Position numbers and translations under genes: made by a program
Notes under the pieces: generated by a model
Told to the model about the DNA's origin: nothing
Databases searched by the model: none
What the model saw: only the letters and a program-made list of their open reading frames with translations
In this document: in pieces, positions 1 through 20,000 of the stretch
How positions within the stretch are numbered: the first letter of the stretch is position 1
Layout of the letters: every line of letters starts with the position of its first letter
Origin: an uncultured virus (IMG/VR IMGVR_UViG_3300044630_007810)
Lineage: Duplodnaviria; Heunggongvirae; Uroviricota; Caudoviricetes
Length of the DNA stretch: 20,000 nucleotides
IMG/VR virus record: IMGVR_UViG_3300044630_007810
Strand: one strand, 5' to 3'

Positions 1-1
1 A

Positions 2-1360
2 TTTGATTTTGGGGCATTTTCTTCTATTGCTGGTGGCGATGCAAATCAAATCGGAGGATCTTATTCATTTATAGCTGGTGGTTCAGGAAATTATTCAAAT
101 GGCGCATTTTCAAATATATTTGGTGGATTATCAAATCAAGCGTTAGCTCCATTTTCAAACATAATTGGAAGAAGATCAATTGTTTCTGCAACTCATTCAG
201 GAGCAATGGTTCTTTCTGATGGTCAAAATAGAGATCACGCATCAAAAGGCCAACATACATTACATTTAGATTTTGCTAGTGGAGTTTATATTAATAATGT
301 AAAAATTGAACAATTTTTAACAAGTAAAACTCTTTATGTTGACCCAAGCGTGGGTACAGATACTAGAACCTCACTTAGTCGGTATGATATGTCAAAACCA
401 TTTACAACTATTTCTGGCGCAGCTGCTGCCTCAGCGACTGGTGATTTAATTTATGTTCGCGCAGGAACATATGCAATTAATTCTCAGATCAATCTTAACA
501 ATGAAGGAAGCCTATATTTTGAACCTGGAGCAACCGTTAATATAAGAAATAATGTTACGGGATTTTCTTTTAATCAAGCCACAAATGCCTTTCCAACAGG
601 TAATTCGATTCGTATTCAAGGACATGCTGATTTTGTATTAACTGGTTCAGCAGGAATACTAACAATGCCCACTTCAAATAATGCTTCTTCACCACCTATT
701 GTTGCATTTGAATGTAATAGTATTACTGGTCCAAATGCCGCTAATGGTACGCTTTTTAATACTGTGAACGGAGTATTGTCTGTTGATGCTAAAACTATAG
801 CAATGACAACTACATTTACTGCTTCAAATGCTACTGTATTTAATATTACTGGCACTGCAGATGTCACAGCAAGAATTCCATTTGTATATTGTGGAAGATT
901 TGTTAATGGTGCTGGCGCAGCTAATGCTGGTAGCGATGCTGTTGCTCGAATCAATGCTGATATTTGGACTTTGGCAACATACAACGCAACTGCTGGCATG
1001 AGTCTAAGGTTAATTACTACTAACTTTAGAATAGTTAATTATAATCATGTTGGTGTAGGTGCTGCATTAAGTTGGACAGAAAATACCACATTAGAATCTC
1101 ATGGTTTCAAAGGCATTACTTGGAATAGTTTGGCTGGTCAACCGAATATAACATTTGCTTCTACAGTTCTTTCAACAAGTAACAAAATTATCAGATTAGA
1201 CCAAACAAATATAATGCGATACGCAACGACAAACAGTTTAAGCTCTAATATACCTATAAATGTAGGAACATATGGTACATTTGCATCAGTGCCAGCAACT
1301 TCAAACGTTACATTTAAGATTGGTTCATTCACAGTAGATGCAGACGTAAACACTTATTAA
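2..1360 (+). CDS. Tail fibre/tailspike-like protein, 5'-truncated by the window edge; SxxAGG repeats followed by a probable right-handed beta-helix domain
   Basis: The frame of ORF 206..1360 is open back to position 2 (FDFGAFSSIAGGDANQIGGSYSFIAGGSGN...). It shares the HSGA..DGQ.RDH.SKG.H...LDFASGVY connector with 1371..2306. TLYVDPSVGTD...PFTTI...GDLIYVRAGTY is typical of the start of a pectin-lyase-like beta-helix. Confidence 0.7.
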   Translation, partial: FDFGAFSSIAGGDANQIGGSYSFIAGGSGNYSNGAFSNIFGGLSNQALAPFSNIIGRRSIVSATHSGAMVLSDGQNRDHASKGQHTLHLDFASGVYINNVKIEQFLTSKTLYVDPSVGTDTRTSLSRYDMSKPFTTISGAAAASATGDLIYVRAGTYAINSQINLNNEGSLYFEPGATVNIRNNVTGFSFNQATNAFPTGNSIRIQGHADFVLTGSAGILTMPTSNNASSPPIVAFECNSITGPNAANGTLFNTVNGVLSVDAKTIAMTTTFTASNATVFNITGTADVTARIPFVYCGRFVNGAGAANAGSDAVARINADIWTLATYNATAGMSLRLITTNFRIVNYNHVGVGAALSWTENTTLESHGFKGITWNSLAGQPNITFASTVLSTSNKIIRLDQTNIMRYATTNSLSSNIPINVGTYGTFASVPATSNVTFKIGSFTVDADVNTY

Positions 1361-1370
1361 TTTTAAAAAT

Positions 1371-2306
1371 ATGAGTCAACAAACACTATATAACGACTTA
1401 GTAGTCAACGGTACTTTAACAGCGGGACAAAACTCAAAAGCTTCAGGTATTGCTTCGATAGCTTTGGGCCGATTAAATACAGCGACTGGAGATTATTCAA
1501 ATGTAGCTGGTGGCAGTAATAATACAGTGAATGGAACTGCTTCAAATGTAGCTGGTGGATATTTAAATACAGTGAATGGAGATTATTCAAATGTAGCTGG
1601 TGGATATTTAAATACAGCGGGTGGAGCTGGTTCAAATGTAGCTGGTGGAGATTCTAATATGGCGAATGGAGATTCTTCAAATGTAGCTGGTGGATATTTA
1701 AATACAGTGAATGGAGATTATTCAAATGTAGCTGGTGGATATTTAAATACAGTGAATGGAGATTATTCAAATGTAGCTGGTGGATATTTAAATACAGCGG
1801 GTGGAGCTGGTTCAAATGTAGCTGGTGGAGATTCTAATATGGCGAATGGAGATTCTTCAAATGTAGCTGGTGGCAGTAATAATACAGTGAATGGAACTGC
1901 TTCAAATGTAGCTGGTGGATATTTAAATACAGCGGGTGGAGCTGCTTCAAATGTAGCTGGTGGCAGTAATAATACAGCGAATGGAATTACTTCAAATGTA
2001 GCTGGTGGATTTTTTAATGCAGCGAGTGGAGATTATTCAAGTATTGCGGGAGGAAGAAGAGCTAAAATACTCCAAGCTCATTCTGGAGCGGGTGTTTGGG
2101 CAGATGGACAGGATAGGGATCATACCTCAAAAGGTGAACATTCTTGTTTTCTGGACTTTGCTAGTGGGGTATATTTAAGACTTCCTCGATTCAATGGAGC
2201 TTCTTCTCAAGCAGGAAATATTGGAGAATTAAAAATAAGCGGATCTAATCTTTATGTATGCACAGGAACAAATCTTTGGGGAAGAGTTGCTGTAACTAAT
2301 TTTTAA
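1371..2306 (+). CDS. Tail fibre/adhesin-like protein with 15-aa SNVAGG repeats (YadA/Hep_Hag-head-like beta-roll)
   Basis: 311-aa ORF with 12 SNVAGG copies at a 15-aa period. The C-terminal GELKISGSNLYVCTGTNLWGRVA resembles phage fibre-associated domains. Confidence 0.65.
   Translation: MSQQTLYNDLVVNGTLTAGQNSKASGIASIALGRLNTATGDYSNVAGGSNNTVNGTASNVAGGYLNTVNGDYSNVAGGYLNTAGGAGSNVAGGDSNMANGDSSNVAGGYLNTVNGDYSNVAGGYLNTVNGDYSNVAGGYLNTAGGAGSNVAGGDSNMANGDSSNVAGGSNNTVNGTASNVAGGYLNTAGGAASNVAGGSNNTANGITSNVAGGFFNAASGDYSSIAGGRRAKILQAHSGAGVWADGQDRDHTSKGEHSCFLDFASGVYLRLPRFNGASSQAGNIGELKISGSNLYVCTGTNLWGRVAVTNF
1497..2053 (+). repeat. Coding tandem repeat with a 45-nt period and an invariant 17-nt core TCAAATGTAGCTGGTGG
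   Basis: Cores start at 1497, 1542, 1587, 1632, 1677, 1722, 1767, 1812, 1857, 1902, 1947 and 1992, with a degenerate copy at 2037. Confidence 0.95.
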
Positions 2307-2324
2307 TTTTTTTAAATAAAATAT

Positions 2325-2825
2325 ATGGCTAATATCGGAGCTTTTCATTTCCCACTCAATAATTTAAGTGTCCCAAATGGGATTCCATTTTTTCCAACCA
2401 TAACTCAAGTTGGTGAAACATATAATATTTCATTTAATAAAGGTTATGTAATTGATTTAGCGCCAAAAATTCCAAGTATAGTTGAAGTAGAAAAATGTGA
2501 AGAGCCAGAGTATGCAAATCAACCAAATAGCAAATGGTATGTTAAAGTTGTAATGCGTACAGATTTTAGCGATAAAGAAGATAAAAGAGTTATAAAAAGC
2601 GCTGAAATTGCTAGAATTCCAGATGGAGAAGGTGAAAAATTACCAGATACTGATAAAATATATCTTGTTTGCGAAGTATCAGATAATATTGTTCAAAAAT
2701 ATGTTTTACGTGAAAATATAATTTGGGGTGGTGGAAATAAGAAATTTTGGGTTTTAGATGATGCTGGTACTAGTGCTCAATATACTTTCTTAGCTTCAAG
2801 AGTACAAGAAAACACTAGTAAATAA
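2325..2825 (+). CDS. Hypothetical protein (possibly virion-associated)
   Basis: 166-aa ORF co-oriented with the fibre genes and abutting the next ORF; no recognised motif. Confidence 0.6.
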   Translation: MANIGAFHFPLNNLSVPNGIPFFPTITQVGETYNISFNKGYVIDLAPKIPSIVEVEKCEEPEYANQPNSKWYVKVVMRTDFSDKEDKRVIKSAEIARIPDGEGEKLPDTDKIYLVCEVSDNIVQKYVLRENIIWGGGNKKFWVLDDAGTSAQYTFLASRVQENTSK

Positions 2826-3839
2826 ATGGCTGAAAAATTTACGACATTTCCAGATATTCCAATTAATATTGAACGAGTAACACAAGAAACTTACGATTCA
2901 TTTGTAAATAGAGAAAGACCTGGCATAGCAGCTTTAGTTGTCCCAGGACCAATAACCAGAAAACAATTATTCGATATATATTGGACAAAAGAATATTCAT
3001 ACACCTTCTCTTTAACAAGCAAATATGGCGGAGTAAATGAAGGTGGAACTAAGAATTCATATACATCAGTTCAAAGAAAAGGTCAGACACGAGCATATTT
3101 GACTCCAACAACAATGGAACAGGGTATTGGTTTTGGAGACAACCTTTTCTTAAATAAAGAGGATAGAGAATCTCTTGGAGAATTAAATGATTCTGATCCA
3201 AGAAAAGCTTTAATTAGTTATGTAACTGCTACTTATCAAGTTGCTACAGGAGATAATTTTTTAGCTAAAGGTTTATGTACCAATCCTATTGCAATAGAAA
3301 AAAAAGCAAGTCAAGAAGAAATGCAAGGCGCACAACCAGTAACTACATATAATGTAGATTTTGAATTTGGTACAACCACTGGTTTTTTTGCTTGGGAAAA
3401 AAGAATAGCGCCTGTTGGGACACCCTTTGCTGCATGGAACATTGTCGAAATAAACCCTGAAACCGACGAAATTAAACAAACAGACAAATATTATTTTTCT
3501 CCTGTCGGCTTCGGAGGAGTCTTTTCTTATCAAGAAGGTCAAGAGTCAGAAGAGAGTGAAAGAATTATTAGATATTTCGCTTCATTTTACGCTTATGGAA
3601 AACCCCCAGTCTTTGATCCCTCAAATACTAATTTTAAAAAAATTGGTAATCTTAAATTTCATGACGCGAAACCACTAGAAATATGGGGAGATCAGCGTGT
3701 TACTGTACTCGAAAGAGTTTCTGCTGAAGATATCTTTGGAAATACTATTTACACATATGAAACTAAAGAAGAGTCCGTTGGTGCTTTTAGTGTAGATTTT
3801 ACTGTAGCAAGCTCAAGTAAATTTAATTTTGAAATTTAA
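2826..3839 (+). CDS. Hypothetical protein (possibly virion-associated)
   Basis: 337-aa ORF whose ATG directly follows the upstream TAA; no recognised motif. Confidence 0.65.
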   Translation: MAEKFTTFPDIPINIERVTQETYDSFVNRERPGIAALVVPGPITRKQLFDIYWTKEYSYTFSLTSKYGGVNEGGTKNSYTSVQRKGQTRAYLTPTTMEQGIGFGDNLFLNKEDRESLGELNDSDPRKALISYVTATYQVATGDNFLAKGLCTNPIAIEKKASQEEMQGAQPVTTYNVDFEFGTTTGFFAWEKRIAPVGTPFAAWNIVEINPETDEIKQTDKYYFSPVGFGGVFSYQEGQESEESERIIRYFASFYAYGKPPVFDPSNTNFKKIGNLKFHDAKPLEIWGDQRVTVLERVSAEDIFGNTIYTYETKEESVGAFSVDFTVASSSKFNFEI

Positions 3840-3840
3840 A

Positions 3841-4086
3841 TCAAATTTTTCTTAAACGCACTTGAACAAAATATTTTCCATTACTTTTAAAGTAATTGAT
3901 TGATTCAATTACATAATTATTTGGCTTAGTTTTAGAAAATTTATTCATAGCGTCTTCATAAGAATAAATACTAGATGACGAAAGAGATAATGCATTGCAT
4001 GTAGTTGGAAAAACATGCCTACCGTCTTTTGCCAAGATCTTCAAAGACATCAAAAAAACAAATGCAATAACTAATATTTTTTTCAT
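3841..4086 (-). CDS. Small exported hypothetical protein
   Basis: 81 aa with an MKK + hydrophobic N-terminal signal-like sequence. Confidence 0.6.
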   Translation of the reverse strand: MKKILVIAFVFLMSLKILAKDGRHVFPTTCNALSLSSSSIYSYEDAMNKFSKTKPNNYVIESINYFKSNGKYFVQVRLRKI

Positions 4087-4092
4087 GAAAAA

Positions 4093-4121
4093 ATATTATC
4101 AATAATAAAGTCAATTGTCAA
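4093..4121 (-). promoter_or_regulatory. Possible sigma70-type promoter for 3841..4086
   Basis: TTGACA-17 nt-TAATAT on the minus strand, ending 6 nt before the ATG. The AT-rich background lowers specificity. Confidence 0.4.
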
Positions 4122-4402
4122 ATACTTTTTTCTTCAATAATTGCGCGAGATTTAATTTTTTTTATTCTCGAAATATCATTCATTTTTTCTTTTTGAATAT
4201 TCTTCTTGGCGAACAAAGATGTAAAAAAAACTAATGTTAGAGAGCCAATTATATACAAAAAATTATTAAACTGATCAAGTTTAACTGCAAGATTGTTGTT
4301 GTATTCAACAATTTCTTTTAAATCGTTTATTAAATAAACTCCATTTAATATAAACAAACTAGTTATGCAACATATTAATAATATTAATAGTTTGTTATTC
4401 AT
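4118..4402 (-). CDS. Two-TM membrane protein in the lysis block
   Basis: 94 aa with two hydrophobic segments and a basic C-tail; ATGA overlap with the upstream gene. Confidence 0.6.
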   Translation of the reverse strand: MNNKLLILLICCITSLFILNGVYLINDLKEIVEYNNNLAVKLDQFNNFLYIIGSLTLVFFTSLFAKKNIQKEKMNDISRIKKIKSRAIIEEKSI

Positions 4403-4716
4403 TTTTTGAAAAATTTTTCTGGTTTTTCTGAAAACTTTTTCGCTAATTTTATTATTCCATCAATTACTTCTGGAGATATCACACCTATAATACCGTAAGT
4501 AACTGCTTTATACAAAGAAGATATATCTGTTTGCTCTAAAACAAACCAAGAGATTCCAGCGGCAATAGCTGCTGTAAGAATTTTTTTAAACTGATCAATT
4601 AAACTTAATTTTGAATCAGTGCTTAATAATCTAGCTATCATAGCGCCAGCACCAATCATAGGAATCATCCAGCCCCCATCTAAAAATTCTTTTAAGAGAG
4701 ATCTCTCTGTATCCAT
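4399..4716 (-). CDS. Putative holin
   Basis: 105 aa with about three hydrophobic segments and a lysine-rich C-terminus, directly downstream of the endolysin. Confidence 0.55.
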   Translation of the reverse strand: MDTERSLLKEFLDGGWMIPMIGAGAMIARLLSTDSKLSLIDQFKKILTAAIAAGISWFVLEQTDISSLYKAVTYGIIGVISPEVIDGIIKLAKKFSEKPEKFFKK

Positions 4717-4729
4717 GATTTTGATTACA

Positions 4730-5359
4730 CTAAATCATGATTCTTATCCTACTTCTAATAGAAGAAAGTTTACGTTTTTTAATCAATACTGCGCCACCTT
4801 CTCTTGATCCATGACCATCTGTATTTCCTTCAATAGTTGTTACATAACCAGATTCATCTGGTTCACTAATTGCCAAACCAATATGAGAAAAATTAAAGAT
4901 AACTACATCCCCCGCTTTAATGTCTCCACCATGAGGTTTCTTTAAAAGAACATGTGTATCTTGCTCTCTGCACCAGTTTTCAAAATCATATGCACCTGCT
5001 GTTTGGGGTCTTTTGAAACTATATTTGCCATCTTTCATAGCTTCTCTAAATAACCAACAAATAAAAGCCGCGCACCATGGCCACGACTTTGTTGAATCTA
5101 ACCAAGTAGCAGATTTGTATTCATTAACTCTAGGACCACAATTAGTTCCATTGATTTCTTCAACGCCAACTTCTTTTCTTGCTAAAGCAACAAGTTTTTC
5201 GGCAAGAGTTCCTTTTTTTGTTTCGGTTTCACTTGGTGAAACAACACCTAATTTATTTAATATTGCATTCCATGTCATTGGTCCATCTTCTCCATCTACT
5301 TTTAAACCTAAAGATTTTTGGACTTTTTTTACTAGATCTGATTTACCTTTGAATTCCAT
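4730..5359 (-). CDS. Endolysin: N-terminal peptidoglycan-binding domain + CHAP amidase/peptidase
   Basis: VKKVQKSLGLKVDGEDGPMTW is PG_binding_1-like. PWCAAF, SHIG and TIEGNT are CHAP catalytic motifs. Confidence 0.85.
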   Translation of the reverse strand: MEFKGKSDLVKKVQKSLGLKVDGEDGPMTWNAILNKLGVVSPSETETKKGTLAEKLVALARKEVGVEEINGTNCGPRVNEYKSATWLDSTKSWPWCAAFICWLFREAMKDGKYSFKRPQTAGAYDFENWCREQDTHVLLKKPHGGDIKAGDVVIFNFSHIGLAISEPDESGYVTTIEGNTDGHGSREGGAVLIKKRKLSSIRSRIRIMI

Positions 5360-5424
5360 ATTATATTATAAATTTTTTTTTAAAAATACTATTTTAAAAA
5401 TCTTCATAGGTAATTCCATCACTA

Positions 5425-6327
5425 TTATAGATCATAGATTACAGTTCTTCCACCAAATGTTGCACCATAACCAGTGGCTCCAACTGGAACATGAATCGGA
5501 GCTGATCCTGTACTTGAAAAGACACCACTTCCAAGTGTCGGAGCAGTAAGCGCTAAAAAATGAATAATACTTAAGTTAGTGGAAGATGCGAACGCACCAC
5601 TCCCGATGCTCGTCACGGCGCTGCCAATCGTCACACTCGTCAGACCGCTGCAGCCATTGAACGCACCACCCCCGATGCTCGTCACGGCGCTGCCAATCGT
5701 CACACTCGTCAGACCGCTGCAGCCAAAGAACGCATCGCTCCCGATGCTGGTCACGCTGTTGGGGATCGTAATGTCAGTCAGGCCACTACACCCATAAAAA
5801 GCACCACCCCCGATGCTCGTCACGGCGCTGCCAATCGTCACACTCGTCAGACCGCTGCAGCCAAAGAACGCATCGCTCCCGATGCTGGTCACGCTGGCGG
5901 GGATCGTGATGCTGGTTAGACTGGTGCAGCCATTGAATGCAGAGTTCCCAATAGTTTTCAATGACCCCTTAAGGATGACACTAACAACTGCTGTACTATT
6001 AGTTGAAGTCCAATTATTGGGAATAAAGTCACTAGTTTCTTCAAAAAGAACATTGCCATTGATATCAAATGCTCTACTGGTTAAGTTCGTAGATATTGAA
6101 GATCCTATAAATCTAAATCCAGCATCATAAGGAGCAAAAAACAAATCTATTGGTTGATTTAATCTATCAATTTTTCTATTATATTCACGAATTAAATGGT
6201 CATTAAAATCGACTTTAGAAGAAATTTCTTCATACATTGATTGGATACCAGTTCTATAAGAAACCCAAGCTCCAGAACCTGTAGAATAATCAGAATGTAT
6301 TTGAGATTGAAGAAACCTTGGCCCCAT
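5425..6327 (-). CDS. BspA-type leucine-rich repeat (LRR_5) protein with an unrelated N-terminal domain
   Basis: 23-aa repeats [23 protein letters not shown] in the C-terminal half. Confidence 0.85.
5590..5950 (-). repeat. 69-nt-period GC-rich coding repeats of the LRR domain
   Basis: CCCGATGCTCGTCACGGCGCTGCCAATCGTCACACTCGTCAGACCGCTGCAGCCA recurs at 5602, 5671 and 5809. Confidence 0.9.
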
Positions 6328-6368
6328 GTATCTTTTTACACCGAAAAAGATTTAAAAAAATAAAAAAA

Positions 6369-6458
6369 TGGCGGTGAGAAAGGGATTTGAACCCTTGGTA
6401 ATATTTCTACTACGTTCCCTTAGCAAGGGAGTGCTTTAAACCACTCAGCCATCTCACC
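6369..6458 (-). tRNA. tRNA-Ser(GCU)
   Basis: GGTGAGA/TCTCACC acceptor, anticodon loop TTGCTAA, long variable arm, TTCAAAT T-loop, GCCA end. Confidence 0.93.
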
Positions 6459-6460
6459 AA

Positions 6461-6528
6461 TGGTGGATGCGTGAGGGATCGAACCTCATTCCACGACAAG
6501 CGTCATGTCGAAACCAGTAATCGCACCC
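6461..6528 (-). ncRNA. Miniature tmRNA-like RNA (tRNA-like domain only, no tag reading frame)
   Basis: GGGUGCG-AUUACUGGUUUCGA-CAUGAC-GCUU-GUCGUG-GAA-UGAGG-UUCGAUC-CCUCA-CGCAUCC-ACCA. It has G3.U70, a stemless tmRNA-type D-loop, a 3-nt GAA linker and no anticodon loop. Confidence 0.8.
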
Positions 6529-7026
6529 TTAATTTTCTTTATTGAACATAACATAGTTATGAACAGTAACTAAATAATCTTCAGCAATAGCAAGCTTTCC
6601 CTGCATCCATGTTTCTGTAAGATTTTCTTGAACTTTAAGGTCATTCAAGGCATTTAAAATATTATCTGCATGAGCTTTAATTGATGTGATTGAACCAACT
6701 GCCATTTCATAAAGATCTTTATTTGTTTCTTGAAGTTCTTGTTCTGGAGTTTCTTGTTCCATTTCTGGAGCATTCATATCAATTTCTTGAGCTTGTGATA
6801 TCCCAACTTTATGCTCTTTTTCTTTTAGCTCTGAAAAAATAAGAAATTCTTCTCCGTCGATTTCGCCAACGATAGAAGCTTCTGATTTTGATTCGTCAAA
6901 TTGAGTATAGCAAATTGCGACACGTTGTTTATTATCTTCAAATTTTGGATCTTTTGCTACTTCAGATACACAACGACCAATAAAGTCGCTCTTCTTTTCT
7001 TTATTTTTTGGTTTTGGTAAAGGCAT
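6529..7026 (-). CDS. Conserved-looking phage hypothetical protein
   Basis: 165 aa. The N-terminal MPLPKP..E...FIGRC...QR.AICY motif and the C-terminal WMQGKLAIAEDYL helix are familiar from phage hypotheticals. GTGTAA lies upstream. Confidence 0.75.
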   Translation of the reverse strand: MPLPKPKNKEKKSDFIGRCVSEVAKDPKFEDNKQRVAICYTQFDESKSEASIVGEIDGEEFLIFSELKEKEHKVGISQAQEIDMNAPEMEQETPEQELQETNKDLYEMAVGSITSIKAHADNILNALNDLKVQENLTETWMQGKLAIAEDYLVTVHNYVMFNKEN

Positions 7027-7060
7027 CGTTTTGTCTATTTTAGATTATTACACTAAAAAT

Positions 7061-7151
7061 TGGCGGGTAGAGTAGGATTCGAACCCACGGAGGATTCATC
7101 ACCCTCTCAGATTTTCAAGATCTGCACAATAAACCGCTCTGTCATCTACCC
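7061..7151 (-). tRNA. tRNA-Ser(UGA)
   Basis: GGGTAGA/TCTACCC acceptor, CAGAT-CTTGAAA-ATCTG anticodon arm, long variable arm, GCCA end. Confidence 0.93.
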
Positions 7152-7177
7152 ATTTAACAATACTTATTATAATAAAA

Positions 7178-7303
7178 TTATCCTTGCCCTTTATATTTTT
7201 TTCTATAATTTTTAGATTGTTTCAAATGAGAAGTTTTGCTTTTTGCATGAACTCCAGGACGTTTAATTTTCTTGTGTTTTGTTTTTTGTTCTTTTTTGTT
7301 CAT
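7178..7303 (-). CDS. 41-aa highly basic peptide (not in the ORF track)
   Basis: MNKKEQKTKHKKIKRPGVHAKSKTSHLKQSKNYRKKYKGQG* fills the gap between two tRNAs. Confidence 0.7.
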   Translation of the reverse strand: MNKKEQKTKHKKIKRPGVHAKSKTSHLKQSKNYRKKYKGQG

Positions 7304-7315
7304 ATTGTTAGAAAT

Positions 7316-7391
7316 TGGTCCTCCATACTGGACTTGAACCAGTAACTTTCCCCTTATAAAGAAGATACTCTACCGATTGAGTTAATGGAGG
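7316..7391 (-). tRNA. tRNA-Ile(UAU)
   Basis: CCTCCAT/ATGGAGG acceptor, TCTTC-TTTATAA-GGGGA anticodon arm (two G.U pairs), TTCAAGT T-loop, ACCA end. Confidence 0.85.
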
Positions 7392-7437
7392 ATGTTTTTG
7401 TAGTTCACTTTTTATTATGAATGTGTATATAATATAT

Positions 7438-7962
7438 ATGGACTATGAATTATTACAAGAATTAATTTCAAAAAACTTATCAATTGCAAAAATAGCTGAA
7501 GAATTAAATTGTAGCAAAACAAATATAAGATATTGGTTAAGGAAGCACGGACTTAATACAAATTTTACATTTTTAAAAGCTGAATTAAAAGATTGCCCTA
7601 ATGGAGAAAGTTGCAAAATTTGTTCAAATAACTTAACTGGTCATCAGAGATTTTTTTGTAGTAAAAAATGTAGAATTAAAAGTAAAAATCCAAATACAGT
7701 AGAAAGACAAAAGAGAATAAGCAAGGATAGAAAACTTGAATTAATCAAAATGAGTGGTGGTTGCTGTGAGGCTTGTGGATATAATAAAAATTATTCTGCT
7801 CTTCAATTTCATCATTTAGATCCATCAAATAAAACTTTTAATATTGACGCGAGAATGCTGTCTAATACAAAATGGGATTCTATTATAAAGGAATGGAGAA
7901 AATGTAAGTTACTATGCGCAAATTGTCATTTTGAAATACATAATCCAGAAAATATTATTTAA
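7438..7962 (+). CDS. HNH endonuclease with N-terminal HTH and zinc-ribbon; start probably 7438 rather than 7417
   Basis: HTH-like SIAKIAEELNCSKTNIRYWL; CKIC..FCSKKC; CEACG..LQFHHLD...LLCANCHFEIH. Confidence 0.85.
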   Translation: MDYELLQELISKNLSIAKIAEELNCSKTNIRYWLRKHGLNTNFTFLKAELKDCPNGESCKICSNNLTGHQRFFCSKKCRIKSKNPNTVERQKRISKDRKLELIKMSGGCCEACGYNKNYSALQFHHLDPSNKTFNIDARMLSNTKWDSIIKEWRKCKLLCANCHFEIHNPENII

Positions 7963-7967
7963 AATAA

Positions 7968-8039
7968 TAGGGGCGGTGGGACTTGAACCCACACTCCATC
8001 AATTATGAGTTGATCGCTTCACCTTTAAGCTACACCCCT
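7968..8039 (-). tRNA. tRNA with CAU anticodon (elongator Met or lysidine-type Ile2), no encoded CCA
   Basis: AGGGGTG/CGCCCCT acceptor, ATCAA-CTCATAA-TTGAT arm, TTCAAGT T-loop. Confidence 0.88.
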
Positions 8040-8053
8040 GTTTTTTTATAAAA

Positions 8054-8131
8054 TGGTACGCGGAATGGGATTCGAACCCATACTGTAGTGATTTTAAGTC
8101 ACTTGTCTCCTACCAGTTGGACTACCCGCGC
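8054..8131 (-). tRNA. tRNA-Leu(UAA) with a short variable loop
   Basis: GCGCGGG/TCCGCGT acceptor, AGTGA-CTTAAAA-TCACT arm, 5-nt variable region ACAGT, ACCA end. Confidence 0.9.
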
Positions 8132-8149
8132 ATTCTCGACTGTGAAATT

Positions 8150-8177
8150 AGTATAACACACATTCACTTGGGGTCAA
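8150..8177 (-). promoter_or_regulatory. Sigma70-type promoter for the downstream half of the tRNA array
   Basis: TTGACC-16 nt-TATACT with an extended -10 (TGT TATACT), 18 nt upstream of tRNA-Leu. Confidence 0.65.
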
Positions 8178-8221
8178 GATAAATTTCAGAAAGTTTTCGA
8201 ATTAAAAGTGTAAATAAATGG

Positions 8222-9565
8222 ATGGCAGATCTCTATACTTTCCAAAACCTTGGTCAATTGTCGCATACAGCAGGACAAATTCCTTTTGTTTACGATAGGG
8301 CAAATGATCATTATAGACCATTAGAGCAGAAAGATTTGAGTTTTGCCAATTCTGCTGGTTCTACTTCTTTTGATGCGTTTGGTCGCATGAGAACTTCTTC
8401 TCCATTGACCTTATTTGATTCAAGTCATAGATATGCTGACAATGGTCTTTGGTCTACAGCTAGTGGTTTTAGTGGCAGTGGTGTTTTCAATCAAAATCAA
8501 GGATTAGTTGATTTAACTGTAACAAATACTTCTGGTTCATTCGTTACTAGAGAAACAACAAAAGTTTTTGCTTATCAACCAGGAAAATCATTATTAAATT
8601 TAAGTACTTTTGTAATGTCACCAGCAAAAACTGGTTTAAGACAAAGAGTTGGTTACTATGGTGCTGATAATGGTTTCTATTTAGAACAAGCAGACAGTAG
8701 TGTATCTTTTGTAAAAAGAAGTGTTGTAACAGGTTCTTTAGTAAACACACCTGTTTTACAAGCTAATTGGAATGGGGATAAACTTGATGGATCTGGTCCT
8801 TCAGGATTAACTCTTGATCTCACCAACGCACAAATTCTTTGGATGGATCTTGAGTGGTTAGGAGTGGGATCTGTAAGAATGGGGTTTGTTATTAATGGAC
8901 AATTTATTCTTTGTCATACTTTTCATCACGCCAATATTATTGCTTCTACTTATATTACTACAGCTTCTTTGCCGCTGAGATATGAAATAGCAAATACTGC
9001 CGCAACTATTGGCAGCAGTACATTGAAACAAATTTGTTCTTCTGTGATTTCAGAAGGTGGATATGAATTGAGAGGATTACAACAAGCAGTAAGTCAAGAT
9101 GTCAATGCCCCTTACGAGTTAATAACAACGGTAAATACTGACTACCCAGTAATTACTATTAAATTAAAGTCAACAAGATTAGACGCAATAGTAATTCTTA
9201 CTGCGCTTTCTATTTTACCAACAACAACTGGTAATTTTAAATGGAAAATAATTGCAAACGGGACAACAAGTGGTGGAAGTGGAGACTGGATTTCTGCTGG
9301 AGCAAATTCTGCTGTAGAATATAAAAAAGATGCCACAACCATTTCTGGTGGTAGAATACTTGCCGCAGGATTTATTAGCCAAACAAATCAAGCAAGTGCA
9401 ACTCTCGACATCTTAAAAGAAGCTCTTTTTAAATTCCAATTAGAAAGAAATGGTTTAACTGGTGCTGCTCAAGAATTAACATTAGCTATTTCTGCTGGAA
9501 CCGCAACAGGAGGAAGTCCTGCAAAAGTTCTTGCCTCAATGGATTGGGAAGAAATAAGTAGATAA
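8222..9565 (+). CDS. Probable virion structural protein (beta-rich) lying antisense within the tRNA array
   Basis: 447 aa, Ser/Thr/Gly-rich. The DAFGR.R.S.P.TLFDS, YQPGKS and EWLGVGSVR motifs are familiar from large-phage proteins. GTGTAA lies 8 nt before the ATG. Confidence 0.65.
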   Translation: MADLYTFQNLGQLSHTAGQIPFVYDRANDHYRPLEQKDLSFANSAGSTSFDAFGRMRTSSPLTLFDSSHRYADNGLWSTASGFSGSGVFNQNQGLVDLTVTNTSGSFVTRETTKVFAYQPGKSLLNLSTFVMSPAKTGLRQRVGYYGADNGFYLEQADSSVSFVKRSVVTGSLVNTPVLQANWNGDKLDGSGPSGLTLDLTNAQILWMDLEWLGVGSVRMGFVINGQFILCHTFHHANIIASTYITTASLPLRYEIANTAATIGSSTLKQICSSVISEGGYELRGLQQAVSQDVNAPYELITTVNTDYPVITIKLKSTRLDAIVILTALSILPTTTGNFKWKIIANGTTSGGSGDWISAGANSAVEYKKDATTISGGRILAAGFISQTNQASATLDILKEALFKFQLERNGLTGAAQELTLAISAGTATGGSPAKVLASMDWEEISR

Positions 9566-9568
9566 AAA

Positions 9569-9641
9569 TAGGGAGTGAGGGATTCGAACCCCCGACATTC
9601 TGCGTGTAAAGCAGACGCAACTACCGCTGTGCTAACTCCCC
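9569..9641 (-). tRNA. tRNA-Val(UAC), no encoded CCA
   Basis: GGGGAGT/ACTCCCT acceptor, TCTGC-TTTACAC-GCAGA arm, TTCGAAT T-loop. Confidence 0.92.
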
Positions 9642-9643
9642 TT

Positions 9644-9717
9644 TGGACGCACGTTCCAGTAACGCTCTGGACTATGCGGTTTTGCAGACCACTGCATGAC
9701 TTCTCTGCCAACGTGCG
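9644..9717 (-). tRNA. tRNA-Cys(GCA) with a non-canonical T-loop
   Basis: CGCACGT/ACGTGCG acceptor, GTGGT-CTGCAAA-ACCGC arm, U73 discriminator + CCA, T-loop AGCGTTA. Confidence 0.82.
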
Positions 9718-9722
9718 AAAAG

Positions 9723-9796
9723 TGGTGGAGAAGGAGGAAATCGAATCCTCAATTGAAGCTTGCAAAGCTACCGTTTTACCATTAAACTACATCCCC
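9723..9796 (-). tRNA. tRNA-Ala(UGC)
   Basis: G3.U70, loop TTTGCAA, TTCGATT T-loop, ACCA end; one U.U mismatch each in the acceptor and anticodon stems. Confidence 0.88.
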
Positions 9797-9800
9797 TAAA

Positions 9801-9872
9801 TCGGGTAATTGAGAATCGAACTCAACTAAACTTGCTCCCAAAGCAAGCGCCTCGCCAGTCGGCCTTTACCCG
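9801..9872 (-). tRNA. tRNA-Pro(UGG), no encoded CCA
   Basis: CGGGTAA/TTACCCG acceptor, CTTGC-TTTGGGA-GCAAG arm, TTCGATT T-loop. Confidence 0.88.
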
Positions 9873-10405
9873 ATAAAATTATTTTTAAAGTTTTTCACAT
9901 ATTCATCCACTTTATCTATTATAAGATTTGAATATTTACTATGTATATATTGATGATGTGTTGGACATAATGGAACCAAATTTATAGGATCATTATCTTT
10001 ATGATTTTTATTATAATGATGGACAGTAACTATTTTGTCTTCATCACAAACCACACATTTTTTTTCATGATATAAAAAACAAGTAGATCTATATGCATTT
10101 TTATTCCAATTGCCGTGTTTTTCACCAGATCTAAAAAAAGTATTTGAACATGAATATGAACAAGTTGTTTTTTCTCTTCGATGATTTTTTTGAGTTATAA
10201 ATTCTAAATCACAAACTGGACAAATTTTTTTAACAAATGGGTATTTAGTTTGGTTAAACTTTAGATTAAAATGAGAAATATCAAAATTATTATCTTTAAT
10301 AATTTTATTTACCTTGCGTATGCTAGATCCATTAACTGGTAAATTGAGTTTTCTACAGACATCAGATTTTGAATGACTCGATTGAATTATTTTTTTCAAA
10401 TCCAT
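9866..10405 (-). CDS. HNH endonuclease with zinc-ribbon
   Basis: CPVC..TCSYSC; CVVC..VTVHH...N...NLVPLCPTHHQYIH. Confidence 0.85.
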   Translation of the reverse strand: MDLKKIIQSSHSKSDVCRKLNLPVNGSSIRKVNKIIKDNNFDISHFNLKFNQTKYPFVKKICPVCDLEFITQKNHRREKTTCSYSCSNTFFRSGEKHGNWNKNAYRSTCFLYHEKKCVVCDEDKIVTVHHYNKNHKDNDPINLVPLCPTHHQYIHSKYSNLIIDKVDEYVKNFKNNFIG

Positions 10406-10488
10406 ATAATTATATACATTTTATTATCGTAATAGTGAAATTTGAATTCCAAATGCAATATTCTACCAAGTTTAATTTTATTTAAAAA

Positions 10489-10562
10489 TGGAGGCCATTG
10501 ACAGAATCGAACTGTCATCCGACGATTACAAATCGCCCGTTTTACCATTAAACTAAACGGCC
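10489..10562 (-). tRNA. tRNA-Thr(UGU)
   Basis: GGCCGTT/AATGGCC acceptor, GGCGA-TTTGTAA-TCGTC arm, TCCA end. Confidence 0.9.
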
Positions 10563-10564
10563 TA

Positions 10565-10639
10565 TGGCTCCGATTCGTGGGATCGAACCACGGACCCAGC
10601 GATTAACAGTCGCTTGCTCTGCCTCTGAGCTAAATCGGA
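10565..10639 (-). tRNA. tRNA-Asn(GUU)
   Basis: TCCGATT/AATCGGA acceptor, AGCGA-CTGTTAA-TCGCT arm, GCCA end. Confidence 0.95.
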
Positions 10640-10650
10640 GTTAAAAATAC

Positions 10651-10788
10651 TTTCTATTGCTGAAGAAGCTTTGGTCTTAAAGACACCACTCGTTTATCCT
10701 TCTGTCACTTTTCTGCTAGTAGACGCTCGTCGGAGATTTCCAATCTGCTTTCCCAACATACTTCGGGCGATAAAGACCACAATAGAAA
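10651..10788 (-). ncRNA. Unidentified structured RNA (~138 nt)
   Basis: Closing helices UUUCUAUUG/CAAUAGAAA and UGGUCUU/AAGACCA, with further inner helices; no ORF. Confidence 0.6.
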
Positions 10789-10806
10789 AAACATAGAAAA
10801 TGATTT

Positions 10807-10903
10807 GCCCATAACAGATTGCTGTCACACTCACCAAGGGCTGTGGCTATCTAGGAACCACACCTAGCTGCGTCATGTCTTTGCATTCGTGCATGATACG
10901 AAT
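10807..10903 (-). ncRNA. Unidentified RNA with two candidate H-type pseudoknots and a 3' hairpin
   Basis: AUUCGU/ACGAAU with loop UCAUG pairing to downstream CAUGA; CUAGG/CCUAG with loop UGUGGUU pairing to AGCCACA; GCCC/GGGC enclosing GUGACAG/CUGUUAU. Confidence 0.5.
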
Positions 10904-10973
10904 TGCGAGGGGAAGGAATTTAACCTCCACTCTAGACTATGGGCCTAGCGATCTCCGCATGATCCCTCTCGCA
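10903..10973 (-). tRNA. Non-canonical tRNA-like element with CAU anticodon
   Basis: Cloverleaf with UGCGAG/CUCGCA acceptor, GAUC/GAUC D-stem, CUAGG-CCCAUAG-UCUAG arm and GGAGG-UUAAAUU-CCUUC T-arm; C33, no CCA. Confidence 0.6.
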
Positions 10974-10978
10974 AAGTG

Positions 10979-11171
10979 TTTTCCCCACTACCGATTAATT
11001 AGCCAAGCGGAGCTTTGACCAATTTGAAGAAACACAGTGACTATTTCATCTTGGTAGCGACTCCAAGCCTACTTTAATGTGTGTCGGATTACATTTAGCA
11101 TCATCGGGTTGCTAACCCGCCTTTAGCCTTAATGCTCATTGTAGGATCATCGCCTACAATGGCAGGGAAAA
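10979..11171 (-). ncRNA. Unidentified multibranched structured RNA (~190 nt)
   Basis: Closing helix UUUUCCCUGCC/GGUAGUGGGGAAAA encloses six hairpins of 5-10 bp. The G.U pairs work only on the minus strand. Confidence 0.7.
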
Positions 11172-11174
11172 AAT

Positions 11175-11252
11175 TGGTTGCGGGTTTCGGAATTGCACCG
11201 AAACTACTTCTGCTTATGAGACAGATCCAGCACTACTACTGGTTGACCCGCG
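11175..11252 (-). tRNA. Initiator-like tRNA-Met(CAU), atypical
   Basis: CGCGGGT/ACCCGCA acceptor with C1:A72 mismatch, ACCA end, TCTGT-CTCATAA-GCAGA arm, T-loop TGCAATT. Confidence 0.8.
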
Positions 11253-11333
11253 ATTAAAAATTAGTAGGTTTATCTCAACCCAATCTCCCTTTCGGACCTT
11301 AGTAACTTCTGGTGTTTACTACCCTCAATTTTT

Positions 11334-11361
11334 ATTTTAATCAAATTTGTGTTTTTGTCAA
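11334..11361 (-). promoter_or_regulatory. Sigma70-type promoter heading the tRNA/ncRNA operon
   Basis: TTGACA-16 nt-TAAAAT directly upstream of the first structured segment. Confidence 0.6.
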
Positions 11362-11368
11362 CATAGAT

Positions 11369-11941
11369 TTACACAGAACCCAAAAAATATTCCCACTCTT
11401 CTCTTACCTTACTTGTGTTCAACATTAAAGCGGGAATTTCTGGCGCAGCAACTGGTTCATTTTTAACATTAAAAAATGGAAACTTACTAGCCTTTCTTGT
11501 GTTGCAAGGTTTACATGCCAATGTTCTATTTTCATGATCATCAGTCCCCCCTTTACTTTTGGGGTTGATGTGATCAATTGTTAAATCAGCGATTTTAAAT
11601 TTATTTAAACAATACTGACAAGTAAAGTTATAAATCTTTGCCATCTCCAAGGTGGTCAATTTCTTTTTCCTTGGGCGACGAAAAAATTTACTCGTTACGA
11701 TAATAACAGTTGGAATAGGCCAAACACCTTTAGCACTTCTCAATACAGGTTGATCTTCATAAAATTCAGCATCTTTATTCCATCTATCTAAAGAATGAAA
11801 AACATTATTGTTTTTATCGAGCGCAGTAATATGACCCTTCAACAAATGTGAGAATGCCGCTCTTGCTGTAATAGCATTGATTGGTTGCCAAGCATTATTA
11901 AGCAAAAGTGTTGTTTTACATTGCGATGTTACAATATTCAT
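11369..11941 (-). CDS. HNH endonuclease (McrA-like family with LxLN..xxP N-terminus); start probably 11941
   Basis: LLLNNAWQPI; TCQYC..LTIDHINPKSKGG...N..LACKPCNTRK. The ATG at 11941 overlaps the upstream TGA. Confidence 0.88.
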   Translation of the reverse strand: MNIVTSQCKTTLLLNNAWQPINAITARAAFSHLLKGHITALDKNNNVFHSLDRWNKDAEFYEDQPVLRSAKGVWPIPTVIIVTSKFFRRPRKKKLTTLEMAKIYNFTCQYCLNKFKIADLTIDHINPKSKGGTDDHENRTLACKPCNTRKASKFPFFNVKNEPVAAPEIPALMLNTSKVREEWEYFLGSV

Positions 11942-12639
11942 TTTCTTAAATATTTCCAATCTTTCCATTTGATAGAATTATTTGCGACCCTCCAACGACA
12001 AGTATCTTTATGTATATTTAAAGATATAGATGCTTGTAAAATTGTTGCATATTTAATTCCATTTATTTGTACTGGTCTGGCTGCTGGATTTTTACTACCT
12101 AATTTTGATTCAGATATTTTTTTTCTACTTTCTAGATTATGTTTATGTGGAAGTCTTTTTTTACCCAGTTCACTTAATTTTTTTCTAGTCTCTTTTGTAT
12201 GTTTCTTCCCATAAAATGGATTTTTTTTTCCAAATAAGTTTAGATGATAATTTGAATTTTTTATTTTTAATTTAGATTCTTCAGATAGAAAAACCCCCCC
12301 CTTTCGCAAAGATAAACATTTAGACCTTTCTTCTTTTAACTTTTTATATAAACGAGAATTTATATATCTTAAATTATTGCCTCTTGGATTAGCTATATTT
12401 AAAAAATGAAAAGCATGTAACATTTTAAAATAAAAAACTCCAGTTGTAAATTTACATAATAAATAATGGCACAAGTAATGCTCTCTGGCGGTTAATTTAA
12501 CAATATTAGATTTAATATCTTTTCCATTTAATGAAATTGGAATAATGTGATGTTTTTCCACATAACCAGAAATTATTTTATTTTTAGCATTGTCTATGAT
12601 TTTGTGATAAAGTTTATAGTATTTATTTTTTAAAAACAT
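11938..12639 (-). CDS. Free-standing HNH homing endonuclease with NUMOD3-like repeats
   Basis: EKHHIIP...N.V.LTAREHYLCH; NPFYGKKHTKETRKKLS. Confidence 0.85.
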   Translation of the reverse strand: MFLKNKYYKLYHKIIDNAKNKIISGYVEKHHIIPISLNGKDIKSNIVKLTAREHYLCHYLLCKFTTGVFYFKMLHAFHFLNIANPRGNNLRYINSRLYKKLKEERSKCLSLRKGGVFLSEESKLKIKNSNYHLNLFGKKNPFYGKKHTKETRKKLSELGKKRLPHKHNLESRKKISESKLGSKNPAARPVQINGIKYATILQASISLNIHKDTCRWRVANNSIKWKDWKYLRK

Positions 12640-12687
12640 ATACTATATATTACACTTTATATTAAAGTTGGTATTGAATGAAATGAA

Positions 12688-13338
12688 TTATTTTAAAATA
12701 TATTTACAAGAAATTGGAAAATGTTGAAGCATGATATCTTTAATTTGTTGAGCAACAAATCTAGTTTCTAATTGGACATCTTTAGATAGCCTTAGATTAC
12801 AAACCCTAGAGAAAAAATATAAAGTTCCAGACCAATACCATTCTGTCATCATATTTTGAGGGAGAACCATTCTTGCTTGTTCTGGGCATACGCCAGCATT
12901 CAAAAGAGATTTATAAGTAGAAATAGCTATATCACAACTCGCATAAATGCTACAATTATCCGAAAAAGAAACGTCCACAAATTGATCTTCATGAGAGCCT
13001 TGTTTTTTATCCTTATTTCTTTTTCTCCAATTGTCTGGATAGTAGATTTCAGGCTCCGAATCTACATAACGACGACTTACTTCATTAATAACCCCACCAA
13101 CTTGATGTTTAGCTAGTTGTCTAGCAACAAAGATTGGCGCTTTAATATGAAAAGAAAGTGAAGCGTGACCAAATGGAGTCCAATGATTTTCTCTTGCCAA
13201 AAAAGCAATAAGTTTTTCATCACCCTCTTTGAAGCTTCCATCTTCATTAAAATCAGATTTCTTATTGAAAGAAACTCTTGCGGCATTAACCACAGAAATA
13301 TCTGATCCCATTTTGTCAATAAATTCGACTTTAATCAT
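12688..13338 (-). CDS. thyX: FAD-dependent thymidylate synthase
   Basis: NAARVSF, HWTPFGH, APIFVARQLAKHQVG..NEVSRRYV, PEQARMVLPQ, Q.E.R motifs. Confidence 0.95.
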   Translation of the reverse strand: MIKVEFIDKMGSDISVVNAARVSFNKKSDFNEDGSFKEGDEKLIAFLARENHWTPFGHASLSFHIKAPIFVARQLAKHQVGGVINEVSRRYVDSEPEIYYPDNWRKRNKDKKQGSHEDQFVDVSFSDNCSIYASCDIAISTYKSLLNAGVCPEQARMVLPQNMMTEWYWSGTLYFFSRVCNLRLSKDVQLETRFVAQQIKDIMLQHFPISCKYILK

Positions 13339-13559
13339 TTTAATTGTTTAAATATTTCAAAAATACACATTTGCAACGGACTAGCTTTTTTGAGGAAGTA
13401 AGGTTCTTGTCCAACTCCATTTGACCTCATTTCATAAACACTAGCACCTTCAATAAAATAATCTTTATGGAACCCAAATTTTTCCCACATTAAAGCATAA
13501 AAAACTTCTTTTTTAGATTTATCAGATAATTTTATTTCTAACTCACCGTTAATCTTCAT
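13335..13559 (-). CDS. Hypothetical protein
   Basis: 74-aa ORF overlapping both neighbours in the operon. Confidence 0.6.
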   Translation of the reverse strand: MKINGELEIKLSDKSKKEVFYALMWEKFGFHKDYFIEGASVYEMRSNGVGQEPYFLKKASPLQMCIFEIFKQLK

Positions 13560-14073
13560 TCTTTTTAAAAAATGTGTGACTTAAATTATTTGTAATATCT
13601 TCTATCTTAATTAAGGAAAGAAGATCTTTTCTACCGTATCTTTGGTATCCTGTATAAAGAGGATATTTGATATTATCATTAATTTTTTCAAGATCAACAA
13701 TTTTTTCACATAATTCTGCTAGTGCAGGACGACTGACCATTAAAAAAGAGTCTTCTCTTTCAAAGGCAATAAAATTTGCCATTCCATAAAGCCATCCTTT
13801 TTTTCCTTGAACATTTTTAAATTCAATCCAAATGACTTCATCATCAACATTATTATCTTTTCTTTTGACTTTTTTTCTTGACTTTACATCGACTGTATAT
13901 TTTTCACCTTTTTTATCGATAATGTGAAAATCAATATGGCTAATCTGTTCTCTAAAAGTCGCGTCTGTCACTTGATTACCAAGTTTTTCAGCTATTTTTT
14001 TGAATTGTAATTCAGAAGATTCACCCATTTGAGAAGACTCGCCAGTTTGATCGTATTTGTTTCTGTAAAACAT
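13549..14073 (-). CDS. PD-(D/E)xK-superfamily nuclease-like protein
   Basis: G..SE..F, HIDF, TVDVKS, WIEF..VQG..GWLYG.A.FIAF. Confidence 0.65.
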   Translation of the reverse strand: MFYRNKYDQTGESSQMGESSELQFKKIAEKLGNQVTDATFREQISHIDFHIIDKKGEKYTVDVKSRKKVKRKDNNVDDEVIWIEFKNVQGKKGWLYGMANFIAFEREDSFLMVSRPALAELCEKIVDLEKINDNIKYPLYTGYQRYGRKDLLSLIKIEDITNNLSHTFFKKNED

Positions 14074-14277
14074 CTATTCGAAAATTTGATTTCTAACTGT
14101 GTTTGTGTATTCGCTTTCTTCGGCGCAATTGAAGATATAATCAAAAATCCAATCATTATCCTCACCAATTTCTTCTGTAAGATTATCGTAAATTATAGTT
14201 TGTTGTTTTTGAAGTTCAATAACTGCTTGTCGTGCAATTTCAAGTTTTTCTTGTTGCTCTTTATTTAGTTCGTTCAT
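14074..14277 (-). CDS. Hypothetical protein
   Basis: 67-aa acidic ORF, tightly packed. Confidence 0.6.
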   Translation of the reverse strand: MNELNKEQQEKLEIARQAVIELQKQQTIIYDNLTEEIGEDNDWIFDYIFNCAEESEYTNTVRNQIFE

Positions 14278-14989
14278 ACCATGTATCTGTTTTTTCTCTA
14301 TATTCTTTAATTAAAATTCTAATATTGCTTATTGCGTAACTAAAATCACTCTCGTCCATAATAGTTTCAACAAGTTTAGTCTCTCTATCAATATTATCAA
14401 TAAGCTTTTGTTCAGCTGTAGGATATTTTTTACGATTCTCTCTGAACCGCTCTTCCATTTCTTTGCGTTGAGCGGCAACCCTTGCTTTACTTTCTGCAAG
14501 CTCTTCATCGGTTAATTTTTGCGGCTCTTCATGTTTAACTAATTCGATATCACCAATTAACTTACCATCTTTAAAGAGTGCAGAATATTCGATCCACCCA
14601 CGGACAAATCTCATCCATTCATCACTATTTCCAGCATGATTATCGAGTTCGTGATATTCTGGATGACTATAGCTTTCATAGAAGCAAATGTTTCCGCTAA
14701 AACATTCTTTCTCATACCACTCTGAATCAGTCACAAAGTGACCCATTGCAGCTATCTTTTCGCTAAATGGTGCGTCTTCAGCAACCTCTTTACCCTTTTC
14801 CCAATGACCTTCAACCTTCTTAAACCACAATTGACCATTACCATCAATCCTATAGGTTGACATTGCTTGGTTTGGTGTGTCTTTCGTTTGAAAGGCAATA
14901 TCACTTACTTTATCTCCCCATCGAGAGATAACTTCATCTGGCAACTCTGGTAGAGTTGTTCCTACTCTTACATAATCGAACATTCCCAT
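14261..14989 (-). CDS. Phage hypothetical protein (MGMFD N-terminus)
   Basis: 242 aa with MGMFDY, FQTKD and WIEY.A.F.DG motifs and a coiled-coil tail. Confidence 0.75.
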   Translation of the reverse strand: MGMFDYVRVGTTLPELPDEVISRWGDKVSDIAFQTKDTPNQAMSTYRIDGNGQLWFKKVEGHWEKGKEVAEDAPFSEKIAAMGHFVTDSEWYEKECFSGNICFYESYSHPEYHELDNHAGNSDEWMRFVRGWIEYSALFKDGKLIGDIELVKHEEPQKLTDEELAESKARVAAQRKEMEERFRENRKKYPTAEQKLIDNIDRETKLVETIMDESDFSYAISNIRILIKEYREKTDTWYERTK

Positions 14990-14990
14990 T

Positions 14991-15143
14991 TTATTTATTT
15001 GCTGCTAAAATTAATCCTAAATTTGCTACTGAATAACTCATCCACACAAGTGACCAAGCGTATTCTCCTTTAATAAGGTAGCTTATCCCCACAATTAAGT
15101 AAAGAATAAAAGCTAAAAAAACTACTATATCTTCAAAGTTCAT
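14991..15143 (-). CDS. 50-aa two-TM membrane protein (not in the ORF track)
   Basis: MNFEDIVVFLAFILYLIVGISYLIKGEYAWSLVWMSYSVANLGLILAANK*; ATGA overlap with the upstream gene and it fills the gap. Confidence 0.7.
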   Translation of the reverse strand: MNFEDIVVFLAFILYLIVGISYLIKGEYAWSLVWMSYSVANLGLILAANK

Positions 15144-15511
15144 TTTTTAATAATTTTAATTGGCATGAACATTGGATATTTTTTAATATACTGTCGAGCT
15201 TGAGCTTCCGAATAACAAAAGATGTCAACAACAATATTATTTCGCCCATGCTTTCTTGAAGCCAAACGAGATTTAACTGCGCTTCCTGTGTCATGAGCTA
15301 TAAAAGTTTTCCCCATTTGTGGGATAGAAATCTTTGATCCATAAGGAATAACTTTTGGATCAACTGCAATTGTTTTGCCAGAAACTGGTCTATTTCCAGT
15401 TGAGGTATTTGTACACCCCCAATAATAAGTGACTCTTGCGATATAATTATTTGCTAACAAGTTACTACAAATAATCAAATTAAGCATTATAAATATAATT
15501 ATGTATTTCAT
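15140..15511 (-). CDS. Exported 3D-domain (MltA/RlpA-like) protein
   Basis: Signal peptide; IAVDPKVIPYGS, AHDTGSAVK and VDIF supply the three Asp residues. Confidence 0.85.
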   Translation of the reverse strand: MKYIIIFIMLNLIICSNLLANNYIARVTYYWGCTNTSTGNRPVSGKTIAVDPKVIPYGSKISIPQMGKTFIAHDTGSAVKSRLASRKHGRNNIVVDIFCYSEAQARQYIKKYPMFMPIKIIKK

Positions 15512-15514
15512 TTT

Positions 15515-15829
15515 TTAATTTATTTTATTTACAATTTCAAAAAAATGATCAGCATTAAATGCTTTATCATCAATCCAAAAATCATAAGATGGTTTGTTCA
15601 TTCTTAACTCATGCCTTTTGACACCCCAATCATCTAATTGTTTTTTCGTTAAGTTACTCCAATCTTTTCCAGTATTCGCTCCACGAGCCGTCCAATAAAT
15701 GATTTCATGACCCTTGTCAAATAATTGATTTAAAAAATCTATTCTTTCTTGAACAGGTACAGCTTCTTCGTATTCCCCATATGTATTGTTGCAGATTGTT
15801 CCGTCAATATCTATTAAAAATTTATTCAA
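15515..15829 (-). CDS. Capless HAD-superfamily phosphatase
   Basis: DIDGTI, WTARG, KP..D..IDDKA. Confidence 0.85.
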   Translation of the reverse strand: MNKFLIDIDGTICNNTYGEYEEAVPVQERIDFLNQLFDKGHEIIYWTARGANTGKDWSNLTKKQLDDWGVKRHELRMNKPSYDFWIDDKAFNADHFFEIVNKIN

Positions 15830-16313
15830 TGAAAATTCCTCCTATTTTATTAATGATTTTACTTGTACTGATTCCATCAACCAAATTTATAAATTTAATT
15901 TCTCCATTAACTTCTTCAATACTTAGCCTTTCTTCTTGGTTAATTGACTTAATATCATAATCTGATGATTTATACCAAAAATTAGGGCGAATCATCTTAA
16001 TATAAGATGAAACGTTTTCTTCGTCAAATATGAAAACCATATCTACAGCTCTATGGCAAGCCACTACATAAGCTCTTTCATTTTGGTTTATTATTGGTCT
16101 ACTTTCACCTTTTATCTTTTTTATGCTTTTATCACTATTAACCCCAACAATTAAAAAACAATTTGATTGCGAATCTTTTTTTATGTCATTTAACGCTTTA
16201 GCATGACCAGCATGAAATAAGTCGAAACAACCGTTTGTAAATAAAACATTTTCATATGAGTCGAACCAATATTTTTTTAAGCCATCTAATGATATAATTT
16301 TTTCATGATTCAT
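15822..16313 (-). CDS. rfaE2: D-glycero-beta-D-manno-heptose-1-phosphate adenylyltransferase-like (HldE/RfaE domain II)
   Basis: FTNGCFDLFHAGH, VGVNSDKS..KG..RPI, GISTSKII. Confidence 0.85.
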   Translation of the reverse strand: MNHEKIISLDGLKKYWFDSYENVLFTNGCFDLFHAGHAKALNDIKKDSQSNCFLIVGVNSDKSIKKIKGESRPIINQNERAYVVACHRAVDMVFIFDEENVSSYIKMIRPNFWYKSSDYDIKSINQEERLSIEEVNGEIKFINLVDGISTSKIINKIGGIFIE

Positions 16314-17059
16314 ACAGAAACAACTCCTCTTTTACTAATAACAGTTTGACATGAATCTTGAGCAAAGTCAATAGCACTTTCTACGTTTTGGCCTAAAATA
16401 ATAGAATATGCGAATGCCGCTAAAAATGTATCACCAGCACCACACACATCTCTTACTTCTGATTTATTTTTTATTGGAAAATGTTTATCCTTAAAATAAC
16501 AACCATCACTAGCCGCAGTAACAATCATCTTATCAAATATTTCTTTTATATTTAAAAACCCATTTTCATTTGCTTCTTTATTATTAATTTTTATAAAATT
16601 AAAATATTTAGCCCATTCGTAATTATATTTTTTCTTTGTATCTATAAATGATAATTTTGCTTTGGAACTAATTTCAATAAGTTGAGATTCACTTAGTAAA
16701 CCTTTATTGTAATCCGAAATAATAACTGCATCGTAATCTTGAATATCGCAATCTAATTCATTGTCTTCAAAACTATAAATAAGTTCTTCATCAACTCTTA
16801 AAATCATTTGATTAGACTGTTCGTCAACATACCGAATTTTTTTATTAACTTGTTTGTTGGTCCAAAAATCAAAAATAATTTTATTATTATACTTTTTGTC
16901 TAATGACTTTAAGTTTTCTAGAACATTTGCCGCCATTCCCTTGGTTACTTTTTCATGAATTGGTAAAAAAATTGGAATAGGTGCTTCTGGGCAAATTCTT
17001 TCGCATTTACCATAAATAAATGTATCGAAACATGTTTCTCCTATAAGTAATACTTTCAT
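16310..17059 (-). CDS. rfaE1: Heptose-7-phosphate kinase-like PfkB protein (HldE/RfaE domain I)
   Basis: R.CPEAP.P, GMAANV, ISDYNKG, DVCGAGDTF. Confidence 0.85.
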   Translation of the reverse strand: MKVLLIGETCFDTFIYGKCERICPEAPIPIFLPIHEKVTKGMAANVLENLKSLDKKYNNKIIFDFWTNKQVNKKIRYVDEQSNQMILRVDEELIYSFEDNELDCDIQDYDAVIISDYNKGLLSESQLIEISSKAKLSFIDTKKKYNYEWAKYFNFIKINNKEANENGFLNIKEIFDKMIVTAASDGCYFKDKHFPIKNKSEVRDVCGAGDTFLAAFAYSIILGQNVESAIDFAQDSCQTVISKRGVVSV

Positions 17060-17424
17060 TTTTGAGAGTTGCCTTTTTCTACTCTGTAAGAATCTTCTTC
17101 GTGATGAGTTGTGCTTATTTCAAATATAATTGAATCTTCTTCTGCAATTAATTTATGAGGTATGCATGGTTTCAAATGAACTACATCGCCTGTTTGTAAT
17201 ATTTTTTCTTTTCTTTCTGCTGTTTTTAAATCAAAGAAAATCATTTTTAATTTTCCATTAGTTACAAACCAAGTCTCTTCTTTTGAGATATGGTAATGCA
17301 TTGAAAACTCCGAACCCTTATTGAATCTTAAAATTTTCCCACAATATTTGTCATTATTTACAATCCAGAGTTCATCACCCCATCCCTTTTGATGAAGTTC
17401 GGGTGTTAAAAATAAAGGTTCCAT
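17056..17424 (-). CDS. Cupin, sugar-isomerase-like
   Basis: KGWG.E, SMHYH..KEETW, PH...EIST..DSYR. Confidence 0.8.
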   Translation of the reverse strand: MEPLFLTPELHQKGWGDELWIVNNDKYCGKILRFNKGSEFSMHYHISKEETWFVTNGKLKMIFFDLKTAERKEKILQTGDVVHLKPCIPHKLIAEEDSIIFEISTTHHEEDSYRVEKGNSQK

Positions 17425-17464
17425 ACAAAATAATAAAATTTACCTTAATAACTTCAATTTTTTA

Positions 17465-17644
17465 TTAAAAATATTTAATTCCAAAATCACACTCATCGAT
17501 CAAATAATCAATTGCATCATGCACCTCATCATCAAAAAGTTTTTTCTTCGGCAGGAGAATGTCGTTTCCATCTGAAACAAAAACTTCAAATGATTCAAGA
17601 AAAACGATTGCTTCTTTTTTATTCTTAAAGCTCATATGATTCAT
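17465..17644 (-). CDS. Hypothetical protein (start uncertain: 17662, 17644 or 17635)
   Basis: Short acidic ORF in the operon. Confidence 0.5.
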   Translation of the reverse strand: MNHMSFKNKKEAIVFLESFEVFVSDGNDILLPKKKLFDDEVHDAIDYLIDECDFGIKYF

Positions 17645-17834
17645 TGTAATCTGGTTCTTCAAAAAGCTCCTTGATAGTTGTTTCGCTAAAAGATTGGTGA
17701 ATTAAAATTGTTTTAAATGTTTCAATCCAATCATTTATATCAGCACCTGGACAAAGTGTCAACTGAATAGTTTTATCTGGACGAAAACCACCTTCAATTG
17801 TTATTTTAATTGGTTCTTTTGGGGAGTGTATCAT
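17625..17834 (-). CDS. Hypothetical protein (start probably 17834)
   Basis: MIHSPKEP... begins 1 nt after the upstream stop. Confidence 0.55.
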   Translation of the reverse strand: MIHSPKEPIKITIEGGFRPDKTIQLTLCPGADINDWIETFKTILIHQSFSETTIKELFEEPDYNESYEL

Positions 17835-17835
17835 A

Positions 17836-18090
17836 TTAATAATCTTTTTTATATTTAAGGTTTTGAATTTCTGCCAAGTGATCAACAAGATTTGCCAATT
17901 CTTGATCATTGAGAATGGTCATATCAGTATAAGGTTTGCCCCGCAGAGTCAACCACGCTTGTTTAATTCTAAAGATAAAACCAATGGAAATATCATACTG
18001 AAAATGAGCGAATTCAGTTCCAAAATCTGGATCATGACTTACATAAAGCCCACCATGTCCGCAGTCACATTTAAAAAATTTACCATTCAT
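17836..18090 (-). CDS. Hypothetical protein with CxCxH motif
   Basis: 84 aa, FFKCDCGH. Confidence 0.65.
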   Translation of the reverse strand: MNGKFFKCDCGHGGLYVSHDPDFGTEFAHFQYDISIGFIFRIKQAWLTLRGKPYTDMTILNDQELANLVDHLAEIQNLKYKKDY

Positions 18091-18110
18091 ATATTTTTAT
18101 AATTTAATTT

Positions 18111-18203
18111 TTATTCATCATCATATTTATTAAAAAGAATAAGGGCAATAATTCCAAAAACAATCATTAAAACAGAATACAAAATAATATTTATTTCACT
18201 CAT
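18111..18203 (-). CDS. 30-aa single-TM peptide (not in the ORF track)
   Basis: MSEINIILYSVLMIVFGIIALILFNKYDDE* overlaps the upstream stop and fills the gap. Confidence 0.5.
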   Translation of the reverse strand: MSEINIILYSVLMIVFGIIALILFNKYDDE

Positions 18204-18393
18204 CATAATCGTATCCTAATTTATGAGTTTCTATCCAACGATAATTTCTTTTATCACCTACACGCTCAATAGTCATATGACCATTTTCATATGCTTTTCT
18301 TTCTGTATCATCAACGCCAGCATAAAAACCTGCCATCATACATAAGAAAGTATGAATAATCAATAGAATAATAATAATAGTATTTTTAATCAT
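18196..18393 (-). CDS. Small membrane-anchored hypothetical protein
   Basis: 65 aa with an N-terminal hydrophobic helix. Confidence 0.6.
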   Translation of the reverse strand: MIKNTIIIILLIIHTFLCMMAGFYAGVDDTERKAYENGHMTIERVGDKRNYRWIETHKLGYDYDE

Positions 18394-18688
18394 AATAAGA
18401 GTTCATAACTTCCAGCAAATCTCTTCTGTTTTTAACAGAAAATTCTTTATCGGCAATTTTTACCTGCATACCTCTTTCTCCCATATCATTGTCATAGATA
18501 TACCACATAATCCAACTTTCTGGATCAATGATAGCTACTGTATCTTCAAATGCTTTCCAAACTGTATTGTAAAATAAACCATTAATATCCATAAACCCCG
18601 CATCATGTGCTTTGTCCATTACTTTTTTTAAAGCAATATATGAATCTAAAATTTTATTTAGTTCTTCAATGGTGAGTTGTTTGTTCAT
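18386..18688 (-). CDS. Hypothetical protein (start probably 18688)
   Basis: MNKQLT... has an ATGA overlap with the upstream gene; WIMWYIYDNDMG motif. Confidence 0.65.
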   Translation of the reverse strand: MNKQLTIEELNKILDSYIALKKVMDKAHDAGFMDINGLFYNTVWKAFEDTVAIIDPESWIMWYIYDNDMGERGMQVKIADKEFSVKNRRDLLEVMNSYYD

Positions 18689-19353
18689 CTTATTTCTTTG
18701 ATTTCTAGTTCGTCTAATATTGTACTCACACATCCATCAAAGTCAACTGAAAAACAACAATGAAAATGCCCTGCGAAGTGGCGGCTCGCCCCGCATAGTT
18801 TTAAAAGTATATCATGTTCTTTGCGTTCTTGTACACACTCATCCCAAAGAGTAGCATCACGATCACACCAAGAACCAATACCCGATTTATCACACGGACC
18901 ATTCCACGATGGGGCGCTATGGGTGATGAGTACATCACAACGTTCAATCTTTGAATGATCTAAAACAAACTTTTCATCTTTCCAGTATGAGATACCTTCT
19001 GCTCGCATACGACGATCAATGCTAACTGCGCCACCAACAAAACCAAACTTTTTGTCGTTTAGCGTTAGATAAGTATAATCGGGCAATAGTTTAAAATTAC
19101 TCATGCTTACTCTTCCATCAAAATAAGATGGATCATCATGATTGCCACGAATGCCAATAAAGTCAATGCCCTTGCCACCAAAAAAGCTATTGATATAGTC
19201 AAACTGACGAGATTGTTGTTTGTCAAGTTTAAATCCAATACCCAAATCGCCCACACCAATCAGTGTGAAGTTACGAATCTCTGATGCTTTTATTTTCAAA
19301 AATAATTGATCCCATTTACCATGGATATCTCCTACTATGTAAATTGGTTTCAT
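18685..19353 (-). CDS. Calcineurin-like metallophosphoesterase
   Basis: GDIHG, GDLG, GNHD, THSAP, GHFH. Confidence 0.92.
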   Translation of the reverse strand: MKPIYIVGDIHGKWDQLFLKIKASEIRNFTLIGVGDLGIGFKLDKQQSRQFDYINSFFGGKGIDFIGIRGNHDDPSYFDGRVSMSNFKLLPDYTYLTLNDKKFGFVGGAVSIDRRMRAEGISYWKDEKFVLDHSKIERCDVLITHSAPSWNGPCDKSGIGSWCDRDATLWDECVQERKEHDILLKLCGASRHFAGHFHCCFSVDFDGCVSTILDELEIKEIR

Positions 19354-19757
19354 TCTTTTATATCACTTAAATATTCTGCGTAATAGACCCTATTATAATT
19401 ACGTTTTCTAGAGTTTTCTGTTTCTTGTGCAATTTTTAGTGGTTCAGTAATATACTCACGTACTCTAAAACTTCCAACATTATCATAGGTCCATAGCATA
19501 TTTTTTCCAATTGGATACATGTACGCTACTACCGCATGACCATAATCTTTTCCATCAATATTACTCTTATAACGATAAAGAAGAACCTCACTCCATTTTA
19601 CTTTTTTACCAAGTGATTCTTTAAATGTGATAGCAGTTGGCAAACATGAATTTGGCATTGATTGCATCGCTTTCCATTCTGGGTTTTGAGGGGTGCGTGT
19701 AAATATTTCGCATGAAGCTAATAAACAAGTGAAAGTAATTATTAATATTTTTTTCAT
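19350..19757 (-). CDS. Predicted lipoprotein with a possible Cys-His-Asp (papain/transglutaminase-like) triad; start probably 19757
   Basis: MKKILIITFTCLLASC lipobox; NSCLP, GHAVV, YDN. Confidence 0.6.
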   Translation of the reverse strand: MKKILIITFTCLLASCEIFTRTPQNPEWKAMQSMPNSCLPTAITFKESLGKKVKWSEVLLYRYKSNIDGKDYGHAVVAYMYPIGKNMLWTYDNVGSFRVREYITEPLKIAQETENSRKRNYNRVYYAEYLSDIKE

Positions 19758-19761
19758 AATT

Positions 19762-19998
19762 TTATATATCTTCTTTACACGGTTTATAACCTGCTTTCTG
19801 CGCTTCCTCATCACACAATGTAGTATACCACGATCCACGCTTGCATAGTTGTCCACGCTTTCCAGTATATTGACAAGTAAGTGAAGAAAGATGTTCGGCA
19901 TAACGAACCATACCTTTTACAACATCATTGCCACCATCATAATAGACACGTAGAGTGCCAAACTTTTCTTTGTATTGAGCTATCGTTACAGAAGGTGG
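19762..19998 (-). CDS. Phage hypothetical protein (QxKEKFGxLRxY family), 5'-truncated; not in the ORF track
   Basis: ...VTIAQYKEKFGTLRVYYDGGNDVVKGMVRYAEHLSSLTCQYTGKRG...WYTTLC...EDI*. Confidence 0.75.
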   Translation of the reverse strand, partial: PPSVTIAQYKEKFGTLRVYYDGGNDVVKGMVRYAEHLSSLTCQYTGKRGQLCKRGSWYTTLCDEEAQKAGYKPCKEDI

Positions 19999-20000
19999 AG

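Follow-up and report, generated by a model that had tools for sequence, protein, structure and literature searches.

The 68-nt element on the minus strand at positions 6461..6528 of the window, by which we mean the whole 20,000-nucleotide stretch of viral DNA that was analysed, is, as judged from its sequence, a genuine phage gene for a putative tag-less mini-tmRNA. The evidence supports its assignment as a tRNA-like domain (TLD) of the tmRNA type that is complete, has its P2 helix capped and has no mRNA-like domain attached. We put at roughly 55% the probability that this mini-tmRNA is charged with alanine, binds the host's SmpB and competes with the host's tmRNA, lowering SsrA tagging. We infer the function of the 68-nt RNA from a published homologue, the element of Mycobacterium phage DS6A. 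Titration of SmpB and tag-less rescue of ribosomes are the two leading readings, and both are predictions.

Read from position 6528 to position 6461, the minus strand is GGGTGCG ATTACTGGTTTCGA CATGAC GCTT GTCGTG GAA TGAGG TTCGATC CCTCA CGCATCC ACCA, and its minimum-free-energy fold has three helices, an acceptor (7 bp), P2 (6 bp, with a 4-nt loop) and a T arm (5 bp), and a stemless D loop of 14 nt. By sequence and fold, the 5′ strand of the acceptor stem is GGGUGCG (RNA nucleotides 1 to 7; 6522..6528, minus strand), in which G3 is paired with U70. The stemless D loop, AUUACUGGUUUCGA (14 nt; RNA 8 to 21; 6508..6521, minus strand), aligns to the Rfam tmRNA consensus Au..cuGGaUUCGA. The P2 hairpin (RNA 22 to 37; 6492..6507, minus strand) follows in the fold, where CAUGAC and GUCGUG form six Watson-Crick pairs and are then closed by the 4-nt loop GCUU. 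According to the Rfam alignment, the linker GAA (RNA 38 to 40; 6489..6491, minus strand), together with G37, supplies the GGA of the tmRNA GAC...GGA motif. Both the fold and the Rfam alignment place the T arm, UGAGG-UUCGAUC-CCUCA, at RNA 41 to 57 (6472..6488, minus strand), and the RNA ends with the acceptor 3′ strand CGCAUCC, the discriminator A73 and an encoded CCA (RNA 58 to 68; 6461..6471, minus strand). The element has no resume codon, no tag frame, no stop codon and none of the pseudoknots PK1–PK4.

A first-pass annotation of this DNA had read the same 68 nucleotides from the minus strand, and re-reading the sequence shows that its reading was exact. Its layout of three helices, with a capped 6-bp P2 and a stemless D loop, is the minimum-free-energy fold, and the G3.U70 pair, A73, encoded CCA and tmRNA-type D loop and T arm that it described are found in the sequence, the fold and the alignment to the Rfam tmRNA model RF00023. 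The energy of the fold is ordinary (−22.3 kcal/mol, z = −1.23), and 23 of 200 shuffled sequences are as stable; consequently, thermodynamics alone is no proof of the element. Its signal beyond chance comes from covariance models and homologues, and not from fold energy.

When 72 nt were scanned with cmscan, RF00023 matched end to end, from model position 1 to 374, with a score of 39.4 bits and an E-value of 3.4e-15. Within this alignment, 312 internal model positions are replaced by 4 nt, and nearly all of the model's highly conserved letters are fitted (GGG.G.GAU..CUGG.UUCGAC ... GGA..GGUUCGAU.CC...UCCACCA). A match restricted to the 5′ and 3′ ends of the tmRNA model is what the first-pass annotation had proposed to look for, and the 39.4-bit match covers both ends and nothing between them. 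The score lies below the model's gathering score of 47 because five-sixths of the model is absent from the element, and with 201 nt as input the same model gave no more than a truncated match, of 13.7 bits, at the 3′ end. At gathering thresholds Rfam reports tRNAs only in the window, leaving the 68-nt element unmatched, and ARAGORN, run on the window, called neither a tmRNA nor a tag peptide at the element.

Two other identities were tried and rejected. A tRNA, for example tRNA-Ala, drew no ARAGORN call and no match to the tRNA model RF00005 at gathering, and the tmRNA model outscores it; RF00005 scored lower than RF00023 on the element and was suppressed within the clan, and it left the element copies in two related genomes (G001 and G002) unmatched at E-values up to 1. 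The mitochondrial tmRNA model RF02544 was absent at E-values up to 10 from a listing of 4227 families that omits lower-scoring overlaps of the same clan.

For an independent test, a model was built from six RNAs, each 66 nt long and taken from a viral contig other than the window, which was left out. This covariance model, R1, was run over the whole window with filters off and matched positions 6461–6528 with 61.4 bits and an E-value of 5e-14. The next-best matches in the window were a tRNA-Ala (21.7 bits) and a tRNA-Thr (21.1 bits).

The element is the last-but-one gene of a minus-strand tRNA array and is held in its 3′ end. The array (6369..11252, minus strand) contains 11 tRNAs according to ARAGORN and 10 according to Rfam at gathering, and 8 of the 11 tRNAs have an encoded CCA. 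Two nucleotides downstream of the element's own CCA lies tRNA-Ser(gct) (6369..6458, minus strand), followed by a run of T. On the upstream side, the TAA stop codon (6531–6529) of a 165-aa open reading frame (6529..7026, minus strand) directly abuts G1 of the RNA. The protein was compared with PHROG, Pfam and the named Atlas clusters and matched none of them; homologues of the reading frame mark the syntenic sites described below. A scan of positions 6200–7400 for promoters and terminators yielded sites no more frequently than in shuffled sequence. Window positions 5500–7500 had no megablast match in the phages collection, and blastn of the 68 nt against that collection returned only 25–31-nt matches to the T-arm and acceptor end, none reaching 80% of the query. 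These short matches lie in Caulobacter phiCbK-like phages and in one Salmonella phage.

We assembled a syntenic set through homologues of the upstream 165-aa reading frame, using no RNA pattern, and found eight distinct variants of the element, each starting 0–2 nt past the stop codon of the same reading frame. The window's element and L034 are 68 nt long, L036 and L293 are 65 nt, L295 is 67 nt, L038 is 69 nt, and L035 (with L297 and L298) and L037 (with L296) are 72 nt. Three other contigs, L032, L033 and L034 (L292 being the same contig as L034), carry the 68 nt unchanged apart from a single C-to-T substitution in the D loop, and the element is therefore not an assembly artefact. The fold of every syntenic variant has the same three helices. 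P2 varies from 6 to 8 pairs and differs in sequence, and it is always capped by 4–5 nt; G3.U70 and A73, read from the sequences, are each present in 8/8. Across the set, 98.6% of the cells that should pair do so, versus 76.4% in shuffles and 40–56% in slid controls, and double (compensatory) changes occur in 10 of the 18 pairs, including 3 of the 6 pairs of P2. Because this alignment was fitted to the model, it is biased towards the structure; the same picture emerges from the slid controls and from the sequences as they stand. None of the syntenic variants has a full-length tmRNA at this place, and the more distant homologues of the reading frame (L039–L045) have neither the element nor a tRNA alongside.

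The constant position of the element, at the junction between a reading frame and a tRNA, is also what one would see if it were a processing signal only, a tRNA-shaped mark that lets RNase P and the 3′ enzymes part the upstream mRNA from the tRNA array, while the RNA itself would do nothing further. All eight syntenic variants keep this position. Such a mark, however, would have no need for G3.U70, for A73, for the tmRNA-specific UUCGAC...GGA motif or for a conserved P2, and 16 of the 17 short forms that we examined in other contigs, L130 being the exception, have no tRNA within 300 nt. A pure processing signal also fits poorly with the covariation, and we regard it as very improbable.

The imperfections of some relatives bear on another reading, in which the element is a functionless, decaying remnant, either an internally deleted tmRNA or a degenerate tRNA-Ala. 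In L036 and L293 the stems are shortened (acceptor 6 bp, T stem 4 bp), CCA is not encoded and a run of T follows the discriminator at once; in L295 the first pair is a U.C mismatch and the tail is AGUU, with no CCA; and both the D-loop GG and the UUCGA T loop are gone from L035 and L037, which keep G3.U70, CCA and P2 by way of compensatory changes. Against decay, compensatory changes hold all three helices, both in the eight syntenic variants and in the 52 family rows listed (see below), three compensatory double changes separate L035 from L037, and none of the relatives carries a longer form here. This covariation largely refutes a decaying remnant, which we consider very improbable. The first-pass annotation had argued against decay from the intactness of the stems; it had also named, among the findings that would speak against its reading, related phages with a full-length tmRNA here and a capped P2 conserved by no homologue. 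The relatives examined contain no such tmRNA, and the capped P2 is conserved in all eight syntenic variants.

These deviations also count against a role as an SmpB-binding competitor of tmRNA. For L035 and L037, since according to PMC3968760 an interaction between the D loop and the T loop is needed for SmpB binding, either SmpB holds on to these two RNAs in a different way, or the function under selection is another one.

The element also belongs to a wider family of TLD-only RNAs, which we collected from viral contigs with two DNA patterns. The first pattern, in which only the D-loop and T-loop motifs were fixed, found 30 loci, 17 of which were read as TLD-only, and the second found at least 120 loci. 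The patterns fixed UUCGAC, GGUUCGA..CC and, for the second, CCACCA; conservation at those letters is by construction. A strict script retained at least 44 unique TLD-only sequences, with L038 counted in an adjusted register, and all of them have a 5′ GGG, U70-C71-C72, an A discriminator and G3.U70. Among the matches listed, R1 hits 62 of the 94 pattern loci tested at E-values up to 0.001; at least two of the weakest, L055 and L136, are the ends of full-length tmRNAs according to ARAGORN.

The covariation seen in the syntenic set extends to this family. In the 52 distinct family rows among the matches listed, 97.5% of cells are paired versus 67.2% in shuffles, and the covariation score is 0.694 versus 0.146 in shuffles, with 0 of 500 shuffles reaching the observed value and slid controls scoring 0.07–0.13. 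Double changes occur in 13 of the 18 pairs of these listed rows, and all six P2 pairs covary. G1-C72, G3.U70 and A73 are each present in 52/52 listed rows. The linker, which was fixed by no pattern, has its G in 52/52 (column 75) and its A in 51/52 (column 76) of the rows listed, and the two G of the D loop are kept in 48/52 and 46/52 of them. TLD-only homologues with covariation, which the first-pass annotation had suggested searching for, exist in both collections.

Two classes can be distinguished among the rows listed. The short class, to which the window's element belongs, has 22 distinct rows of 61–69 nt with a simple capped P2, at least two of which are ends of full tmRNAs; the long class has 30 distinct rows of 72–83 nt, in which P2 is interrupted by an internal loop and bears another small hairpin. 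When ARAGORN was run on 17 short forms, it reported no tmRNA and no credible tRNA, its single call being a tRNA-Glu that overlaps the element of L103.

Bacterial genome contigs, searched with the same pattern, yielded one TLD-only sequence (L230, on a 1.6-kb MAG contig) among the 120 matches listed. R1 gave 36 matches in 35 of the first 100 bacterial loci at E-values up to 0.001, and only L230 exceeded 31 bits. Five of the lower bacterial R1 matches were inspected, and one of these was a 76-nt tRNA. Three Nocardioides loci have no adjoining GGG acceptor strand and look like the 3′ parts of longer tmRNA genes. Among the matches listed, the TLD-only family is mainly viral.

Phages that integrate into ssrA carry the 3′ end of ssrA. 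The element might on this basis be an attP-type fragment of a host tmRNA gene, used for integration into ssrA, and passages of PMC9004378 do mention ssrA fragments in prophages. Yet the element also contains the 5′ acceptor strand and the D loop, the acceptor sequences of its relatives differ through paired changes, none of the 25 window ORFs scanned matches an integrase family, and the closest relatives in culture are T4-like cyanomyophages, which are lytic. That both halves of the TLD are there, together with the covariation, refutes an attP fragment in practice, and we give it almost no weight.

The window itself encodes, according to PHROG matches, an endolysin, a thymidylate synthase, a virion structural protein and, between the tRNAs, several HNH and homing endonucleases. 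The virion structural protein is 63–64% identical to those of the T4-like cyanomyophages S-RIM12, S-RIM50, S-RIM8 and S-WAM2, and 132 of its 176 matching phage records are Synechococcus phages by name. The host is likely a cyanobacterium or a host of similar ecology, as judged from these matches. Cyanophage S-RIM12 itself (KX349325) has no R1 match at E-values up to 0.01, and in G004–G006, contigs that carry other short forms and are fragments 32–49% complete, we found no homologue of the window's virion protein.

One relative, G002, is 140 kb long and has a CheckV completeness of 100%. The relative's copy of the element scores between 33.5 and 42.1 bits with RF00023 and is, at 42.1 bits, the sole RF00023 match in that genome. 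No SmpB gene was found in G002, and beyond its own copy of the element no tmRNA, whether standard or permuted, exceeds the cut-off there, which supports dependence of the RNA on the host.

The primary experiment on inhibition by a DS6A-like molecule is said to be that of Mao et al. in 2009. The first-pass annotation had implied that the element was novel; a phage example is in print, however, and TLD-only phage tmRNA is a kind already published. Hudson, Lau and Williams (2014, PMC4131195) enter it as “Mycobacterium phage DS6A (TLD only)”, a passage of the same paper states that a DS6A-like molecule strongly inhibits tmRNA, and PMC11915505, in the part that treats it, states that the form from DS6A inhibits the endogenous tmRNA upon expression in Escherichia coli. 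We located the DS6A element (tmRNA Website tmID 11587) at 28478–28559 of JN698994, where it occupies 82 nt between gp33 and gp34 and where the record has no annotated feature. It matches R1 with 26 bits and an E-value of 7e-6, with a 17-nt insert in P2. The two elements are alike in being phage-encoded and in their architecture, a complete alanine-type TLD from which the tag frame is absent. They differ in size and in setting: DS6A is a mycobacterial siphovirus whose 82-nt element has a longer P2 with the 17-nt insert, whereas the window's 68-nt element has its P2 capped after 6 pairs and lies in the tRNA array of a relative of T4-like cyanomyophages. In the literature we found no account of a phage TLD-only family beyond DS6A.

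Comparison with other tmRNA forms places the element more precisely. The approximately 80-nt phage mini-tmRNAs of viral contigs share with it the acceptor G3.U70, the D loop, the GGA linker and the T arm, and one covariance model describes both, but the former are 72–83 nt long, their P2 containing an internal loop as well as an additional small hairpin. Full-length tmRNA (RF00023, and RF04321 for the permuted form) has a TLD consensus that the window's RNA matches at nearly every highly conserved position, while 312 model positions are missing from it. Engineered TLD fragments, made for structural and kinetic work, have a P2 that is likewise cut short, bind SmpB and EF-Tu and accept peptide in vitro; these are laboratory constructs, whereas the window's element is a natural gene. 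An Ala-TLD-SmpB-EF-Tu complex on the ribosome was reportedly described by Neubauer in 2012. Organelle tmRNAs without a coding sequence (RF02544 and the plastid forms) resemble the element in their missing tag frame and similar size. Mitochondrial tmRNA genes, however, are usually permuted and coexist with a dedicated SmpB, whereas the window's RNA is a phage gene that would act beside the host's tmRNA. The sections of PMC11915505 on its 2025 tmRNA database list nine “Standard, no CDS” sequences, mention two plastid genes of about 65 bp in Mallomonadaceae as well as tag-less mitochondrial tmRNAs, and describe the CDS-less organelle tmRNAs as conserved together with SmpB.

How the phage might use this RNA can be laid out as a series of predicted steps. 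The host's tRNA-processing enzymes would cut the 68-nt RNA out of the tRNA-array transcript, and the host's AlaRS would charge it with alanine through G3.U70 and A73. The RNA would then bind the host's SmpB, and also EF-Tu once charged, and would compete with the host's tmRNA for SmpB and for stalled ribosomes. Having no tag frame, it would lead to less SsrA tagging and less degradation of proteins made during infection. Several biochemical results are consistent with these steps. As presented in sections of PMC3968760, G3.U70 and A73 are the determinants for AlaRS, SmpB binds the TLD at its elbow and D loop, the interaction between D loop and T loop is required for this binding, every partner of tmRNA other than S1 binds the TLD, and a stalled ribosome is bound by Ala-TLD-SmpB-EF-Tu. 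A tmRNA truncated to its TLD accepts peptide in vitro, a result of Shimizu and Ueda (2006) that a passage of PMC3895274 cites.

A pure titration of SmpB leaves the invariance of G3.U70 and A73 unexplained. Both features are kept in all 52 family rows listed, in all 44 unique sequences and in 8/8 syntenic variants, an invariance that argues that charging is under selection. Charging would be put to use if the RNA carried out productive, tag-free rescue, in which the alanylated mini-tmRNA would move into non-stop ribosomes together with SmpB and EF-Tu of the host and would receive the nascent chain, lengthening it by one alanine. The chain would be released by drop-off of peptidyl-RNA followed by Pth, or by an ArfB-type factor, a route that is hypothetical, and the gain would be that ribosomes are recycled while phage proteins are not degraded. 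The in vitro peptidyl transfer to a TLD-only tmRNA described in that passage of PMC3895274 fits productive rescue, as does the conservation of the organelle forms alongside SmpB noted in PMC11915505. On the other hand, the RNA offers no stop codon at which the rescue could end, release is a hypothetical step, and the sole experiment on such a molecule cited in the relevant passages of PMC4131195 and PMC11915505 reports inhibition of tmRNA. We hold productive rescue to be unlikely on balance, a tentative second to inhibition of host tmRNA. It is a more doubtful proposition again that the mini-tmRNA is a working tag-free rescue RNA by which chains from the broken mRNAs of infected cells escape the degradation tag. 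If that were true, L035 and L037 would imply that the selected core is the alanine-accepting helix and the UUCGAC...GGAC junction, and not the canonical tRNA elbow.

The element is of interest as a minimal natural ligand, since its 68 nt hold every tmRNA feature that AlaRS, SmpB, EF-Tu and the processing enzymes are known to recognise, and hold no other. It also escapes annotation, being uncalled by ARAGORN and by Rfam at gathering, as the DS6A copy is in GenBank. The present analysis extends the single published example, DS6A, to relatives of T4-like cyanomyophages, and documents a short class with a capped P2 and with covariation of its own. If the proposed mechanism is true, a tiny RNA that interferes with ribosome rescue and protein tagging in the host would be part of many phage genomes.

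The 68-nt TLD-only element (6461-6528, minus strand) has relatives in other viral contigs that share its synteny, anchored by homologues of the 165-aa ORF directly upstream, and one subclade of these has diverged in two of the tRNA-like features. In the copies at L035 (2985-3056) and L037 (2984-3055), as well as in those of L296, L297 and L298, the D loop lacks its GG and the T loop is no longer UUCGA, the two having been lost together, and the T arm in this subclade reads UUCGG-GGCGGCU-CCGAA or UUCGG-GGCAGUU-CCGAA. The same copies retain G3.U70, A73, the CCA end, the UUCGAC...GGAC motif and a P2 of 8 bp, and three compensatory double changes distinguish the L035 variant from that of L037.

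The neighboring downstream gene varies among relatives: the window has tRNA-Ser(gct) there, and L035, L037 and L038 have tRNA-Gly(tcc). No gene follows the element in L036 (3034-3060), where a T run lies immediately 3′ of the discriminator instead, and L293 (1150-1165) likewise has a T run in this position. Just downstream of the window's tRNA array, a minus-strand gene (5425-6327) encodes a protein of 300 aa that contains BspA-type leucine-rich repeats (Pfam LRR_5, 184 bits). Four endonuclease genes, three of the HNH type and one homing, are located among and flanking the tRNA genes (7417-7962, plus strand; 9866-10405, 11369-11968 and 11938-12639, minus strand), the last of which adjoins a thymidylate synthase gene (12688-13338). 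ARAGORN also calls a second tRNA-Met(cat) on the minus strand (11175-11252), which is absent from the Rfam tRNA model matches at the gathering score.

The published TLD-only tmRNA of Mycobacterium phage DS6A (JN698994, 28478-28559; L170, 979-1060) lies within the gp33-gp34 gap, where the GenBank record has no annotated feature. Among the 120 matches listed from bacterial genome contigs, the only clear TLD-only element is 80 nt long (L230, 288-367) and scores 48.7 bits against R1, a covariance model built from six similar viral RNAs with the window left out; its 1.6-kb contig belongs to a Butyrivibrio MAG and may be phage DNA that was binned with it. In addition, 26 Caulobacter phiCbK-like phage records (H17-H42) share a 25-nt match (92% identity) to the element's T-arm, acceptor and CCA end, situated in unannotated stretches (for example, JX100813, 51601-51625).

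At the junction with the 165-aa ORF (6529-7026, minus strand), the RNA starts 0-2 nt 3′ of the ORF's stop codon in all eight syntenic variants (window, 6528-6531; L034-L038, L293 and L295). Consequently, RNase P cleavage at G1 would place the mRNA's 3′ end at or beside the stop codon, giving the cleaved 165-aa ORF mRNA a near non-stop 3′ end.

Follow-up and report, generated by a model that had tools for sequence, protein, structure and literature searches.

Phage tRNA islands are known to contain enigmatic RNAs, among them RNA C and RNA D of T4, GOLLD and ROOL. GOLLD, in the accessible part of its description, is phage-encoded, is often found near tRNA islands and consists of two regions and a linker that sometimes holds tRNAs (PMC12286853). 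On that description it is the closest architectural parallel to the locus analyzed here, in which, as in GOLLD, folded modules flank a slot, here filled with a tRNA-like module, with nothing, or with real tRNAs. The locus differs from both in being much smaller (~370-530 nt), in carrying a non-canonical mimic as its insert and in giving no match to either model. In T4, RNA D and RNA C stand at the end of the tRNA cluster (AF158101); according to the annotation, RNA C and RNA D (the species 1 and 2 stable RNAs) are likewise non-tRNA RNAs that stand head to tail with tRNAs, but they have no sequence similarity to the modules studied here and no tRNA-shaped module between them. When the three modules were compared with the T4 tRNA region using nhmmer (E<=10), the trailer and the tRNA-like module gave no match, and the upstream folded RNA (domain A) gave only one, at E=1.5, elsewhere.

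Non-decoding tRNA shapes within longer transcripts can also act as processing signals, where cleavage by RNase P or RNase Z generates the termini of the neighboring RNAs; examples are the mascRNA of MALAT1, the plant mitochondrial t-elements and the tRNA punctuation model, all of them eukaryotic or organellar. The cleavage handle that we propose below for the phage tRNA-like module would be, by analogy, the same mechanism, with the difference that the known cases are eukaryotic or organellar and this one is a phage case. HDV-like ribozymes share a well-known layout. It is given in part in the accessible text of PMC10879173: a nested double pseudoknot of P1, P1.1, P2, P3 and P4, cleavage before G1, and a catalytic C in J4/2. 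The same text places theta ribozymes often at the 3' ends of phage tRNAs, with tRNA-Met among the commonest partners, and takes more than 80% of them from human or animal gut phages (PMC10879173).

The DNA studied here, hereafter the window, is a stretch of 20,000 nucleotides from an uncultured virus (IMG/VR IMGVR_UViG_3300044630_007810), which is a freshwater relative of the T4-like cyanophages (cyanomyoviruses). A virion protein gene (8222-9565) has 63-64% identity to its counterparts in T4-like Synechococcus cyanomyoviruses, and the S-RIM12 record is classed in Kyanoviridae. ARAGORN identifies 11 tRNA genes in the window, which form an array on the minus strand between 6369 and 11252; 10 of them pass the Rfam tRNA threshold with 47-67 bits, and four HNH/homing-endonuclease ORFs are interleaved with them. 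The element lies within this array (Table 1), in the same direction as the tRNAs, between domain A and module S and behind one strong promoter-like site. Since such a site is present upstream and no minus-strand terminator-like site was found within 10400-11500, before the next tRNAs, the element is probably part of one transcript with the tRNAs. G001, the nearest record, is a fragment of 8.3 kb with 90% identity across the element.

Table 1. Parts of the locus in the order of transcription, in window coordinates
Feature	Positions	Strand	Basis or remark
Sigma-70-like promoter, TTGACA-16-TAAAAT, 11/12	11334..11361	-	5' of the first tRNA in the stretch; 100% identical in G001
tRNA(CAU) with C1xA72 and encoded CCA; 3' end abuts domain A	11175..11252	-	ARAGORN; absent from the Rfam tRNA model list
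Domain A, upstream folded RNA, UUUCCCUGCC ... GGUAGUGGGGAAA	10979..11170	-	Ends mutually paired; several helices with compensatory changes
Linker CACUUU	10973..10978	-	ACUUU/AUUUU is the left junction in the domain-B context too
tRNA-shaped module with CAU, G8, C33, A56, A6xC67, no CCA	10904..10972	-	Rfam, ARAGORN -ps90, alignments
Anticodon loop CCCAUAG (anticodon 10939-10941)	10937..10943	-	Identical in 22/23 unique units
Candidate H-type pseudoknot PK1: S1 AUUCGU/ACGAAU, S2 UCAUG/CAUGA, A-rich third loop	10873..10903	-	S2 covaries; S1 at most consistent
Hairpin 2, CUAGG/CCUAG	10851..10867	-	100% paired, compensatory changes
AGCCACA, proposed partner of the hairpin-2 loop	10842..10848	-	Pairing not conserved, rejected
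Hairpin 3: outer stem GCCC/GGGC, inner stem UGACAG/CUGUUA, large 5' internal loop	10807..10841	-	Alignment, folding
Near-invariant tail UAUGGGCAAAU, holds UAUGGG	10803..10813	-	Alignments
Module S, conserved non-coding, …AUCGCCCGAAGUAU…AGAAAAGUGA…CUUCAGCAAUAGA	10640..10802	-	~160 nt; reaches tRNA-Asn
tRNA-Asn(GUU), next ordinary tRNA of the operon	10565..10639	-	ARAGORN, Rfam

The cloverleaf of the original prediction is real and folds as described, at 10904-10972 on the minus strand. Its acceptor stem is GCGAGAG/CCCUCGC with the mismatch A6xC67, followed by the single connector base G8 (base 9 is absent), the D arm GAUC-AUGCGGA-GAUC, the anticodon arm CUAGG-CCCAUAG-UCUAG, a variable region of three bases (AGU), the T arm GGAGG-UUAAAUU-CCUUC and the discriminator A; CCA is not encoded. 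The missing CCA is unremarkable, because 3 of the 11 ARAGORN tRNAs of the window are also without it. The core is another matter. Nearly all tRNAs have U8, a base 9, U33 and C56, and the module matches none of these; in its predicted fold it retains the acceptor/T 'top half' and not the standard tRNA core. Nor do identity features support the suggestion that it is a decoy of the initiator tRNA. In bacterial initiators, C1 and A72 are mismatched and the lower end of the anticodon stem is formed by three consecutive G-C pairs; here positions 1 and 72 are paired (G-C, or G-U or A-U in relatives) and the anticodon stem, CUAGG/UCUAG, has no run of three G-C pairs. C1xA72 does occur in the neighboring tRNA at 11175-11252. 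The features of tmRNA, which has a tRNA-like domain built from both RNA ends, G3-U70 and a tag reading frame, are absent as well: the cloverleaf is unbroken, it has G3-C70, and 10760-11200 gave no tmRNA match.

The module scores just below the Rfam tRNA threshold, as against 47-67 bits for the tRNAs of the window. Against the Rfam tRNA model (RF00005) it reached 27.7 bits in a 441-nt search (E=0.00093), where the gathering score is 29, and ARAGORN at default settings left it uncalled in the window and in L361, L381, L415 and L423. In the window ARAGORN called it only at -ps90, a 90% threshold. The copy in one relative, L179, scored 30.9 bits, above the Rfam threshold. Folding of single sequences gave unremarkable z-scores, from -0.55 to -1.77.

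Relatives of the element were found among the metagenome contigs of IMG/VR and JGI. Ten viral contigs share an exact 31-mer with the tRNA-like module, and their alignment revealed a conserved block of ~370 nt (11170-10803) with flanks that differ between contigs; the unit is much larger than the coordinates of the original prediction. Further pattern scans brought the collection to 20 unique full-length copies and 23 unique units running from the tRNA-like module to the tail. One scan that was blind to knot variants without an extra U found the module in 23 of 58 loci, a 15-mer scan returned loci that were mostly without the module, and a loose viral pattern of 15 specified bases gave no new member among the matches listed. 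Outside this collection, 50,697 phage records were searched with 10640-11370 (blastn) and with the whole window (megablast); the element had no match, the only match being that of a tRNA-Val to a Synechococcus phage, and a 21-base signature of the tRNA-like module had 0 matches in one genome each of 185,579 prokaryote species.

Comparison of the relatives shows the sub-threshold tRNA-like module to be conserved more strongly than any other part of the region. Of the 20 unique sequences in alignment A1, 18 have every module, and in these 13% of the columns of the tRNA-like module are variable vs 37-47% in the neighboring modules, and its mean pairwise identity is 0.96 vs 0.79-0.85; three intact versions of the downstream tRNA-Asn are 55-70% alike. 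This low diversity could partly reflect a recent spread by recombination and not constraint. The 7/4/5/5-bp helices of the cloverleaf are kept in the relatives, one T-stem pair being broken in one sequence. Among the 23 unique units, pair 1-72 is G-C in 16, G-U in three and A-U in four; pair 2-71 is C-G in 22 and U-A in one; pair 31-39 is G-U in 22 and A-U in one; and pair 50-64 is G-U in nine, G-C in 13 and A-U in one. As the helix changes keep the pairing, the module is not a decaying pseudogene. The unusual core is equally stable: A56 is present and A6xC67 unpaired in all 23 units, C33 is found in 22, and the connector is one base or, in L423, none; L415 has also lost G18. The anticodon loop has changed twice, CC>UU (C33U+C34U) in L343, one of the 23 units, giving the loop CUUAUAG, and C34>U (place 10941) in one RNA-library contig. 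Both changes yield UAU, and no others were seen.

The locus is modular. Its order is domain A, linker, tRNA-like module, knot, hairpin 2, hairpin 3 with the tail, and module S. The ends of domain A, UUUCCCUGCC and GGUAGUGGGGAAA, pair together to give a self-closing RNA of ~190 nt, and over the whole alignment 17 of 90 predicted pairs have changes on both sides. In seven contigs (L361, L371, L372, L381, L415, L423 and L434) the tRNA-like module, knot and hairpins lie behind a different RNA of ~240 nt, domain B, and module S is also found behind the domain-B units. The tRNA-like module is absent from L197 (a 135-kb contig) and L335, which have the common junction GGGGAA-U-AUUCGU; L178 lacks both the module and the knot; and copies of the L179 type have a 60-nt insert immediately 5' of the module. 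In two further contigs real tRNAs come immediately after domain A, His and Arg in L189 and Ala and Leu in L207, and in L189 a stretch like module S comes after the two tRNAs. The tRNA-like module runs into the same trailer in 23 of 23 full-length units, and all 15 unique 71-nt variants of the module continue into the first bases of the trailer. The proposal of one composite RNA holds in that the tRNA-like module, knot and hairpins occur as a unit behind two upstream RNAs that look unrelated, but not in that the trailer also exists without the tRNA-like module. From the two upstream contexts and the variants that lack the module it follows that the block recombines between contexts and that the tRNA-like module is an optional part of it.

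The trailer had been read as two tandem pseudoknots, the second perhaps a switch, followed by a bulged hairpin. The complementarity required for the first, PK1, is present (S1 10898-10903/10885-10890; S2 10892-10896/10873-10877), but it is at chance level in the window: among 100 dinucleotide shuffles, searched on both strands, Watson-Crick H-type knots of 6+5 bp with such loops numbered 2.99 on average per 20-kb shuffle, and two were observed. Since PK1 does not rise above chance in the single sequence, the case for it must rest on the relatives. S2 is paired in every sequence, and its closing pair is G-C in nine, A-U in 13 and G-U in one of the 23 units (11/9/1 in a second alignment). S1 is kept in part: one pair has a one-sided change (U-A in four, U-G in 19), and in 14 of the 23 units a one-base deletion costs the register of three pairs, leaving four to five pairs and a bulge. 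In the variants examined the third loop is rich in A, and the lengths of the loops are compatible with a classical H-type knot. PK1 is plausible as such a knot; on comparative grounds, S2 alone can be taken as a proven helix.

The second pseudoknot or switch fared differently in its two halves. The CUAGG/CCUAG stem, hairpin 2, is paired in 100% of cases with compensatory changes (CUAAG/CUUAG in L423), but the UGUGGUU/AGCCACA pairing was rejected, one of its pairs being mismatched in 20 and another in 11 of the 23 units; 81.8% of its cells are paired in the second alignment, and it is the minimum-energy fold when the window sequence alone is folded. AUAGYCNCA, in the region of AGCCACA, is similar to AUAGUCAC of domain A. 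The last bulged hairpin, hairpin 3, was borne out: its outer stem covaries (C-G in 20 and U-A in three), GCCC/GGGC becoming GUCC/GGAC in three unique units, and its architecture is constant across the relatives, with inner stems that differ in sequence. One hairpin-3 variant contains a hammerhead-like CUGAUGAG...CGAAA; its topology is not that of a hammerhead, and the motif is not conserved. A small ORF from the AUG of the tail (10811 onward, 35 codons; also a 47-aa TTG ORF) was likewise discarded, as in the relatives it stops after ~9 codons or shifts frame. Two long-range pairings were also considered. That of the D loop with a domain-A loop (GCGGAG/CUCCGC) is lost in the relatives. The anticodon loop CCCAUAG is complementary to (C/U)UAUGGG of the tail, a match of 6-7 pairs in the window; the relatives gave no compensatory change, and this pairing remains an idea only.

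No Rfam family other than tRNA accounts for these RNAs. The 4227 Rfam families gave no match besides tRNA on 10760-11200 at E<=10, nor on five relatives at E<=1; in particular, the models of HDV-like and other ribozymes, tmRNA, GOLLD and ROOL had no match on the element (E<=10) or the five relatives (E<=1). For the Y RNA-like YrlA, in which the RNA ends form the Ro-binding stem, the sole match, at 21 bits vs 69, fell on two ordinary tRNAs (10513-10616), and none on the element. Literature searches returned no description of this RNA. The paper on the cyanophage S-CREM1, in its accessible part, names only Rfam-known RNAs. PMC10690425 is a catalogue of 8,495 structured RNAs from IMG/VR; in the six supplementary files covered by the search, four motif strings had 0 matches, and the family could still be catalogued in the others.

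Assembled contigs that cover parts of the block were present in three metatranscriptomic runs from three studies. The RNA libraries that contain the element carry mostly freshwater labels. The variants include one without the tRNA-like module and one with an insert 5' of it. Contigs bridging both borders of the module were found in X1 (record 3), X3 (record 12) and X7 (record 14). From assembled contigs neither ends nor strand nor level can be read, and the libraries may also contain DNA; the bridging contigs therefore mean that at least some molecules are uncut, or that they are DNA. In X3 the contig depth was higher over domain A (32.2 vs 2.7), and some contigs stop at 10971 and near the anticodon loop; both may stem from variant branching and carry no weight here.

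In our view the tRNA-shaped module is very probably functional, as a conserved tRNA mimic that forms part of a modular RNA locus of the phage, and from the sequence features described above we infer that it is such a mimic and not a decoding tRNA. As to what it does, the explanation that we favor, tentatively, is that this non-decoding mimic, part of a modular RNA locus in a tRNA operon, is handled by the tRNA-processing enzymes; that it acts specifically as a processing handle, which is argued by analogy, is a possibility that we hold a little more loosely. Host RNase P would recognize the tRNA-like module and cut at 10972/10973, and RNase Z or RNase E would cut at about 10903/10904. These cuts would separate the upstream RNA, domain A, from a knot-capped trailer, as cuts at the operon's real tRNAs do, and the compact knot would form the 5' end of the released trailer. 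The real tRNAs found directly 3' of domain A in two relatives are in line with a handle. The handle reading fails to explain the near-invariant anticodon arm and D loop, and since variants without the tRNA-like module exist, the separation of the flanking RNAs is not essential. In addition, the UU of the 5' leader can pair with A73 and A74 and so extend the acceptor stem, a modeled pairing that may hinder RNase P.

The module could instead be a working, atypical tRNA, either an AUA-reading tRNA of the Ile2 type (CAU with lysidine) or an elongator tRNA-Met, matured by RNase P and CCA addition, the knot and hairpins being no more than a conserved 3' trailer. We consider this unlikely. The complete cloverleaf, with T54, T55, A58, G18 G19, A37 and the discriminator A73, argues for it, together with the three window tRNAs that also lack an encoded CCA and the L179 copy that passes the Rfam threshold. 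A tRNA with the anticodon UAU would decode AUA, as a lysidine-CAU tRNA does, and it is to UAU that the sole anticodon-loop changes, in L343 and in the RNA-library contig, lead, as would fit an AUA reader. However, G8, the missing base 9 (with no connector at all in L423), the constant A56, the nearly constant C33 and the lack of a default ARAGORN call in the window and four relatives are difficult to reconcile with decoding; the window already encodes, according to ARAGORN, a tRNA-Ile(UAU) and two other CAU tRNAs; the module is far more invariant than tRNA-Asn, a real tRNA of the operon; and it is dispensable in two lineages. Still less credible, and in our opinion very unlikely, is that a tRNA-Met pseudogene is decaying here, with ordinary spacer behind it. 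The sub-threshold score would be expected of one, and homing-endonuclease genes and broken tRNA genes do occur in such arrays, but a pseudogene would hardly be the most conserved module with compensatory changes in its helices, and the trailer hairpins behind it covary. The original prediction had named an ordinary tRNA-Met in the relatives as the sign of a simple pseudogene, and none of the relatives has one in this place.

It is also improbable that the module remains uncleaved, as a tRNA-shaped ligand or decoy. It would then either bind a host factor for CAU tRNAs (synthetase, modification enzyme, anticodon nuclease toxin or ribosome) or dock its anticodon loop on the UAUGGG tail of its own RNA to shape a larger particle. 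The loops and the module as a whole are nearly invariant, which would suit such a role. The bridging RNA-library contigs and the presence in the same array of a tag-less mini-tmRNA, another tRNA mimic, are in line with it, and GOLLD linkers sometimes hold tRNAs (PMC12286853). The tRNAs of the GOLLD linker have been proposed to be cargo. As for docking, the CC>UU change of L343 would retain G-U pairs within the 6-7 pairs of loop and tail. But the absence of compensatory change, the end mismatches (A-C in five and C-A in three of the 23 units), the need of the tail GGG for the covarying hairpin-3 stem and the equal conservation of the tail in copies without the tRNA-like module all weigh against docking, and by rough estimate, not computation, the probability that a 6-base match arises by chance within ~100 nt is ~0.05. 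The gene neighborhood links no partner protein, because the flanks differ between contigs. For the wider version of this idea, a new modular phage RNA class and small GOLLD analogue with tethered tRNAs, in which the built-in non-decoding CAU mimic would be bait or ligand of a host factor or dock its anticodon on the AUG-bearing tail, our expectation is similarly low. The self-processing trailer of the HDV-like or theta kind that had been suggested is the least probable of all and is not supported. Its attraction lies in position: like the theta ribozymes, PK1 would be a pseudoknotted element right at the 3' end of a CCA-less, tRNA-shaped phage gene, here with CAU, which is a frequent theta setting in the accessible text of PMC10879173. 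Unlike them, it would be a simple H-type knot, with one base between the 5' strand of S2 and the 3' strand of S1 and seven bases, without a hairpin, between the 3' strands of S1 and S2. There is no nested double pseudoknot and no P3/L3, P1.1 or P4; the first base 3' of the tRNA-like module (+1) is A, not G; the family models gave no match in the window (E<=10) or the five relatives (E<=1); the hammerhead look-alike is not conserved; and the phage is from freshwater, not from the gut that yields most theta ribozymes in that source (PMC10879173).

The element is a case of tRNA shapes built into the enigmatic RNAs of phage tRNA islands. Because the locus is small and modular and has many natural variants, with or without the mimic, with real tRNAs and with two upstream domains, it is a tractable system, and it could address what such RNAs do and whether internal tRNA shapes are cut marks, cargo or decoys. 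Moreover, a sub-threshold 'pseudo-tRNA' can be the most constrained element of an array, so pipelines that drop such calls lose real genes.

The array also contains the tag-less mini-tmRNA mentioned above (6461-6528), which is conserved and has compensatory changes. This TLD-only RNA resembles the tRNA-like module in being a short conserved tRNA mimic, but it carries G3-U70, encodes CCA and has ends of the tmRNA type, whereas the tRNA-like module has a full anticodon arm and no CCA.

The tRNA-like module, a cloverleaf-shaped, non-canonical element with a CAU anticodon, is flanked on both sides by conserved non-coding RNA (see the table). On its 5' side in the window lies domain A, which closes on itself and has no Rfam family; divergent copies of domain A are present in three related metagenome viral contigs (L178, L189 and L207). 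In seven other loci its position is occupied by a different RNA, domain B, and the common ground between the two is limited to short motifs (UUCGGUUGGGAACAC in one vs UUCGGUAGUGGGGAAAACAC in the other). On the 3' side, module S is present also behind the domain-B units, in which the tRNA-like module, its candidate pseudoknot and its hairpins follow domain B instead of domain A, and in L189 it sits 3' of two real tRNAs. In one contig, L285, module S and hairpin 3, the hairpin at the near-invariant tail, form a chimera. In some contigs module S is replaced by a stretch that, judged from its sequence, reads as terminator-and-promoter-like.

Coordinates and locations of the features within and around the tRNA array
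Feature	Location	Strand	Remarks
HNH or homing-endonuclease ORF	window 7417-7962	+	
HNH or homing-endonuclease ORF	window 9866-10405	-	
HNH or homing-endonuclease ORF	window 11369-11968	-	
HNH or homing-endonuclease ORF	window 11938-12639	-	
Virion structural protein gene	window 8222-9565	+	mid-array, strand opposite to the tRNAs
Tag-less mini-tmRNA, 68 nt	window 6461-6528	-	Rfam tmRNA match
Module S, conserved non-coding stretch	window 10640-10802	-	from the tail to tRNA-Asn
Domain A, multi-helix RNA, ~190 nt	window 10979-11170	-	many compensatory changes
tRNA(CAU)	window 11175-11252	-	ARAGORN; C1xA72 mismatch of initiator type; CCA encoded
Domain B, conserved non-coding RNA, ~240 nt	5' of the tRNA-like module in L361, L371, L372, L381, L415, L423 and L434		

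Intact tRNA-Asn genes of the window, L192 and L210 represent three versions, whose mutual likeness is just 55-70%. In loci of the L184 and L197 types this gene, directly 3' of module S, is truncated past its first ~15 bases (…UAGCUCAG) and gives way to AT-rich foreign sequence. The tRNA(CAU) gene 5' of domain A is absent from the matches to the Rfam tRNA model, even at E<=10. Interspersed with the window's tRNAs are four HNH or homing-endonuclease ORFs.

The array also contains a mini-tmRNA, which passes the Rfam tmRNA threshold of 47 bits with a score of 47.9. It combines a tmRNA-like 5' portion, an acceptor stem GGGUGCG/CGCAUCC that includes G3-U70, a T arm and an encoded CCA, and is without a reading frame and without pseudoknots. 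A scan of viral sequences found it at 28 loci (12 unique sequences), and among these relatives its acceptor and T stems carry compensatory changes.

Follow-up and report, generated by a model that had tools for sequence, protein, structure and literature searches.

A structured RNA of an apparently undescribed family embedded in phage tRNA operons

Between positions 10979 and 11171 of the window (the whole 20,000-nt stretch of DNA analysed, from the uncultured virus IMGVR_UViG_3300044630_007810), the minus strand carries a real RNA element whose family is apparently undescribed, of the kind that may be termed structured RNAs embedded in phage tRNA operons. The best explanation, to which we give roughly even chances, is that the locus encodes a self-contained, structured non-coding RNA that lies outside Rfam and would act in trans; it measures 193 nt in the window and about 160 nt when reduced to its minimum. 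Sequence comparison supports a fold in which four helices, P1-P4, meet at a four-way junction, a fifth arm (P5) is optional, and a 4-bp kissing loop that covaries joins the tips of P3 and P4. That small stable RNAs can lie concealed in phage tRNA clusters has been clear since species 1 and 2 of phage T4, to which, to our knowledge, no function has yet been assigned. To these the present element adds a compact RNA (160-193 nt) whose constrained fold combines the four-way junction and the kissing loop with 24 unpaired bases that never change; at least five phage lineages keep it inside otherwise fluid tRNA arrays that are invaded by homing endonucleases. Its size suits direct structural and biochemical work. 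Because it is small and its conservation suggests a partner, it may offer an easier route to what tRNA-operon RNAs do for phages.

Results

Genomic locus

The window appears to derive from an uncultivated T4-like phage. The virion protein encoded at 8222-9565 shares about 63% identity with proteins from Synechococcus myoviruses (T4-like cyanophages), and a gp23-type capsid gene is present in two relatives that bear the element (G002 and G003). ARAGORN called 11 tRNA genes in the window, all on the minus strand between 6369 and 11252, and the array is interspersed with several ORFs of HNH or homing-endonuclease profile; up to 11 tRNAs were found in the 2.5-kb locus of one relative. The immediate neighbourhood of the element comprises the following features.

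10979-11171, minus strand: whole RNA element, 193 nt; RNA position n is window base 11172-n
11175-11252, minus strand: upstream tRNA-Met(CAU), called by ARAGORN, with its encoded CCA ending at 11175
10904-10972, minus strand: downstream tRNA-like element with a CAU anticodon, 27.7 bits with the Rfam tRNA model (cut-off 29)
11334-11361, minus strand: promoter-like site TTGACA-16-TAAAAT, matching the consensus at 11 of 12 positions, upstream of tRNA-Met and of the element

A first-pass annotation of this DNA had proposed a multibranched minus-strand RNA within the tRNA operon. The sequence that it quoted is indeed found at 10979-11171 on that strand, and the presence of a real element of this type is supported; position and strand stood up as a whole, and part of the drawn helices, together with a proposed loop contact, did not. 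The distance of 3 nt given between the CCA of the upstream tRNA and the element was correct. The next tRNA-like element does lie downstream as described, across a gap of 6 bases (10973-10978) instead of the 5 announced.

The upstream tRNA-Met(CAU) is absent from the Rfam tRNA matches at E<=10, and the downstream tRNA-like element was not called by ARAGORN; copies of the latter in relatives score 31.3, 29.4 and 25.6 bits with the Rfam tRNA model. The promoter-like site is the best-scoring one in 10300-11500, as a consensus match alone. Downstream of the element on the minus strand, neither a terminator-like site nor an ORF was found, the next feature being another RNA gene. The element itself has no CCA-like tail on P1.

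Fold and covariation

The minimum free energy (MFE) of the 193-nt minus strand is -61.4 kcal/mol (z = -3.44), a stability reached by none of 200 shuffles. For the plus strand, z is -1.83 and 9 of 200 shuffles were as good. Besides, 8 of the 56 pairs of the comparative structure in the window are G.U and would be A.C on the other strand, so that the RNA strand is the minus one, and the strand argument that had been built on such pairs holds.

To evaluate the helices, 21 variants were aligned with MAFFT without fitting to any structure. In this alignment 97.4% of the 1149 cells of the revised structure are paired, with compensation at 19 of its 57 pairs; the structure as first drawn has, as a whole, 90.4% of its cells paired. 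None of 500 column shuffles matched the pairing of the revised structure, and sliding the partners by 1-3 columns lowered pairing to 32-48%. RNAalifold, run unguided, predicted the same helices. Homologues with helix-breaking substitutions had been named beforehand as a finding that would count against the RNA; when the set was realigned with the covariance model R1 and extended to 23 variants by two added lineages, the revised helices were kept, with 98.0% of 1214 cells paired and 27 of 54 pairs compensated in an alignment that leans towards the model by construction. Since the variants are related, cell counts overstate the number of independent events. All four AU/GC combinations (AU/AU, AU/GC, GC/AU and GC/GC) occur, however, at two separate pairs, a pattern that is not explicable by one inherited change. 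Moreover, four divergent lineages rewrite P2, P3, P3b and P4c almost completely and keep the pairing. P1, AUUA/UAGU and the junction bases barely vary, so that these parts of the model are drawn from conservation and energy. End to end, the element scores 211.5 bits with R1. In the window the revised structure has a free energy of -52.8 kcal/mol, compared with the -61.4 kcal/mol of the MFE structure, which includes pairs not kept in relatives. The parts of the revised structure are listed below.

11162-11171, minus strand: P1 5' strand, UUUUCCCUGC, RNA 1-10, pairing with 184-193
10979-10988, minus strand: P1 3' strand, GUGGGGAAAA, of which the GUGGG part is invariant in 23 variants
11137-11161, minus strand: P2 hairpin, CAUUGUAGG/CCUACAAUG, RNA 11-19/27-35
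11091-11135, minus strand: P3 arm, with lower GCA/UGU (37-39/79-81), middle GGC/GCU (44-46/73-75), an internal loop and P3b
11105-11119, minus strand: P3b hairpin, CGGG/CCCG, RNA 53-56/64-67, with the 7-nt loop UUAGCAA
11086-11090, minus strand: junction strand J3/4, AAUCC, with A82, U84, C85 and C86 invariant in 23 variants
11031-11085, minus strand: P4 arm, GACACA/UGUGUU (87-92/136-141) followed by AUUA/UAGU (94-97/129-132), in agreement with RNAalifold
11050-11067, minus strand: P4c hairpin, CUUGG/CCAAG, RNA 105-109/118-122, with 2 of 5 pairs compensated
10997-11024, minus strand: P5 hairpin, AAUUGGUCAA/UUGGCUAAUU, RNA 148-157/166-175, an optional peripheral arm
10989-10996, minus strand: junction strand J5/1, AAUCGGUA, with UCGGUA invariant in 23 variants
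11111-11114, minus strand: kissing-loop strand UAGC in the P3b loop, RNA 58-61, pairing with 11055-11058
11055-11058, minus strand: kissing-loop strand GCUA in the P4c loop, RNA 114-117

Over the 23 variants, P1 is a continuous helix with 97.6% pairing, also returned by RNAalifold; one of its pairs is compensated (C-G to U-A) and three others change on one side and stay paired. The closing helix of the earlier drawing is therefore present, and it reads at least as well in this continuous form, for which the bulge that had been drawn is unneeded. P2 has 7 of 9 pairs compensated and 97.6% of cells paired in the 23 variants, its loop being 7 nt long with an invariant A; its sequence is wholly different in L067, L272 and L273, where the hairpin is still formed. 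In the P3 arm, pair 39:79 is AU in 12 variants, GC in 7, UG in 3 and UA in 1, and all four pairs of P3b are compensated. In P4, pair 90:138 is AU in 12 variants, GC in 8 and GU in 3, and pair 91:137 is CG in 19, UA in 2 and UG in 2. The U.G pair of AUUA/UAGU becomes U-A in L273, and the internal loops of the arm are conserved, with AAGUAGG on one side and AUGAAA on the other. P5 has 4 of its 7 modelled pairs compensated. Several variants have a shorter or altered version of the arm, and 4 of the 23 (L062, L067, L272 and L273) lack it, hence the core is the four-way junction, of about 158-160 nt.

The individual hairpins of the first drawing were followed in the same MAFFT alignment of 21 variants. 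Three of them were retained in full: AUUGUAGG/CCUACAAU (96.4% paired, 3 of 8 pairs compensated), CUUGG/CCAAG (94.3% paired, 2 of 5 compensated) and the 10-bp AAUUGGUCAA/UUGGCUAAUU (98.8% paired, 4 of 10 compensated). CGGGUU/AACCCG survives in its first four pairs, the fifth being broken in 5 of 21 variants. By contrast with these, AGCAUUA/UGAUGCU is paired in merely 69.2% of cells and AAUGU/ACAUU in 75.2%, with no compensated pair in the latter. GAAAUA/UGUUUC, although 90.4% paired, likewise has no compensated pair and overlaps a helix that covaries. Among the six hairpins drawn, three are thus not kept in relatives and the others are kept at least in part. The place of AGCAUUA/UGAUGCU is taken by the P3 arm.

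Kissing loop and conserved unpaired core

The UAGC/GCUA contact between the P3b and P4c loops is paired in 92 of 92 cells over the 23 variants. Pair 59:116 is AU in 13 variants, CG in 4, GC in 4 and GU in 2; pair 60:115 is GC in 22 and AU in 1, the G-C to A-U switch occurring in L272. In a crude scan of all column pairs, too noisy at this small number of lineages to reveal further tertiary pairs, every pair with at least three Watson-Crick types belongs to the model. Since P3 and P4 are adjacent arms of similar length, an intramolecular clasp is the simplest reading of the contact. Pairing of the P3 and P4 loops between molecules would give the same covariation signal. Another contact had been proposed between two adjacent loops, CGAC and GUCG; it was abandoned, as the second loop becomes GUAG or AUUAG in 8 of 21 variants with CGAC unchanged.

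Among the 74 unpaired columns, 24 are invariant over the 23 variants, which include four lineages 54-59% identical to the window. These bases are clustered in J3/4 (A82, U84, C85 and C86), in CAC at 133-135 and in the UCGGUA of J5/1 (178-183), and they also include A98, A99, U101, A102, A127 and A128 in the internal loops of P4. Stems that vary and compensate around fixed junction and loop bases are the signature of a selected three-dimensional shape or binding surface, and this pattern points to a specific partner. The GG of J5/1 could pair with the CC of J3/4, neither side of which varies. A candidate extra junction helix, CCGA/UCGG, is compatible with every variant and never varies.

Relatives and distribution

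Motif scans of IMG/VR contigs placed the element on 34 viral contigs. A metagenome scan gave 65 loci, of which 15 are members and 50 are coding or unrelated sequence. Together they yield 23 distinct variants, which fall into 5 lineages. The main clade comprises 19 variants, 77-87% identical to the window in the three that were measured (L055, L057 and L100), and the single variants L062, L067, L272 and L273 represent further lineages. Chance motif matches were removed by inspection or by failing the covariance model; the non-members discarded in this way are L022, L034, L115, L268, L287 and 15 of the 16 new loci of a later scan. With R1, one copy per record was found in 4 viral records, one of which is 97% complete (173,760 bp).

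The known distribution of the element is narrow. No blastn match was obtained at 1e-5 among 50,697 records of isolate phages, and at E<=10 the same set gave 7 short chance matches, none covering at least 80% of the query. In cellular genomes (one genome per species, 185,579 species), the motif scan returned 57 loci, none a member by R1; the best score among these prokaryote loci was an 8-bit partial match (E 0.77), the sole one at E<=1. Within the cyanobacterial phylum, 0 of 151 sampled genomes matched R1 under stricter filters. A full-text literature search found no description of this tRNA-operon RNA. A published catalogue (PMC10690425) lists 10,006 viral candidate RNAs; its searchable supplementary files, which probably exclude the alignments, do not contain the motif strings of the element.

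Genomic context, expression and proposed biogenesis

In all variants the element lies within a phage tRNA array and on the strand of the tRNAs, with 0 opposite-strand tRNAs in 23 loci. A tRNA called by ARAGORN (Met, Gly, Asp, Trp or Lys) ends 0-3 nt upstream of P1 in 9 of the 23 variants, and another RNA with a CCA or UCA end does so in 11. The presence of such an RNA end in 20 of 23 variants is in line with the earlier proposal that the flanks are compatible with release by tRNA processing. In three of the variants an ORF stop codon, and not a tRNA, comes before the element, hence a tRNA upstream cannot be a general requirement for excision at the 5' boundary. Downstream, the tRNA-like CAU element is present in 18 of 23 variants and absent in L106; tRNA-His (L062), tRNA-Ala (L067) and tRNA-Cys (L272) start 9, 2 and 8 nt, respectively, after the modelled element. 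As the neighbours differ and the limits of the element are fixed, the element is an independent module.

Part of a 651-base stretch is present in 15 RNA-labelled rows, among rows from 10 studies. Metatranscriptome contigs of three of four runs (X1, X7 and X8, from three studies) cover the element, and the contig of the remaining run, X3, covers just 10803-10942, outside it. These are assembled contigs, which carry no information on ends, strand or level and for which DNA carry-over is possible, so they give a weak indication that the element is expressed. The X8 contig, 593 nt long, spans the element together with the neighbouring RNAs and looks like a precursor or DNA, not like a released small RNA.

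The flanks would fit release by tRNA-processing nucleases, and the following pathway can be proposed. The promoter-like site at 11361-11334 would drive transcription of the element along with the phage tRNAs, and the host nucleases that mature the adjacent tRNAs would cut the element out. Its 5' end would be set by 3' processing of the upstream CCA-ending tRNA and its 3' end by an RNase P cut where the tRNA or tRNA-like element downstream begins, after which exonucleases may trim back to P1. Once released, the RNA would fold into the four-way junction with its optional P5, with P3 and P4 side by side and clasped by the kissing loop. The invariant bases of the junction and of the internal loops could then form a specific binding surface through which the RNA would act in trans, during infection, on a partner that may be a protein, a small ligand or another RNA. 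Our best guess at the function is that of a stable, trans-acting RNA that binds such a partner.

Discussion

Alternative readings

The same locus could be read as a folded spacer acting in cis, functionless after release, that prevents misfolding of the tRNA precursor, spaces nuclease sites or blocks exonucleases. This would agree with an element that is always in tRNA arrays and butted to tRNA ends. Stable hairpins would suffice for such a role, however, and it needs neither 24 invariant unpaired bases nor a covarying kissing loop; besides, the exact boundaries are kept whatever the neighbours, and the element persists after ORFs. We consider a cis spacer unlikely, though it retains a real share of the probability, and if the element were merely that, it would show how much structure spacers can carry and would warn against calling them empty DNA. 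Phage tRNAs can counter tRNA-cleaving defences, and the element might be a decoy or inhibitor RNA, made together with the phage tRNAs that are the targets of these defences and aimed at a host factor such as a defence nuclease acting on tRNAs or an enzyme of RNA processing. This reading has in its favour the co-encoded large set of phage tRNAs (11 in the window), a compact fold with an invariant surface, and the lack of a match in the cellular genomes searched. It is nevertheless improbable, because the element is unlike a tRNA, with no T-arm, no fixed anticodon-like arm and no CCA tail, and the Rfam tRNA, tmRNA and YrlA models give no match on it. Many aptamers and small ribozymes share an architecture of a multi-way junction, clasped adjacent arms and an invariant core. 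The element resembles it, which would suit self-cleavage, action on tRNA precursors or a riboswitch-like aptamer. At E<=10, however, the ribozyme and riboswitch models of Rfam give no match, and what follows the element is an RNA gene, with neither an ORF nor a terminator. The downstream neighbour moreover varies, which argues against control of one particular gene, so that a ribozyme or ligand sensor appears quite improbable.

If the P3 and P4 loops were to pair between molecules, the RNA could self-assemble into dimers or into larger RNA-only assemblies in the manner of ROOL and GOLLD. Complementary loops would covary equally whether they pair in cis or in trans, and ROOL and GOLLD, often near tRNA islands, are described as forming RNA-only nanocages (PMC12286853). 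On the other hand, adjacent P3 and P4 of similar length on one junction have the geometry of an intramolecular clasp, and the element is 3-4 times smaller than ROOL or GOLLD, whose Rfam models do not match it; self-assembly is on these grounds decidedly improbable. A broader proposal, rather unlikely in our estimation, is a new functional RNA machine that large phages carry beside their tRNA sets and that would be freed from the tRNA precursor, lacking a promoter and a terminator of its own, in which the core of an aptamer-like or catalytic RNA would bind a small molecule or a host factor of translation or tRNA processing, or in which the loops would self-assemble. Finally, homing-endonuclease genes crowd the tRNA array and a 12-codon ORF starts at an AUG after P2, as might be expected of a DNA-level element (nuclease target or origin) or of a small coding region, if the structure is not simply due to chance. 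The comparative data largely refute these readings, and we regard them as barely credible. Indeed, 0 of 200 shuffles in folding and 0 of 500 in the column test speak against chance, the 8 G.U pairs would be A.C on the other strand, and the ORF lacks its start codon in three variants (L067, L272 and L273). P5 indels of 10-11 nt shift any frame that crosses this arm.

Comparison with known RNAs

The first-pass annotation could not match the RNA to a family, and Rfam likewise gives none, either at the gathering threshold or at E<=10. Searched with Rfam 15 (4227 models) at the gathering threshold, the window returned 10 tRNA matches and nothing else. At E<=10 over 10600-11450 (851 bases) nothing overlapped 10979-11171, and at E<=1 no match fell on the element in six relative loci.

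Riboswitch aptamers such as those for lysine (a five-way junction) and for purines (a three-way junction) have helices around one junction with conserved bases, and a loop-loop contact holds two adjacent arms parallel. The likeness of the element to these aptamer junctions is one of architecture alone, and a riboswitch was rejected: there is no Rfam model at E<=10, no 5' leader of a gene and no expression platform, and RNA genes flank the element. The stretch before the 3' strand of P4 looks like a group I core element. A group I intron was dismissed, as Intron_gpI gave no match at E<=10 and, the loop-loop contact aside, all the covarying helices are nested; as a control, this model detected an intron in the tmRNA of a relative at 43.2 bits in a search of similar size. 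A tmRNA was called in the window by neither ARAGORN nor Rfam, and a tmRNA-like tag after AAAUAGUC was set aside because its frame is not kept, indels of 10-11 nt shifting it. K-turn or loop-E motifs in the internal loops of P3 and P4 were discarded, since key G and A bases vary, including in the window. The 3' end of the element together with the start of the tRNA-like element has what we take to be a resemblance to 5S rRNA, and the junction motifs presumably resemble elements of RNase P or of the FMN, cobalamin or SAM-I riboswitches; no Rfam match supports any of these likenesses. A Y RNA of the YrlA type was also rejected, with no YrlA match on the element and no Ro/TROVE gene in 5 related viral records, a search in which control genomes gave matches and which leaves room for a host-encoded Ro. 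RtcB genes were likewise found in 0 of the 5 records.

ROOL and GOLLD are described (PMC12286853) as structured RNAs of phages and prophages that are of unknown function, lie often near tRNA islands and form multimeric RNA-only nanocages, with folds held by tertiary contacts; GOLLD often exceeds 800 nt. The element shares with them a habitat near phage tRNA islands and the tertiary contacts. With 160-193 nt and a single junction, it falls well short of the size of about 500-800 nt or more expected of that class, and the Rfam models of ROOL and GOLLD give no match on it.

The closest precedent, by position and by kind, is found in T4, whose tRNA cluster holds the small stable RNAs rnaC and rnaD (species 1 and 2) along with segB (PMC2330249). 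Like the element, rnaC and rnaD are small RNAs of a T4-type tRNA cluster that lie on the tRNA strand and abut a tRNA gene. They are shorter (139 and 119 nt, compared with 193 nt) and have 3' parts that look tRNA-like, with a stretch resembling a T-arm in rnaC and a terminal CCA in rnaD, neither of which is present in the element. Homology was not detected: with its filters off, R1 gave at most 6 bits (E 0.26) in T4 69500-73500 and no match along rnaC or rnaD. In the T4 annotation, rnaD starts 1 nt after tRNA-Arg and rnaC 6 nt after rnaD, and the cluster also contains segB, a homing endonuclease gene.

Sequences flanking the element

The element lies between two CAU-bearing sequences, which are followed downstream by a conserved block:
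11175-11252 (-), tRNA-Met(CAU), upstream
10904-10972 (-), tRNA-like CAU element, downstream
10800-10903 (-), conserved block, some 100 nt long, past the tRNA-like element on its downstream side (TTCGTAT...GGGCAAAT, 16 variants)

The tRNA-Met(CAU) was called by ARAGORN and was not listed by the Rfam tRNA model even at E<=10. The top of its acceptor stem is a C.A mismatch, a feature of bacterial initiator tRNA, and its T-loop reads UGCAAUU. The tRNA-like CAU element is near-invariant across relatives, yet atypical: its acceptor stem contains an A.C mismatch, the anticodon is preceded by C instead of U, the T-loop is unusual and CCA is not encoded. Depending on the relative, its Rfam score falls slightly under or over the tRNA cut-off.

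Within the conserved block, one hairpin carries a compensated change (CUAGG/CCUAG to CUAGA/UCUAG), and the fold of the window copy was no better than that of shuffles (z = 0.19). The related locus L106 lacks the tRNA-like element, so that this block directly adjoins the element there.

Modules found in relatives

Many relatives carry a further, distinct RNA-like module immediately upstream of the element. It is 101-103 nt long, starts with GGGGCAGAG, ends with CCCCA(C/U)CA and occurs, for instance, at four loci:
L057, 1017-1117
L059, 851-951
L080, 538-640 (-)
L014, 1295-1395
No tRNA was called in this module by ARAGORN, and the window lacks it.

In another relative, L006, tRNA-Met is followed by a phage-encoded tmRNA:
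L006, 57-654 (+), tmRNA (Rfam tmRNA, 78.4 bits over 64-430)
The 3' part of this tmRNA appears to be split in the T-arm region by a group I intron, which matches Intron_gpI at 413-618 (E 1e-9; 43.2 bits, below the cut-off of 50). The 3' strand of the acceptor, with its CCA, picks up again near 640-654. Neither ARAGORN nor Rfam detected a tmRNA in the window.

Eight metagenome loci (L072, L076, L089, L090, L104, L109, L110, L119) are AT-rich, resemble one another and make up a set of their own, in which both search motifs are present with a spacer of 30 nt. The covariance model of the element, R1, matched none of the three loci tested (L072, L089, L110), and the set was rejected from the family as unrelated.

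Protein genes in and beside the tRNA array

The tRNA array of the window and its immediate surroundings contain four ORFs that match HNH or homing-endonuclease profiles, in a set of intervals comprising:
7417-7962 (+)
9866-10405 (-)
11369-11968 (-)
11938-12639 (-)
12688-13338 (-)
The last two come after a thymidylate synthase ORF, whose profile match is limited to positions 370-583 of 866; therefore, this gene may be split or invaded.

A further gene, encoded on the opposite strand, lies midway along the array and is separated from tRNA-Val by 4 nt:
8222-9565 (+), virion structural protein
Its homologue in three related viral records (G002-G004) is located tens of kilobases from the element.
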